Assembly: GCA_037305845.1 (NCBI GenBank)
Contig: CP147778.1
Coordinates: forward strand, 704,001 to 768,000
Direction of reading: 5' to 3'
Length of the DNA stretch: 64,000 nucleotides
From: Candidatus Freyarchaeum deiterrae
Lineage (GTDB): Archaea > Asgardarchaeota > Jordiarchaeia > Jordiarchaeales > Jordiarchaeaceae
Shown here: positions 1 through 64,000 of the stretch, one piece after another
How the letters are laid out: every line of letters starts with the position of its first letter
Numbering within the stretch: position 1 is the stretch's first letter
Translations under genes and position numbers: made by a program
The notes under the pieces: generated by a model
What the model saw: the letters and a program-made list of their open reading frames with translations, nothing else
The model's database searches: none
What the model was told of the DNA's origin: nothing

Positions 1-189
1 CAAATTCACAAGAAAATCCAAAATCTTTTCTTCCTTTCCACCTTTCCCATTAGATTCAACCATTAATCCCGCAATTTTGCTACCAAGAAGAATCCAGCGG
101 ACAGCATCCCCTTCCTTGATACCAAGTGCGTCTCTAACCTCCTTAGGAATACGAACTCTCATCTTAGAGTCAACCTTGAAACTCACCAT
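1..189 (-). CDS. AbrB/MazE/SpoVT-family DNA-binding protein (antitoxin-like), runs off the window edge
   Basis: Manual translation MVSFKVDSKMRVRIPKEVRDALGIKEGDAVRW matches the AbrB pattern; GGAG RBS upstream; absent from the ORF track. Confidence 0.8.
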   Translation of the reverse strand, partial: MVSFKVDSKMRVRIPKEVRDALGIKEGDAVRWILLGSKIAGLMVESNGKGGKEEKILDFLVNL

Positions 190-297
190 CTACTCCACCG
201 TTCACAAAAGGGAAGGTGAGAACTAATAAAAGTTCCCTAAATGTTCAGCAAGTACCAGACCAGAAGAATAATATAGAATTTAATAAAACATATACGT

Positions 298-459
298 ATG
301 AAAAAAGTTTCTTCAAAAGTGGGAAAGGCTCTCCTAGAGGAACTTGACAGAATCTCAAAAAAGAGAGGCGTTCCGTCAAAAGCGCATGGTAGTGTCATTT
401 TCCCGCTCTTATTGGTGGGTTTTGATTACTGCTGTTTTCTTGTGGGTTTTTTGTTGTAG
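298..459 (+). pseudogene. Truncated CopG/ribbon-helix-helix protein
   Basis: MKKVSSKVGKALLEELDRISKKRGVPS is an RHH strand plus helix A; the frame then runs into the opposite-strand gene and loses similarity. Confidence 0.5.
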
Positions 460-618
460 GTATTTTTGGTGAGCTTCTCTGGACTGTTCGGGGGTGAAGT
501 ATGAGAATCCGCATCGTGGGCACCTGTATCCTTCTGATTCGTAGGTGATTTTGTCCACCTTAACTTTGAGTAGTGCTTTTTGCATTTCGCTATTATCGAA
601 AGGACATGTTTCCGTCAT
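409..618 (-). CDS. YgiT/MqsA-type zinc-finger protein (putative antitoxin)
   Basis: CPFD...YRCPRCGFSYFTPEQ; 4-bp overlap with the upstream gene. Confidence 0.7.
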   Translation of the reverse strand: MTETCPFDNSEMQKALLKVKVDKITYESEGYRCPRCGFSYFTPEQSREAHQKYLQQKTHKKTAVIKTHQ

Positions 619-902
619 TTTCTTGCTCTCTTGCTTGTTGTTTCATGTAATCCCATGACATATATCCTTAATAATTTTTCTTTCTTCCTCATGAAGAACC
701 ATACTGTGTCCAGTTTGCCTCTGTGTTGCCGTTTCCCCGTATAAACCGCTATTTTTCCATATTTGCTTCTCCAAGTCTTTGAATAAGTGTAATCGCCCTT
801 TCGTACAATATCCGTTACGATGCTCACCACTGCGTCTATGGAGATCCCCAGCTTGTCTATGTGAATTTGAGCTTTTGGTAATATTACTACTTTTATTATC
901 AT
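615..902 (-). CDS. Putative RelE/MqsR/DUF4258-like toxin partner
   Basis: Small basic protein (MIIKVVILPKAQIH...IYVMGLH) coupled to the YgiT finger; ORF track start is 929, ATG at 902 more likely. Confidence 0.5.
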   Translation of the reverse strand: MIIKVVILPKAQIHIDKLGISIDAVVSIVTDIVRKGDYTYSKTWRSKYGKIAVYTGKRQHRGKLDTVWFFMRKKEKLLRIYVMGLHETTSKRARK

Positions 903-1369
903 TTTAGACCAGCCTGAAAACCAGAACAATCAGAACACTCAGGTTTAAACCTAATAGTATCAAATCAAATTTATAAACCACCAGTTTCAGCACGAAATAA
1001 ATGAGGAAGAGGGCATTTCTGCTCAATCAGGACACCATACGGAGAGCGAACAGGTGTGCTTTAAACTCGCACTATGAATGGTAAAATTTTCGTATCACAT
1101 GAATCATTTTTCAGCTTCATGCATTTTATGTTTGTGGTATCCGATCTCATGCAGTAATACGAAGTCGAAGACGGCGTGAAATTAAAGATATTAGAGGTAA
1201 CTAGCTAAAAAAAAGAAAATGAAGTTTTTTAAATTTTAACTCCTTTAGCTTTTGGAGATTTCATATTAGAGAGTATCAAGTTCTTGACAGTTTTACACAC
1301 AACATTTTAGATAGCAACTTGTTTAATCCCGTGTCAGACTATCTCGGCGCTCTCTCTTTTCTCTGCGTC

Positions 1370-2041
1370 TTAGACTTTGAATATTTTTCCTTTACAGTTT
1401 GGGTTACCAAATTTTTGAAGCTCATATTCAAAAGGTTCGCCGGTGGTTAGTCCGAGGTCTGCTACAGCGTAGCGTAGTAGGGCGCACCAAGGCCTTCCAC
1501 CAACTCTTACCAGTTTTTCCTTTATAGATGCTTCACAAGCGTCTCTGCAGTGACAATTGTAAACGGTGCAATTCGCCTGTTCGTCGCTCACCAATTCGTA
1601 GCCGAAATCTGGCATGAATCTACCATTCCTAACTCCTTCTTGGCACTTTTTCATCGCATCAGCAAGGGAAACAGCAGATACGACTCCGCCATCATCCTGT
1701 CTCTCTTTTTCGGCAACACTGCTGGTTGCGAGGCGGGTACTGGTGCCAGTTCCACCCTGAAGCGAGGATTCAGCTTTAATAAGACCATAGAGCATCGCAC
1801 AGTAGCTGTGAGGGTACCTCTCAAGGTTCCGCTTTAAGTAATCCTTCACCTGGTCAAAGCTTACAACGTCTTTGGGTATCTTTTCACGAAGCTTCTTCGA
1901 TTCAAAGTCCAAAGCGTACTTAGTAGCAAGATTATAGAAAACCGGACCATAAATCTTCGCTTGCCTATCCACAAAAAAGGCTAATACATCCACAAATTTC
2001 GATCCATCAATCTCTATAGGAGGATGCTCACTATCCGACAT
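1370..2041 (-). CDS. V4R/methanogen-output-domain-like protein
   Basis: C-terminal Cys pattern VYNCHCRDAC...WCAL...NCKGKI typical of V4R-like ligand-binding domains. Confidence 0.55.
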   Translation of the reverse strand: MSDSEHPPIEIDGSKFVDVLAFFVDRQAKIYGPVFYNLATKYALDFESKKLREKIPKDVVSFDQVKDYLKRNLERYPHSYCAMLYGLIKAESSLQGGTGTSTRLATSSVAEKERQDDGGVVSAVSLADAMKKCQEGVRNGRFMPDFGYELVSDEQANCTVYNCHCRDACEASIKEKLVRVGGRPWCALLRYAVADLGLTTGEPFEYELQKFGNPNCKGKIFKV

Positions 2042-2275
2042 TTTGAACCACCCCTAAGTAGATTATAGGGTAGTTATGACTAAAAAATCTTTGCCGCAGC
2101 ATCTGAAACAATATCCGAACAGCAGCCAACGAATTCTTGATTTTGAAAAAGCCAGATTCCACCAAAAATACAAAAAGCCCCACCAAACAACAAAAACACA
2201 TTAAAAGCAGCTCATACCAAATAGACCAATAACAAAAACACTCCCTCAAAAAAATATGAAAAACAAAATCTACAA

Positions 2276-2491
2276 TCACCCAACCCACGCTTCCCTCAAC
2301 TCGGAAACGAATCCATCCTCGTCCACAGCTATTCTCTTCTTAACCTCCCTCCATGCAGCAGAACAGTCCTTATACTCCACACCCACAATGCTATGAATAA
2401 CCCGGTCAACCTCCCTCTTGTTCTCACTAGTAACAGTTATCCCAGCCTTAGCGAAAATATCCTGAATATGCCTAAAATAGCAGGTCACATC
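2276..2491 (-). CDS. Small hypothetical protein
   Basis: Likely GTG start at (V)TCYFRH behind a GGGGTGG RBS, inside ORF 2276..2641. Confidence 0.55.
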   Translation of the reverse strand, partial: DVTCYFRHIQDIFAKAGITVTSENKREVDRVIHSIVGVEYKDCSAAWREVKKRIAVDEDGFVSELREAWVG

Positions 2492-2632
2492 AACCACCCC
2501 AAAATATAAACGAACCTCCAAAATTAAAAATTGTTCCCACCCATAATTGAGCCAAGCCGATTTAGTGGTTGAGCAAGATTTATTTCCAGAAAATGCCTCC
2601 GTTAATAAGAATCTAAAAGAAAGAAGCAAGCC

Positions 2633-2953
2633 ATGAGGCAAAAACAGATGGACAAATTAGATAAAAGCAACGCCCTTGAAGTGAATTGCGTAAGAGACGA
2701 ATACATACACGTATCCAAGCAACCCTGCGAAAGCTGCAACAGAAAAAACGCATACAAGCTCTGCACCCAGCACCTAATCCAAAGCGAAGACAGAAGCTAC
2801 GACATACTGGACACCGAGTGCCAGTACTGCGGCTACAAAAAACACTTCACATTCGACATAACAGAATGCTTCCAAAACCCCGAAAAACAACTATCAGCCA
2901 TGCTCAAAGACCTAGACAAACACGACGAACTAGACTGGGACAGCGAAACCTAA
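2633..2953 (+). CDS. Zn-ribbon hypothetical protein
   Basis: CESC...CQYC Cys pairs, acidic tail. Confidence 0.6.
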   Translation: MRQKQMDKLDKSNALEVNCVRDEYIHVSKQPCESCNRKNAYKLCTQHLIQSEDRSYDILDTECQYCGYKKHFTFDITECFQNPEKQLSAMLKDLDKHDELDWDSET

Positions 2954-3040
2954 ACCACACTATACTATTTTTCCCTTTGCTTTTCTCTACCGAATAAAAT
3001 ATTTGTAGGGCTTGGTTATCATTTAGAGAGTTTTCAGAGT

Positions 3041-4195
3041 CTAATTGGTTTTATTCGCCTCAATAAGTTCTTCTATGCCGAGAGAGCACCCCCTCGGTTT
3101 AGAACCAGCTGCCCTACCTAAGATTTCAAAACCATCACCCACCTCGTAACCGATATCGTCAGTTTGAACTGCCAAAACTGTACTCCTATTAGCCAAGTCG
3201 TAATGCTTTAACAAGCCTATCTCGCCTCTGGGTAAACGCTCCAATGTCTCTGGATCTACCACTACCGTTCTAGTCCAAGGATGGTTCGGTTTGTAACGGG
3301 GTTCGGATACACCATTGATTCTATTTTTGAGTGTATTATCGTAGAATATGGAAGCAGTCTCAGTTAACCCCAAAATATTAATGATATTATCTTCGGGTAT
3401 ACCTAATATTTGTGAAGCCATTTCAATAAAATCGGTCCTTTGAACCTCTCTACTTCTTCCTTTATATCCGCCACCATGCGACAATCTACTTCCTTTGGGC
3501 AAATTAAATTTAAGTCCCTCCTTTTTACAATAATCAAAAAATGGCACAAAACCAAAAGACGCTCCACCAAATATAATTGGTTCACCAGTTTTTTCAGCGG
3601 TTTTAAGTGAACCTAATAGCGTCTTCATATCCATTCCATCTTTGCTGATTAAGAATTTACTTTCTTCTGTCCCAAAGCGTCTTATCTCTAAATCTGAGGC
3701 ATAAACAAAACCTGAATTTGGAGCGAGTTCTGGTGGCGGGGATACCAAGACCATTTTTATTTTTTCCATATCTGGAAGTTCGTATTCTTTGAACGTTACT
3801 AGTGAAGAACTATCGAACAGTCTCATGTTCAATCCATCTCTATAAATTTTTCCGCGTTGGTCTGGATTACTTGTTCCGCTTGTCATGAAAAGTCTTTCAT
3901 ATCGTTCGACGGGAAAACAAGCAATATCCGCATACTTGAATGAATCACTGGCCACGGCAGGAATTTCTTCCCAATTCCCAACATTGGAGGGTGTAATGCC
4001 TTTTTTATCGCAGTATTTTCTGTACGGTTTATTGTTATGGTACTGAAATAGAAACAATCTTAATGAAATATCATTGAATTCTGAACCATCAACTTTTCTA
4101 TTGTATCCAGTTTCAATCAGATTGTGAATATCTCTATCAAGACTTAACACAAATTCAGATTCTGGCGAATATTCCATTTTTGCTCCCCTTCCCAT
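3041..4195 (-). CDS. luxE: LuxE-family acyl-protein synthetase (long-chain fatty acid ligase)
   Basis: FMTSGTS, LGLTET, QTDDIG, GFEILGR and C-terminal PRGCS acylation Cys. Confidence 0.85.
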   Translation of the reverse strand: MGRGAKMEYSPESEFVLSLDRDIHNLIETGYNRKVDGSEFNDISLRLFLFQYHNNKPYRKYCDKKGITPSNVGNWEEIPAVASDSFKYADIACFPVERYERLFMTSGTSNPDQRGKIYRDGLNMRLFDSSSLVTFKEYELPDMEKIKMVLVSPPPELAPNSGFVYASDLEIRRFGTEESKFLISKDGMDMKTLLGSLKTAEKTGEPIIFGGASFGFVPFFDYCKKEGLKFNLPKGSRLSHGGGYKGRSREVQRTDFIEMASQILGIPEDNIINILGLTETASIFYDNTLKNRINGVSEPRYKPNHPWTRTVVVDPETLERLPRGEIGLLKHYDLANRSTVLAVQTDDIGYEVGDGFEILGRAAGSKPRGCSLGIEELIEANKTN

Positions 4196-4572
4196 TTTTC
4201 TAATGATATTATTATCATTGACTGGTTAATTTGCTAAAAGAAATGAATATCTCTAATTCTAACAATTTCTTTTTTTGCTGCTATCAGGTTATTTACTAGC
4301 AGATTTAGGTACACATACAATATCATTATCACTTTAGTACCTAAATTCAATTCTTCATACCCTATTTTAATCCGTTATTCTCCCAATTTTTTGTTTTATT
4401 TATCAAAGCGTTATAAAGCTCATAACATTTTCTTTATTTTTGTATATAAACCTTATCTTTTATGCTAACATTAATAAAAAATTAGGAAAATTAAATATTT
4501 ATTTAACAATGTTATAATTATGATCTTTTCACTCAAATCTCCTAAAGCAACTCCATACAGAAAACCGCTAAA

Positions 4573-5604
4573 CTACCGGTTAGGCTCAATAATCACTTTT
4601 ATGGAATCCTCAGCCTTAGCCACAAGCTTAAAGCCCAAACCCGCCTCAGCCAAACCCAAACGATGAGTAATCATATCATGAACATTCAAACCACAACCCC
4701 GAAGCAGCTCCAGCGAAGTTGAAAGATCACTGGGACCCGCACCATAAGACGTAGTCAAAGTAACCTCATTCCGCCACATATCATTAAAGTTCACCGGCAC
4801 ATTAACCGATGGCTCAGGCACCGCGAAAAACAGAATCGTACCACCACGGTCAACCGACTGCAAAGCAGTAACAGGAGCCGCCGGAGCACCAGTACAAACA
4901 ATCACCTTATCCACAAGCCGGCCACCATTCAGCTCCTTAACAAGCCCGGGAACATCCCTCTCCTTCCCAGCATCAATAACCGCAGCCGCACCAAAATGCT
5001 TCGCCGCATCCAAACGAAACCGACTAACATCACTAGCAAAAACACTAGCCGCACCAAGCAGCCGAGCCAACTGAATATGCAAAAGCCCCGAAATACCACT
5101 CCCAATCACAAAAACCGAGTCACCCGGCTTAACCCCAGCATTCCTCTGCCCACGCAAACAACAAGCCAAAGGCTCAATAAAAGTACCATCCTCAAAACTC
5201 ATATCATCAGGCAACAAGTAAATCCCACGATCAACCTGCAAACCAGGAACACGAACAAACTCCGCAAAACCCCCCGGATCAAAATTCGTAGTATGCAAAG
5301 TCTCACAAGCAGTATGATGACCCGTCAAACAGTAACGACAAGTATTACAAGGCACATGGTGAGAAACAAAAGCACGGTCCCCAACCCGGAACTTCTTAAC
5401 ACCAGAACCAAGCTCAACAAACTCACCAGTCATCTCATGACCCAGAACCCGGGGAGCCTTCTTAATCCGATACCACTCCATAACATCGCTCCCACAAATA
5501 CCACAAGCCATAGCCTTAACCAGAATCTCACCAGCACCGATTTTCGGCTTAGGCAACTCCTCCAAACGAACATCACTATTATTATAATACATAGCAACAC
5601 GCAT
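4573..5604 (-). CDS. Zn-dependent medium-chain alcohol/polyol dehydrogenase
   Basis: CGICGSD, GHE, structural Zn CNTCRYC...C, GSGISG Rossmann motif. Confidence 0.9.
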   Translation of the reverse strand: MRVAMYYNNSDVRLEELPKPKIGAGEILVKAMACGICGSDVMEWYRIKKAPRVLGHEMTGEFVELGSGVKKFRVGDRAFVSHHVPCNTCRYCLTGHHTACETLHTTNFDPGGFAEFVRVPGLQVDRGIYLLPDDMSFEDGTFIEPLACCLRGQRNAGVKPGDSVFVIGSGISGLLHIQLARLLGAASVFASDVSRFRLDAAKHFGAAAVIDAGKERDVPGLVKELNGGRLVDKVIVCTGAPAAPVTALQSVDRGGTILFFAVPEPSVNVPVNFNDMWRNEVTLTTSYGAGPSDLSTSLELLRGCGLNVHDMITHRLGLAEAGLGFKLVAKAEDSIKVIIEPNR

Positions 5605-5690
5605 AACAAAACCCCACAAACCAAATCATAACACAACACAAAAAGAAAAATTATATATTGGCGATAAAAGATTAAAGGCAATCGCTCACA

Positions 5691-6485
5691 CTAATCATTC
5701 TTCTGACCCTTAAGACTATTAAACAGCTCAAGAGCCTCGTCCGCAGTATAATTCTCCTGAACAACTGAGCGAATAGCACGAATCATAGGCACACTAAATT
5801 CGGACTGAAAAATGTTCCTTCCGAAATCAACGCCTATAGCGCCCGCCTGAATAGCATCATAGGATAACTTTATTGCGTCAGACTCAGGTATCTTTTTGCC
5901 TCCCGCAATAACTACGGGAACAGGACAGCCATCCACAACTTTTTCAAAGTCTTCACAGTAGTAGGTTTTAACTATGTGAGCCCCAAGCTCCGCGGCGATA
6001 CGACTAGCCAAACCCAAATAACGGGCGTCACGAGCCATCTCCCTGCCAACCGCAGTAACAGCCAGAACCGGCATACCGTACTCCTCGCCCTCATTAACGA
6101 GATGGGACAGGTTTACCAGTGTTTGCTTCTCGTGCGGTGAACCCACGTATACAGAAAGAGCCATCGCGCTAGCGTTCAGTCGAATAGCTTCCCTAACCGA
6201 AGTAGTAATCTCCTCATCTGACAGGTCTTCCTTAAGTATACTAATTCCACCAGACACCCTGAGCACAACCGGAGTCTGCATACCAGTATCCATAGTATTA
6301 CGAAGCATGCCCCGAGCCAACATCAATGCATCAGCATAAGGAATCAAAGGCCAAATAGTCTCCCGCGGCTTAATTAAGCCCTGAATGGCCCCCTGAAAAT
6401 AAGCGTGGTCTACTGCCAGCATTACTGTGTGTCCTGTTTTTGGGTTTATTATTCTTTGCAGTCGGTTTTTCATTCCCCAATCCAT
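5691..6485 (-). CDS. lsrF: LsrF-like class I aldolase/thiolase (DhnA family)
   Basis: MDWGMKNRL, MLAVDH, AAELGAHIVKTYY, VIAGGKK, GRNIFQS. Confidence 0.85.
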   Translation of the reverse strand: MDWGMKNRLQRIINPKTGHTVMLAVDHAYFQGAIQGLIKPRETIWPLIPYADALMLARGMLRNTMDTGMQTPVVLRVSGGISILKEDLSDEEITTSVREAIRLNASAMALSVYVGSPHEKQTLVNLSHLVNEGEEYGMPVLAVTAVGREMARDARYLGLASRIAAELGAHIVKTYYCEDFEKVVDGCPVPVVIAGGKKIPESDAIKLSYDAIQAGAIGVDFGRNIFQSEFSVPMIRAIRSVVQENYTADEALELFNSLKGQKND

Positions 6486-6551
6486 TTTTCGAATCACCTA
6501 TTATTGTTGTTTTGCGTGACTTGTTTTGCTTTTGTAAGTTTCAAATTTATT

Positions 6552-6588
6552 TTCTTTGGATTGTTTAAAAGGTTTCCGCTATTTGTTT
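6552..6588. repeat. Imperfect direct repeat, copy 1 (3' end of the large gene); copy 2 at 13352-13388
   Basis: ttctttggattgtttaaaaggtttccgctatttgttt vs ttctttgaaatgtttaaaagatttccgctatttattt, 33/37 identical. Confidence 0.7.
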
Positions 6589-9500
6589 TTGAAGTGAGGG
6601 TTTCAAGTGCTCCCATTTTTCTATTATAGTCTTTTGTAGTGCAGGAGTTAAGGTCCATAAAATTACATTTCTATTGGGATAGAGTCTTATTTCTCCTCTT
6701 ATTCTTGAAGACATCCCCTTCACCTTGACGGTTTTTCCCTCTATCAGGATTTCAATTTCCTCCTCCGAATATTGCTTTTGAAGCTTGAAAATTTCATCTG
6801 GCGGATTTACGAATCTCTCTAGTTTCTTGGGTAGTTTCTTGACAGGTATTATGTGGCATATTTCGCTGTGAACTATTCTCTTAGTTCCGATTTTTTTTAG
6901 GGTTTCAACTTCTTCTTCGTTTAGGTTTATTGGCTTAACAGGGATTGACCTCCATACGGTCGCACGGTTCATGTACATCAGTTCCTTGAATCCTGGGAAT
7001 CCTCCAAGAATTTTGTGTAACTTTTCGGTATATTCTACAGTCGGAACGAGCTCCTTTAATATAGCTATGTGGTCAGAATAAAGGTTAATTCCATGTGCTT
7101 TCATTTGTAAGTCATTATCTTCAGGATGTATGCCGTTGTCTTCTAACAGTTTTGACATTATCTTTTTCTCATGTTTTAGGACTTTGATTTCTTTGTTCTC
7201 TACTTTGGTTTGTATTTCCTTGTAATCTTTGAGTTTTCCTATTGCTATGTATTTTCCGAGGGTTTCTCCTTTTATTCCTTTTATGGTTGTTCCTTTTATT
7301 TGATTATTTAGTGTGTTTCTGTGTTCTTCTAGTTCTGGTGCTCTTGCTGTGAGCATTATTGATAATTGTGAATGTTGTTTAATGCTCCCTTCGTCTGCTA
7401 TCATTGCTTTTGTAGCTGCTTTTCGTTCTTGCGGACTTTCTATGATGGATTCCGGAAATTCTTGGTTTAGCACTGTTTTTTCTCCGGGTATCAATCCTAT
7501 TCCAAGGAAGCTGATTGCAGGTAGGTTGCTATTGATATAAAGGTAATTGAAGCCGCTTTCTTTTTTCCCGATGGAAGGCGTTATTCCAAAAACATTTTTC
7601 ATCTTTTTTTCCATTGACTCCATGAAATCGGGTCTCATGTTAAAGTATGCTATTTCATATCCTCTTCTTTTCTCGCGGAATGTTCCATCTCCGAAAACAG
7701 TGGACATTACCACGTAGGCTGCATCTTCGCCTTTCATTTCTATAGTTAGGTTGGGCTTGTTTTTCTTCTCCATTGGTCCGACTTTTTCTACGTATTCCGT
7801 GAGATCTGCAAGCTTATCGGCTGCTCCTGAGTACATTGTGAGGGTTAGTAAGTTTATCAGAAGGAGTGAGTCATTTTTCTTGTTTCTTTCCAATCGATTT
7901 AGTGTATGAGATGACATATCAAGGATTTTTTCCGCCTTACCACGGGTTCCTGCTTTTTTGATGCTTTTTTCTGTTATGTAGGTGAGTAGGTCTTTTCCTT
8001 CTTTGAACTCTTTTGTCCTATCCACGGTAACGCGTGTGTTTGGCAGGCTGAAGAACCAAGCGGTTGTGTTGGGGCGGAATGTTTCCCCTGTTTGTTTTAC
8101 TTCTCGGGTTATACTTCCGTCTTTTCCTTTTCTATAGATGAATGTTAGTAGTGTTCTTTTTCCCTCTTTTGGCTCGCTGATTTCTACTTTTTCAATTATG
8201 GCGTCGGTTCCGTCTTTTTCTTTTATTATCTCTCTTTTATAATCTTTGAATCTTAATTTTGTACGGTCGTGGAGGCTGTCGTTTATCTTGATGCCTAGTG
8301 TTTCTTCGATTTTCTCAAGAACGCCTATAGAAATTTTCCTTTCGTCTGAAATGTAATGCTTGACATCTGTGATACTTGTTTTAACGTCTTTGGCTAGTTC
8401 GGAAGTGTAGTTGAAACCGTATTTTTTCCAAGCCTCTTGACGTATTCTGCGTATATCTTTTCGGGGAAGAGAAACTTTTTCCTCTTTTGACATGTTGTTC
8501 TGGTCAAGTTCTCTTATTTCTGATGGCTCTTTTCCGAGGAATGCACATATTTCAATTAGGGCTACTGTGTCGACGTATTTCTTGTTTGGGATTTCCATTA
8601 TCTCTGCTCCCCTTGAGATTGCAGCTCCCGCTTCTACTAGAATAGCAGCGAACTTCTCAGGGCTGATTTCTTCACTTTTTAATTTGTTTAGTAGTTCTTC
8701 ATGAAGTTTTTTTAGGTCGTCGAGTTGAATGCGTACTGCTACATCAGAACGACTGTACCATTCTCCGGTGGCTATGTCTACAGTTGGGCTTCGCCATTGG
8801 GTGACTATATTCTGGTCTGCTTCAATTTCTAGCGTGTGGCAAATCTTAAGATATATGTCTACTGGTACTTTCTTGCCTGTTCTGAGGTAGCTTTCCAATT
8901 TTTCGCTTTCCAAGTTTTTAGATGCGCCCTTCTTCTCAAGTTCTTCGTACAGCTTTTCGGTTGTTCCTAGAGTTTCGGTTTTATAGAGTTTCTCGTTTAT
9001 TTTTTCTAGCTGTTTCTCGGGAATGTTGATCAGTTCGTGTAATTCGAGAGGTTCAAGCACAGATAATCCTTCAGGAGTTTTAGTGTACTCGGCACCAAGA
9101 AGCTGCAGAAGTTCCTCTGTTTTTCTTAGCTCTAAAGTGTAGGGGTCTGAAACTGTTTTCGTTTCTGTGGTTGGTGTTGTTTCCCTGTATGGCTTTTTGA
9201 GGTATCTTGCTATGGTTTCCAAACAGGTGGCGTCTATGTATTCTTCCTCGTGGAATTGTTGTAGGGTTTCATTGCAGGCTTGCAGTACATCGTTATTTCC
9301 CTCTAATCTACTCTTGTTCCTTGCTTCAATCACCTTGCTTAGAACATCTCTTGAAGGGAGGGAAAAACTGAATACTTCGCCTTGAATGAGAACCGTTGAT
9401 TTCTCGTACCTGAGAGTTTCTAGCCATCTCTCTTCTTTCTCAGGTGTTTCAAGAGTGGCTTCTGTGTTTAGTTCTCTTGGATATTCTCTTTGAGAAATCC

Positions 9501-10338
9501 GTTTTTCTTCTACTTTAGGCGTGAGCTCCTCGTCACGCTCCGCCGCCTTCTCGCCGAACGGTTCGCTTCCCTTATGTTTTTTACTTCCTTCTGAATTTCT
9601 ATCTTTTGCTTTCCGCTCCAATAACTTGTTCAACTGCTTCCGAGTATCGCTCCCCTCTTCTCTTCCTTCTCCCTCATGTGAAAACTCCTTCTGCTTATCC
9701 CCTTTCTCACTCTGAGCATTCTTTATTTCTTCATCAGTTTTTCGAACTTTTCTCTCCTCTGCTTCTCCCGGTTCTCTCTTCTCATGTTTTCTGGTCTCTT
9801 CAGACTCTTTTTCGGTTTCTGTTTCTCGGCTTCTGCCGCATTCTTTTTTGGTTTTATCCTTCGGAGCATCTCCTAAGTTTTCTGTTTTCTTGCTAATTTC
9901 CCCTTCAGTCCCTGACTCTTTATGCTTCTCTTCTCTACGTTGCTCTTCTTCGCGTTGCTCTCTCTTGACGCTGGTCTCCTTGAATTTGGATTCCTGATTT
10001 AATATTTCATTCTCTCTCAGATCTCGAGATTCCTCTGTGATGGATGATTTCTCACCGGTATCCTGATTCTCATTTTTTTCTAAGGCTCTTTGGATAATGG
10101 CTCTATACTTTTCATTTACCTCTCTTATGTCCTCCCTAAGCAGATTCTTTAGTTTCTCTAGTTCCTCATGCCTCTTAAACAGCTCCCTCCACCTTTCACG
10201 CTCCCGACTCTCATCGTATTCGTTTTCATCGTGCTCATCGAATTCGTCTTCTTCGTCGAACTCATCTTCTTCATCTTCTTCGTCGGATTCATCATTTTCC
10301 CTTTCGTTAAACTCCACACAAACCCTCCTAGTAATCAA
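6565..10338 (-). CDS. Large protein: acidic low-complexity N-terminus, several XRE-like HTH repeats, LAGLIDADG-like domain
   Basis: D/E-rich start; HTH-like ELAKDVKTSITDVKHYIS and KAEKILDMSSHTLNRLE; paired motifs MSTVFGDGT and KAMIADEGSI. Start may be GTG 10317 after AGGAGG. Confidence 0.65.
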   Translation of the reverse strand: MITRRVCVEFNERENDESDEEDEEDEFDEEDEFDEHDENEYDESRERERWRELFKRHEELEKLKNLLREDIREVNEKYRAIIQRALEKNENQDTGEKSSITEESRDLRENEILNQESKFKETSVKREQREEEQRREEKHKESGTEGEISKKTENLGDAPKDKTKKECGRSRETETEKESEETRKHEKREPGEAEERKVRKTDEEIKNAQSEKGDKQKEFSHEGEGREEGSDTRKQLNKLLERKAKDRNSEGSKKHKGSEPFGEKAAERDEELTPKVEEKRISQREYPRELNTEATLETPEKEERWLETLRYEKSTVLIQGEVFSFSLPSRDVLSKVIEARNKSRLEGNNDVLQACNETLQQFHEEEYIDATCLETIARYLKKPYRETTPTTETKTVSDPYTLELRKTEELLQLLGAEYTKTPEGLSVLEPLELHELINIPEKQLEKINEKLYKTETLGTTEKLYEELEKKGASKNLESEKLESYLRTGKKVPVDIYLKICHTLEIEADQNIVTQWRSPTVDIATGEWYSRSDVAVRIQLDDLKKLHEELLNKLKSEEISPEKFAAILVEAGAAISRGAEIMEIPNKKYVDTVALIEICAFLGKEPSEIRELDQNNMSKEEKVSLPRKDIRRIRQEAWKKYGFNYTSELAKDVKTSITDVKHYISDERKISIGVLEKIEETLGIKINDSLHDRTKLRFKDYKREIIKEKDGTDAIIEKVEISEPKEGKRTLLTFIYRKGKDGSITREVKQTGETFRPNTTAWFFSLPNTRVTVDRTKEFKEGKDLLTYITEKSIKKAGTRGKAEKILDMSSHTLNRLERNKKNDSLLLINLLTLTMYSGAADKLADLTEYVEKVGPMEKKNKPNLTIEMKGEDAAYVVMSTVFGDGTFREKRRGYEIAYFNMRPDFMESMEKKMKNVFGITPSIGKKESGFNYLYINSNLPAISFLGIGLIPGEKTVLNQEFPESIIESPQERKAATKAMIADEGSIKQHSQLSIMLTARAPELEEHRNTLNNQIKGTTIKGIKGETLGKYIAIGKLKDYKEIQTKVENKEIKVLKHEKKIMSKLLEDNGIHPEDNDLQMKAHGINLYSDHIAILKELVPTVEYTEKLHKILGGFPGFKELMYMNRATVWRSIPVKPINLNEEEVETLKKIGTKRIVHSEICHIIPVKKLPKKLERFVNPPDEIFKLQKQYSEEEIEILIEGKTVKVKGMSSRIRGEIRLYPNRNVILWTLTPALQKTIIEKWEHLKPSLQKQIAETF

Positions 10339-10602
10339 GTACCGCTCTAACAGCTCATCCTATACCATGTTCTTTGTTGGAGACAATCACTAACACCCTC
10401 TTCCTGCTCCTAACCACCAAAGCGTTGTAGTGTAATATAGTTGCGAAGAGCTGAGGGCCCTATTTATTTCTTGAAGAGAGTATTTTAATTCCACGAAAAG
10501 TAAAAGAAACTAACTCTTTTTAGAAGATTAGCAAAAGAGATAAAATCATACCAAAAGAAAAGAAATTTAATAAATTAAGAATCGGATATCATATATTTAT
10601 TA

Positions 10603-11205
10603 TTGAGGTTTTCAATGAAAAAGAACGAATCGTTAACAGATTATTTTTTGTCCAAGGTTGCTGTCATAGGTCCTATCAGTCTAATGGGGATTGTAATCAA
10701 CTCTAATAGTACTGACCTATCTATTTTTCACGGTTTGGGTAGATGTGATCTAAAGCGGATAGAAAATTCTAACGATTTAAATGAACTATCAAAATATTAT
10801 ATGGTATGGCATACACAAAATGGAGTTGAACCAACAAATTGGTGGGTTTCTGGATCGGCTAATTGGTTATTCAGTGAATACGTTACGGGTTACATTAGTG
10901 GTTCTATTATTAATCGTGATATAAACTCCATCTTTGAGTCATTCAAGAGGGGATTAACCGCAAATGTAGAAATTCTTGTAGCATTGGATGAAACTATAAA
11001 TAAGGGAATTATCGTTGATGGGACGAAACGTGCCGTAGCGCTTTGTCGTATCAAAAACGAAGATGAAAGCGCTTTGGATTTTTTGTTCAATTCTGTCTAT
11101 CAGATTAACATATTGAAGTTTAGTTCTAAATATTGTAAGATTCTTTTTCCTTGTGACTTTTTAAGGTTAAGTGTTGAAATGAATGAGACAAGTGAATCTC
11201 TCTAA
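10603..11205 (+). CDS. Hypothetical protein with ParB/Srx-like motif
   Basis: IIVDGTKRAVAL resembles the ParB GxxR motif; AT-rich. Confidence 0.45.
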   Translation: MRFSMKKNESLTDYFLSKVAVIGPISLMGIVINSNSTDLSIFHGLGRCDLKRIENSNDLNELSKYYMVWHTQNGVEPTNWWVSGSANWLFSEYVTGYISGSIINRDINSIFESFKRGLTANVEILVALDETINKGIIVDGTKRAVALCRIKNEDESALDFLFNSVYQINILKFSSKYCKILFPCDFLRLSVEMNETSESL

Positions 11206-11530
11206 CTACCTCTGGTTAACTTCCTTAGCTCCATTATAAAGCCTAAATGGGGATAGTAATTTACTATTATAGAGAAAAAGCCCCAAAATTTTTCGTCTGT
11301 ACAATAAAGATTTCAAAACAATAACATAAAAACAGTAGAAATATGCCCCAACAATTCGTTTTTTTGGGATTTCTAATACTCCTAGATTGGCTTTGTATAT
11401 ACACTTATAAATGGGAGAACCTTTTACACAGAATGGTACTATGTCATTCTAAGCGAAGTCAAGAAAGATGAATTTGAGACCAAGAGCTAAGCAATGTGGA
11501 ATGCTCTCCTGAAAAAACTCCAAAAGTCCA

Positions 11531-12025
11531 TTATCTTTTTATTGGGATTGTTCTTGAGAAAGGTGCTTCTCTATCTGGGAACAATGTGAGGTTATATTCT
11601 TTCTCGTAGAAATCCAAAAATAACCCAAAATCATACATGTATGAGCCATGCCGTTTCCGGGTCATTAGTTCTAGTTTCTTCTTATCATAGATATCTGATG
11701 TTGATTTTTTTCTCCTTACTTTCAGTTCAATAACCGCGAGATTATCGCTGTCCAAGCCTCGCTGGTGTATTACTATGTCTGGATAAATCCGGTCAGTATT
11801 TCGTCTTCCACCATATTTGCTTATGCCTGGCAATATCTTGATCTCGCTGCCATGGCGGTTATATTCGCAGTCAACATTATAATCCTCGAACAATGGCTCA
11901 AGATACAATGCGACCCGATGCCCAAGTGTCCTTTCGCCTACTTTCAACTCTATTAGCTTGAAATCCTTTTTATAAAAAGTATTTACTGCCGACTTAATTT
12001 TTATCAAAAATGTCTCCTTGTCCAT
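11531..12025 (-). CDS. PD-(D/E)XK nuclease-fold protein
   Basis: VDCEYNR, IYPDIVIH, AVIELK. Confidence 0.7.
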   Translation of the reverse strand: MDKETFLIKIKSAVNTFYKKDFKLIELKVGERTLGHRVALYLEPLFEDYNVDCEYNRHGSEIKILPGISKYGGRRNTDRIYPDIVIHQRGLDSDNLAVIELKVRRKKSTSDIYDKKKLELMTRKRHGSYMYDFGLFLDFYEKEYNLTLFPDREAPFSRTIPIKR

Positions 12026-12241
12026 ATTCTCACGCTTTAATTATCAAAATCAACTGATATAAGCATGACTGCACATATCTCAAAAAGGACGGAAATAAAT
12101 TATAATTAATCTATGATTTAAACAAAAAACAACATCAAAAATACCAATACTATGTTAGGATCATCTACACCTCCTCGTCCCCTTCAAGTGTGAAAAAACA
12201 TGAAGCGAAAGTCATTTCTACAACTTTTTAATTAGTTTATT

Positions 12242-13219
12242 TCAAGTCTTTGACCAGATTTTACAATTTCCAACCCTTGCTGTATCCACTATGATATTCC
12301 AAGACAAATCTACAAGGTATCTGTAATCCGGTTTATAGCTCGCCTTTCTAGAGATTACTATCACTTCGGTGGACATGTTATCAAAAGCGTATCCATAAAA
12401 CCCGCCATGATGAGAAGCTTCAACAAGAAAGTAAAGCTCATTGCCAAAATTCAAATAGTTATTCAAAATTGTTTTATCAACGTCTCCAGTAAAAAGAAAA
12501 TTAGTGTGGTCATCTCTTATAACAAGAGACGCTCTGTTTGCAAGGTTTTTAAATTTCATTTCTATTTCAACTAAATATTCTTGTACTTTTGGTTTTACAT
12601 CTTTATCTTTTGATATTTCTTCGAGGGAAGCATCAGATTCTTTGGATTCTCTACCGAAAGCCACGCTTAAATAAGCATACAATTTATCAAACTCTTCTAA
12701 TTGTTTCTCACTTAGTTTCTTTTTTATTTCATCTATTTTATTGAGAAATGTCTCAACACTTCTTCTATTAATTTTGTCAATGATACTATAATCTGGCCAC
12801 AGAACCTCCCAACTCCTGCCTACAGCATTAAAAGAATCACCTTTCTCCTTTGGTTTAATATTCTTCCCTCTAGTAAGAATCATCGGTATTAAGTAGTATT
12901 CTTGATACCCTGATAGCGTTGCTAGCGCCAAAAATTCAAGTATTGCATCAGCAGTAGAGCTTCCTGAAGGCAAACTAGGTAGGTAAATATTATCGAAGAA
13001 ATTTTCAGGTAGAGTCCCTAACAAATTGTAATGATCAAAATGATAATGTGTTATTGCCAAATCTCGACTTTTTGACTTCTCTATCTCGCACTTGATGATA
13101 TTAGTAAAATTGTTTACCTTATTATTTTCAGACCCGCAATCCAATATAAAAGGGGATGTTTCTTCATCAAAAATGCCTACACAATTTCCGTGGCCCATAT
13201 CGAGAACGATTATTTCCAT
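12242..13219 (-). CDS. ComEC/Rec2-type metallo-beta-lactamase-fold hydrolase (putative nuclease)
   Basis: LDMGHGN, THYHFDH, LFTGD, SHHG. Confidence 0.8.
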   Translation of the reverse strand: MEIIVLDMGHGNCVGIFDEETSPFILDCGSENNKVNNFTNIIKCEIEKSKSRDLAITHYHFDHYNLLGTLPENFFDNIYLPSLPSGSSTADAILEFLALATLSGYQEYYLIPMILTRGKNIKPKEKGDSFNAVGRSWEVLWPDYSIIDKINRRSVETFLNKIDEIKKKLSEKQLEEFDKLYAYLSVAFGRESKESDASLEEISKDKDVKPKVQEYLVEIEMKFKNLANRASLVIRDDHTNFLFTGDVDKTILNNYLNFGNELYFLVEASHHGGFYGYAFDNMSTEVIVISRKASYKPDYRYLVDLSWNIIVDTARVGNCKIWSKT

Positions 13220-13351
13220 AAATTTTAAACTGCTAATTTATTTAATTAATTTTAGCGCCTGTTTTCTATTCCAGTAGGAGGCAAAAAACAAAAAGTGAGA
13301 GCAAGAATTTAACCTCACTTTCTTTTTCTGCTTGAAACCATTTTAGGTTTA

Positions 13352-13388
13352 TTCTTTGAAATGTTTAAAAGATTTCCGCTATTTATTT
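13352..13388. repeat. Imperfect direct repeat, copy 2 (relic of the large gene's 3' end)
   Basis: 33/37 identity to 6552-6588. Confidence 0.7.
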
Positions 13389-13452
13389 ATTGGAAGTAAT
13401 GAGCTTTCATTTTTGTTGTTGGATTTTAAATTATTGGTCATTATTGCATTTT

Positions 13453-15387
13453 TTAAAGAGATTTAGAAACAATTTGATTAACTATTGATTCTAACGTACT
13501 GCTTGATTTCCCTTGTTTCTTAGCTTCTAGAATCATTTGTTGGATAACTTGAGAATTCTTAATTGCATGTTTCTCTTGACCCATTCCAAAATTTTTGCAG
13601 CACTCACCAAGTATATTATTGTATAATTCCTCTCCTATTTCCTCTTTCAAAGTGTCTGTTAGCGTCCTTTTGAAACAGGCAAATTCGTCTGTTACCTTAG
13701 CAGGCCAGTCCTCTATTTCCTGATTAAACAGTCTTAACAATAGACGATTTTCTTGTGGTTTGGCATCTTTGCCCTCATAATCGCTATCCCAGATTGCATA
13801 AATAGGAATTTGCAAAAGTCTAAAGATAGCGATTGGTCTATCAAGACAGGTTTTGCCATTGCAAGGTATGACGGAAATACCCTTACTTTCTAATTCAATC
13901 CCCATAGCAGTAGCTGTTCCGATTATTGCAGCTCTATCTTCTTCTCCTTCGACCAGAACTATAAAATCTGAAAAGAATCCTTCGTTCAGCCAGGGTGTCA
14001 TAATCGTTCTGAGACGCGGTCTTAGAGTTTTTCCAGTATACGTTCCTTCAGGTTTATCACAAGCGTTTTCAATAATTTTTGCAACTTCATCAAGATTGGT
14101 ATAAAAAATTTTTGTTTGTTTGGGTAAACCCTTTTCTATTTTCTCTTTTCTGAGTACTCTAACCTTTTCGAAGTTCTCTAAATTTACCAATAATGGGGAA
14201 TGTGTGCTATAAATTACTTGAGTTCTCTTTACTAAATCATGAATACCTTCTTCCGCTAATTTCATAAAAACTTTAGACAAATGGCGTTGTCTATTAGGGT
14301 GCTGATATAATTCAGGCTCTTCAATACCGATGATAAGATTCGGTGTCCCAGGCAATAATTCATTCTCCGATTCTACTTTGGTTGGCGATTTTATTATAGA
14401 GAGATATTGTAACATGGTTAAAATTGTAGCCCTTTGTAGGCCGTGGCCGGTGTGACCTACTGGTGAAGGATAGTCATCTTCTACGAGCATGAGGTTAGTT
14501 ACGGGAGTTTGAATATCAAATCCAAGTGCTTCACCTAAAATCAGGCTGAAACGGTTACCGGGAGCATATAGTTGAAGTATGTTACTAAGACCATTCTCTA
14601 AATTTTGCAATTCTGGTAAATTTGAAGGATTAAAAATTTCTTTGTAGCGTTTTTGAGTATCTTCCTTAAATACTGTTATTTCTTTACGTTGTGATAGCGC
14701 GATTCCCCAAACTAAATTCATAATTTCAGAAAGCGCTGTTCCTCTACCTTCGGTTGTATCTTCAGTTGCATCACGGACAGCTGGGATAAATAGAAACTTA
14801 GTGTATTTTTCAAGATGCGCTTCCCCTACTTCTTTGAAACCGAAAAATTGTCCGTCATCTCTTTGACGGTTACATTGGTCGGGATGAGATTGTTCCCAAT
14901 CACTTAGTGTTCTTTCAGCATTAGATTTATTAGTGTAAGGCGGAAAATTAGGATATTTATTCGTACTAAGCAGTTTATTGTATTCTACTTTAAGGGCGGG
15001 TCCACTGGCTACCCGAAAATTTTGAAACTCGGAATTTTGGAGGCTTGTCCCATAATATTTTTGGCTGCCCTTACCTATTGGCCATTTCAACTCCTTTTCT
15101 ACAGTCAGCTCTTCTCCTTCGATGTATTTTTGGAAGAGTTTCTTTTCTTCGTCCGTTAAACCTGTGAAAGTAACTGTTATCAAAATGTTCTGTGAGGTGT
15201 CTCGTGCATAGAAATCATCTTCGATGTATCTTGCGTTTGGACTATAAAATATCTCAAGCGCCCGTAGAAAAGAGGATTTGCCAGAACCATTGGGTCCGAC
15301 AAGAACAGTCAAATTTTCGCAAAGGAGGTTTTCATTTTTAACAGAACGAAAATTCCTAACTCTAATGGATTTAATAATCATATCCAA
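13453..15387 (-). CDS. OLD-family ATP-dependent nuclease (ABC ATPase + TOPRIM; GajA-like)
   Basis: GPNGSGKS, GHGLQR, IEEPELYQHP, STHSP; TOPRIM LVEGEED and WDSD. Confidence 0.9.
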   Translation of the reverse strand: MDMIIKSIRVRNFRSVKNENLLCENLTVLVGPNGSGKSSFLRALEIFYSPNARYIEDDFYARDTSQNILITVTFTGLTDEEKKLFQKYIEGEELTVEKELKWPIGKGSQKYYGTSLQNSEFQNFRVASGPALKVEYNKLLSTNKYPNFPPYTNKSNAERTLSDWEQSHPDQCNRQRDDGQFFGFKEVGEAHLEKYTKFLFIPAVRDATEDTTEGRGTALSEIMNLVWGIALSQRKEITVFKEDTQKRYKEIFNPSNLPELQNLENGLSNILQLYAPGNRFSLILGEALGFDIQTPVTNLMLVEDDYPSPVGHTGHGLQRATILTMLQYLSIIKSPTKVESENELLPGTPNLIIGIEEPELYQHPNRQRHLSKVFMKLAEEGIHDLVKRTQVIYSTHSPLLVNLENFEKVRVLRKEKIEKGLPKQTKIFYTNLDEVAKIIENACDKPEGTYTGKTLRPRLRTIMTPWLNEGFFSDFIVLVEGEEDRAAIIGTATAMGIELESKGISVIPCNGKTCLDRPIAIFRLLQIPIYAIWDSDYEGKDAKPQENRLLLRLFNQEIEDWPAKVTDEFACFKRTLTDTLKEEIGEELYNNILGECCKNFGMGQEKHAIKNSQVIQQMILEAKKQGKSSSTLESIVNQIVSKSL

Positions 15388-16026
15388 ACCCTACCCTCTA
15401 TTATTAACACTAGTATCCTCTTTACATTGAACATTTCGACTCGTCCGGATCTTCGTATCTAATTCTTTGATGATAGAATCGCTAACTCGATATGTCTAAG
15501 AAGCTTCTTAGCTACCTTAATGCAAAAATGGCTTTTGACTGAGTACATTTCTTGTTTCTTCTAAGAACGCTCTTTACTATCATTTCTGTTTCCCTCGCTA
15601 GTATTCTTCAGGCGTATAAAACTTGTTTCTCTTTCTCTACCTATATATTTTTCTTTGATAATTCATTGGATTGTATCTTTTTTCAATTTCAATATGTTAT
15701 TCGCAGCTTTTATTATCTAATTTAACTTTTTTGAATTGTCTTCCTTATAGAATTTCATTTCAGATACTGATTATGTATTTTTTTACTTACCCAAAGAATT
15801 ATCAAAATGTTTGATTCTATTTTAGAAACATGAATCTAATTCTCGCCAGAGATTTATGAAGAAGCATCAGTTTAATTGGATGGATTCATGTTTTATATTT
15901 TGGAGTGTTTCTTCGTTTGTGACTTGAAATGTTTAACTAAATTGGAGAAATTAATCAACATAATTTGGGATATTCGAACAAATCAAAAAGTTGATTCTCC
16001 ATCAAAGGCTGCAGGAAGTCTATTCA

Positions 16027-19000
16027 TTATAGAATACGAAGAAGATATTCCCTTCCTTTAGTTATATCCAAGTAAGTCCATCGACATAAAGACTCTTCTT
16101 GAATTATTTCAGACAGCTCTGCTTGTGTGAGAGAAAATAACCAGTCCATTACAGAATTGAATTTTATGCTCTTTTCAGTAATCTGATAAGCCTTCGCTAA
16201 TCTTTTAGAACAGTTCCTATTTGAGACACCAAGAGCCGAACAAAAAACTGCCACCAAGTTATCCACTCCGTATTTTGCGAAGGCGGGAAGCAACCCTACT
16301 CCTTTCGAATATTTTATTTCTTTATATTCTAGCAGTTTTGTGATCGCCCATAGCACCCAAGGGGCATAATACATTAACTGCACGTGAATATAGGCGAACG
16401 TTTTTAACATTTTTTTCTCGAAAGTTCTTTCACTAAAGTATTTTTCCGCGATTTCAAAATGGTTTTTTCCGAAAATCCAATCCATTAATATCTGCCCTTG
16501 TTGCATTTGTGGTCTAAAAGTTTCAGAAACTCTTACTTCTTGAGGGACGAAAGCAAGGTCTAGAATTTTCAAAAGTCTATTGTTAAAAAAAGGGCGCTCG
16601 GCGTTGACAGGTATATTGAATATGTTACCACGCTGATTCGTTATTTCGTCTATTTCTATCGAGAGGCGCTCACAACTTTCAGGCGAAAGTCCTGTTTTAT
16701 TGCAAATAAATCCAAAATCAGTGGGTCTATAAGGACTCCCACTAACTAGCATCTTTTTCTCTTGCATATGGTCCAACTGACTTTGTATGTGTTTCACCAT
16801 TTCTTGGTATGTTGGAGAATCCTTGGAAGTTTTATAACCAAAAAATGTCAAGTCTATGAGCTTACGAGGTTCGTCTCCTTTATATATTCCATCACATATT
16901 ACCGACAATAGTTCGGTTTGGAAAGCTATTACATTTTTGTCGTTGAAGTTTATTTCTCTTTTACCTTCTACCAGTGTCTTAAGAGCACTTTCTACAGGCT
17001 CAAGTTGTTCTCTACTGGATTCAAGATACCTCTCGACATAGGAAATTTCCTTTTCAGGGGGTTTCAACAGTATGACATGCCCTTCTGTATTTTGAAGCGC
17101 TCGTCCCGATCTACCAGCGATATTCCTATATAGCATTTTTGTTAGTGGAACCCATACCCATCTTCCAGTGGAAGATAAATACTCTTGAAAATTGAGATAA
17201 GGTATTATTACGGTACTAACTGGTGTGTTGATTCCTTCTGCAAGTGTTGTGGTGCTGGTTATTACTCTTATGTCTCCTAACCTTACAAGTCTTTCGATCT
17301 CGCTTCTAACCTCTGCAGGGAGATCAGCGTGATGATACGCTATTCCTTTGTCAATGTATTTTGATAGAGGGAAATTATTTCCAAATTCCGCTATAATACG
17401 GTCGGAGAGTTGTTTCAATCTCTCTTTTGTTTCGTTTGTCGGTGTAAAGAATAACCCCTCATTGTAAAGTTTTTTGACTATATCCTCCGCCGTAGCTTTT
17501 TTATTACAAAATATCAAAACGGGACCAAGAGGCTGATAAATTTTAGTTAATATTACAGCTTGATCCGATAAAGATTTTCCAATAGATTCTGACACCCTTA
17601 GTTTAAGACCCTTCATTTCGTCATAATAGTCTACCCAACCATCACGTAATATTGCCTGAAGTATCCTAGTAGGGTGCCATTCAACACTTATGTACTTTGA
17701 TTTATCATTTCCCATCCAATCCGCTATTTCATTCGGATTGTTCATTACAGCAGACAAAAACAAGATTCGACTATCTTGCAGTAGATGTGTTATCCTTATA
17801 ACTAACATCTCAAGGTGGATTCCTCTATTCTCTCCTGTCTGAATTGTTTGAGCCTCATCGAACACAAAAAGGCCACATTTTGTTGTTATGGAGTGCTTTT
17901 CCTTCAAAAGCAAACTTAGTTTTTCTGGTGTAGTAATCAGCACATTGCAGTTTTCCAGTTTAAGTCTCACAATTTCGGGATGATCATAAGACCCAACTAA
18001 AAAAGATACTTTGAAACCCAGTTTTGGTATTCGATTTCTTAAATCTCTCTCCACTTGCAATGCTAGTGCTCTACTCGGAGCTACATAAATGCAGGTAGAA
18101 CTGGGAGTTCTGATTAGAGAGTTTACTATAGCAAATTCCGCAATAAGAGTCTTACCCGCACTAGTTGGCATCGAAACTACGAAGCGTTTAACATTTTCAC
18201 TTAGCAAACCATTTTCAATTGCTTGTAATTGAGATTCCCAAAGTTCTATTATTGGAGTTTGGGAAGAGACTAAAAGACGTAGGTAATCATGAGATTTTTC
18301 CATATACTTTGCCAAAGTAACCCAAATGCTTCTCTTGTGAATTTGTTGCACAACTATTAAAAGCAAGGATGAAATTCCGAAATTTTCGGAATCTCCATAG
18401 TTCAAGAAAATATTTACTCCTCGACTCAGAGCGTCCATGCACTTCTCGAAAAAATGAGATTTGCCTTCCGTTACAAATTGATAGAAATAACTAATAGCCG
18501 TGGAAATCTCAAGATATCCCAAAAATTTTATTAGACCAGTACTTTGTTCTTCGTTTTTTTCATATGCTTTGATCACTTCTTGAATCTTTTCCTTTTCTGA
18601 AATGGCCATGTTATAAAGTTGCGGGATCTCATGAAATCTTCTCGACAAAAGGTAAAGGATAAGAAGCTCAACATAGTGAAAAAATCTAGGAACAATTTCT
18701 AAAGGTCTTGCCTCAGACATCAAAATTTCAATAACTTCATTTGCCATAACAATACAATTGGCAGGATTCCCGCAGCTATCATAACAGATTGCAGCGTGTT
18801 TGAGTATATTCATTCTATATGTTGATGGAAGATCTAAGTATTTGCCTATATACTCAAAGAGTCTTCCAGCATAGGAGAGGATCTGATAAGCATCTTGGAC
18901 ATGAATGTCATAAGACACTAATTTCACTCCTGCAAGCTCTAGGTAATAGGCGGTTAGGACAAGGTCACTTGCCTCTGCCCGTTCTTCCAAGGCCTCCCGT

Positions 19001-19158
19001 TCTTTCAGCCAGAACTCAAGGTTTTCTTTCTTTATCAAACTTCTGTTGTAGTAATCCTTAGCTATGTTTGAGAGCGCAAGTGATATATCCTCTCTTTCTA
19101 GAACTGCTTGTGCTTTTTTAATTATGGAAGCAATATCGAAGGCTGGGCGACTTTTCAA
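16027..19158 (-). CDS. hamB: Ski2-like SF2 helicase, Hachiman HamB
   Basis: PTSAGKT, TPEK, DEAQ, LSAV, YHHADL, STTTLAEGIN, AGRSGR; long helical N-terminus; overlaps the hamA-like gene. Confidence 0.8.
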   Translation of the reverse strand: MKSRPAFDIASIIKKAQAVLEREDISLALSNIAKDYYNRSLIKKENLEFWLKEREALEERAEASDLVLTAYYLELAGVKLVSYDIHVQDAYQILSYAGRLFEYIGKYLDLPSTYRMNILKHAAICYDSCGNPANCIVMANEVIEILMSEARPLEIVPRFFHYVELLILYLLSRRFHEIPQLYNMAISEKEKIQEVIKAYEKNEEQSTGLIKFLGYLEISTAISYFYQFVTEGKSHFFEKCMDALSRGVNIFLNYGDSENFGISSLLLIVVQQIHKRSIWVTLAKYMEKSHDYLRLLVSSQTPIIELWESQLQAIENGLLSENVKRFVVSMPTSAGKTLIAEFAIVNSLIRTPSSTCIYVAPSRALALQVERDLRNRIPKLGFKVSFLVGSYDHPEIVRLKLENCNVLITTPEKLSLLLKEKHSITTKCGLFVFDEAQTIQTGENRGIHLEMLVIRITHLLQDSRILFLSAVMNNPNEIADWMGNDKSKYISVEWHPTRILQAILRDGWVDYYDEMKGLKLRVSESIGKSLSDQAVILTKIYQPLGPVLIFCNKKATAEDIVKKLYNEGLFFTPTNETKERLKQLSDRIIAEFGNNFPLSKYIDKGIAYHHADLPAEVRSEIERLVRLGDIRVITSTTTLAEGINTPVSTVIIPYLNFQEYLSSTGRWVWVPLTKMLYRNIAGRSGRALQNTEGHVILLKPPEKEISYVERYLESSREQLEPVESALKTLVEGKREINFNDKNVIAFQTELLSVICDGIYKGDEPRKLIDLTFFGYKTSKDSPTYQEMVKHIQSQLDHMQEKKMLVSGSPYRPTDFGFICNKTGLSPESCERLSIEIDEITNQRGNIFNIPVNAERPFFNNRLLKILDLAFVPQEVRVSETFRPQMQQGQILMDWIFGKNHFEIAEKYFSERTFEKKMLKTFAYIHVQLMYYAPWVLWAITKLLEYKEIKYSKGVGLLPAFAKYGVDNLVAVFCSALGVSNRNCSKRLAKAYQITEKSIKFNSVMDWLFSLTQAELSEIIQEESLCRWTYLDITKGREYLLRIL

Positions 19159-19976
19159 TGTTTAATCCTCCTAAAAATATCTTCTGTAACATCTTCAAGA
19201 TTTTCCACAAGATGATTGTAGACTTTGAATCTTCTATCAAGTTGAGTTGCAGGATAAAGCGCCATTACACACTTGTCGATGTCCACTTGAGAATCCACCA
19301 GAAAAAAAGTGACATTATAAATATTTTTGGAGGGGTATTGCATGAATCTCTGAAGGAAATCAAGTATACGCTCATAGTATTGTATAATCCCAAGGTCATT
19401 TTCTATCCTTTTCAGAAGTAAATTTAATTCATCACATAATTTCAAATCGTTTAATACTTTGAAGGCGGATATTATTCCTTTATCGGTCCTAGTTATTTCA
19501 TTCAAAAGGTCCTTTGTATCTTTTCTCCACTTAACTGATGTGACGTACATAGTATCCCCTAAAGGCACATCTCTGAATTCGAAGGCAAATACGTCAATCC
19601 CATGTTCCGGCATTTCACTGTGGCTTTTATTAGCCCACTTATGATAGGGTACAAACAAGCCGAACAATTTTTCAAATGACAAACAACTTACAGCTTCGGC
19701 TAAGTCTCCTTTTTGTATTTCTGGTCTGGAAGGAACTATCCTAGAAATTAGCTCGTCCAACGACAGACCAAATCTGGTGTTTGTTTCTAACAAGCTCTGT
19801 AGTAAATTTTTTGAATAATTAGGTGAATAGTGATCTCTCATATAGTCTGTAACAGTTTCTTTCCATGGGGTTAAGCATTCCTTTTTGATGAAAATGTCTG
19901 TTCTGTCGCAGATACTATTCCAATTGCAAGATAATTGAATCTCCGTAAGAGAGTTTAACGGGGGAATGCTTGCCAT
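19155..19976 (-). CDS. hamA: Hachiman HamA-like (DUF1837) nuclease
   Basis: KGDLAE...VPYHKW..K...MPEHGIDV pattern; 4-bp overlap with the helicase. Confidence 0.7.
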   Translation of the reverse strand: MASIPPLNSLTEIQLSCNWNSICDRTDIFIKKECLTPWKETVTDYMRDHYSPNYSKNLLQSLLETNTRFGLSLDELISRIVPSRPEIQKGDLAEAVSCLSFEKLFGLFVPYHKWANKSHSEMPEHGIDVFAFEFRDVPLGDTMYVTSVKWRKDTKDLLNEITRTDKGIISAFKVLNDLKLCDELNLLLKRIENDLGIIQYYERILDFLQRFMQYPSKNIYNVTFFLVDSQVDIDKCVMALYPATQLDRRFKVYNHLVENLEDVTEDIFRRIKH

Positions 19977-20582
19977 TAAATATCACCACTTCCCTATCGG
20001 CAAGGCTCTGGAAACGGGCAACTAGATAAGTATTTTGTCTTTCTTGATATAAATGTAATTCTGTCTGTCTAATGTAACTAACGTAACCTAAGAAAGAAAA
20101 ATTAATCTAGTTAAAGGCAATGGACTAAAACAATTCGTAAAAAAACGTTTTAAAACTGAAGATATTTCTAATTTCTGGCGCGTTATCTTGGCACACAGTA
20201 ATCGGAAAAATCTCAATTTATTTTCTATGGCTCTACACAATGAACTGCCATATTCCGAAAAGTCGGTACAACATGTAAAAAATATCCACCATTCTAAAGA
20301 ATCAGCAAAAATCCCATATTTTTCGATATAAATTGTATAACGGCACCTGACCCCTTATGGACTTCCTCTTCTTGATGTTTTATTCTTCTTATTCGAACCT
20401 TTTCTTCTGCGTTCATTTTTTTGGTGTTTTGTTTATGATTTCTTCTTGTATTATTGAGTCGAATATTTTTCTATTTCTTTTGGACTGCCTTATTTTTCAG
20501 CTGTTAGGGTTTAATGCTTTTTTGTAATTTGTCGAGGGGTTTATTCTAACGTCTTAAAGAATTATATAAAAATTTAAACGAA

Positions 20583-21335
20583 ATGTGTATATTTTTTTAT
20601 AGTTCTCCAATTACTTACAGGATACGTGTGGGTGAATTTGAATTGGAATATGCTGATTTTAAAGAGAAGATATCCCAAATTAAGCAAATGGGTTACGTCG
20701 ATTCTCATCGAAAGGGACCAACGGGGATTGGTAAAACTTTGGAGGATTTGTTAGGGATAACAGAAAATAACATTGCGGGCCCAGATTTTAGCACTTATGA
20801 ATTGAAATCCGGCAGGAAGGGTGCGGCCTCTATGCTTACTCTGTTCACTAGTGCGCCTGAACCGGAAGGAGTTAATGGAATTTTATTGGAAGTGTATGGG
20901 TATAAGTCGCGAAAAAAAGGAATTTCGGAAAAGGAGTTGCACGTAACTGTTGATTCAATTAAGCCGAATAGTGTTGGTTTGCAATTAACTGTAGAAGGTA
21001 AGCGATTGTATATTGCTAATAATCCAAAGGTTAGGGCATATTATGAGGAAGCCATTCTTAAACAGGTTTTTGAGGCTAAGTATCATAAACTTGTCTATGT
21101 TTTGGCGGATAATCAGTTAAGCGGAAAAAAGGAACAGTTTTGGTATACCGAGGCATATTTGCTTGATGGTTTTAGTTTTAAGCGGTTCTCTGAACTTGTC
21201 AAGGAAGGTATTCTTAAGGTGGATATTCGAATCGGGCATTATTCTGATGGACGGTTGCATGATCATGGAACTGGTTTTAGGATATTGCCTAAGTATCTGC
21301 CTCGTTGCTTTGAGACTATTCAGCAAATACTTTGA
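20583..21335 (+). CDS. MvaI/BcnI-family type II restriction endonuclease
   Basis: GPTGIGKTLEDLLGITENNIAGPDF..YELKS, LTLF, HDHGTGFRI; start probably near 20643. Confidence 0.9.
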   Translation: MCIFFYSSPITYRIRVGEFELEYADFKEKISQIKQMGYVDSHRKGPTGIGKTLEDLLGITENNIAGPDFSTYELKSGRKGAASMLTLFTSAPEPEGVNGILLEVYGYKSRKKGISEKELHVTVDSIKPNSVGLQLTVEGKRLYIANNPKVRAYYEEAILKQVFEAKYHKLVYVLADNQLSGKKEQFWYTEAYLLDGFSFKRFSELVKEGILKVDIRIGHYSDGRLHDHGTGFRILPKYLPRCFETIQQIL

Positions 21336-21339
21336 GTTG

Positions 21340-22227
21340 CTATTTTGGTGGTCTCCAGAAGTCGAGTATGTACTCCATGGTTGCTCCTAGTGATATGAAA
21401 TTGTTTGGGTATCCGAAGATTCCTACTTTGTTTACGAGGTCTCTTTTGTCCCAGATGAAGGTGTTTCTGAATTCGAATCCTGCTTTTTGTAGTGCTTCTA
21501 TGACGTGGATGTGGGTTAGGTGTCTTTTGTTTTCCCACCATACGTCGTTTATGTTTATTATGCAGTGGGCTTTGGGTTTCATGAGTGGTAGGATGCCGGA
21601 GTATATTTCTTCGAGTGCTTTGGAGTATTCTTCGTGTTTCATTGTTCCTAGGTCGCGGGGATCGTTGGAGTATTGTTGTACTTTGAGGTATTGGTCGTTG
21701 TCTCTGAGGTCGCCTCTTATGCTTTTGTTCAGTCTCTGGCGGTTCAGCATGTTTGCGTAGGGTGGGGAGGTTACGCATAGGGACACTGTATTCTCTTCCA
21801 AATATTCTGGTATTTTATGGGCATCGTCGACTATTGCTAGTTGTTGTGCGCGGGGTACTAGTCGGGATTGTGCGAGTCGTTTCTTGGCTATTTTGACGTA
21901 TTCCTCGTTTAAGTCGAATCCAACGGCGTTTCGGTTTAGGTCTTGGGCGGCGACTAGTGTTGTGCCAATTCCGACGAATGGGTCTAAAACTAGTTCTCCT
22001 TCATGTGTGAGGAGCTTTATGAAGTGTGCAGGGAGAGCTATTGGGAATACTGCGGGGTGTACATTCTTGTCCCTAATGTCTCGTCCCTCGTAGTAAAAAG
22101 TTTGAATTGTGACCATACCCTTTACCCAGTCTTTTGCAGTTACACAGCTGATGTGGTTGTCGGGGCAATTGCAGGTCTTTTTATATCCTATCTTTAGTGG
22201 CTTTGTAATTTCCAGTGTTTCAGTCAA
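21340..22227 (-). CDS. Amino-DNA methyltransferase (likely N4-cytosine)
   Basis: HPAVFP, DPFVGIGTT (motif I) before TSPPY (motif IV); convergent with the REase. Confidence 0.9.
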   Translation of the reverse strand: MTETLEITKPLKIGYKKTCNCPDNHISCVTAKDWVKGMVTIQTFYYEGRDIRDKNVHPAVFPIALPAHFIKLLTHEGELVLDPFVGIGTTLVAAQDLNRNAVGFDLNEEYVKIAKKRLAQSRLVPRAQQLAIVDDAHKIPEYLEENTVSLCVTSPPYANMLNRQRLNKSIRGDLRDNDQYLKVQQYSNDPRDLGTMKHEEYSKALEEIYSGILPLMKPKAHCIININDVWWENKRHLTHIHVIEALQKAGFEFRNTFIWDKRDLVNKVGIFGYPNNFISLGATMEYILDFWRPPK

Positions 22228-22367
22228 TTTTCTCCTTCCGTATTATTTTTAGCGGTTTTGATTAGTCTCCTTATAATGTCGTCGTACGTTTCTCCTTTTC
22301 TACCCAGCTTTTTTAATTGTTCCCTCACGGATTTCGATAGTTGAATTGTGGTTAAATCATTAGTCAC
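22224..22367 (-). CDS. 47-aa ribbon-helix-helix protein coupled to the MTase
   Basis: Manual translation MTNDLTTIQLSKSVREQLKKLGRKGETYDDIIRRLI; its TGA overlaps the MTase TTG; below the ORF-track cutoff. Confidence 0.75.
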   Translation of the reverse strand: MTNDLTTIQLSKSVREQLKKLGRKGETYDDIIRRLIKTAKNNTEGEN

Positions 22368-22596
22368 ACATAACACCGTATAACGGTTATATGATTATGC
22401 CTTTTTAAAAGTTACTACGAATATACTCACGAGGCATAATAGAACAATCTAGCTGTGGTTGAAGCTGGTTCTTAAGTATTACTTTTGTAAACAGCAGTCT
22501 AACCTCTATCTTGAACTTTTGAATGTCAACAACAGATACAGGCCAAACGATTTTTCGGGGTTCTTTCACTTACAAAAAGTTCTTGTCAGGTTTGGA

Positions 22597-23394
22597 TTAC
22601 AAGTTAATTCCGTATTTTCTAAACAACTCCGCTAGTAGTTCTGGAGTGATTAATGCGCAATACATTATTTTATTTTCGTTGATTTTAGTGAAATAGTGAT
22701 ATGCAGCTTGAATTGAACTTTCAACTTTTTTTGATAAAGGGCACCCATAAATCCAAACAAATCCGTCTATACTATATTCCATGGCCTTTGATGTTTGAGA
22801 GCGTATCTTATCTTCCGAAATATCATCATTTACACTTTTAATTTGAAAGCCTATAGTTGCATTCTGAATCTTCTTTGAGATATCTATACCAGAATATTCT
22901 TTTGTTCCGTGCAAGAACACTTGAAATGATTGAGTAATTTTTTGTAACAAGATTTCAAATGCATCTATGATTTTGTCGTGTGGATTTTTATTATTTCCAA
23001 ATGCATTAATAATAATTTTTCTTTCATCAATAAATTTTGATTTGTCAAAGCCTAACTCTAGATAAGAATTGATAAAGTTTTTAGCAATTTCAAATTTTGG
23101 AAACTTTTCTTCCGAAGGCAGATCAATTTGAAGAAGTTTGGAAAACAGTTGTTTAGCAAAATCACTTTTACTTACTATATTGATGCTAAAAAATGATGTC
23201 TTAATATTCTCGATGGATTTAAAAAAATTGTCTAGCGTGACCTTTTTATGAACTTGTAGAAGTTTATAATAAACCTCAACGATTTTATTCGCAAAATTGT
23301 CTATATCTTGATAGTCATTGTCATGAATAAAATCCATTGTGATGGAGAGTAACTTTATCCTAATTGCTTCATTCATTTTCTTCTCCTTATTCAT
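22597..23394 (-). CDS. Helical N-terminus plus C-terminal PD-(D/E)XK (Mrr-like) nuclease
   Basis: HGTKEYSGIDI...IGFQIKS (D...QxK). Confidence 0.6.
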   Translation of the reverse strand: MNKEKKMNEAIRIKLLSITMDFIHDNDYQDIDNFANKIVEVYYKLLQVHKKVTLDNFFKSIENIKTSFFSINIVSKSDFAKQLFSKLLQIDLPSEEKFPKFEIAKNFINSYLELGFDKSKFIDERKIIINAFGNNKNPHDKIIDAFEILLQKITQSFQVFLHGTKEYSGIDISKKIQNATIGFQIKSVNDDISEDKIRSQTSKAMEYSIDGFVWIYGCPLSKKVESSIQAAYHYFTKINENKIMYCALITPELLAELFRKYGINL

Positions 23395-23845
23395 CTTTAG
23401 CTACTTGAGTTTCATCTGAAATTTCAAATGAAGCTTTTTCTTTTTCTAACTCAAAATCTTTGAGAAGTTTTTGGCTGATTCTGAGAAGTGCATCTACCTT
23501 TCTCTTTTTATAAATAATGCCTTCATTAGTAGCTTCTTTAACCTCTATCAATCCCATATCTTTCAATTTTGTAATTTCTATAGAAACGTTTGGAAGTTGT
23601 AGCTTTAAATCGTTTGCAATTTTTCCTACAACCCTTTTACCGTCAATAGCGAGATAGATTCTTGCTCTGTTGATTGCTTTCTTCTTCCCAGGGACATTGC
23701 CGAAGAAACTCATAATCTCTTCTAAAATCTCTTTGGAATGAGCACGTGTTATTAATTCAATATTGCTGTCCATAGCTTCTTGGTGCCAGCGTATTTTTTT
23801 AACCTCTCCGAATAAGTCTTCTGTTTCAGGCATAACCATCACCAA
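23387..23845 (-). CDS. Winged-helix (ArsR/MarR-like) protein
   Basis: IYLAIDGKRVVGKIANDLKLQLPNVSIEITKLKDMGLIE. Confidence 0.8.
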   Translation of the reverse strand: MVMVMPETEDLFGEVKKIRWHQEAMDSNIELITRAHSKEILEEIMSFFGNVPGKKKAINRARIYLAIDGKRVVGKIANDLKLQLPNVSIEITKLKDMGLIEVKEATNEGIIYKKRKVDALLRISQKLLKDFELEKEKASFEISDETQVAKDE

Positions 23846-24084
23846 TTTTTAAATAGGAGATAATTTGTTGAACTTTCTTCCTTGCTTTTAGATTCGCAGA
23901 TGACATCTATTCCTTCATGCTCCACAAGTATCGAAACCAAAATTCCAGACATCAACACCTTTTTTATATTTTGTTTCTTTGATGTATCTATTTTGCAAGC
24001 ATCTTTTAGTTTGAAAGCTAATCTCTCAAATAAAAAAATTAGGATTTCATTTTGCTTAATTATTTTCTCCGATTCCGCGTTCAT
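23839..24084 (-). pseudogene. Shortened/degenerate member of the wHTH array
   Basis: Helical start (KIIKQNEILIFLFERLAF) but no YxxxDG-HTH core; overlaps both neighbours. Confidence 0.45.
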
Positions 24085-24509
24085 GTTTTTTCCTCTAGGG
24101 TTTTTTGCACTTGCTTTTCAAGCTTAATTGGAGGTTCGGCCTTTACTTTTTCTGTCTCAATTTCTTTTGATTGTTGCACTTCGATGCCAAAATCTTCTAG
24201 AGAGAATATACGTCTAGCTCTCTCTCCTCCTTTTACACTCATCATCTCAGCTATGCCGGCTTTAGCCCATATTTTCCACCATTTTGTTACTGTTACATGA
24301 CTGATACCTGCGAACTTAGCTACTTCTTGACTGCCCCTTCCATCACTGTGATGGTAAGTTACTTTTTCCTCGTAACTTGGTAGAATCTCTAAAAGTAACT
24401 TTTTTACTTGGGAAAAGCTGGTAACTCTTGTCCATTTCAAAATCTCTTCAAGTATCTCAATTGTTCTGTCCTGTTTATCTTTAGTTTTAGCTTCGTTCAT
24501 TTTCTTCAC
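24081..24509 (-). CDS. Winged-helix protein, paralog B
   Basis: ILKWTR...YHHSDGRGSQEVAK...HVTVTKWWKIWAKAGI. Confidence 0.8.
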   Translation of the reverse strand: MKKMNEAKTKDKQDRTIEILEEILKWTRVTSFSQVKKLLLEILPSYEEKVTYHHSDGRGSQEVAKFAGISHVTVTKWWKIWAKAGIAEMMSVKGGERARRIFSLEDFGIEVQQSKEIETEKVKAEPPIKLEKQVQKTLEEKT

Positions 24510-24906
24510 CTGATTGAATTTCGGTCTCTTCTATTGTCGCGCGTATTTTCTTAAGACCTTCGGGGATCTCGATTCCTAAAAACTCAATTGGAGCCACCTT
24601 TCTGTAACGGCCCTGATATTGCTCTGAAGCTTCTACGAGCCCATCTGGAGCCCATCTTTTCCACATTTTGGTAACAGTTACGTGTGTAATTTGCTTGTCA
24701 ATTTTATTAAGTTCCTTAGCAATTTCACGCGAGCTTCTGTTTCCATCTGATAATTCATAGACGAATTTACTTTCATCATCCGTCAAATGAGTTTGAGCTG
24801 CTCTTCGAAGCATTGGAAGACCGGAAAGCCTTGTCCAGATTTTTATTTCTTGCAGTTCATTGTAAATCTTACTCAATAATTCTATTTCTTCAGCCAAGTA
24901 AATCAC
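24487..24906 (-). CDS. Winged-helix protein, paralog A
   Basis: IKIWTR...YELSDGNRSSREIAK...HVTVTKMWKRWAPDGL. Confidence 0.8.
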   Translation of the reverse strand: MIYLAEEIELLSKIYNELQEIKIWTRLSGLPMLRRAAQTHLTDDESKFVYELSDGNRSSREIAKELNKIDKQITHVTVTKMWKRWAPDGLVEASEQYQGRYRKVAPIEFLGIEIPEGLKKIRATIEETEIQSGEENERS

Positions 24907-25106
24907 TCCAATGTTTTACTGTGATATCGGTTCCCCCCAACATCCTCATATAGCACTAATCCAGATTCTAGGAGAGAAGATAGATGATAAGATACACCCG
25001 GTTGAGTAGCGCCTAACGTGCTGACTATCTCATCTAATTTATCCAGTTTGGAGGATATCTTATATTGGAGTTCAATTATTTTTGTGCCATGTTCTTCTTG
25101 ATCCGA
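24903..25106 (-). pseudogene. 5'-degraded ArsR-like wHTH gene heading the array
   Basis: Manual translation LDEIVSTLGATQPGVSYHLSSLLESGLVLYEDVGGNRYHSKTLE*; TGA overlaps the GTG at 24906; no usable start before in-frame TAA 25107-25109. Confidence 0.65.
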
Positions 25107-25341
25107 TTAGGGCCACAACTGAGCATTTTAATACTTGGTTAAAATCTTAAAATAATAAGATATAAATTTTTCTATATAATAAATATAAAAATTATAACAT
25201 TGTTATTTCTAAGTTTAGCTATATTATACACATATATTTCGTAATAATCTACAGTTTAAAATATTTCTTTTCCATAAATAAACTGAGCCTTTTCATAATG
25301 GTAATAAAATTATATGAATCGACCCCAAGGAGAGATGAGAA

Positions 25342-25578
25342 GTGGATAATGAACAATTTGAGAAATTAATGAAAAAAATTGACTTACTAGTTAAGTTGAC
25401 TAGCCTTAATGCAATTGGCAATAAAAAGTTCAAAGAACAGGTTAGAATTTTAGATGGCTTGGAACTACAACCAAAGGATATTGCAAAAATACTAGGTAGG
25501 ACACGGAATCAGGTCAATGTTACATTACATGGTCTAAGAGAAGAAGAGAAGAAGATGGAAGAAGAGACAGACGAATAG
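25342..25578 (+). CDS. Small HTH protein with helical N-terminus
   Basis: LQPKDIAKILGRTRNQVNVTLHGLR; abuts the next gene. Confidence 0.75.
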   Translation: MDNEQFEKLMKKIDLLVKLTSLNAIGNKKFKEQVRILDGLELQPKDIAKILGRTRNQVNVTLHGLREEEKKMEEETDE

Positions 25579-26355
25579 GTGATATTTCTGCCAATAATAA
25601 ACGAGGGGTTATTTCAAGAGCTTCAAAGAAACACTGGTAAGAGTAAACCAAGAATTTATCAAATGATACAAGAAAAAAGGAGAGAATACGGGTACTCTAT
25701 CTCTAAAGAAACAGCAGCTGCTTTACTTGCAGCCAGTAAGGGAATAGATATCTCTAAATTTTTGGAGCCTGAAGAATTAGTGGAAGTAAGAAACCTAATA
25801 AAAGGCAGTGGAACATTATCACCAACTGGAGTAGTATCAAAGCCACATACAGAACCTCTTCCAAAAGCTGTAAAGAGTAAAAGAGGGGAACTTCTAATCG
25901 AAGGCTTTACTCTTCCAGAGAACATTGCAAATGATTCGGAAAAAATGTCCAAAGTTTATTCTATGATTTATGTACTTGAAAATGCGCTTAGATATCTTGT
26001 AATCAGTGTATTAGAAAAAAATTGTGGTAAAGATTGGTGGGAAAATAAAGTTTCACCGAATATTCGAAAAAATGTCGAAGGGAGAATAAGACAAGAAGAT
26101 AAAAACAGATGGCATAGCAAAAGAGGAGCTCAAAAAATATTCTATACTGATTTTGGAGACTTGAATTTAATCATAGTTGGTAATTGGAAAGATTTTAAAG
26201 ATCTTTTTCCGAATCAAATGTGGATTCAAAGTAGACTTAACGAAATTGAGCTTTCAAGAAACATAATTGCTCATAATAATTCGTTACCGAATAAGGAAAT
26301 AAAGAGAATAGAAATGTATTCTGAAGATTTAAAAAAACAATTAGCGGATAAATAA
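25579..26355 (+). CDS. Swt1-like HEPN RNase with N-terminal helical domain
   Basis: LENALR, DWWE, YTDFGDL, RNIIAH (Rx4H). Confidence 0.85.
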   Translation: MIFLPIINEGLFQELQRNTGKSKPRIYQMIQEKRREYGYSISKETAAALLAASKGIDISKFLEPEELVEVRNLIKGSGTLSPTGVVSKPHTEPLPKAVKSKRGELLIEGFTLPENIANDSEKMSKVYSMIYVLENALRYLVISVLEKNCGKDWWENKVSPNIRKNVEGRIRQEDKNRWHSKRGAQKIFYTDFGDLNLIIVGNWKDFKDLFPNQMWIQSRLNEIELSRNIIAHNNSLPNKEIKRIEMYSEDLKKQLADK

Positions 26356-26435
26356 ATTTAATTTGTATATCTGAATAGACCCGCTTCTCGGCTTATTTTT
26401 TGGCAAGAACATAAATAAAAAATAATTAGGCTTTT

Positions 26436-27923
26436 TTATTGGTTCTTTTCTTTTTGGTAGGGGAACCACCATGGTCTTGTTTTGTTTTTGCTGTAGTCTA
26501 TGTTGATTTGTTTGAGTGTTGTGAATTCGATGATTCCTTCTCTTCCTAGTTCTTTTCCCATTCCGCTGTTTTTTATTCCTCCCCAGGGGCAGTTTGCGTA
26601 TGCTGTGTTTATTTCGTTTATCCATATCATTCCTGCTTTGACTTTTTGCATGAGGTCCATGGCATCGTTCAGGTTTTCAGTCCATATTGATGCGCCCAGT
26701 CCGTATGGGGTGCAGTTTGCTATCCCTACTGCTTCTTCTGTGGTTTTGGCTGTTATGATTGTGGCTACTGGTCCGAATACTTCTTCGTTTACTACTTTCA
26801 TTTTGTCGTTGGTGTTTGTGATTATGGTTGGTTCGTAGTAGTATCCTTTTTTGAGGTTTGGTGGAATTTTTCCTCCGAGTTTTATTGTGGCTCCATTTTT
26901 TTTGGCGTCGTCTACTTGGCTTATTACTTTTTGGCGTTGTTTGCTGCTTACGAGTGGTCCCATGTCTGTGGCAGGGTCTAGTCCGTTTCCTACTTTTATT
27001 TTTGATGCCTTTTTCGTTAGGTTGTCAATGAATTCTTCTGCGATTTCTTCTAGTACGATTATTCTTTTTGGGCTGGTGCATACTTGTCCGCAGTTGGTGA
27101 ATCTTCCCCAGTTTGCGGCGTTTACTGCTTCTTCGAGGTCTGCTGTTGGTAGTACTATGAAGGGGTCGCTTCCTCCTAGTTCTAGGGATAGTTTGTGGAG
27201 TTTGTTTGCTGAGTTTTGCATTATTTTTTTGCCGGCTTCTGCGCTTCCTGTGAATGCTATCATGTCTACGTTTGATTCTACTAGCATTGCGCCTACTGCT
27301 CCGTCTCCGTGTATTACGTTTAGTACTCCGGGTGGTAGTTTTGCTTCCTGTGCGAGTTTGCCGATTTCTGCTCCTACGAAGGGTGTTAGTTCTGAGGGTT
27401 TGTAGACTACGGTGTTTCCGGTTAGGAGTGCTGGTGCTATTGCCCAGATTGAGAGTTGTAGGGGGAAGTTCCAGGGTTTTATTACGCCTACTACTCCTAT
27501 GGGTTCTCTTATTGTGAGGGCGAATTTGTTTGGGTATATGCTGTTGTCTATGGGTAGGGTTTCTCCGGCTATGTAGGCTTTTCCTTCTTCGGCGATTATG
27601 TTGGTCATTCCTGAGGTTTCGCTGACTTCGGTTCTGGACTCTTTTAGTGGGCGGCCCATTTCGGTGGTTATGAGTTTCTGTATTTCTTCGGCTTTATCTT
27701 TCATTAGTGTCGCTATTTCTTTCACGTATCTTGCGCGTCTCCAGATGCTTAGTTCTCTCCATTTGCTCGACGCTTTTTCTGCCGCGTTTACGGCTTCTTC
27801 CACCAATTCTTGATCGGCGCAGTATACTGTGCCTATCGGTTCTTCGGTGGCGGGGTTGATGGATTTCATGGTGTTTTCGCTTTCTATCCACTCCCCGTTG
27901 ATTAACATCTTGCACTCTTCCAT
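26436..27923 (-). CDS. NAD(P)-dependent aldehyde dehydrogenase
   Basis: PWNFP, KPSELTP, FTGS, LELGG, GQVC, EEVFGP. Confidence 0.95.
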   Translation of the reverse strand: MEECKMLINGEWIESENTMKSINPATEEPIGTVYCADQELVEEAVNAAEKASSKWRELSIWRRARYVKEIATLMKDKAEEIQKLITTEMGRPLKESRTEVSETSGMTNIIAEEGKAYIAGETLPIDNSIYPNKFALTIREPIGVVGVIKPWNFPLQLSIWAIAPALLTGNTVVYKPSELTPFVGAEIGKLAQEAKLPPGVLNVIHGDGAVGAMLVESNVDMIAFTGSAEAGKKIMQNSANKLHKLSLELGGSDPFIVLPTADLEEAVNAANWGRFTNCGQVCTSPKRIIVLEEIAEEFIDNLTKKASKIKVGNGLDPATDMGPLVSSKQRQKVISQVDDAKKNGATIKLGGKIPPNLKKGYYYEPTIITNTNDKMKVVNEEVFGPVATIITAKTTEEAVGIANCTPYGLGASIWTENLNDAMDLMQKVKAGMIWINEINTAYANCPWGGIKNSGMGKELGREGIIEFTTLKQINIDYSKNKTRPWWFPYQKEKNQ

Positions 27924-27976
27924 CTAAAATCACCTCTCCAGAAATATTCCTACCAGCACTAGTATTTCAATTTTGC
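27915..27976. repeat. About 65-bp imperfect direct repeat, copy 1 (ALDH start/RBS/promoter); copy 2 near 34801-34866
   Basis: aaatcacctctccagaaatattcctaccagcactagtatttcaattttgcc vs aaatctcctctccacatgaatattcctagcaacgccagtatttcaattttgtc. Confidence 0.65.
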
Positions 27977-28109
27977 CGATGGATTGTTATAGCTAATGTA
28001 CCGGGGGCTTCAAAAGCTGTAAGCGATTAATTAAAAAGAACACTAGTAAGCTTTAGAAGACTATCTTAATAATGTTGTAATTATTAAAGCGGTATGACGG
28101 ATAGAGCGT

Positions 28110-28679
28110 GTGTATGAATTGAAGAAACTTTTGGAGGTTAGGTGGCACGGCAGAGGAGGCCAAGGAGTTTGGACAACCAGTGAACTCCTAGCGCGTGCCG
28201 CTATTATTGAGGGTAAGTACGTACAATCGTTTCCAGAGTTTGGTCCCGAGAGGATGGGTGCGCCGGTGGCGGCTTTCACGAGAATCAGTGATGAGCCGAT
28301 TCAACTGCATTGCGCTGTGTATAACCCGGATGTGGTGGTGGTGTTGGATCCGACTCTGATTAAGACTGTTCCGGTTGCTCAGGGATTAGATGATGGCGGT
28401 GCTGTTGTGGTGAATTCTAGGGGGGAACCAGTTGAAATCCGAAGTGCAATCAGGCTTGAGGGGGGTAGGGTTTGGGTTATTCCGGCGACGGAGATTGCCG
28501 TCAGAATTCTGGGGAGACCGATTATGAACACAGCAATGTTGGGCGCGGCGGCTCGTGTGATGGGTGTGGTTAGTTTGGATAGTCTTGAGAGGGTAGTTAG
28601 GGAGCGTTTTGGGCATGGTGCTGGCGAGAAGAATGTTTCCGTCATGAGAGAGGCGTATAGGGAGGTGAAATCGGAGTGA
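28110..28679 (+). CDS. porC: 2-oxoacid:ferredoxin oxidoreductase gamma subunit
   Basis: WHGRGGQG, FGPERMGAPV, NTAMLGA. Confidence 0.9.
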   Translation: MYELKKLLEVRWHGRGGQGVWTTSELLARAAIIEGKYVQSFPEFGPERMGAPVAAFTRISDEPIQLHCAVYNPDVVVVLDPTLIKTVPVAQGLDDGGAVVVNSRGEPVEIRSAIRLEGGRVWVIPATEIAVRILGRPIMNTAMLGAAARVMGVVSLDSLERVVRERFGHGAGEKNVSVMREAYREVKSE

Positions 28680-30346
28680 AGTCTCAATGGAAGCGTTGGG
28701 ATGAGATTCCAATAGCGGGCGTGTGCTGGAGACCGAGTACCGATTATTTAACCGGGGACTGGAGGAGCTTTAAGCCGGTTTGGGTTGAGCGTGTGTCACC
28801 GTGCACGTATAATTGTCCGGCATGGAATCGTATTCCCCAGTACTTGAGAAAAATCCGGGATGGGAAACTTGATGAGGCGGCGGAAATTCTTTTGGAGACT
28901 AATCCTTTGCCGTCGATTACTGGTAGAGTTTGTCCCCACTTCTGTGTGCAGGGCTGCAATCGCGGTCGGTATGATGAAGCGATATCCATAAGAGATGTGG
29001 AGCGGTTCCTAGGCGACTACATCCTGGATAAGAAGGGTGAAATTCTAACCCGTTCTCTTGCACCGGAAAATGGGAGAAGTGTTGCGATAATTGGTTCTGG
29101 ACCTTGTGGTCTTTCGGGAGCCTATTACCTGAGAAAAATGGGCTACAGGGTAGTCGTATTTGAAAGGGAGGAGAAACCGGCGGGGGTGTTAACATATGGA
29201 ATACCTTCATACAGGCTTCCCAAGCAGATAGTCGAGAAGGAGGTTTTAGCGCTCACGAAAGCAGGGGTTGAAATTAGAACAAACGTTGCTGTTGGTGTTG
29301 ATGTGGACTTTGAGGATGTCCGAAGAGAATATGATGCCGTTCTGTTGGCTACGGGCGTACCGAGGGAGGCGGAAATGGGGATACCGGGTGAAGATTTGAT
29401 GATTCCGGGGTTGGAATTCTTAAAAAGAGTGAACGAGGGGTTGAGGGAGTCTCCTGGAGAGGGTGTCGCCGTGATTGGAGGGGGAAACGTCAGCATGGAT
29501 GTTTCTAGAACTCTGAAAAGGTTGGGTGCGAATCCGGTAGTCCTCTATAGACGGAGCGAGAAAGAGATGCCCGCAATTGCCGAGGAGGTAGAGAAAGCGA
29601 AGCAGGATGGTGTGCAGCTGCAGTTCTTAACTCAGCCAGTGGAAGCGTCGAGGAAGAACAATAAAATCGTGCTTAAATGCGTAAAGATGCAACTGGGGGA
29701 GCCGGATGACTCTGGGAGGAGGAGACCAGTGCCCGTTGAGGGATCAGAATTCACTTTGGAGTTTGACGCTGTAATTAAAGCGGTGGGTGAGAGCCCCGAC
29801 ACGACATGGATTCCAAGGGAATTCCTTAGCGATAATGGATGGGTGAAGGTAAACGAATCGACGTACTTGGTTGCGGGGAATGTCTTTGCTGCGGGAGACT
29901 TGACGTCTGGTCCGGCGACAGTTGTTGAAGCCGTAACCGCTGGGAGAAAAGCGGCGAAAAGCATAGATCAGTATCTGAAGGGAGAGGAGTTCAAGGCGGA
30001 AACGCCACTAGGAGAACCCGTTAAATTCGAAGAAATGAACCTTGCACATTATTACGAATTAGCGGGAAGAGTGGAAACTCCTGAGCGTCCCCCGCGGGAT
30101 AGAATGGGAACGTTTGATACTGAAGAGGTTTCGGGTATTGGTTTGGAATATGCCAAAGGGGAGGCTGATAGATGTTTCAGTTGTGGTTACTGTAGAGTGT
30201 GTGGGCTTTGCGCAATTTTCTGTCCGGACTCTGCGGTGAAGTTGAGGGGTGATAGTCCGGAATGTAACTATGATTTTTGTAAGGGTTGCGGGATATGTGC
30301 AAATGAGTGTCCGTGTAAAGCCATAATCATGGAAATGGAGAGATGA
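28676..30346 (+). CDS. PorD (delta) ferredoxin subunit with inserted GltD/NfnB-like FAD/NAD(P) oxidoreductase
   Basis: PorD-like TGDWRSFKPV start; CTYNCP, GRVCPHFC, GSGPCG, GGGNVSMD, FAAGD; C-terminal 2x[4Fe-4S] CRVCGLC..CP / CKGCGICANECP. Confidence 0.85.
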   Translation: MKSQWKRWDEIPIAGVCWRPSTDYLTGDWRSFKPVWVERVSPCTYNCPAWNRIPQYLRKIRDGKLDEAAEILLETNPLPSITGRVCPHFCVQGCNRGRYDEAISIRDVERFLGDYILDKKGEILTRSLAPENGRSVAIIGSGPCGLSGAYYLRKMGYRVVVFEREEKPAGVLTYGIPSYRLPKQIVEKEVLALTKAGVEIRTNVAVGVDVDFEDVRREYDAVLLATGVPREAEMGIPGEDLMIPGLEFLKRVNEGLRESPGEGVAVIGGGNVSMDVSRTLKRLGANPVVLYRRSEKEMPAIAEEVEKAKQDGVQLQFLTQPVEASRKNNKIVLKCVKMQLGEPDDSGRRRPVPVEGSEFTLEFDAVIKAVGESPDTTWIPREFLSDNGWVKVNESTYLVAGNVFAAGDLTSGPATVVEAVTAGRKAAKSIDQYLKGEEFKAETPLGEPVKFEEMNLAHYYELAGRVETPERPPRDRMGTFDTEEVSGIGLEYAKGEADRCFSCGYCRVCGLCAIFCPDSAVKLRGDSPECNYDFCKGCGICANECPCKAIIMEMER

Positions 30347-31569
30347 ATAGAATGCTTGTTGAACAAAGGGTTTTAGCCTTGAATGGAAATGAAGCAGTTG
30401 CGTATGTTGTCAAGCAAGCGGATGTTGATGTGGTGGCGGCTTACCCTATAACTCCCCAAACGATAATTGTTGAGAGATTAGGCGAGTACGTTGCCAAGGG
30501 AGAGGTTAATATGGAATTTATTTGTGTTGAGTCGGAGCATAGCGCGTTGTCGGCGTGTTTGGCTGCTTCAGCAATGGGTGCGAGGGTCTTCACAGCTTCA
30601 GCGTCTGCGGGATTAGCGTTGATGCATGAAATTCTCTACGTGACTTCAGGGTGTCGTGCACCGGTTGTTATGGCGGTTGTTAATAGAACCTTTTCTTCGC
30701 CGGCAAATATTCACTGTGAGCATACGGACAGCATGGTTGAGCGGGACAGTAGCTGGATACAAATGTATGTGGAAAATTCACAGGAAGCTTACGACTCCAT
30801 GATTCAGGCTTTTCGAATAGCGGAGCATCCGGACATTATGTTGCCGATTATGGTTTGCTTGGACGGTTTCACGTTGAGTCATACGCTGGAGAATGTGCGT
30901 GTTCTTCCAGATGATGCCGTCAGAAATTTTGTTGGGAACCGCGAATTCCCGCTGGTGACGAATCATCGGGGAAAAACTGTGCCCTTTAAGCTTGACTTTG
31001 AGAATCCGATAACCATTGGATCGCTGGATTTACAGGATTACTATTTTGAACATAAGAGACAGCAGGAAGAAGCCATGGGGAAGGCGCTGGAAATCATTCA
31101 GCGGATAAATGAGGAATACGCAAGGATGAGTGGAAGACGGTACGGGGACGGCTTTCTTGATGCATATAAGCTTGAGGATGCTGAAATAGCTGCGGTGTGC
31201 GTTGGCTCAACAGCTGGGACTGTGAAAGCAGTTGTAGACGACCTAAGGGCGGAGGGAGTTAAAGCGGGTGTACTTAGAATCCGCACGTTCAGGCCTTTAC
31301 CGGTTGAGGGAATAGTTAGGGCGCTTGAGAACGTTAAGGCGGTGGCGGTCATGGATAGAAGCATTAGTTATGGAGGACAGGGTGGACCGGTATTCCACGA
31401 AGTTCACCATGCACTTTACGATACATCAAACCGTCCACAAGTGGTTAACTACATTTATGGTATAGGCGGGAGAGACACGAGTCCAAGCCAGATACGAAAA
31501 ATCTACGAAGAACTAGGGGAGATACTGGAAGCAGGACGCGTTGAGAATCCTGTCAGATTTGTTGATTGA
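30343..31569 (+). CDS. porA: 2-oxoacid:ferredoxin oxidoreductase alpha subunit
   Basis: AAYPITPQT, VESEHSA, GLALMHE, GIGGRD. Confidence 0.92.
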   Translation: MNRMLVEQRVLALNGNEAVAYVVKQADVDVVAAYPITPQTIIVERLGEYVAKGEVNMEFICVESEHSALSACLAASAMGARVFTASASAGLALMHEILYVTSGCRAPVVMAVVNRTFSSPANIHCEHTDSMVERDSSWIQMYVENSQEAYDSMIQAFRIAEHPDIMLPIMVCLDGFTLSHTLENVRVLPDDAVRNFVGNREFPLVTNHRGKTVPFKLDFENPITIGSLDLQDYYFEHKRQQEEAMGKALEIIQRINEEYARMSGRRYGDGFLDAYKLEDAEIAAVCVGSTAGTVKAVVDDLRAEGVKAGVLRIRTFRPLPVEGIVRALENVKAVAVMDRSISYGGQGGPVFHEVHHALYDTSNRPQVVNYIYGIGGRDTSPSQIRKIYEELGEILEAGRVENPVRFVD

Positions 31570-31582
31570 AGGAAGTGGAAGG

Positions 31583-32569
31583 ATGAAGGAAAAAATGGAA
31601 CCATTTTCTGAATGGAAATTCACCACGAAAGAGATAGCTGAAAAACCAGATTTGTTCATGTCCGGACACCGAGCTTGCGCCGGATGCGGAGCGACCATCG
31701 TTCTGAGACTCGTCATGAAAGCGGTCAGGGGATCAACAATAGTTACTAATGCGACAGGCTGCATGGAGGTTATCTCAACGATTTATCCGTACACGGCGTG
31801 GGATGCACCATGGTTACACACCGCCTTCGAAAACGTAGCCGCAAACGCTTCGGGAATTGAAGCAGCGATAAAAGCGCTCAAAAGAAAGGGAGAAATAAGT
31901 CAGGAAGAACAAATAGACATTGTCGCCTTCGCTGGAGACGGAGGAACCTACGACATTGGAATCCAAGCCCTGTCGGGAGCCGTTGAAAGAGGACATGATT
32001 TTCTCTACGTGCTCTACGATAACGAGGCGTACATGAACACGGGTGTTCAAAGGAGCGGAGGAACGCCCCGCGGAGCCGCAACAACCACGACGCCAGCGGG
32101 CATAGTTGCACCTGGGAAAATTCAGTGCAAGAAGCCTATTGCAGACATAATCGTCGCCCACAGAGCACCCTATGTTGCCACAGCCTCACCATACTACTGG
32201 GAAGACCTTATCACAAAAGCCAGAAGAGGAATGGAGGTGAAAGGACCAGCATTTCTGCACACACTCGCACCATGTCCGAGGGGATGGCAACACGACACGA
32301 GCAAAACCATGGAAATCGCGCACCTGGCTGTGGAAACATGCATATTTCCATTGTGGGAAGCGATAAACGGCGAATATAGGCTGTCAGAACCGAGCAAGGC
32401 CATAGCTCTAAACCCCGAGAAAAAGAAGCCAGTGAGAGACTATCTCAAAATGCAGGGACGCTTCAGTCACTTATTCACACCAAAATTCGAAGAGGTAATC
32501 GACGAAATCCAAATGTCGACAGACGAAGAATGGGAGCGTTTACTCAAGAAATGTGAAAAGACTATTTAG
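31583..32569 (+). CDS. porB: 2-oxoacid:ferredoxin oxidoreductase beta subunit
   Basis: HRACAGCG, TPP motif GDGG...DNEAYMNTG, PCPRGW. Confidence 0.92.
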   Translation: MKEKMEPFSEWKFTTKEIAEKPDLFMSGHRACAGCGATIVLRLVMKAVRGSTIVTNATGCMEVISTIYPYTAWDAPWLHTAFENVAANASGIEAAIKALKRKGEISQEEQIDIVAFAGDGGTYDIGIQALSGAVERGHDFLYVLYDNEAYMNTGVQRSGGTPRGAATTTTPAGIVAPGKIQCKKPIADIIVAHRAPYVATASPYYWEDLITKARRGMEVKGPAFLHTLAPCPRGWQHDTSKTMEIAHLAVETCIFPLWEAINGEYRLSEPSKAIALNPEKKKPVRDYLKMQGRFSHLFTPKFEEVIDEIQMSTDEEWERLLKKCEKTI

Positions 32570-32743
32570 AGTGGTACCGTTGATATCATTGCTCAGGTCA
32601 CTCAACACAACCTTGATAAATTTTTAAAAACGGTTTCAGAAATTGATTTAGGGTGTCGAGGAAACTAGCGCCCATATTGTTGGGCTCGAAACCATAATAA
32701 CCTGATTTGAAAAAGATTTTAGGGAATTTCATCTGCTTTGCAA

Positions 32744-33616
32744 TTAGAATCCGTGCTCGTTTATTATCCTAGCGATATCGGATGGTTTTTCGGCTATGTG
32801 AATTCCTGCCTTTTTGAAGGCGTTTATTTTGCTTGATGCTGTGCCTTTTCCGCCTGATATTATGGCACCTGCGTGTCCCATTTTTTTTCCGGGAGGGGCT
32901 GTTCTGCCGGCGATAAAGGCGATTATTGGTTTTTCGTATTTTGTTCTGGTGACATATTCTGCGGCTTCTTCTTCCATGGTGCCTCCTATTTCGCAAATAA
33001 GTGCTATCGCTCTGGTTTCTGAATCCTGCCTGAACATCTCGAGAACATCGATGTAATTTAGTCCGGTGACCTTATCCCCGCCTATTCCTAAACATGTTGA
33101 CTGGCCCTGTTTTGAAACTGTTAATTTAGACGCTATCTCGTAGCTAAGTGTGCCAGACCTGCTAATTAAACCTATATTTCCTCTACTGAATACATGGGTG
33201 GGCATGATTCCTAGTTTGAATTCGTTTGGGGTAATTATGCCGGGAGTGTTCGGTCCTATGATTTTGATGTTTTTCTTTCTGGCTTCTTCTAATACTATCA
33301 TTGAATCAAGCACCGGGATGCCTTCGGTAATTACCACTATGGGGCTGAGAGACTGTTCTATGGCCTCTAGAACCGCTTCCTTACAGAATCTTGCTGGAAC
33401 AAATATTATCGATGCTTCTGCATCATGGTTGGACAAAGCATCCTTAATCGAATCATAAACAGGTACGCCGTGAATTTCTTCCCCACCCTTGCCGGGAGTT
33501 ACGCCCGCAACAATTCTTGTTCCGTACTCTAGCATGAGTTTTGTGTGGAAACTTCCCTGGTTTCCGGTTATACCCTGGACGATCACTTTGGTGTTTTTAG
33601 CTGTCAGTATTGGCAT
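32744..33616 (-). CDS. sucD: Succinate--CoA ligase alpha subunit
   Basis: QGITG, GPNTPG, SRSGTL, MGHAGA. Confidence 0.95.
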   Translation of the reverse strand: MPILTAKNTKVIVQGITGNQGSFHTKLMLEYGTRIVAGVTPGKGGEEIHGVPVYDSIKDALSNHDAEASIIFVPARFCKEAVLEAIEQSLSPIVVITEGIPVLDSMIVLEEARKKNIKIIGPNTPGIITPNEFKLGIMPTHVFSRGNIGLISRSGTLSYEIASKLTVSKQGQSTCLGIGGDKVTGLNYIDVLEMFRQDSETRAIALICEIGGTMEEEAAEYVTRTKYEKPIIAFIAGRTAPPGKKMGHAGAIISGGKGTASSKINAFKKAGIHIAEKPSDIARIINEHGF

Positions 33617-34750
33617 TTAATTCCTCCTTGATGTTTCCACAGCTTTTTGAGCCGCTTCCTCCATACTGTCGTATGTTTTTATTCCTATGTCTTCAAGAAG
33701 TTTCTTTCCTTCTTCTTCGTTGGTTCCTACCATTCTAACTACTAGTGGTTTCCTCGAGGGGCATTCATTAAGTGTATTAATTATCCCCATTGCTACCTCA
33801 TCGCAGCGTGTTATGCCTCCTAGGATATTTATGAAAACCATTTTTATTTTTTGATTTATGAGAAGAATTCTTAACGCCGCTGAGACATTATCTCTTGTGG
33901 CGCCTCCACCCAGATCAAGGAAATCAGCGGGTTTTCCACCGTAGAGAGAGATAATATCCATGGTAGCCATGATAAGACCCGCCCCGTTTCCCACTATCCC
34001 AATATCGCCATCCAATTCAACATAGTTTAGTCCTGCTTGGAGTGCCATGGACTCTGATTCAGAGCTGCACGCCAAAATGTCTTTTTTAAATTCAGGGTGT
34101 CTGAAGAGCGCGTTATCATCTATTATGATCTTAGCATCAAGGGCCACGAGTTCACCACTCTTTGTTTTGGCCAGAGGGTTCAACTCTACAAGTTCTGCAT
34201 CATAATTAACCATAATTTCCCATAATTTTTTTAGATATGATGAAACCTGTAAAAGTTCTCTTCCTTTAAGTCCTATCTGTTCAATCAGGTTTTTCGACTC
34301 TAAATCGCTTAGTCCAATTATAGGATAGATGTATTTTTTATGTATTCTTTCTGGATTTTTAATTGCGACCTCCGAAATGTCTACTCCGCCATATTTACTG
34401 GCTATGGCGACTGGCTTCTTAGCAGAACTGTCTACCGTTATTCCAATATATAATTCGTCTTCAGAATCGATCTTCTCCTCTATTAGTAGCTTTTCAATTT
34501 TACAGTTTTCTAGTTGTGTGTTAAGGAGCTCAGCTGCCTTATTACCGGCTTCTTGAGGGGCTTCGGCAAACTTTATTCCCCCCAATTTTCCTCTGCTCCC
34601 AATAGGAATTTGTGCTTTAACCACAACCGGACCGCCTAAACTCTTCGCGATTTTAACTGCTTCTTTAGGCGAACCTGCAACTGAACCCCTAGGCGTGGGG
34701 ATGCCGTATTCTCGTATTATTTTTTTACATTCGTACTCAACAAGTCGCAA
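33617..34750 (-). CDS. sucC: Succinate--CoA ligase beta subunit
   Basis: KAQI..RGKLGG, ELNPL, GNGAGL, FLDLGGG, GGITRCD. Confidence 0.95.
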   Translation of the reverse strand: MRLVEYECKKIIREYGIPTPRGSVAGSPKEAVKIAKSLGGPVVVKAQIPIGSRGKLGGIKFAEAPQEAGNKAAELLNTQLENCKIEKLLIEEKIDSEDELYIGITVDSSAKKPVAIASKYGGVDISEVAIKNPERIHKKYIYPIIGLSDLESKNLIEQIGLKGRELLQVSSYLKKLWEIMVNYDAELVELNPLAKTKSGELVALDAKIIIDDNALFRHPEFKKDILACSSESESMALQAGLNYVELDGDIGIVGNGAGLIMATMDIISLYGGKPADFLDLGGGATRDNVSAALRILLINQKIKMVFINILGGITRCDEVAMGIINTLNECPSRKPLVVRMVGTNEEEGKKLLEDIGIKTYDSMEEAAQKAVETSRRN

Positions 34751-34800
34751 CTATTACCATCTGCCAAAACTGTTTTTTAAAAATTAAAAACGGGTACAGA

Positions 34801-34866
34801 ATTCTTCAATCTCAAATCTCCTCTCCACATGAATATTCCTAGCAACGCCAGTATTTCAATTTTGTC
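34801..34866. repeat. About 65-bp imperfect direct repeat, copy 2, upstream of sucC
   Basis: Aligns with 27915-27976. Confidence 0.65.
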
Positions 34867-34958
34867 AACATGTGGTGGTATTGTCTACTTGAAATCGTCA
34901 GGAGACGCGAAGCTTTTTATGTTTGGTCTTCCAGCTTTATTCGAGGTTTGGATACACC

Positions 34959-35243
34959 ATGGTTGAAAAGAAGTTCAAATTATCTGCACATATAAGTAGT
35001 GATAATCCGTCAGCAATCAAACCAGTACTTGAACGAGTTATAGGAAGTAAGGGAACCGTTAAGCCTACGAGTGATGGTTTCGAAGTCAACGCGGATCTCG
35101 TTGGAGAGAACGCCAGAGACCTGAACCGCTCGCTACTTTCGGAGCTGCGTAAGGTTGTGAAGAAGACCAGACTCCGCGCAGAATGGACTTCGGGCAATAC
35201 AACTGAGAGGTTCTTCGATTATAGTGCGCGCTCTAAAAAATAG
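34959..35243 (+). CDS. Small hypothetical protein
   Basis: GAGGT RBS then ATG (MVEKKFKLSA...) inside ORF 34923..35243. Confidence 0.6.
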   Translation: MVEKKFKLSAHISSDNPSAIKPVLERVIGSKGTVKPTSDGFEVNADLVGENARDLNRSLLSELRKVVKKTRLRAEWTSGNTTERFFDYSARSKK

Positions 35244-35379
35244 ATAGTGTCAATTTATGGTTAATGTTGGCAGTAATAATATTTACTATGAGATTCGTGG
35301 AGAGGATTTCCTCTTGTTACTATAAGCGGGGCAGCTGCCGATGTGGATTGAGAGCTTTTACACCCTATTTTGGATTTTT

Positions 35380-35718
35380 TTATAGTAGTGGTAGTAGGTG
35401 GACGAGTGATGTAGTGTATGTTGTGGGGTTTTGGGTTAACCATTGGTTTATGAGTTGGTATAAGTATAGTGCGACGTAGTCACTTATTCCGCCCATGATG
35501 TCTGTTATTAGGGGGATTATGGTTTGCCATTCTGCTGATACTCCGATTAATATTAGGCTGACTGCTATTCCTATCAGGTTTCCTGTGCGGTGGTGGGAGA
35601 GGGTAATCATCACCAGGTTTAGGATGAGGAGTCCTATTCCTGCGACTAGTGTTAGTCCGAAGAGCAGGCTGAGCAGGCTCTGCACGATGGGGTTGAACAG
35701 AATCCAGTATGTGCTCAT
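35380..35718 (-). CDS. Small membrane protein
   Basis: 2-3 hydrophobic helices; GGAGG upstream. Confidence 0.6.
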   Translation of the reverse strand: MSTYWILFNPIVQSLLSLLFGLTLVAGIGLLILNLVMITLSHHRTGNLIGIAVSLILIGVSAEWQTIIPLITDIMGGISDYVALYLYQLINQWLTQNPTTYTTSLVHLLPLL

Positions 35719-35922
35719 AACAAAAGCCTCTCCCTCCTATTCCAAGCTTGGGTATATGAACACCACGAAGTTTAAAACTCGAAAGAACCGAGAACCGAAG
35801 CTCACTCCCCGCTAAACGATGGGCATCTTGGGTGATTTAAAAATAGAGGATGTTGTGAGTTGGGAGAGAGAGAAGAAGATTTTTGGGGAGAGTTTAGGTT
35901 TGGGTTGTTGTGGCGGGGATTC

Positions 35923-36135
35923 TCATTTTTCTGGTTTGACTATTAGGTATCCTTGGTCTATGAGCCAGTGGTGGAATTGGTAGGTTGTGTATTTGCATTT
36001 GTTTTTACAAGTGTCTCTGATTTTTTCGTATTCTTTGGTGCCTTCTTTCTTGGTTTCGAGTTCTAATTGAGTGGGACATTTTACGTCTTTGCAGAACTCT
36101 CTTCTTTTATAATCCGCGTAACCCGGAATTGACAT
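35923..36135 (-). CDS. Small Cys/His-rich metal-binding protein
   Basis: CKDVKC...CKNKC...FHHW. Confidence 0.65.
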   Translation of the reverse strand: MSIPGYADYKRREFCKDVKCPTQLELETKKEGTKEYEKIRDTCKNKCKYTTYQFHHWLIDQGYLIVKPEK

Positions 36136-36266
36136 ATTAAATTCACTTCACGCCTGTTCTGGATGCTGGTTGTTTATCGTTCACTATTTTGTGTTTTGTT
36201 ATAAAAGTTTCTGTGGATGGTGATTGTTATCTGGTCTAATTGATGTATGCTGTATTCTTTGGGGAT

Positions 36267-37511
36267 TCATGTTTTTTGGTAGCATAGTAGGTGGACTAGC
36301 TCTTTTGCGTATTTGACCATGTCTTCCGTGTTTATGCTTTCGTCTGCTCCGTGGAAGTTGGATAGTAGGTCGCCTACTCCCATGATTGCTATGTCGTGTC
36401 CTTTTTGGGCTACGTATCCCATGTCTGATGCGCCGGATCCGCCTATGAAGAGGGCGTCTTTGCCGGTTACGTGTTTTACGGCTTCTGCGAGTTTTTTTAC
36501 TATGGGTTTGTCGGGTGTGGTTTTGTAGGGTTTGTATATTTTTATGACGTTGGGCTCTATTGCGAGTGCTTTGGTTTTGGCTTTTGCTGCTTGGACTGTT
36601 TCTAGGAATTCGGCTACTACTTCTTCTTCGTTTTCTTCTGGGATGTATCTTCGGTCTATGGTGATTTTGCATTCGCTGGGGATGATGTTGTCTTTGATTC
36701 CGCCGTGTATCACGTTTATGGAGAATAGGGGCATCATTCTGTCTCCGAGTGGTGTGGGTATGCCGGGCACTTTTGATCTTCTGGGCATGATTTTTTCTTT
36801 GAGTTTTAGGAGTTCCTCTAGGACGGGTACTGTGTTTTCTATGGCGTTTACAGCGTTGAAGAACATCATGGTGTGTGCGGATTTTCCCTTTACTGTGACG
36901 TCGAACTGCATTGCCCCGGCGGTTCCTATGCTTATTACTTGGTGGACTCCTTCGCCGCATATTACGTCGCCTTTGATGTAGTCTTTGTCTGCTAGGTAGT
37001 AGACTCCGGGGTAGACTCCGATTTCTTCGTCTGTGCACATTACGCAGATTATGTTATAGTTGGGTTTTAGTCCGAGTTCTTGTATCACTTTGAGGGCGAG
37101 GAGGAGTGTGGCTATGAATCCTTTCATGTCGCTGGTGCCCCTTCCGTAAATTCTGCCTTCCTTAACTATTCCCTCGAAGGGTGGGGCATTCCACTTTTCC
37201 TCTACGGGTACAACGTCTGTGTGAGCATAGAAGGTTAGGAAGGGCTTGTTACCAGCGCTTTTTTTGCTGGCTACGAGATTTACGCGGGGACCCTCCAGGG
37301 GTATGGGAATTTCCTTAACCTTGTTTTCCGGTACGGTTACCCTCTCGGTTTTGAAGCCGAGCTCAGAAAATTGGGGTTCGAGAAAGCTAACAATTTCCCC
37401 ATAGTTATTACCGGGAGGTACAACTGTCTTAATCTTGACTAAATCTTGTAGAATGTGTATTCCTTCATCCGTAAGTTTTTCAACAAGCTTAAAGGCCTCG
37501 TTCTCGCTCAA
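36267..37511 (-). CDS. M20 family metallopeptidase/deacylase (ArgE/DapE-like)
   Basis: AHTDVVP, GRGTSDMKG, DEEIG, FHGADE. Confidence 0.9.
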   Translation of the reverse strand: MSENEAFKLVEKLTDEGIHILQDLVKIKTVVPPGNNYGEIVSFLEPQFSELGFKTERVTVPENKVKEIPIPLEGPRVNLVASKKSAGNKPFLTFYAHTDVVPVEEKWNAPPFEGIVKEGRIYGRGTSDMKGFIATLLLALKVIQELGLKPNYNIICVMCTDEEIGVYPGVYYLADKDYIKGDVICGEGVHQVISIGTAGAMQFDVTVKGKSAHTMMFFNAVNAIENTVPVLEELLKLKEKIMPRRSKVPGIPTPLGDRMMPLFSINVIHGGIKDNIIPSECKITIDRRYIPEENEEEVVAEFLETVQAAKAKTKALAIEPNVIKIYKPYKTTPDKPIVKKLAEAVKHVTGKDALFIGGSGASDMGYVAQKGHDIAIMGVGDLLSNFHGADESINTEDMVKYAKELVHLLCYQKT

Positions 37512-37821
37512 AATAGTTACACCCCATTACAAAATTCTTCGAATCAGATTGAATTATAATATCCCATTTATAACACTTCTTAAATAAAACTTTTTAAAGA
37601 AAAATGTTTGCCTCAAAATTATTGTGTGAACCATTGATTATTTATAATTCTGAAAACGAAAAAGTTTCATAAAATTTTTGGGAATCGAATCATGTCTATT
37701 TCTACGCACCATGAATTTGCCCACAATAAGTGACGCTAGGTTAATTATGCCTTGAGATTGATGCAGTTTACACACACCAAAATCTTTTTAGCCCAAAAAA
37801 AAGATAATATTAAGCCGGGAG

Positions 37822-38229
37822 ATGAAATTGACAATGTCTAAAAAGCAACCAGTAACCCCGCAAGCTTGGACGTACAATGCGAAGTATCTCGGGGGGCACG
37901 CTGCATTTGCCAAGGACGCTGTAGGTATACTTTACCTGTACCCAGGACCAGATTTCAAGGTTGTCTTTGAATCAAAGACAGTCAATATACAAATTCCCTT
38001 GAGCAGTGTAACAGATTCCAAGATCGTTACGGAGAAAGAACTCAGCGCAGCTCGAGTTTTTCTGGTGGGAATATTAGCTTTTGCCTGGAAAAAGAAGAAT
38101 AGGATGTTACTTGTCGAATTCAAAGATAACCTAGGCAGTACTCAAACCCCCGTCTTTGAACCACAAAAAGTAGATGAGGTTGCAAGCAAGCTATACGAGA
38201 TGAGACAACAGTTGAAAATGAAGTCCTAG
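37822..38229 (+). CDS. Hypothetical protein, possible prokaryotic PH-like fold
   Basis: YLGGH motif, beta-rich, hydrophobic GILAFAWKKK. Confidence 0.55.
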   Translation: MKLTMSKKQPVTPQAWTYNAKYLGGHAAFAKDAVGILYLYPGPDFKVVFESKTVNIQIPLSSVTDSKIVTEKELSAARVFLVGILAFAWKKKNRMLLVEFKDNLGSTQTPVFEPQKVDEVASKLYEMRQQLKMKS

Positions 38230-38676
38230 GCGTTTCTGTGAATTGTTACTGACAGACAGAATTTTTACTTTAGCAATTAGGATAAAGAGATGTTTACGTA
38301 TAGCTACCTCATTTCTTTCAATTTTTTTCCTCTTTACGGCACCGTTTAGTATTGCTATCGCAGGAGGATTACTCTTTATCTCAATTCTGAGAGTGGATCT
38401 CATATCTGATTTAGGGTTTTAAACTTGAAACAGGAATAAGTTGAAGATTTTAATTATGTGGCTTTCCTCCGTCGATTTGAAGTTACTGGGTTTTGTTTCT
38501 TTTTTGGGGTTTAAATCGTGAAAGAAGCTAAGCCTCCTCTTTTGCGGAAAACAAACAATTACACATATCATATTGAGAAACTACATATTCACTACATTTT
38601 TATGATGAGGCTTAATTTTTGTTTGGGGAAATATATTTAAAAAATTATTGGCAGATATTACTCAGAGGCGGGAAAA

Positions 38677-39147
38677 TTGAGTACTAAAGACCCAAGAAAA
38701 ATTGACATTGAAAGGCTGATTCATCTCGTTGAGGCGAATCTAGGTAACTGGAAGCCGAGTTCTATTGTTATAGTGGATATTAATTTTAAAATCTGGGGTG
38801 AAAAGGGGGAGTTCCCCGAGAGCGCATTGAAATTCTACCGCAAATTCCCTTTCACGGAAATGCATGTGGGAGACACGGTGCACAACGAGAGTAGCTTCAT
38901 GATGAAGGTTACTGATAAAACGGCTGTACTAATCGGTATGCGGGATTCTCACATTGCGAGACTTTCTGCAACTAACCTGAGGGGTAGGATAAACGCCCTA
39001 TCAGAGTTCGTGATCCTGGAAGACTACATAGAAGAAAAAGGAAGTACTGAAGCAAGCGGAAAAAAAGAAAAGTTTAAAAAGATGGAAGATTCGTTGGACA
39101 AAATGGATGAAATGTTTAAGAACGCCGACAGACTTTTCCAAGATTGA
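38677..39147 (+). CDS. Hypothetical protein (possible roadblock/profilin-like fold)
   Basis: Helix-strand-strand start and helical tail; RBS present. Confidence 0.5.
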   Translation: MSTKDPRKIDIERLIHLVEANLGNWKPSSIVIVDINFKIWGEKGEFPESALKFYRKFPFTEMHVGDTVHNESSFMMKVTDKTAVLIGMRDSHIARLSATNLRGRINALSEFVILEDYIEEKGSTEASGKKEKFKKMEDSLDKMDEMFKNADRLFQD

Positions 39148-39216
39148 CAACAACAACTCGTATTATAGTGCAGTTTGGAAGAAAGCGGCAGAGGTTGAGG
39201 TTCTTTTTTGCTTTGA

Positions 39217-39909
39217 TTAGCGTGAGTATTGTATGAGGTAGCCTTCTATGTATTTTTTTACTTTGTCTGCGGGTTGGTAGACTCCGAAGTGTCCTTCGCA
39301 GAGTATGTCTGCTTTTAGGTTGATTAGCTTCTCCATGGATTCCCTGTACTGTTCGAGGTCTGCTCCCCATTCGGGTATGAGGGGTCCGTGAATGTCCTGT
39401 CCGAATAGGACGCGTTTTCCCTTTGTGTCCAGGACTATGGATATGCCGCCGGGGGTGTGTCCCGGGGTGTGTATTAGGTTGAATTCGAGGTTGCCGAATG
39501 TGAGTCTGGTTTCGGGCTGGGTTAGTTTTAGGTCAACGGTACATGGCTCTAGTTTTATGCCGTAGGATTTGGCTCCCGTTAGGAATTGTTCTCCTTTTTC
39601 TATGTCTTGGGCGTCTAACTCGTGGGCTATGACCTCACAGCCGTAGTTTCTTCTGAATTTTGCAGCAGCGCCTATGTGGTCTATGTGTTTGTGGGTGAGG
39701 ATTAGGGCTTGGAGGTTGGTGAGTTTGAAGCCGAGTGTTTCAGCGTTCTTAACGAGAAGGTTGAAGCTTGCTCCCGCTCCCGAGTCTATTAGAACGAGTT
39801 CTTCTCCTTTTCCGCAGTCTACTAGGTAAATGCTGCAGTCGGCGCTGTTTGTAAGGGACGAGCTTCCTAGAAGGTATACTCCGCCGTATATTTCGTAGGG
39901 TTTTTCCAA
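39217..39909 (-). CDS. Glyoxalase-II-like MBL-fold hydrolase
   Basis: THKHIDH, TPGHTPG, CEGH. Confidence 0.88.
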   Translation of the reverse strand: MEKPYEIYGGVYLLGSSSLTNSADCSIYLVDCGKGEELVLIDSGAGASFNLLVKNAETLGFKLTNLQALILTHKHIDHIGAAAKFRRNYGCEVIAHELDAQDIEKGEQFLTGAKSYGIKLEPCTVDLKLTQPETRLTFGNLEFNLIHTPGHTPGGISIVLDTKGKRVLFGQDIHGPLIPEWGADLEQYRESMEKLINLKADILCEGHFGVYQPADKVKKYIEGYLIQYSR

Positions 39910-40038
39910 TTTCGAAACCTCAAATACTAATATTAAGTTAAGTAAAAAAATACTTTAATTTTATTGAGTTTAAGAAAGGGGGAGAATAGTTTTTGTTAGT
40001 TTTATGGTTCGCTTTGTATATTGTTTTTTGGTGTTAGA

Positions 40039-40767
40039 TTATTTTTTGGATTTGGGTGAGATTTGTTTTACTGGTACTCCGGCCCATATGGTGTTCGGTG
40101 GGATTTTGGTGTCTCTTGGTACGAAGGAATATGCGGCGATAATTGCGCCTTCTCCTATCTCTGCTCCGGGGAATACGAGGGAGTTGACTCCTATTACTGC
40201 TCCGTCGCCGATTTTTATTTTTTTGAGGTACAGGTTGTCTTCTTCCGAAATGTGAGGTAATATTAATGAACCTGCTCCTCCTACTGAGCTTTTGCCCATT
40301 TCTACTAGGTAGGGGTCGGAAATCAGGTTTGCAGTGGCGCCTGGTCCCATTTTGCATTTTAAGAATTTGTAGACGCGTGTGTTGAAGAGGTATTGTCCTA
40401 GTGGGGGGTCTCCCATAAATTTTCTTGCGGAGCTGGTTAGCATCGCGTTTATCATCCAGTTTCTCACATTCTTGTTTTTCATATCAACCGGGTGAGTTCC
40501 CTCCTCGAGGGGTTTTAGCTGGGCTCTGGCTACAGCTAGAAATGTTAGGTTGAAAACCCATTTTGCTAGAATATAATAGAGCGGGGTTAACCCAAGCAGT
40601 AACCACATTGGTACTGGTAGATTAAAATAGTTAATAATGAAGTATGAAGCATACGAAAGTAGTACCGGGGGTATTAGGCTGATTACCCCAGAAAGTATAA
40701 TTGAACCAGCCAGTCTTCCCACCAGCCTGGGGGGCTTCCTCAATTTCTCTTTTTCAATCTTGTGCAT
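40039..40767 (-). CDS. Membrane-anchored left-handed beta-helix acyltransferase
   Basis: Two TM helices; hexapeptides KIGDGAVIG, AEIGEGAII; WAGVP. Confidence 0.8.
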   Translation of the reverse strand: MHKIEKEKLRKPPRLVGRLAGSIILSGVISLIPPVLLSYASYFIINYFNLPVPMWLLLGLTPLYYILAKWVFNLTFLAVARAQLKPLEEGTHPVDMKNKNVRNWMINAMLTSSARKFMGDPPLGQYLFNTRVYKFLKCKMGPGATANLISDPYLVEMGKSSVGGAGSLILPHISEEDNLYLKKIKIGDGAVIGVNSLVFPGAEIGEGAIIAAYSFVPRDTKIPPNTIWAGVPVKQISPKSKK

Positions 40768-40819
40768 TGATACTTACACCTCCAATAACTTCAGAAACAT
40801 TCACTCATTCACTACTAAC

Positions 40820-40843
40820 TAATTAATTAATTAATTAATTAAT
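40820..40843. repeat. (TAAT)n self-complementary microsatellite upstream of the acyltransferase
   Basis: taattaattaattaattaattaat. Confidence 0.8.
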
Positions 40844-41053
40844 GGTTGGATAAGGTTCTCTTTCAAGCAATTGTAGTTAAATTTTTACATTGTGAAAGAT
40901 AGTTTCACCTTTAATATAAATAATACGCTATCACAAAAATAGAAAGAACTTGTAGACGATTGATTTTCCTGTTTTTTCCACGAATGTTTTTCAATTATTT
41001 GAGAAATAGAAGTTAATAGAAAAATAGTTTCCAGAAGTTATTTTTTAGAAGGT

Positions 41054-41482
41054 TTAATCGGATAGGGTTCGGAGTACTTCTTCAACATCGGATTCTAATG
41101 GTCCGCGTTTTTTGTGCATCTTCTCAACTTCGGGTACGAATTCTCTAAAGATTCTAATATTGCCATCCCAATTCTCAAAAACCTGGCCGAACTTTTTGTC
41201 AAACGCTTCTTCTACTTCCTTTCCGAATCTTTTAGCCTCCTCCTCCGTGTCACCTGCAGCAACCACTATCACGTCTTTAGAAAAGGCGAAGACAATTTTC
41301 ATTTCGCCAATAATTATGCTGATAGTGGTAAGTTCACCGACATTCTGTTTCGCCATCTCAGAAACCGCTGAGAATAGCCCTCCCAAGAGTACTGGATCAC
41401 TCTCAGATATTTTCAGTTTTTGGAAAGCAATGTTCAGGAGGGGTTCCCCCGTGATTTTGAGAATCCAAACAGCGTAAATCAT
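41054..41482 (-). CDS. Longin-like domain protein (Asgard-type)
   Basis: IYAVWIL..TGEPLL...DPVLLGGLFSAV...FDKKF. Confidence 0.75.
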   Translation of the reverse strand: MIYAVWILKITGEPLLNIAFQKLKISESDPVLLGGLFSAVSEMAKQNVGELTTISIIIGEMKIVFAFSKDVIVVAAGDTEEEAKRFGKEVEEAFDKKFGQVFENWDGNIRIFREFVPEVEKMHKKRGPLESDVEEVLRTLSD

Positions 41483-42134
41483 TATTCATTTCCTCGTTCA
41501 CTATTATGAGAAGTTGATGGATGAGGCTTCCATCCAGATAAAGTTATTCATAGCACCATGTAGTAGCTTGCTACACTCACCGTCATCCACAATATTTTAC
41601 CAGTTAATGTTTATTAAACTTTTTGCAATATTTTTTTATAGAAGCTACAAGGAACCTATTCTGTTGTTCAGAATAATAATTAGTTTTTAGGCGATATAAA
41701 GTTTAATTCTTGTAAAAGTTGTCCGGATGCGCCGAGTAGGGTGGTAAAATTAGTTTGGGGGAGAAGAGAGGTGTGGAGAAAAACTATATCTTCTCAGCGC
41801 ATCCTTCGCATTAACGGAAAAGAGGCAATATATAAACACATTGTGGTAAAACTCTCCGCTATAATTATTTTGTGTAAGTAATTTTGGGAATATTTGCAAT
41901 TGAAATTCTGATTTTATCTTTATTTCCTAGTTAAAAGATTGCAGAAATTGAAGATAATGGGGCATCAGGGGTTCTCTGAGATTGTTTCTTAGATTCCGAG
42001 CAAGTTTAATATTTTCAAAATGATAGGATTTCAGCAGGTAGCTGCATTAATAAAAAAGATAATAAGAATTCAATCTCTTAGATTACATATGGAAAGCGTG
42101 CTTCGGAACAAATATTGCCTATGTTTGCCAGTAT

Positions 42135-43718
42135 GTGGAGGTAGTGTATTTGAGTGAATCTGAACTTCTGGAAAGCGCTGAGAAAGCGGAGAAAGCGGCT
42201 GATTATGCTCTCGCTAGTGAACTCTATCTGAAAGCAGGAAATGCTTTTCAAGAAGCGGGAAATTATAACAAGTCTCGTGAATGCTATCTAAAGGCGGCAA
42301 TAAACGGTGCCGAGGGAGTTGCTGAAAAAGGCAAAACCGATAAACCCGGACTATGCTATTACAATGCGGGTTTAGCTTTTAGCAAGCTTGACCGTCCGGA
42401 GAAGGCGGCTGACTGTTTTGAGAATGCCATAAAAAACGGTAAAGACGAGCCCTGGATAGGGATGGCTTATTTCCAGTTGGGTGTTGCCTACGACCTTCTG
42501 GGGGAAAGAGAGAAGTCTGTGGACAGGCATGAAAAGGCGGTATCTTACTTTTTAAAGGCTGATAACACAAAGATGGTGGGTTTATCTTACCTAACCATCG
42601 CCATGCGGTATTTCCTCCTCAAAAAGTATAGAGAGACCATCAAGTCCTGCGAGAGAGCAGTTCCTCCTCTTGAGAGAGTCCAAGCGGAAAGTTATGTTGG
42701 GGACTGCTACTACTATATGGGTTACGCTAATCAGAAATTGGACAAGAACATCGCGGCGATTGATTGGTTTAGGAGAGCGGTTACTTACTATGAAAAGGCT
42801 GATCGTCAAGACAGGGTTGCGGCGTGTTATTCTCAGATAGGGTTCTGCTATGGAGAATTAGAGGATTATCAAAAAATGCTTGAGTACTCTCAGACGGCGA
42901 TTAAACTTTTAGAACAAAAGGGTGATAAAGCTACTCTAGCGAGCAGTTACGTGAACGCTGCCCGGGCCCAGCTGAAGCTTGGTGACAAAGAAGGTGCAGC
43001 GGAGCATCTAAAGAAAGCGATACCCATTTTGGAAGGTTTGAAAAATCGGGAGAGCTTGGTCTACTCTTATGTTCAGTTGGTAAATATTTATGACGAGCAG
43101 GGAAAGTACCGGGAGATGTTGGAACCGTTAGAGAAGAGTATTCCCTTGATGGAGGGGGAACCGCCCCAAACACTTGGAAACTGGTATTATAAAATGGGCA
43201 GAGCCTACAATGAAATCAAAATTCACGATCAGGCGCTCGAGGCTTACACGAGAGCTCTAGAAGTTTACAAGAAAATCGGCGATGAGGAGAGCATGGGAAA
43301 CGCTGAGATGAACATCGGAGGACAAATGCTTCACCTAGAAAGCGCCAGGGAAGCAATCAATCATCTCAACGAGGCTATAAAGCACTTTGAGAAAATAGAT
43401 GAAAACCTTAAAATCGGGCGATGCTACTACAACATTTCACAAGCCTACATAAGAATGGAAAAGTATAAAGAGTCTCTAGAGCCCTCAGAGGAATCACAAA
43501 AGTATGCGAAAAAAGCAAAAGACTACGAAACCGCCGCCCTAACACTATACAACATGGGAAACATCTACATCAAACTTAAAGACTCAAAGAACGCGATGAA
43601 ATACCTGGAAGAAGCAGCGAAACTTTACCAGCAGCTCGGAAATCGAGAACAAGTGATGAAATGCTCAGAAAAAATAAAGAGGCTAAAAACGGGAGCCTTT
43701 TTACCAGACACGACATAA
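42135..43718 (+). CDS. Tetratricopeptide-repeat protein with SNAP-like N-terminus
   Basis: About 12 TPR units; ASELYLKAGNAFQEAGNYNKSRECYLKAA. Confidence 0.85.
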   Translation: MEVVYLSESELLESAEKAEKAADYALASELYLKAGNAFQEAGNYNKSRECYLKAAINGAEGVAEKGKTDKPGLCYYNAGLAFSKLDRPEKAADCFENAIKNGKDEPWIGMAYFQLGVAYDLLGEREKSVDRHEKAVSYFLKADNTKMVGLSYLTIAMRYFLLKKYRETIKSCERAVPPLERVQAESYVGDCYYYMGYANQKLDKNIAAIDWFRRAVTYYEKADRQDRVAACYSQIGFCYGELEDYQKMLEYSQTAIKLLEQKGDKATLASSYVNAARAQLKLGDKEGAAEHLKKAIPILEGLKNRESLVYSYVQLVNIYDEQGKYREMLEPLEKSIPLMEGEPPQTLGNWYYKMGRAYNEIKIHDQALEAYTRALEVYKKIGDEESMGNAEMNIGGQMLHLESAREAINHLNEAIKHFEKIDENLKIGRCYYNISQAYIRMEKYKESLEPSEESQKYAKKAKDYETAALTLYNMGNIYIKLKDSKNAMKYLEEAAKLYQQLGNREQVMKCSEKIKRLKTGAFLPDTT

Positions 43719-43749
43719 GAGTGCGAAAGGAAAAATACATCCAACCCCA

Positions 43750-44037
43750 TTATCGAGTTTGTCCGCCTCCTACTGGGGGAAATATGGCTACAACATCCTC
43801 ACTCTCAAGTTTTGTTTCAAGCCCCTGCTCAAAATCGATATCGCGACCGTTGTGCAGAATTTTGATAAATTTTCTTATTTTTCCATCATCGAAAATAGCT
43901 TCCCTAAAAGGATCCCCGTATATTTCAACCAGTTTGTTGAGAAGCAATTCAATATTTTGGGCTTCTATTTCTGTCTCTTTGACCTTTGTTACTTCTCTTA
44001 GATTAGCGAAAAATTTTACCAGCAAATCTGATTCCAC
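43750..44037 (-). CDS. SAMP/MoaD/ThiS ubiquitin-like protein with a C-terminal extension
   Basis: VKFFANLRE...LHNGRDI...AIFPPVGGG-QTR. Confidence 0.85.
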   Translation of the reverse strand: MESDLLVKFFANLREVTKVKETEIEAQNIELLLNKLVEIYGDPFREAIFDDGKIRKFIKILHNGRDIDFEQGLETKLESEDVVAIFPPVGGGQTR

Positions 44038-44183
44038 CTATCAAAATCATTCTGGGTGCAAGTATCTGAATGTACTACTTTATCATGGCAACAATTTAGT
44101 GGTTGGGATATCAGCAAACGACTTCTTACCTGTATCTTCTAATACTTACTTACTTTGACTGTTTTTCGCTTCAATAAATCTTT

Positions 44184-44792
44184 TTATTTCACAGAGTGGA
44201 AGGTTCTTTTGTGTAACTTTTTTCTGGTTCTTCCAGATTTTTCCAATTTGTTCATTTTTCCCTTTTTAGAATTTTCACTTGTCAATCCGGTCCAGGGTTT
44301 TAAGCGGGGAACCCAACGGGGCACGTTTTTTATGTAAAGGAGGTATTCTTGTTTGAACCTTTGGGTTAGGGCTGGCTCTTCAGATTTAATGATGTAGACA
44401 TGGTTTACAATCAGAAATAGAGTAAACCATAGAAATAGAAAAATTGAACCGAATACTACAGCTTGGCCAAGAAGGATGATTGATACTCCGAATATCATTG
44501 GATTCCGCGTGTGGCGATAGATACCGCTAACTACAAGGTTCTTAGGCGGATCCCATGGGGCTAGTGTGCCTTTCCCGATTTTTGCAAAAAGCTGGATAGT
44601 CTTAGCCAAAAGTAACAGACCGCCGCCGATGAGCGTACATCCTGCAACTATTGGGATTACACTGAGTGGAAATGATAAGAAGAACCATCCGAGCTGAATT
44701 TCTCTCGTAATCACTATAATAATGGTTGGAATAATTATAGTAACCGTGGCGGGAAGCAGTATGATTGCTCTGAGCTGTTTCCATTTTCCCAT
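44184..44792 (-). CDS. ICMT/PEMT-family membrane methyltransferase
   Basis: GTLAPWDPPKNLVVSGIYRHTRNPM, EEPAL..RF..EY..Y...VPRW. Confidence 0.85.
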   Translation of the reverse strand: MGKWKQLRAIILLPATVTIIIPTIIIVITREIQLGWFFLSFPLSVIPIVAGCTLIGGGLLLLAKTIQLFAKIGKGTLAPWDPPKNLVVSGIYRHTRNPMIFGVSIILLGQAVVFGSIFLFLWFTLFLIVNHVYIIKSEEPALTQRFKQEYLLYIKNVPRWVPRLKPWTGLTSENSKKGKMNKLEKSGRTRKKLHKRTFHSVK

Positions 44793-44993
44793 AATGATTC
44801 AATAATTGAGCCATTAAATAGATAAACATTTTTTCCCAAAGAAATCTACAATGGTTCGCAACATTTTACTCTCCTAAACACAGAAATTCAAAAAATATTG
44901 CAATTAGCCTCAAAAAACTTGTGTATACGGGTCAACGGTTTAAAAATGGTGTCACTAGATTTTTCTGAAAATGAAGGGATGGAGTATTTATTT

Positions 44994-46796
44994 TCACTCG
45001 AATTTTTTGAGCCTGGATATTCCTATCCGTAGTGAGATATAGGCGGCTGTAATTCCGATTGCTGCGGACGCTGCTATTCCCAGAATTGAAAACGTGGTGT
45101 TTACGTTAAGTTGCGCAAGGGTTATTATGACTATCGGAATCTGAAATATCAAAATTGATGATTGGCTTGGCAAACTTAGCAATATGCTCAGGGTCGGTAT
45201 TGAGAAAATTACGTTCAGTATCCAGGGGAAGATGGCGAATAGGACCATTATTCCTTCTATGAAGAAGGTTATCACGGCGAATATTAGGAAGTTTATCAGG
45301 TTGCCGGCGCTCTGTTCTTTGAACACTGGGCGGGCGCAGTATATTCCTAGCGCAATGGCGGAGCCTATAGTGGTCATAAAGAGCATCACCGGTGCTATTG
45401 TTAGTATCTGAGAAAGTGCAGACCCCAGTGCAATTTGGAAGAACACAGCCAAAATTAAACTTAGCGGTAGACCAATTATGAGCATCTCCAAAAGTTTCGA
45501 GTAAACCAGATTTTCCACTCCTCGGGGTGCTTTTTTATAGTTCCAGAATACGTCTCTTTGCTTAACCGTCATTTGGCTTGCTTCTACTATTGATAGGAAT
45601 GCAGCCGTCAGGATTAGGTAGAGGGAAGCGAAACCGGGCAACACTAGAATTCCAGCTGTACTGGTTGTCGGTTGATAGTTGTTACTGAATCCTAGAAAAT
45701 TGAAGAAATAGACTATAAGAGGAAATACCAAGATGCTGGCCACTCTGACCACGCTCTCCATACTTCTCAAGAACTCTTTCAACTGCACCGCGGTTATCGC
45801 GCCTAGAGGCGAGGGAATCGCCCGTCTTACAAACTTGAAGAACCTGCTCTCTTTTTCAATGGTCTTTACTTCACCCATGGATATTTCAAATCTAAAAATT
45901 CTAGTTGAGAGAAGTATTCCGATCAAGAAAATCAAAAACACGAATGCTGAAAGCAGAACTAGGCTGATCTCGAGACCGGGTTGAAGAGGCAGATAATAAG
46001 GAAAAGAGTAGGGTCCAAAGGTATTAGTTATTTTGACCCAGTTGGTGCCTGTTACTGCAATAAATATTATGTTAGTCACCCATGTCGTTGGTGAAAAGGT
46101 CCAATAAAGGGATGAAGCCTGGGAGGAAAAAAGAATAAAGTACGAAAGACCAAGAAACATTCCCGCTAATCCGAGTATAGCTCTTCCTATATCTCTAATG
46201 TGATGGGAACCCTCGCTTTTCGCCTGTATGTAGGAGGATAGTAAGACTCCAACCCAAACACCTACCAGTGACGGAAGCGTGGCTGCAAAGATTATGATTA
46301 AAGGCGTAACCGTGCTTATTATGCCGTGTATTATAAAAACCGGGAAGAACAATGCAGCAACGATTATGAGGTATAAAGGTATGAAAAAGAGATTTGCTAC
46401 AAAACGGCCGAATAAGAGGTCCCTCGATCTCAGTGGGCTTGACAAGACTACATCCTGGCTCAAGACCTCTGTTTCTCTGAACACAGCTCCAACCGAGCCC
46501 ATGATGGGCGTCAAGAATCCTAGGATTCCCATAAGTTGACTCATAAGAAGCGTTAAATCAACCTGATTAAACGAGTATTGATATTGGCTGGTATACCCGT
46601 AAACAATGTAAAGATAATTTTGTACCGCGCTCATTAAAGAATTGTTCAAGTATATGGGATTTGAGAGATAAATAACGATGGCGAAGGCTGTTGTAGGAAG
46701 TGCAACCAGTATTATGGGAATTGCTCTTCTTATTACTCTGATTCGAGAGGTCATGAGGCGGTACTCATTCTTGGCTACCGCGTACCATTTTTGCAT
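44994..46796 (-). CDS. ABC-2-type exporter permease (two permease halves)
   Basis: About 14 TM helices; downstream of the ABC ATPase. Confidence 0.75.
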   Translation of the reverse strand: MQKWYAVAKNEYRLMTSRIRVIRRAIPIILVALPTTAFAIVIYLSNPIYLNNSLMSAVQNYLYIVYGYTSQYQYSFNQVDLTLLMSQLMGILGFLTPIMGSVGAVFRETEVLSQDVVLSSPLRSRDLLFGRFVANLFFIPLYLIIVAALFFPVFIIHGIISTVTPLIIIFAATLPSLVGVWVGVLLSSYIQAKSEGSHHIRDIGRAILGLAGMFLGLSYFILFSSQASSLYWTFSPTTWVTNIIFIAVTGTNWVKITNTFGPYSFPYYLPLQPGLEISLVLLSAFVFLIFLIGILLSTRIFRFEISMGEVKTIEKESRFFKFVRRAIPSPLGAITAVQLKEFLRSMESVVRVASILVFPLIVYFFNFLGFSNNYQPTTSTAGILVLPGFASLYLILTAAFLSIVEASQMTVKQRDVFWNYKKAPRGVENLVYSKLLEMLIIGLPLSLILAVFFQIALGSALSQILTIAPVMLFMTTIGSAIALGIYCARPVFKEQSAGNLINFLIFAVITFFIEGIMVLFAIFPWILNVIFSIPTLSILLSLPSQSSILIFQIPIVIITLAQLNVNTTFSILGIAASAAIGITAAYISLRIGISRLKKFE

Positions 46797-46814
46797 ACTC
46801 CTCCCCCATTTATG

Positions 46815-47579
46815 CTATGTTCTCCATTCCAAGAGGTCCTCTTTCACGGCTTCTTTTCCAATAACTTTGAGATAAGCTTTCTCCAGGGTTTTTGTTTTGG
46901 TTTCCTTAAGGATTTCTTCCAGGCTACCCTCTATTTTCATTGAGCCTTGGTCAATAATCGCGATTCTTTCACACATCTCTTCGGCAAACGACAGCATGTG
47001 TGTACATATGAAGAAGGTTTTCTTAGCTTCGGAGACCAGATCTTTAATCATGTCTTTTACCATGCGCGCCGAGGCGGGATCTAACCCTGAGATGGGTTCA
47101 TCGAGGAAGATTATTTGGGGGTCAGTAATCAGCGTGGATGCCAGTAGTACCTTTTGCTTCATACCCTTGCTGAAGCCTTCGAGTAAGTCGTTTTCACGGT
47201 TCTTAAGTTCAAAGAGTTGAAGAATCTCGTCGATGCTGTTGTAGAGTTTCTTGTGAGGGACATCGTAGAGGTCGCCCATGAATTCCAGGAACTCTTTGGC
47301 GGTTAACTTCTCATAAACTCCGGGGGTTTCAGGAAGTAGACCGGTAATTCTTTTCACTTTGTCCGATTCTTTCAGTATGTCGAAGCCTCCTACTTTAGCT
47401 GTGCCCTCGGTGGGTCTCAGTATACAGTTCAGCATTCGAACCGTCGTCGTTTTACCCGCACCGTTAGGTCCCAGTATTCCGAAAGTTTCCCCATTCTCTA
47501 CTTTCAGGTTTAACTTGTTAACCGCAACTATTTCCCCAAATTTCTTGGATAAATCCGTTGCCTCTATTGCTAACTTCAT
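46815..47579 (-). CDS. ABC transporter ATP-binding protein
   Basis: GPNGAGKT, FSKGMKQ, LDEPISGLD. Confidence 0.95.
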   Translation of the reverse strand: MKLAIEATDLSKKFGEIVAVNKLNLKVENGETFGILGPNGAGKTTTVRMLNCILRPTEGTAKVGGFDILKESDKVKRITGLLPETPGVYEKLTAKEFLEFMGDLYDVPHKKLYNSIDEILQLFELKNRENDLLEGFSKGMKQKVLLASTLITDPQIIFLDEPISGLDPASARMVKDMIKDLVSEAKKTFFICTHMLSFAEEMCERIAIIDQGSMKIEGSLEEILKETKTKTLEKAYLKVIGKEAVKEDLLEWRT

Positions 47580-48024
47580 AACCTTTTACCTCTATAATCT
47601 TGAAGATTCATTGGAATTAATACCGTGAATTCTTAAAAATCATTTGGTTAAGTATCATTTTCTATAATATTTAATGAGTTCAGGTTTTTCCAATTTATTA
47701 GGTCAAAAACCTACTCAATAAGAGACGTAGGTATTGAATTAAGCAGATTTATATAAATTTATCTAAAGAAGTAGATGAAAACCAAGCTTAAAAAATTTCC
47801 AATATACGAGCTTGTTCTCTATTTTCTAAAAACCTGCTTTCTTTTAATTCAGTATATTTTCAAAATAATAGAGCGGAATTTAGTCGAAATTTGTTTATGT
47901 TAAAGGATTCTACGATATTGGTTCTAGAGTGGCACATGATTAGAATTTATTAAAGGCAATTACTAAGCCATTTGGTTTGCTTTTCTTTACCTATGATACC
48001 ATTTTGCAAGTTCAAGTATTTTAT

Positions 48025-49269
48025 CTATTTTGCTAGCCAAACTGAGTCGAACGTGTATCCATTAATGTCTTTAGCTTCGAGATGAATTGTCTGATTTTGA
48101 AAAACACTTATCAGAGTAAAGTGTAGGGTCTTATTGCCATAGGCACTGTACGACTGAGGGACATAATTCTCCAGAGGAGCCCCCCAACCACCAGTAGTTA
48201 AATACATCGTACCATTCTGATAAGAAGACACGTTATTGTTGCTGTACATTGGTAAAGTTCTATGATAATGATGCGTGTGGCCCTGAATAACTATGTTCAC
48301 ATGGTACTGGTCGAATAAGGGTACCCAATATTGCTGAAGATCTATAGCGTTCCCGTGCCCGCCGCTCCCGCTGCTGTTGTAAACGTTTCGATGAAACATA
48401 ACAATTTTCCACATATTTGATGGAGTGTTGTTCAAAACGCCATCAAGCCAGTTTCTCTCGTCTGTTGAAATCTGAGACGGGTACGCTTCGCTGTTGAGAA
48501 CGATGATTCGTAGATCTGGTCCCCAGTCTACATAGTACCATTGTCCGTTTCCGGGTAGCGCGAACTGTCCATAATAGTTGGTTGCGTTGTTTTCGTGGTT
48601 GCCTAAACATGGGATGACGGGGATGGTGAGACCGTTGTCACCTATCCAGTTGTCATTTACATCGATAAACCAAGAATCCCATTGGCTCTGATCCAAGCCG
48701 TTCTCAACCATGTCGCCACAGTGCATTACGAAGGAAGGATTAGTATGGCGCATCGCTTGTGAGACTAGGGTTCGATCCGCCGGATTAGTCCGCGAGTCAC
48801 CCCCAGCTACAAACTCAAAGTCAGAAGCCGAGCTGGGTGCGGTTTTAAAGGCTCGCTCCCCGCTATAATTTCCTGACCCGCCGCAAATGAAGTAGTATAT
48901 AGTATCGGGTATTAAATTAGTGAGCTCCGCTTGATGAATGTATCCCGAAGCGCCGGAATAGGTGTGATGAGAACCTATAGTTGAGTTAGGGTATAGCGAA
49001 TAATTCCCGCCATGAGATACCGTATCGTATAAAACGGTGTCACCTGATGTAGAATTTTGTGTCTGCCAGATGACAGTTACATTATGTGCAGGATCGTTTT
49101 GGTAAGTCAAATGTATGTTTTTGGGGGTGTCTACAGTCGGACTTACTTCTACAGGCAAGAATAGAAACGGGACCTGTGTAGGACGTTGCAGCTGAACGAG
49201 CAGGAAGGGTAGAGGTATCGCGATAAGCGCGATTACCAGCAACACGATAATAAGTTTTCTTTGTTTCAT
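48025..49269 (-). CDS. Secreted purple-acid-phosphatase-family metallophosphoesterase with FN3-like domain
   Basis: Signal anchor; GDSR, GDMV, GNHE, GHTHHY. Confidence 0.88.
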   Translation of the reverse strand: MKQRKLIIVLLVIALIAIPLPFLLVQLQRPTQVPFLFLPVEVSPTVDTPKNIHLTYQNDPAHNVTVIWQTQNSTSGDTVLYDTVSHGGNYSLYPNSTIGSHHTYSGASGYIHQAELTNLIPDTIYYFICGGSGNYSGERAFKTAPSSASDFEFVAGGDSRTNPADRTLVSQAMRHTNPSFVMHCGDMVENGLDQSQWDSWFIDVNDNWIGDNGLTIPVIPCLGNHENNATNYYGQFALPGNGQWYYVDWGPDLRIIVLNSEAYPSQISTDERNWLDGVLNNTPSNMWKIVMFHRNVYNSSGSGGHGNAIDLQQYWVPLFDQYHVNIVIQGHTHHYHRTLPMYSNNNVSSYQNGTMYLTTGGWGAPLENYVPQSYSAYGNKTLHFTLISVFQNQTIHLEAKDINGYTFDSVWLAK

Positions 49270-49461
49270 CTGCTCTCATTTCCTAGAAATTTTCATCCCG
49301 TAATTTAACGAAGTTATAAGGAACATTAAAAGTTTGTGTAGCCGGCAGGGTTCCATAGCAGTTTCCACAAATGGTGAGAGAAATGTTTTGGAAACGATTC
49401 AATAACTAAATTGTGAGGTGTTTAGCTTTTTACGGATGAGTTGTTTTAATCGGCGAAAAAT

Positions 49462-50241
49462 TTAGTCTTGGTTCGTGTTTTTCACAGTCCAATCAGTTAC
49501 AGTTTTCATGGCTTCTTGATTGTTTCTAATGTGGTGGTTTACGTTTTTGAGGATTAGAATTTTTTTGGGTTCCCTAGCTTTCTCATACAGGTCGTAGGCG
49601 CTCTTAACGGGAACGACGTCGTCTTGGTCTCCGTGGATGATGAGAACGGGTCTGGGTGAAATCTTTCCCGCCCAGTCGAGAGGGTTTAGTTTCTTCAGAT
49701 CGGTTCTTAATTCTTTGAAGGTTTTCTCAGTATTGGTTATCTTGAGGATTCCGAATTGTGTTGCGTATTTGATTCCTTCTTTTATCACTGGAATTTTTGT
49801 TAAATCTGAAGGACTTGAACAGCTTGCAAAAGCCTTAACTCTTGAATCATTAGCCACAACCGACCAAGAAACAAACGCGCCGGCGCTGAAACTCACAAGT
49901 CCTAACCTTCCAGGATCGATGCGTGGTGAGGATGCCAGATAGGATATTGCATCAGAGACGTTGCGAGACCAGCCGGAAAAACTGAACTCGCCTTCACTTC
50001 CGCTAGTTCCTTGGAAGTTGAAAATCAGGGCGGCGTATCCTCTCTCACAAAACTTCTCGGCTAGAGTGGGGTAGCCCTTTTCCTCAACGGGTCTGTTTTC
50101 CCGGGGTATTCCGTGGCAGATGCAAACTCCAGGAATTCGCTCGGAAGCGGAAGTATCGAGAAAGAACAGAGTGCCGCCTAGGCGTACTCCGCTGCTTATT
50201 ATAGAAACCCTTTCGCTCTTAATCATACCAACACCAGACAT
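49462..50241 (-). CDS. Alpha/beta hydrolase
   Basis: CHG, SFSAG nucleophile elbow, HGDQDDVV, NH. Confidence 0.85.
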   Translation of the reverse strand: MSGVGMIKSERVSIISSGVRLGGTLFFLDTSASERIPGVCICHGIPRENRPVEEKGYPTLAEKFCERGYAALIFNFQGTSGSEGEFSFSGWSRNVSDAISYLASSPRIDPGRLGLVSFSAGAFVSWSVVANDSRVKAFASCSSPSDLTKIPVIKEGIKYATQFGILKITNTEKTFKELRTDLKKLNPLDWAGKISPRPVLIIHGDQDDVVPVKSAYDLYEKAREPKKILILKNVNHHIRNNQEAMKTVTDWTVKNTNQD

Positions 50242-50381
50242 ATGTCCTATAGAATAATTTTATAATTTTGGACATCTTAAATTAATACAGGGTATATGGA
50301 ATAGGGAGTGTATTAATACTCCTTTTTAAGGAGAGGAGAAAAATTTCATCCATTTATGTTGAGGAGGCGCCTTTCTCAAGG

Positions 50382-50876
50382 GTGTTTGCCTATCGGATAA
50401 TTTTCATAATTTTTCTCAGCGTATTAGTATTCTTAGTTATGGTAGGATGGCTGAGCGGATACTCTTTGGGGCAGTTTTATAACACATCCCTAAGCACTGT
50501 GCAAATACTAGCTCTAATATACTTAGCATTGGCGATTTTTCTAATTTACATAGGAATCGTTTACTATAAGCTTAGATACGTGGTTAGAATAGATGGATTG
50601 CAGATCATGTTATTCCCATTCACTCTAACCATTCACTATGATACAATATACGAAATCGATTTAAGACCACCAAAAAAGGTAGAAGGCCCCCCGGGTTGGG
50701 GTCTTAGAATCTGGGGAAATTCCATGTTTGCTATTTCTGGTACGAAACCCTGTTTATACATAAAAAGATTGGAAGGCATTGTAAAAGAATTCTACCTGTC
50801 CTCAGGAGACCCAGAAAATCTAGCATCAAGAATCAAAATTAACATGAGAAGGTACTTCGCTCCCCGAAACGCATAA
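50382..50876 (+). CDS. Membrane protein with bacterial-PH-like domain
   Basis: Two TM helices then GWGLR...SSGDPE. Confidence 0.6.
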   Translation: MFAYRIIFIIFLSVLVFLVMVGWLSGYSLGQFYNTSLSTVQILALIYLALAIFLIYIGIVYYKLRYVVRIDGLQIMLFPFTLTIHYDTIYEIDLRPPKKVEGPPGWGLRIWGNSMFAISGTKPCLYIKRLEGIVKEFYLSSGDPENLASRIKINMRRYFAPRNA

Positions 50877-50998
50877 AAAAAATAGCAGAATAAGTCAAAA
50901 ATCAGAAACACCACGCTATAATACGATACATGCTAATAGAGAAGTTATCAGAAATCTGCTTATCCCTTTTAATTAATGTTTGAAGGAGTTGAAAAGCC

Positions 50999-51508
50999 TT
51001 GAAGGATATTATATCCTCTTCGCATGGAAGAATCTCGGAGCTTAAGCGTAATGAGATGGTGGAATTGGTTTTAAGAAATAAGTCTGGCAGATTGGGTTTA
51101 TCGGTTAATGATGAGCCCTACGTCGTTCCTGTCTCTTATGCGTACCATGAGGGTAAGATTTACATTCATTCGGGGAGAGGTAAAAAGACTGAATACCTGG
51201 CCAAGAATCCCCGAGTTTGTTTTCAGGTAGATGAGGTTTATGATAACGGTTCATGGAAAAGCGTGATAATTTACGGAAAAGCCAAGTTTGTTGAAGACTT
51301 TCAACGGGGTCTAAGAATTCTTTTTGAAAAATTTTCGGAGCCATTTATGCGGGACGAGGATGCAGCTATTGCCCGTCAGAGAATGGAGAATTTTCTGAGC
51401 ACAGTTTCTGGGATTAGAGCTCCACCCAGTGAAGGTGGTGGTGGAATGCAGTTCTACGTGTACGAAATTGAGGTTGAAGAAATGACCGGGAGACAGGAAA
51501 TTAGATGA
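50999..51508 (+). CDS. Pyridoxamine-5'-phosphate-oxidase-like flavin-binding protein (NimA-like)
   Basis: GRLGL...PYVVPVSY...GKK...NPRVCF...SVIIYG. Confidence 0.88.
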   Translation: MKDIISSSHGRISELKRNEMVELVLRNKSGRLGLSVNDEPYVVPVSYAYHEGKIYIHSGRGKKTEYLAKNPRVCFQVDEVYDNGSWKSVIIYGKAKFVEDFQRGLRILFEKFSEPFMRDEDAAIARQRMENFLSTVSGIRAPPSEGGGGMQFYVYEIEVEEMTGRQEIR

Positions 51509-51632
51509 GATGAACGTGTTTTTGTTTTTAATTTCTATTATATGTATTGTGCGATTTCAATTTGCAACCATAATGAAAAAGTGCCCTTGCGGTTTTCCTT
51601 TTTGTTGGGCTGTGCATTTAATAATTAAAAAA

Positions 51633-52526
51633 TTAGGGTTTCCAAGTTTTTTCTATTGAAACCTCTTCGAGTTCAATTCTTAAAAGAGCATTTCTAAGGG
51701 TTTCTTCTTCATCTTTCTCGGAGTTTTTAGTTGCTTCTAAGAGTTTTTGAACCAGATAATTTCTTTTTACTCCTCTTCTGGCGTAAGTTCCGAGCGCGAA
51801 AATGGCATTAATGCGGACTGCGGAATTATCATCTTTTAATAGGTTGAGGAGAGGGTTCAGAATTTTTTCGTCTGTTAGTTTTTCATCAGCGTTTTGTGCT
51901 ATTATGAAAGCGGTTCCTTCCCTAATTCTGGGGTCTCTGTAGTTTAAAAGCTGGATGAGTGTTTCCAGAATTCTCTCTTTTATGAGCCCATTCTCCCACA
52001 TTTGTTCTCCCGCAGCAATGGAGAGGCCAATGTTAACATTGTAGTCTTGTGTTCTTAGTATTCTTTCAATAAGATTTGAATCATTTTTTTCTAGAACATC
52101 TCTTATAGCGTACATCCCTATAGTCCACCCCGAATTTGCTCGGAGTTCCTTATCATCGTCTGTGAGAAATTTGATGAGAGGCTTAATGATTCTATCATCA
52201 TAAAAACCAAGCTTAGCATACTCACCAAGAGCGGTGGTAGCCCGGCAGCGGACTTTACTGCTCCAATCTCTTAATAGTTTTATTAACAGTTTTAGAGCAG
52301 CTTTATCAAAAATTCCATGAGAGGCATATTCTCCCACGGCAAACGCTGAATTCATCCGATCCTCCCTGTCCACCTCACTCAAGAGTTTTACAAGAGGCTC
52401 TAAAGCCCTCCTATCAGTCTGCCCCCGCATCGCGTATCTTCCTATGTTGAAAGCCGCACGGCTCCTCTTCATCCTGTCCGAATCCGTTAATAAGGAGATT
52501 TGCTTCTCCAGATTCTGCGTATCCAA
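51633..52526 (-). CDS. HEAT-repeat protein
   Basis: Repeated L..LL.D....VR..A..ALG units. Confidence 0.85.
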   Translation of the reverse strand: MDTQNLEKQISLLTDSDRMKRSRAAFNIGRYAMRGQTDRRALEPLVKLLSEVDREDRMNSAFAVGEYASHGIFDKAALKLLIKLLRDWSSKVRCRATTALGEYAKLGFYDDRIIKPLIKFLTDDDKELRANSGWTIGMYAIRDVLEKNDSNLIERILRTQDYNVNIGLSIAAGEQMWENGLIKERILETLIQLLNYRDPRIREGTAFIIAQNADEKLTDEKILNPLLNLLKDDNSAVRINAIFALGTYARRGVKRNYLVQKLLEATKNSEKDEEETLRNALLRIELEEVSIEKTWKP

Positions 52527-52552
52527 TACCTGATACTCCCTCTTGCTTTGTA

Positions 52553-53026
52553 TTATTTTTCTTTCTCATTTTTTTGAGGACTAAAAATTGCACTTAGAAG
52601 TATTATCAGAGTCCCGGTTATTTCTGTAGCAGCAGGCACGAGGCGTGCCCAAAGTGGGGGCGTAGAAATCTGGCTTACAAAAATCAAGGGAATGGCCTGT
52701 GGATAGAGAAAGATAATTGAAATCTGGCTTACAAAATCCAAGGCAATCACCTGAGGATAAAGAAAGCTAATTATAAAGGGCATAACCCAATAGCCCACTA
52801 ACAAAATCACTACACCTACAGGTACGATTTTTTTCCAATAAGTTTGGAATTCAAATTCGAGAAGCAGACCACCAATAAGTAAAGTTATACCAGCCAATTC
52901 GACAAATGAGAGCACCAGTATGATGTTGTTGATATCACTCGTACTGGGCAGAAAGAGTAAACCGTTTGCAAAAGCCCATGAAGGAATGAAAATTAAAATT
53001 CCCGACCAAAAAAGTGTTCTAACCAA
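52553..53026 (-). CDS. Membrane protein with an internal 18-aa tandem duplication
   Basis: FLYPQVIALDFVSQIS / FLYPQAIPLIFVSQIS. Confidence 0.6.
   Translation of the reverse strand: MVRTLFWSGILIFIPSWAFANGLLFLPSTSDINNIILVLSFVELAGITLLIGGLLLEFEFQTYWKKIVPVGVVILLVGYWVMPFIISFLYPQVIALDFVSQISIIFLYPQAIPLIFVSQISTPPLWARLVPAATEITGTLIILLSAIFSPQKNEKEK
52665..52772. repeat. 2 x 54-bp imperfect tandem repeat
   Basis: gaaatctggcttacaaaa...aatt occurs twice. Confidence 0.8.
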
Positions 53027-53096
53027 TTTCGTTCCCTTACACTTCTTCTGAGTTTTTTGAAGAAAACAGTATTGTGGATGGTATTTTTCTGTCTTT

Positions 53097-53933
53097 CTAC
53101 CTTAAAAATTGCAACAGCTCAAGTGACGCCTTCATTTCTGCTTGAGAAGCGGTTAATTCTACTGTGATTATTTCCGTTCTTTTTTTCAATTTTTCGGCAG
53201 CTTTAAGTATCTGTCGGTTTACCTCTGTTTCCGAGTAGGGGTAGTGGTCCCAGAATAATAGATTTCTATCCAGGTAATTTACAGAAAATTCTTTTATTTC
53301 TGGTCTTAGGAAACTTAGGTGAATTTCTTTTATGGGTAGATTGTTGAAACCCATCCGCTCAAGTTTAATGTTTTGAAATGCACAGTTTACAGCCATATGT
53401 CCTAGGTCAAGCAGAATGTCTATGTGTTTCGCAATTTCACCCAACTCAGTTTCATTCATTCCAATTGCGGGGGACTCTATGTCTGAACCATAAATGTTTT
53501 CCAATGCTACCTGAGATAGAAGATTATCCCTTTTTAGGATCTGACTGAGTTTTGAAATGTTACTGATACTCTCCTGAGTTGAGAGTTTTCGACCCTTTAT
53601 CACGAAGTCGTTAGGACCCTTTATTTTTCCCCGGAGGCCTCCGTGAAACCCGTACAGTTTCCAATCGGGCAGAAAGCGGTTCACACGCTCTATAGTTTTT
53701 TTAACCATGAGAGCTGCCCCTCTAGGGTTGACGGCGGGATTCATCATAAAATTCTTATCATAGTCCGTCCTTATCGCCGGAAGGTTATGTATAGTAACAA
53801 TCTTTTCTCCTAGTTCTTCACATATTATCCGGTTCTTCTCCTCTAGGCCTATACCCAATTCAAAACCGTCAACATAATCCTCTAATTCCTTCAGTTCTTG
53901 CACATTATGCTTGGCAGTTGAAATTAATAGCAA
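53097..53933 (-). CDS. TIM-barrel protein (AP endonuclease 2/xylose-isomerase-like)
   Basis: ALEN, LDLGH, EIHLS, WDH, TVE metal ligands. Confidence 0.7.
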   Translation of the reverse strand: MLLISTAKHNVQELKELEDYVDGFELGIGLEEKNRIICEELGEKIVTIHNLPAIRTDYDKNFMMNPAVNPRGAALMVKKTIERVNRFLPDWKLYGFHGGLRGKIKGPNDFVIKGRKLSTQESISNISKLSQILKRDNLLSQVALENIYGSDIESPAIGMNETELGEIAKHIDILLDLGHMAVNCAFQNIKLERMGFNNLPIKEIHLSFLRPEIKEFSVNYLDRNLLFWDHYPYSETEVNRQILKAAEKLKKRTEIITVELTASQAEMKASLELLQFLR

Positions 53934-54152
53934 CGGAAGTCATCCCAGAAAAAGTTAAGCCAAATGGTATAAGAACTTTCCTAGAGAATAGAAAGCTCTT
54001 CCCCATCCTATAAAACGCGTTTCACTTATTGTAAGAAAATCACAATCTATCAGATTCCTTTTCCCTATAAAAAGAGGGTGGATAAAAAAAGAGAGAATAT
54101 TTGTATTATTTATTTTTTAGTCTCTTTTTCCTGTTCCGCTGTCAGACTCTTA

Positions 54153-54575
54153 TTAATCTACTTCAACGCTTTTTTCAGGTTCCTTTTTTAGTACAACTCT
54201 CAGTACGCCGTTAGTGTAAGTCGCCTTTACTTCGTCCACTTTGGCTTTGGAGGGTAGGTCGATGTTTGCCTTGAATGTTTTCTTCTCTGTTCCTCTTAGT
54301 TTGGTTTCCTCCTCGCTGTGTTCACGCTCTGCATTAACTTCAAGGTAGTAGTCTCCAGCCTTCAAGTCAATATTGTCCTTATCAAAGCCCGGCATATCAA
54401 TCTCTACGATGATGTTTTCCTCGTCCTCGGTAACATAGGTTGACGCGAAAGCCTTTATTTTATCAAACCATTCTGGGAATCTCTGCGCCATCATTTTTCC
54501 CATATGTTTAAAGCGGTGTCCAAATTGGGGACCGAATGGGGGGAAACCTTGTCCGCAGCCTTTATTCCATTCCAT
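54153..54575 (-). CDS. Hsp20/alpha-crystallin small heat-shock protein
   Basis: DMPGFDK, ATYTNGVL. Confidence 0.9.
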   Translation of the reverse strand: MEWNKGCGQGFPPFGPQFGHRFKHMGKMMAQRFPEWFDKIKAFASTYVTEDEENIIVEIDMPGFDKDNIDLKAGDYYLEVNAEREHSEEETKLRGTEKKTFKANIDLPSKAKVDEVKATYTNGVLRVVLKKEPEKSVEVD

Positions 54576-54588
54576 ACCTTTTCACCTC

Positions 54589-55197
54589 CTATTCAACCTT
54601 TATTCTCTTTGGTGGTTCTCTGGAGGACTCCTGCTCCAGTTTCTTGATCGCCGCATCGATGGATTTCAACTCGGATTCTAGTTGTGCCTTCAATCCTAAT
54701 AGCAGGGGGAGAATTTCCTCCGGTGGTAGAGGAGAGGTTGTGTAGTCTCTAGCTAGCTTGGTTAGTTGGTCGATTTTTTTGGCTATGATGTGAGTCCTCT
54801 TTTGAGCGTGATTCTCTAAATCAGAGGAAAGATGATCGCCCACGAAGCCCACGAAATGCTGGAAGAAGTCTATTTCCTTGTCAAATTTATCAGCAATGTT
54901 TTTCAGGGTTTCTTCTCCCAGCTGTGTTATCTCATATCTCTTTCTGCTGGGTCCTCTATCACTCTCTTCCCTCGTTCCTTGAATTAATCCTCTATCTTCG
55001 AGTCGGGAGAGTACTGGGTAGACTACGCCTGCCTTGGCGTCCCAGAATCCCTGGAATTTTTCGTTGAGGCTGTTTATGATTTCGTAACCGTAGCGTGGCT
55101 TCTCCTTTATCATTACCATGATGAGAAACTCTACTGGGCTCATTTTCTGAAGCCTGTCCCAGATGTTTCTGCCGAAGCCTCTTCCTTCCCATATCAT
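54589..55197 (-). CDS. PadR-family transcriptional regulator
   Basis: YGYEI, GVVYPVLSRLE, RKRYEITQLG. Confidence 0.9.
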   Translation of the reverse strand: MIWEGRGFGRNIWDRLQKMSPVEFLIMVMIKEKPRYGYEIINSLNEKFQGFWDAKAGVVYPVLSRLEDRGLIQGTREESDRGPSRKRYEITQLGEETLKNIADKFDKEIDFFQHFVGFVGDHLSSDLENHAQKRTHIIAKKIDQLTKLARDYTTSPLPPEEILPLLLGLKAQLESELKSIDAAIKKLEQESSREPPKRIKVE

Positions 55198-55426
55198 GCC
55201 GATACACCATTCTTGATGACTCTACATATTAATGCATTACCTTATTGTTAACTCTATATAGAGTTGTGATATTTAAACCTTTTCATACCAGCAACACTTG
55301 ACAAAGACAGCTTAACATTAAGGTAGTTAACTAAAATCAACTTTCGTTAATAAAAAAAGTGAATCTGCAATTTTTAAGTAAATTAAAAAGAAAAAAGAAA
55401 AAATAAGAAGTTAAGTCAAACTAAGC

Positions 55427-56881
55427 CTATTTAAAAGGCCAGTGCTCGAAGCCTTCGTAAACTAGGAGATAGAAGATCACGACAGTAACAGTCCATGTGT
55501 ACATTATGCTATAGCCCGTAGCGGTACCAATTCCCTCAAAGTAAACTGCGAGAACCCAGTAGTTCCAAATAAGAATTGGAGCAACGATTGGAGGCTGGAA
55601 AAGTATGTTAAACAATGACCATAGGTACAGGCTTTGTAGTCCGCTTGCTGAAGTTATTAGATTGGCGCCGGTTAATGGTGCTGCAAATCCTGGATTAATC
55701 ATCAGGAGGTAGTAAAGTATGGCACCTATTATGAATGCAAGAATCACGAAAGTTAAGTGTCCCTTCATGCCCCATCTTGACCAGGGCCACATTGCGAAGG
55801 TGAGCTGTCCGAATAGCAGAACTACTAATGGGAAGGTTAAGAAAGCCGTAACGTTGGCGTGAGCGACAACTGGAACTGGAAGTATATAATCGTATGGTAT
55901 AAGTGGAGTAATGGATGGCCAATTGGCTAGTACTGGTGCTGTTGTTGTGCCTACGACTGCGGTGACAATGCCCCATATGATTAATCCAGTTATGATAGCT
56001 AGGAAGAAGTTTATGAGACCCCTCTTGGGTTGGGTCATGTTCGGGAATGGAGCGATTATAGACATCAATGTGTTTGCAACGATTAAAGCGAAGAACAGTG
56101 AGGTCACAAAGTCAAAGGGTTCGGTAGGCTGTATAGCGGTTATAGGATATACGAAATAGAACAATCCACCGGTCCCTGCAGCTGCAAATTGTTGGCCGTA
56201 GACAGTGCTCATTGAACCTGTTGCCATTCTAGCTAGTGCAACGTATCGTATAAGGAAGGCTATTACCCAGGCTATTACTACATATATTGCTCCTCTGATT
56301 ATTGCGTGTGTTTGTGGTCTTCTGGGAATGAATGGCCAGTACATGAATAAGGTGGCCCATATTGGGAATACGAAGAATGCAATGGTGCCCAGAAGAATGA
56401 TGTCAAGAGCGATCCATTTCAACACGATAGCGAATATATACCACATTATGAATGCGAGAACCATGGATAGCACTAGTGTTATGAGTCCAGCCCACGGTTG
56501 CTTACCTATCCTACTTTTTGAAGGTGTGAATGGGCGGGCTAGAACAGCGATTGAGATAAACCACACGATACAGAGGATGAAGTAAGATGCCCAATTAACG
56601 AGGTATCCAAGTGGATAAAGCGATATTTCCTGGGGGTTGTTTAGAGAGAATATGATACCAAAAGTGCCTAGATTGCCAAGTGGTGTTAGTGCGTGATAAA
56701 ATTCGTATGCAACAAAGGCGTTCGCTTGAACCATTTTTGTGAAGAATCCCCAAACGGGGTTGAAGAACCACTGGTATGCTACGTATGCAATTATGAGAAC
56801 TGCACTCATTGATAGGAATCCTTGCCAGGGCTGTGCGAATTTCGGTTCGGCTTCTACTACTTCTTTTGCTTTCTTTGACAT
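55427..56881 (-). CDS. Polytopic membrane protein (putative transporter), paralog 1
   Basis: About 12 TM helices; QPWQG, YWPF, WPW, HWPF motifs. Confidence 0.75.
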   Translation of the reverse strand: MSKKAKEVVEAEPKFAQPWQGFLSMSAVLIIAYVAYQWFFNPVWGFFTKMVQANAFVAYEFYHALTPLGNLGTFGIIFSLNNPQEISLYPLGYLVNWASYFILCIVWFISIAVLARPFTPSKSRIGKQPWAGLITLVLSMVLAFIMWYIFAIVLKWIALDIILLGTIAFFVFPIWATLFMYWPFIPRRPQTHAIIRGAIYVVIAWVIAFLIRYVALARMATGSMSTVYGQQFAAAGTGGLFYFVYPITAIQPTEPFDFVTSLFFALIVANTLMSIIAPFPNMTQPKRGLINFFLAIITGLIIWGIVTAVVGTTTAPVLANWPSITPLIPYDYILPVPVVAHANVTAFLTFPLVVLLFGQLTFAMWPWSRWGMKGHLTFVILAFIIGAILYYLLMINPGFAAPLTGANLITSASGLQSLYLWSLFNILFQPPIVAPILIWNYWVLAVYFEGIGTATGYSIMYTWTVTVVIFYLLVYEGFEHWPFK

Positions 56882-56970
56882 TTTCCTCTCAGACCTTTAA
56901 TTTTTTTAAAGCTCCACTTATGGGAAGCTTTAGTGAGTTATCGTGTTCTTAATATATATACTTTTTGGGA
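56882..56970 (-). promoter_or_regulatory. BRE/TATA promoter and leader hairpin, copy 1
   Basis: Minus strand CCCAAAAAG-TATATAT; hairpin TAAAGC(T)TCC-CATAAGT-GGAGCTTTA; GAGG RBS. Confidence 0.7.
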
Positions 56971-57208
56971 AAATACTTTGGCATAATGTAAGGAGCGTGT
57001 ATTTTTATTCCCCAGTATCTAAGGTTAATTTGTTTAAAAACCATTTTATATGGCAGGAAATCTAAAAAGAAACCTTATGAATCCTTATTATCTCAAGACA
57101 CCAATAAACAAAAACATGTGTAACACTACTTTATGTCAAACGCTTCGTTTCATAGCAGTTCTATCCCCCCGCTTGTGCCCTTATGAAGAGGTATAAAAAT
57201 TCCCTTTT

Positions 57209-57667
57209 ATGAAATATTCCCTCTGAAAAACCACATACTACTTGAACCAAGGTTCTTGAAGCGGTATTATTATGACTTAGCGAGAATTGATGAAGTGCTG
57301 GCGGATTCTATTCCTGGGGCAAGGTGAGAATCGAGAGGAAGACTTGAAGAATTAATGAGAACAAGGCGGAGCCCACTCTCTCACATAAATTAGTAACTTC
57401 GTAAAGCTGTTAAGTTCGGATGAAGGCTAATCCGAAGGAAATTCCCTTCAAGTACACTGGCAGTATCAACTGAACCCGTAAGCGCTTGAAGAACTATCCC
57501 ACAGAGGAGGGTGACAAGATACCAAGCCAGTCAGCGGTAAGAAAATTAGGGGTGCTGTCTACAACAGGCTCTTTTAAAATGCCATTCAGAAAACACTTGG
57601 GGAAGCAGAGGAAGAATTCTTCCAAAATGAAGTAGAAACAATTACGAAATATGGCGAGGAAAGGTAA
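57209..57667 (+). pseudogene. Degraded gene remnant, family unknown
   Basis: Coding-like fragments with stops (LEPRFLKRYYYDLARIDEVL; KIRGAVYNRLF*NAIQKTLGEAEEEFF). Confidence 0.3.
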
Positions 57668-57732
57668 TCAGTAATATTTTTACAGAAATTAAAAAGAAAA
57701 AAGAAAAAATAAAAGATTGATTAAAACCAAGC

Positions 57733-59106
57733 TTATGCCCAAGGCCAATGACCCATTGCTTCGTAAGCCAAGATATAGAAGATCAGCACGGTTACCATCC
57801 ATGAAAACATTATAGTGTAACCTACACTCTGGGCAACACCCTGGAAAGCTATTAGAAAGACCATGAACGCTGTATAGCCACCAAAAGCGCCAGGTGCGAA
57901 ATAGAAGACCATGTACATTGTTTGCATTCCGCTCATTGAGGGTATCAGATTGGTACCAGTTATTGCGGCGGCATAGCCCGGATTAACCATTATAATGTAG
58001 TAGAGTATACTACCGATTATGAATGCCATTATTATGAAGATTAGGTGTGACCACTTGCCAAATCTTGTCCAAGGCCAATTAGCGAAGGTAAGCTCTCCCG
58101 CTAGCAGAATCACTAATGGGAAGGTCAGATAAGCCGTCACGTTTCCGTAGTTTGAGTATGGAGTCGTCAATAGCCAGGTACTCGGTGTGCTCATTACTAC
58201 TCCTGCCGATGATTTAGTTACTATTGCTCCTAGGATAATCCACATGATGACTCCTATGATAATTCCTATTATGGCGTTGATGAGTCCTCTCCATGGTTGA
58301 CTCATGTTCGGGAAGAACGCGAGTTGACTCATGATATTGAATCCAACGATGACAGCGAAAAGCCCTGAGACTATGAAATCATAGGGATAAGTGGCGAACA
58401 GAGGTTGCGTAAGATTACCGCCAAGATACTGTTCGAAGAAAACACCAATTGGATTCGCATAGATTATCTTCATAACGGCCCAGCGTACTATGAAGGTAAT
58501 TATCCATGATATGGTAACGAAGACTGCTCCTCTCCAAACTGGATGGGCTTGCGCATGCTTGGGAACGAATGGCCAGTACATGAACAGTGTACCCCATATA
58601 GGGAATACAACGAATCCAGTTGTGCCTAGGACGATCATGTCATAGCCTGTCCAGCCTAACTTGAATCCTAGGATGAACCAAGTCACGAAGGCGAGAATCA
58701 TGGATAACGCTGTTACGTATATACCGAACCATGGTTGCTTTGGGGGTGTGGGCGAGAATGAACGACATAGTACGATAATTGCTACTATCCACACGATACA
58801 GAATATGAAGTATGATACCCAGTCAACGATGTACCCCATCGGATACAGTGCCATCTCTTGTGCGTTGTTAATAGCTAGTGTCAGACCAATTTCTCCGCCT
58901 AGAGAACCACCAAAGTGCTCTCCTAGCCAAAAGGCTGTAAAAACGTTCGTTTGAATCATGTGTGTTAATAGTCCCCAAACGGGGTGTAGTAAAAACTCGT
59001 ATGTGAGGTATGCTATGATGAATATCGACATGAATGATAGGAATCCTTGCCAAGGCTGCTTGAATTTTGGTGCGGCCTCTACTACTTCAGCTGCTTTCTT
59101 TGACAT
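57733..59106 (-). CDS. Polytopic membrane protein (putative transporter), paralog 2
   Basis: Same motifs and near-identical N-terminus as 55427..56881. Confidence 0.75.
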   Translation of the reverse strand: MSKKAAEVVEAAPKFKQPWQGFLSFMSIFIIAYLTYEFLLHPVWGLLTHMIQTNVFTAFWLGEHFGGSLGGEIGLTLAINNAQEMALYPMGYIVDWVSYFIFCIVWIVAIIVLCRSFSPTPPKQPWFGIYVTALSMILAFVTWFILGFKLGWTGYDMIVLGTTGFVVFPIWGTLFMYWPFVPKHAQAHPVWRGAVFVTISWIITFIVRWAVMKIIYANPIGVFFEQYLGGNLTQPLFATYPYDFIVSGLFAVIVGFNIMSQLAFFPNMSQPWRGLINAIIGIIIGVIMWIILGAIVTKSSAGVVMSTPSTWLLTTPYSNYGNVTAYLTFPLVILLAGELTFANWPWTRFGKWSHLIFIIMAFIIGSILYYIIMVNPGYAAAITGTNLIPSMSGMQTMYMVFYFAPGAFGGYTAFMVFLIAFQGVAQSVGYTIMFSWMVTVLIFYILAYEAMGHWPWA

Positions 59107-59197
59107 TTTCCTCTCAGACCTTTAATTTTTTTTTAAAGCTCCACTTATGGGAAGCTTTAGTGAGTTATTGTGTTTTTAGTATATATACTTTTTGGGA
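59107..59197 (-). promoter_or_regulatory. BRE/TATA promoter and leader hairpin, copy 2
   Basis: Near-identical to 56882-56970. Confidence 0.7.
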
Positions 59198-59775
59198 TAA
59201 AATGGTGGAATTATTAAATTTTTTTTGGGAGTAAAGTGTATTTTGTTGTATTTGTTTGGATTAGAGGCTTTTTCGACCAGCTATATTTAGTTTCTGAACG
59301 CTTCAGTTTCTTCCAAAAAGAAGGCTTAATAAGACTCTTTTAAGTAAAAGTAGCAAGGATATGGCAGATAGAGGAAAAATAGTAAGAAATAGCCGCCTAA
59401 AAGATAGAGATCTTTAGTCATCGTGATTTTACTAGAGTTTTTTACTAATATTTTTTATAAAAAAAATAATTACCTATTGCTCTTATTGAAGTATATTATA
59501 AAATTAGAATTTTGAGATATGTAAAATGTATTACATGGGATATTTTAATTTTGCATATGTTATTAGTCCTTCTTTTGTTAGATATTGATAAGGTTCCACG
59601 GCGATAGATGAGAGATAGTTTATTTTTTAAAGTGATAATTATTAACAGGCGAATAGAAAAAAGTTCTATGTTTGATTTTAATGTTGATAATTGAAATTTT
59701 AATTCGTTAGGAACTTTAGGTGTCTAAGCTTCTTCAAAGTTCTTGGTATTTTTTTTGTTTTTATTAGTGTTCTTT

Positions 59776-61038
59776 TTAGTAGTATTGGAGTGTGTGTTTC
59801 ATGGGGGGCATTCTTCTGTCTTTTGAGGCTTTTCTTTTTTCCTGTCCTTCCATGGCTTTTCTTTTTGCTTCCTCGTTTAGGCATTGGTCTATGAACATTT
59901 TGTAGAAATCCTGTCCGTTTGGCGGGCAGCCGGGAAGGAATTCACCTTTTTCTTTATTTTTTGCTTGGCAGTTTCCCACGATGTAGACTTTTCCAGGGGC
60001 GTTTTTGGGAACCTCACCGTCTGTTCCCATGACTAGTGTGAAGGGTTTGGTTTCTCCCTCGGTGTGGTTGGTTATGACCCATACAACTCCCACGGTTGCG
60101 TTTAAGCAGCCGGAGCAATAATCGGTGCCTTGTATATCCATTTTGCCGTCTATTCCTAAGGCGTGGGAGTAGTGCTCACTCGCCTCTTCTATTCTGCAGC
60201 AGGGTTTAAAATTAGAGATTATAACGTTCTTCAATTTTTCTCCTTTGATTTCGATTTCTTTAGTATTAATTTTGCCGAAGCCGTTTTCGCTTGCAATTTT
60301 TAGGTGTTCAACCTCTTTTGGGTTTATGTTCATGATGGTTGCGGTTACGCTGTCTGTGGATATCACGTTGTCGCCCGCGATTAAAAGGTTGGTTTTTCGG
60401 GGAAGTCCGAAGGTTGGTCCGAGGTACTCGTGGCCAACTATGCCGCTGATGATTGTGAGTCCGGGGTTTAGTTTTTCTGCCAGAAGTGCTATGTATTTGT
60501 GTATTCCCTCCTTGTGTATTTTAGATTTGGACTCGAAGTCTATTGAGCCTAAAGCTATGTTTTTCGCTCCCAAGGATACGCTGCAGAGTATATGGGTTTT
60601 CATGGCGGGGATGTTGATGAGGAAGTCGCAGTCACTAAAAATCTTGCTCAAATTCACTTGGATTTTATCTATTTTTACCTTTTCAAATTCTCCCTGGTCA
60701 ATGTTGTATAGCTCTCCGCCGGCCTCGGGAATGCTTTTTGTTAGCCCTAATCCCTCGTATGCCTTATCAATTTTGACCCCGTACATTCCGCTCTCAGCGA
60801 CGATCACTCTTCCCACTCCATTATCCTTTAAGAGCTTAACGAGAGCTACTATAAGTTTCGGGTCGGTTGCGATGCTATCTATAATCTGCTGGGGGTAGCC
60901 GAGGTGGAGACAGCCAAAATTAGGTTTTACAACTATGGTATCATAACCGAAGATTTTGCCTTCCAGAGTAAGAGCCTTGAGAATCTTCCATACGGATTCA
61001 TCGTAGTTGTCTTTGAATTTGAGTATGGTAACCGCCAA
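59776..61038 (-). CDS. DUF362-domain Fe-S protein
   Basis: VVKPN, AES, PAMKTH..SLGAKN; C-terminal CSGC, GNC, PGCPP. Confidence 0.85.
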   Translation of the reverse strand: MAVTILKFKDNYDESVWKILKALTLEGKIFGYDTIVVKPNFGCLHLGYPQQIIDSIATDPKLIVALVKLLKDNGVGRVIVAESGMYGVKIDKAYEGLGLTKSIPEAGGELYNIDQGEFEKVKIDKIQVNLSKIFSDCDFLINIPAMKTHILCSVSLGAKNIALGSIDFESKSKIHKEGIHKYIALLAEKLNPGLTIISGIVGHEYLGPTFGLPRKTNLLIAGDNVISTDSVTATIMNINPKEVEHLKIASENGFGKINTKEIEIKGEKLKNVIISNFKPCCRIEEASEHYSHALGIDGKMDIQGTDYCSGCLNATVGVVWVITNHTEGETKPFTLVMGTDGEVPKNAPGKVYIVGNCQAKNKEKGEFLPGCPPNGQDFYKMFIDQCLNEEAKRKAMEGQEKRKASKDRRMPPMKHTLQYY

Positions 61039-61578
61039 ACCGCTTCCTCCGTTGGAGGGAATTTCAGTCTTACAATTTATAGGGGATTATATAAACCTTT
61101 ACGCAACTAGAATACCAAAAAACTACAACTTATTGGAAGGGCGGTTCCCTTATCTAAAGTGGGTATGCGTGGCTTTGATTTGCTTTTCACCATAATTCTG
61201 CGGATAAAAATTTTCTGTGTAGAAATTGCTCTTCTCCACCTTTATTATCCACATAACTCCTTTTTCAGAAGATATTTTAATCGCCCCACTTTTCTTCAAG
61301 AGTTGCTTCTAGCGTACAGTCATCTATTATGGGGATGATAGTGGGTTTTTTAGCGGTAATCTTCATTATATATTCTATTTTCGTTCGCTCTGGTGTTAAT
61401 GTTTCTGCTATATGCAAGCAGCCAGACCAAACGTCACCATAAAACTTGTCTGATGCTTCCAATAATTTTGGTTTATATTTTTTTTTGATTTTGATACTAG
61501 ATATATTTGAGGTGTATTTATATACTTATAATTTGATAATTTATTCAAATTGTAGTATGATTACCATAAAAACAAGGG

Positions 61579-62625
61579 ATGGTTATGGCTCAAAAATCAG
61601 GTTTAGTAAGGAAAAGTGTTAAGCGTCTTTATGAGCTTAGGGATAAGCCTATGGATGGGAAAGACAAACTTGATTATACTTATCGTATCATTCTACTTCT
61701 ATTAAGATCGCCTAATCATAGATTGACATTATCCCAAGCTTCGGATAGTCTTCCTGAGGGGTCAACGCCTGATTATTTGGATACTATTTATACTTTTGGT
61801 ATTCCCTTCATAAGGAGCGAATTGTCTCTACACCAAGAAAACTTATGGCTAGTAAGAATTGACCCTCAAAAAATAAGAGAAAAACCACCACTGAAGGAAA
61901 TTATAATACCTGAAGAGCATCTGATTGAGGTGGCAGAGGCTGTGGAAGAAATAGAGGGAATCCAATATTTGATTCCGAAAGATTTTACGGCTCTCAACGA
62001 GAGGGGGGAGAGGTATACAATATCATTAGAGGATATTCTTATAACTGCTATGGACAGCAAAAAGTGTTCCGATTTTGCCGATTATATATTTGATTCATTT
62101 AGAGCTTCGCTTGGTTTTGAGCATAAGGAGGAACTTAATCTTAAGGATTTTGAACGGCCGGAGTCGCTGGAGAATTTGAAAACGAGTAGAAAGGAGGCAG
62201 GTAGAGATCGGAAGACCCCAACAAATAAGTTCGCCAGCCCCGGAGGCAAGGTGGTCTTCGTAACTTGCAAATCGTCTTCGTCGGGTAAAGTGTGGGAAGA
62301 GGTAATACATAGGGCGAATGATTATTATCAAAAACTTAAGCCTGAAGGGAAAAAAATGGGCACATTTGATGATCTTATTATTGTTGTGGCTCCGGGTTTC
62401 GCTAAGGAAGCGATAGAGTGTGCTAAAAATTTGGATGTCCTGTGTATCGAGGCAAGAGACATGCTTAGACTGATAGGCTTCTTATATAATTTACCGGAAG
62501 AAGAAAAGGGTATTGCGCTCAAACATATAAAAAAATTATTCAACCCTCAAAATTATTCAACAGCAGTTGACGATTTTATGAAATTTCTAAGTCAAATGTT
62601 CAGGGAAAAAAATTCAGAGGCGTAA
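61579..62625 (+). CDS. Protein with C-terminal degenerate Mrr/PD-(D/E)XK-like fold
   Basis: FRASLGF...VFVTCKS...IIVVAPGFAKEAIECA. Confidence 0.5.
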   Translation: MVMAQKSGLVRKSVKRLYELRDKPMDGKDKLDYTYRIILLLLRSPNHRLTLSQASDSLPEGSTPDYLDTIYTFGIPFIRSELSLHQENLWLVRIDPQKIREKPPLKEIIIPEEHLIEVAEAVEEIEGIQYLIPKDFTALNERGERYTISLEDILITAMDSKKCSDFADYIFDSFRASLGFEHKEELNLKDFERPESLENLKTSRKEAGRDRKTPTNKFASPGGKVVFVTCKSSSSGKVWEEVIHRANDYYQKLKPEGKKMGTFDDLIIVVAPGFAKEAIECAKNLDVLCIEARDMLRLIGFLYNLPEEEKGIALKHIKKLFNPQNYSTAVDDFMKFLSQMFREKNSEA

Positions 62626-62631
62626 TGTAAA

Positions 62632-63636
62632 ATGCCGAGGAGAGAAATTTTGGAGAAGTGTTTTCTTCCCACAAGCCATGTTGGTAGTATGCCCGCAGAA
62701 AATATTTCAAAAAATGTTGAAACTCAAATAGAGGGAAGTACTCCTAAAGCTGTTAGAACTCAAATAGAGGCGGGACTCGACATTCCCACCACTGGGCAGA
62801 TGTCTATGTATTTTTACAATGATATGGTTTTGCCTTACATCCTTTCTATCGAAGGTCTTGGAAGAAGAAAAGATGAAGAAAACGAGGTTGAAAATGAAAT
62901 AAGTTCGCATCCAAAAAGGAGAATTGTAGTCGAAGAAGTAATTGCGGCTATTAATGAGCTCAGAAAGTTCCCGAAAACGCAAACTCTAGGTCTTAGAGTA
63001 CCTATTACAGGACCTACTACGATAGCTTACTCCATTCCCCGTTATAATAGAGGAGGCTATAAAACACCCAATAAACTAATAGAAGATGTTGCGGAGAAGG
63101 GGCTCAAGCCGATGTTAGAGGAAATTGTAAAATATCCCGAAGTGAGTGTGATTTCTTTCAATGAACCTGCTTGGACTGATTATTACGGTTCTGAAGATGG
63201 GGGAATCTCGGTAATTAAAGATCTTTCTGACTTCGTATACGAAAAGGGAAAAAAGGAAAAAGTAGTGATCCTTCATGTTTGCGGCCTTATACGTTCAAAG
63301 CTTTTTGAGAAAATCGTAAAAATAGACGGAATTGACTTTTTAGATCTCGAATTCACCGAGTTCCCAGGAAACCTAAAAGTCATTGATCCAGACCTGTTAG
63401 AGGATAATCGCAAAAGGTTAGCGGTGGGATGCATTAATCCATACACACCTTACACGGAAAGCGAAGACTCGGTTATAAAAACTTTGGATAGTATCAGGAA
63501 AATTGGAGTTCCGCTGGAGAAAATAATGGCCAAACCGGATTGTGGATTGCGTAAGCGAACAATGGATGAAGCTAAAGCGAAATTACAAGTAATGACAGGT
63601 GCAGTAAAAAAGTTGAGGGAACAGTACAAATCGTGA
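62632..63636 (+). CDS. metE: Core cobalamin-independent methionine synthase (MetE C-terminal type)
   Basis: HVGS, ITGPTT, NEP, Zn ligands HVCG / LEF / PDCGL. Confidence 0.8.
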   Translation: MPRREILEKCFLPTSHVGSMPAENISKNVETQIEGSTPKAVRTQIEAGLDIPTTGQMSMYFYNDMVLPYILSIEGLGRRKDEENEVENEISSHPKRRIVVEEVIAAINELRKFPKTQTLGLRVPITGPTTIAYSIPRYNRGGYKTPNKLIEDVAEKGLKPMLEEIVKYPEVSVISFNEPAWTDYYGSEDGGISVIKDLSDFVYEKGKKEKVVILHVCGLIRSKLFEKIVKIDGIDFLDLEFTEFPGNLKVIDPDLLEDNRKRLAVGCINPYTPYTESEDSVIKTLDSIRKIGVPLEKIMAKPDCGLRKRTMDEAKAKLQVMTGAVKKLREQYKS

Positions 63637-63920
63637 TTACTATGCAAGAAAAAGAAACAAGTTCCAATGAGAGTATTTTGTTGACAAATAAATCAAGAAG
63701 AGAAATCCTATTAATTCTGGGGAAGGGCGGCGATTTCCCATCGGAAATTGCTAGAAAATTGAGCAAACATAAAAGTACAATAATTTTTCACCTAGAAAAG
63801 TTAAAAAATGCGGGTTTAATTAGAGAACTGCCTGCCGAGCAGACAGACTCTGGTTATAAAAAAATTTTTGAAATTACAGAGAGTGGTAAAAAGCAATTAG
63901 AGAAACTAACTTTCAAATAA
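63633..63920 (+). CDS. ArsR-family wHTH regulator
   Basis: RREILLIL, SEIARKL..HKSTIIFHLEKLKNAGLI. Confidence 0.85.
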   Translation: MITMQEKETSSNESILLTNKSRREILLILGKGGDFPSEIARKLSKHKSTIIFHLEKLKNAGLIRELPAEQTDSGYKKIFEITESGKKQLEKLTFK

Positions 63921-64000
63921 AAAAACACAATTTTTGCAACGACACGATGCTTCACTTTTTAGGTTTTATGATATTAGAACCTTTGGCTCCCTTCTTAGAT

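What the first reader, a model, noticed from the sequence alone, without database searches (positions are those of the whole stretch)
6565..10338. Giant stand-alone protein: acidic disordered arm, 4-5 XRE-like HTH repeats and a LAGLIDADG pair, with no visible intein
Seen: about 300 aa of D/E/K low complexity (EDEEDEFDEEDEFDEH); repeats ending in L..I...L (CLETIARYL, IYLKICHTL, ALIEICAFL, VLEKIEETL); two motifs VFGDGT and IADEGS about 100 aa apart. Established: HTH plus LAGLIDADG is typical intein cargo. I see no Hint splice motifs or host gene. Inference: a free-standing selfish nuclease or a domesticated WhiA-like DNA-binding protein, sitting at the edge of the defence island.
Basis: partly seen in the sequence, partly recalled or inferred. 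Interest (0 to 1): 0.7.

Follow-up and report, generated by a model that had tools for sequence, protein, structure and literature searches.

The report
Giant stand-alone multi-HTH LAGLIDADG nuclease gene
A 1,250-residue protein of a wetland Asgard archaeon joins a disordered acidic arm and five helix-turn-helix DNA-binding modules to a homing-endonuclease-type (LAGLIDADG) core that keeps its metal-binding residues; it lies in no intein or intron and comes and goes among close relatives, so it is probably an oversized selfish or conflict-type DNA-cutting gene, not a housekeeping regulator.

Summary
Window 6565-10338 (-) is one 1257-codon frame (likely GTG start at codon 8). It has an acidic/basic low-complexity arm (about residues 1-305). 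Four XRE-like HTH modules and one weaker three-helix module follow. Then comes a double-motif LAGLIDADG core (862-1130; VIA Z 13-16 to intein, intron and WhiA LAGLIDADG domains) and an unassigned conserved C-terminal domain. No Hint domain, intron RNA or host gene was found.

Profile comparison (E 6e-44) places HTH5 plus the core in a wider, undescribed archaeal family of stand-alone XRE-HTH+LAGLIDADG_3 proteins (DPANN; multicopy in other Asgard genomes). The two metal-binding acids (D884, E983) are invariant in the 21 sequences compared, unlike in WhiA.

The giant subfamily is tiny (12 hits among 1.8 billion representatives). It normally forms an operon with a ~390-aa partner gene, which is missing here. 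Within the genus it is disrupted in one genome, a deletion scar in another and not found in two. It occupies at least two loci.

Best reading: a dispensable, probably active, HTH-tethered free-standing LAGLIDADG nuclease. It is a new variant of a known kind. This scan has noted similar archaeal genes on other DNA. Whether it cuts DNA, and what it targets, was not tested here.

The parts
6565..10338 (-). Whole open frame, 1257 codons from TTG. The probable start is the GTG at codon 8 (window 10317), which has AGGAGG 6 nt upstream.
   Evidence: A public record of this protein starts at residue 8.
9424..10338 (-). N-terminal acidic/basic low-complexity arm (residues 1-305), including the D/E block at 13-45. 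It is lineage-specific: relatives carry arms of about 130 to 1180 residues with other content.
   Evidence: Composition. pLDDT is 26-28 for residues 300-330. Arms of homologues differ.
9187..9360 (-). Helical module 1 (residues 327-384). A three-helix bundle with only a weak HTH assignment.
   Evidence: Z 6.4-6.6, to designed or generic helical bundles only.
8788..9024 (-). XRE-like HTH module 2 (residues 439-517).
   Evidence: VIA Z 6.7 to HipB. The module-4 profile hits it at iE 1.7e-5.
8512..8727 (-). XRE-like HTH module 3 (residues 538-609).
   Evidence: VIA Z 6.3-6.5.
8260..8475 (-). XRE-type HTH module 4 (residues 622-693), the clearest of the five.
   Evidence: VIA Z 7.5-8.5 to P22 c2, 434 repressor, C.AhdI and CapH. 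Pfam HTH_3 E 1.2e-3 here, and 4.6e-11 and 8e-6 at the aligned place in homologues.
8029..8241 (-). Beta-hairpin region (residues 700-770). Low model confidence, no fold match, conserved within the giant subfamily.
7783..8028 (-). XRE-like HTH module 5 (residues 771-852), directly before the nuclease core. It is homologous to the N-terminal HTH of the short stand-alone family.
   Evidence: VIA Z 5-5.9. hhalign to A5.
6949..7755 (-). Single-chain double-motif LAGLIDADG core (residues 862-1130) with a helical/hairpin insertion in the second half.
   Evidence: pLDDT mostly 81-95 over this stretch. VIA Z 15.9 (7qsu endonuclease domain), 14.0 (PI-PfuI), 13.9 (WhiA, I-Tsp061I), 13.1 (I-DmoI). Foldseek. 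hhalign E 6.4e-44 to a LAGLIDADG_3-bearing family.
7681..7698 (-). LAGLIDADG motif 1 end, VFGDGT. D884 is the putative metal-binding residue.
   Evidence: D invariant in 21 sequences.
7384..7401 (-). LAGLIDADG motif 2 end, IADEGS. E983 is the putative metal-binding residue.
   Evidence: E invariant in 21 sequences.
6568..6948 (-). C-terminal domain (residues 1131-1257). It is the most conserved part of the giant subfamily (LPEELK..NPP..QK.YSE.EVEIL.EGKPVKVKGMPSRI.GE) and is absent from the short family. Fold unassigned.
   Evidence: Only Z about 4 matches. Atlas scores <=0.81.
6552..6588 (.). Copy 1 of a 37-nt direct repeat: the last 8 codons, the stop and 13 nt downstream of the giant gene.
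13352..13388 (.). Copy 2 of the 37-nt repeat (33/37 identical, Q codon changed to stop), between the MBL-fold and OLD genes. These are the only two copies in the 3.58-Mb genome.

Best explanation
The gene encodes a free-standing, probably catalytically competent, single-chain LAGLIDADG endonuclease. It lies in no intein or intron.

Shown here: the architecture, the fold, conservation of the two acidic residues, and the patchy, decaying distribution.

Inferred mechanism:
- The LAGLIDADG saddle binds about 20 bp and cuts across the minor groove, using D884 and E983 to hold the metal ions.
- The chain of four or five XRE-type HTH modules in front of it reads flanking DNA. This lengthens the target or tethers the enzyme to it.
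- The conserved C-terminal domain probably contacts DNA or the usual ~390-aa operon partner.
- The acidic arm may mask the DNA-binding surfaces until the protein is engaged.

Evolutionary behaviour: it acts as a dispensable, fast-evolving accessory gene of the selfish or conflict type. It is an oversized member of an archaeal family of stand-alone HTH-LAGLIDADG genes. It sits at borders of synteny blocks and is gained, rearranged, broken and deleted among close relatives. In this genome it is inverted relative to its DeoC neighbour and has lost its partner gene.
For: Fold: the model of residues 760-1257 has pLDDT 87.5. It matches LAGLIDADG domains of TliVMA intein, PI-PfuI, I-Tsp061I and I-DmoI at VIA Z 13-16 with 166-187 aligned residues, and at Foldseek E 3e-6 to 1e-3.

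Family: hhalign probability 100, E 6.4e-44 over 341 columns to a stand-alone XRE-HTH+LAGLIDADG_3 family. That family's profile hits only this gene in the own genome (E 2e-10).

Catalytic acids: the D of motif 1 and the E of motif 2 are invariant in all 21 sequences compared, covering the giant subfamily, Asgard paralogues and DPANN proteins. These residues are essential in I-DmoI and lost in WhiA (PMC3384342).

HTH array.

Not in an intron or intein.

Accessory behaviour:
- 12 hits among 1.8 billion representatives.
- Single copy here.
- G001's copy has an in-frame stop and a frameshift.
- G003 keeps only a ~60-codon scar left by two deletions.
- Not found in G004 or G005, which are 95-96% complete.
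- Beside DeoC in three genomes but beside ahcY in two metagenome contigs.
- Identity is incongruent with neighbours: G002 has DeoC 87% but giant 44%; G001 has DeoC 76% but giant 59%.
- A unique 37-nt copy of the gene's own tail lies 6.8 kb away.
Against: - No cleavage, target site or transfer event was shown.
- The conserved basic active-site residues could not be assigned.
- The gene has genome-average GC (0.402 against 0.407).
- Contigs of two studies bridge it without variants, and none skips it. The published analysis of what appears to be this genome found even coverage and no integrated mobile elements (PMC11529989).
- A 1250-residue protein with an operon partner is far more elaborate than known homing endonucleases.
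- In another Asgard family, related paralogues are syntenic between species and about as conserved as their neighbours. That suggests host functions for at least part of the wider family.
- No precise empty-site/filled-site pair with defined borders was recovered.
Confidence: 0.5

Rival explanations
1. Domesticated sequence-specific DNA-binding protein that no longer cuts, working as a regulator or chromosome organiser in the manner of WhiA. The LAGLIDADG core would serve as a binding or interaction scaffold and the HTH array would read promoters.
For: WhiA scores as high as true nucleases in the fold search (Z 13.9). Five HTH modules resemble a transcription factor. Related paralogues in another Asgard family keep their positions between species and are as conserved as their neighbours. 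GC is genome-average and no population variation was seen.
Against: Both metal-binding acids are invariant across very distant relatives, whereas WhiA has lost them. The domain order is the reverse of WhiA. The gene is disrupted, scarred or not found in four of five sister genomes, which is not how a core regulator behaves.
Confidence: 0.2
2. Component of an undescribed defence or conflict system: a nuclease effector aimed by an HTH array, normally working with the ~390-aa partner and sometimes a HerA/FtsK-like ATPase. It would then sit in the defence island for that reason.
For: It lies at the edge of an island holding PD-Lambda-3_A-like, MBL, OLD and Hachiman genes. The conserved two-gene operon with the partner is seen in four other loci. 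A co-oriented, overlapping HerA/FtsK-like ATPase gene lies upstream in contig L052. In G002 the DeoC-upstream site instead holds a 539-aa ORF that I read by eye as methyltransferase-like, not family-tested. That fits a hot spot for variable genes.
Against: No PADLOC family matches the giant protein or its partner. In relatives the gene lies beside DeoC or ahcY with no defence genes identified next to it. The partner was not found in this genome. The island genes have lower GC than the giant gene, so they probably arrived separately.
Confidence: 0.2
3. A decaying remnant: an orphaned copy that lost its partner after local rearrangement and is now functionless although still open.
For: The partner was not found in the closed genome. 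The gene is inverted relative to DeoC compared with G001. There is a tail relic 6.8 kb away. Sister copies are broken or deleted.
Against: A 3.7-kb frame with no stop, all conserved motifs intact and a Shine-Dalgarno-like start is unlikely to persist without selection, except in the purine-rich arm.
Confidence: 0.1

Closest known systems
Archaeal single-chain LAGLIDADG homing endonucleases (I-DmoI, I-Tsp061I) and the endonuclease domains of archaeal inteins (TliVMA intein, PI-PfuI)
   Same: [quoted passage not shown] The acidic pair matches I-DmoI D20/E117 by motif position.
   Different: About 15% sequence identity. Not in an rRNA intron or an intein. Four to six times larger: it adds five HTH modules, a beta region, a C-terminal domain, a disordered arm and an operon partner. 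No activity or target is known.
Stand-alone XRE-HTH + LAGLIDADG_3 proteins of DPANN and Asgard archaea (alignment A5 and its Asgard paralogues). I found no paper describing them.
   Same: True sequence homologues (hhalign E 6e-44) over HTH5 plus the whole LAGLIDADG core. Same HTH-then-nuclease order, same invariant acids. Some Asgard members also carry extra N-terminal HTH_3 domains.
   Different: Those proteins are 380-900 residues and lack the conserved C-terminal domain, the beta region and the partner gene. In one Asgard family they occur as 3-8 paralogues per genome in stable positions.
WhiA/DUF199 (bacterial sporulation and cell-division regulator)
   Same: A LAGLIDADG scaffold joined to an HTH in a chromosomal, non-intron, non-intein gene. 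Fold match Z 11.6-13.9.
   Different: WhiA has the LAGLIDADG domain first and one HTH last, has lost the catalytic acids and bases, and is universally conserved in Gram-positive bacteria. This protein has the reverse order, keeps the acids and is patchy.
HO endonuclease of yeast
   Same: A free-standing LAGLIDADG nuclease with an added DNA-binding array.
   Different: HO keeps a degenerate Hint domain and uses zinc fingers. Here no Hint-like part was detected and the added array is made of HTH modules. No programmed host role is indicated.

Membership tests
LAGLIDADG endonuclease superfamily (single-chain, double-motif) | [quoted passage not shown] | tested here: met
   AlphaFold model with pLDDT 87.5. 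VIA Z 13-16, rmsd 2.5-2.8 A over 163-187 residues, to seven solved LAGLIDADG proteins. Foldseek.
LAGLIDADG endonuclease superfamily (single-chain, double-motif) | Acidic residue at the end of each LAGLIDADG helix (metal binding) | tested here: met
   D884 in GDG and E983 in DEG are invariant in 21 homologues. Their role is taken from I-DmoI D20/E117 (PMC3384342). Placement is by motif, not by a residue-level structural superposition.
LAGLIDADG endonuclease superfamily (single-chain, double-motif) | Match to a curated LAGLIDADG sequence model | tested here: inconclusive
   The protein itself hits no Pfam LAGLIDADG model at E<=1. Homologues give weak hits (P0005 LAGLIDADG_2 at 5.7e-4, P0014 LAGLIDADG_3 at 2.4e-3). 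The link is through hhalign to family A5, of which 18 of 23 members hit PF14528 (best 5e-8).
LAGLIDADG endonuclease superfamily (single-chain, double-motif) | Site-specific DNA cleavage | not testable with these tools
   Needs biochemistry.
Homing endonuclease gene (mobile by homing) | Residence in a self-splicing intron or intein, or a filled/empty allele pair with the target at the empty site | tested here: inconclusive
   No Rfam intron within 5000-14500 and no Hint domain. Presence, scar and absence occur at the DeoC site among relatives, and a second locus lies beside ahcY. Exact insertion borders could not be defined.
Intein (Hint domain with nested endonuclease) | Hint fold flanking the endonuclease, splice-junction residues and a host extein | tested here: not met
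   No Hint or intein Pfam family at E<=1. All intein matches align only to the endonuclease domains (7qsu 141-324, 1dq3 136-334). No Hint match appeared for residues 300-790, though the beta region 700-770 was modelled poorly. The frame has no flanking host protein.
WhiA/DUF199 | N-terminal LAGLIDADG domain lacking the catalytic acids, then one C-terminal HTH; conserved in Gram-positive bacteria | tested here: not met
   Domain order is reversed, the acids are retained and the distribution is patchy and archaeal. WhiA features are taken from PMC3384342.
XRE/Cro-C1 type HTH (Pfam HTH_3 clan) | Five-helix Cro/C1-like DNA-binding domain | tested here: met
   Module 4 has VIA Z 7.5-8.5 to phage repressors and C-proteins. 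HTH_3 scores 19.3 bits here (cut-off 23) but 43 and 26 bits at the aligned place in P0007 and P0002. Modules 2, 3 and 5 score Z 5-6.7. Module 1 is weak.
Known anti-virus defence systems (PADLOC-DB 2.0) | Match to a model of a known or candidate defence protein | tested here: not met
   No family matches the giant protein or its partner at E<=0.01.

The most novel reading that the evidence does not exclude
The giant protein, its conserved ~390-aa partner and, in some genomes, an upstream HerA/FtsK-like DNA translocase may form an undescribed integrase-free mobile or conflict module of Asgard archaea. In it, a modular and evolvable array of HTH units aims a LAGLIDADG nuclease at long DNA targets. 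Cutting near its own locus would create the variable hot spots (DeoC-upstream, ahcY-downstream) where defence genes then collect.
Probability: 0.12. Interest if true: 0.7.

Novelty: new variant of a known kind. Interest (0 to 1): 0.45.

Why it matters
LAGLIDADG enzymes are the classic long-target nucleases used for genome engineering. In archaea they are known mostly from rRNA introns and inteins.

This gene shows a stand-alone, chromosomal form in which the nuclease core is preceded by a chain of HTH readers. It belongs to a wider archaeal family that I did not find described in the papers searched. If the protein is active, the HTH array would be a natural way to extend or retarget a LAGLIDADG site. 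The family would also be a further class of selfish or conflict genes shaping variable regions of Asgard genomes, where few mobile elements have been identified.

The value is moderate. The fold class is well known, this scan has met similar archaeal genes before, and no activity or target is shown here.

Tried and rejected
- Intein or Hint remnant: no Pfam hit and no structural match outside the endonuclease domain.
- Intron residence: no Rfam family within 5000-14500 at E<=0.1, and no tRNA in the window.
- Direct sequence link to solved structures: phmmer and a family profile against the PDB found no LAGLIDADG entry. Only the fold search did.
- C-terminal domain identity: only Z about 4 matches to TnpB-like proteins, Atlas feature scores <=0.81 and a 24-residue DUF3945 hit at E 0.01-0.02. 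Left unassigned.
- Viral origin: no relatives in IMG/VR for the giant family or the short family. BFVD gave only generic LAGLIDADG and intein matches.
- Defence family: none in PADLOC, and only a weak HTH-level hit in PHROGs.
- Paralogues in the own genome: none with the protein, with PF14528, with the A5 profile or with G002's second giant ORF.
- Partner gene in the own genome: not found.
- 'Tail-swapping' of the neighbouring DeoC gene (a lead from earlier scan notes): no DeoC, ADH, partner or ORF-V relics anywhere in 6498-30000.
- Excision or polymorphism of the 6.8-kb stretch between the 37-nt repeats: no joint in Logan contigs of four runs. Contigs drop rare variants, so this is weak.
- Expression: no RNA holder listed, so there is no evidence either way.
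- The MBL-fold gene block in relatives, as a way to explain the tail relic: not found in 12 relatives.
Genomic context came from the genome search, the fetch from genomes and the search for related loci instead.
- Literature: no paper found on HTH-LAGLIDADG proteins of Asgard or DPANN archaea. The paper on what appears to be this genome does not mention LAGLIDADG.


Full report
**What is there**

Window 6565..10338 (-) is a single open frame of 1257 codons. It is the only copy in a closed 3.58-Mb genome. The best homologue is named Candidatus Freyarchaeota, and related contigs are Freyarchaeota and Candidatus Jordarchaeum MAGs. A published complete Freyarchaeia genome from wetland soil is described with OLD upstream of hamAB. 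That matches this window, and the paper reports even coverage and no integrated mobile elements (PMC11529989). The likely start is the GTG at codon 8, preceded by AGGAGG. A public record of the protein starts at that residue.

**Architecture**

- Residues 1 to about 305 are acidic/basic low complexity.
- I modelled residues 300-790 (pLDDT 64) and 760-1257 (pLDDT 87.5), using alignments of the few homologues.
- VIA-align against 48,161 chains gives XRE/Cro-type HTH matches for 622-693 (Z 7.5-8.5), 439-517 (Z 6.7), 538-609 (Z 6.3-6.5) and 771-852 (Z 5-5.9). Residues 327-384 match only generic helical bundles.
- A profile of module 4 finds module 2 at iE 1.7e-5. Pfam HTH_3 is below cut-off here but above it at the aligned position of two homologues.
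- Residues 862-1130 are a single-chain, double-motif LAGLIDADG domain. Matches: Z 15.9 to the endonuclease domain of the TliVMA intein, 14.0 to PI-PfuI, 13.9 to WhiA and to I-Tsp061I, and 13.1 to I-DmoI. Foldseek agrees.
- VFGDGT (881-886) and IADEGS (980-985) end the two LAGLIDADG helices.
- Residues 1131-1257 form a well-predicted alpha/beta domain with no convincing match. It is the most conserved part of the subfamily.
- A beta-hairpin stretch at 700-770 is poorly modelled.

**No intein, no intron**

No Hint or intein family appears at E<=1. Every intein in the fold lists aligns only through its endonuclease domain. No Rfam family lies within 5000-14500.

**Relatives**

An exhaustive HMMER search of 1.84 billion representatives with residues 301-1257 finds 12 proteins, several of them fragments. 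The full-length ones are 787-1993 residues. They share the core from about residue 500 onward but have quite different N-terminal arms; P0007, for example, carries four extra HTH_23-type repeats.

The weakest hit, P0014 (383 aa), opened a larger family of 370-460-residue stand-alone proteins, some recorded from Nanoarchaeota MAGs. Eighteen of 23 members hit Pfam LAGLIDADG_3. Profile-profile comparison of the two alignments gives probability 100 and E 6.4e-44 over 341 columns. The aligned stretch runs from the strand before HTH5 to the end of the nuclease core.

The same profile finds full-length matches in other Asgard genomes. One family with closed 2.8-Mb genomes has up to 6-8 paralogues per genome. 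These are 431-893 residues, and some carry additional HTH_3 domains. Several of them are syntenic between species and about as conserved as their neighbours.

So the giant protein is an elaborated member of an archaeal HTH-then-LAGLIDADG family. Across all 21 sequences I aligned, the D of motif 1 and the E of motif 2 are invariant. These are the metal-binding residues of I-DmoI, and WhiA has lost them (PMC3384342). I could not assign the auxiliary basic residues.

**Genomic behaviour**

In four other loci (G001, G002 and two metagenome contigs) the gene is followed immediately by a ~390-aa gene. That partner is 47-49% identical among them and was not found in this genome. In contig L052 a HerA/FtsK-like ATPase gene and a 170-codon gene precede it with overlapping ends.

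Within the genus:
- G001 has the gene divergent from DeoC, with an in-frame stop and a frameshift.
- G003 keeps only a ~60-codon scar at the same place, explained by two deletions relative to G001.
- G005 has DeoC directly followed by the next conserved gene.
- G004's contig ends 179 nt beyond DeoC.
- In G002 the DeoC-upstream site holds a 539-aa ORF that I read by eye as methyltransferase-like, not family-tested. G002's giant gene lies on another contig, and it has a second, very divergent 1849-codon relative beside PolD.
- L052 and L053 carry the gene-partner pair beside ahcY-Lrp-MetRS. In the own genome that block is 75-86% identical in DNA but has unrelated sequence on the far side of ahcY.

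Protein identities are incongruent with the neighbours:

| Genome | DeoC identity | Giant-gene identity |
|---|---|---|
| G002 | 87% | 44% |
| G001 | 76% | 59% |

In this window the gene is co-oriented with DeoC, which is inverted relative to G001. Other markers of the ancestral locus are relocated (orf1370) or absent (ORF-V).

A 37-nt stretch covering the last eight codons, the stop and 13 nt downstream recurs once, at 13352-13388, with 33/37 identity and a stop in place of Q. These are the only two copies in the genome. I have no firm explanation. It could be the trace of a former second copy, or of the recombination that moved the gene.

GC is genome-average (0.402 against 0.407), while the island genes are 0.34-0.38. 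Logan contigs from two studies bridge DeoC, the gene and the island without differences, and none skips the gene.

**Interpretation**

The fold and architecture are secure. The invariant acidic pair, together with the pattern of disruption, scars, absence, multiple loci and incongruent divergence, favours a dispensable and probably active nuclease of the selfish or conflict kind over a WhiA-like regulator.

Four points argue for caution:
- its size and its partner gene;
- the stable paralogues in another Asgard family;
- the lack of compositional or population signals of recent mobility;
- the absence of defined insertion borders.

Defence-system membership is possible but unsupported. There is no PADLOC match, and relatives carry the gene without any identified defence neighbours. 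I put the nuclease/selfish reading at 0.5.

**Earlier notes of this scan**

The scan has recorded similar stand-alone multi-HTH LAGLIDADG genes in other archaeal genomes. These include one beside ahcY and one paired with a translocase ATPase. Both are echoed here by L052/L053, which I found independently through homology. The 'replacement tail for the neighbour' idea from those notes was tested on DeoC in this window and not seen.

**Limits**

No RNA data were available.

Noticed in passing
window 6552-6588 and 13352-13388: A 37-nt direct repeat (33/37 identical) spans the giant gene's last 8 codons, its stop and 13 nt downstream. The second copy lies between the MBL-fold and OLD genes and has a stop in place of Q. 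These are the only two copies in the 3.58-Mb genome, and no contig joins across them. The origin is unexplained.
   Followed up: partly
window 11531-12025 (-) and 12242-13219 (-): The 164-aa ORF matches PADLOC PD-Lambda-3_A (E 7e-19). The adjacent MBL-fold gene weakly matches LmuA (E 4e-6). Together they are a possible PD-Lambda-3-like pair in an archaeal island. The MBL-fold gene was not found in 12 relatives.
   Followed up: partly
own genome G000:C1:1875988-1877640 (outside the window); L052:12443-13814; L053:5638-6913: The S-adenosylhomocysteine hydrolase gene (ahcY) reads in several frames. The break after '...NDTPTKWET' recurs in the own genome and in two related contigs, and another break near '...GHPS' is seen in the own genome. 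The own genome has one further frame change near 'TTTGI'. Possible causes are small introns, recoding or shared decay.
   Followed up: no
L009:7648-8838 (+), L004:306-1481 (-), L052:10671-11867 (+), L053:4203-5351 (+): A conserved ~390-aa gene directly follows the giant gene in four loci (47-49% identity). It has no Pfam family and looks like a chain of short helical 'TEEEA..LL' modules. It was not found in the window's genome.
   Followed up: partly
L052:1604-5204 (+): A 1033-aa HerA/FtsK-like ATPase gene and a 170-codon gene precede the giant homologue P0002, with overlapping stops and starts. This suggests a four-gene operon in that genome.
   Followed up: no
L050:679-6228 (+) (G002 contig C112): A second, very divergent 1849-codon ORF with an HTH-LAGLIDADG-like region (29% identity to P0002 over 190 residues) lies near the PolD large-subunit gene. 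It has no Pfam hit and no counterpart in the window's genome.
   Followed up: partly
L041-L049 (G021 and G031, closed 2.8-Mb Asgard genomes): These genomes hold three to eight paralogous stand-alone HTH-LAGLIDADG_3 genes each (431-893 aa, 44-70% identical). Some are syntenic between the two genomes, with conserved flanks.
   Followed up: partly
L023:184-1803 (-) (G002, upstream of DeoC): In G002 the site beside DeoC holds a 539-aa ORF that I read by eye as DNA-methyltransferase-like (not family-tested) instead of the giant gene. The DeoC-upstream position therefore looks like a hot spot for variable genes in this genus.
   Followed up: no
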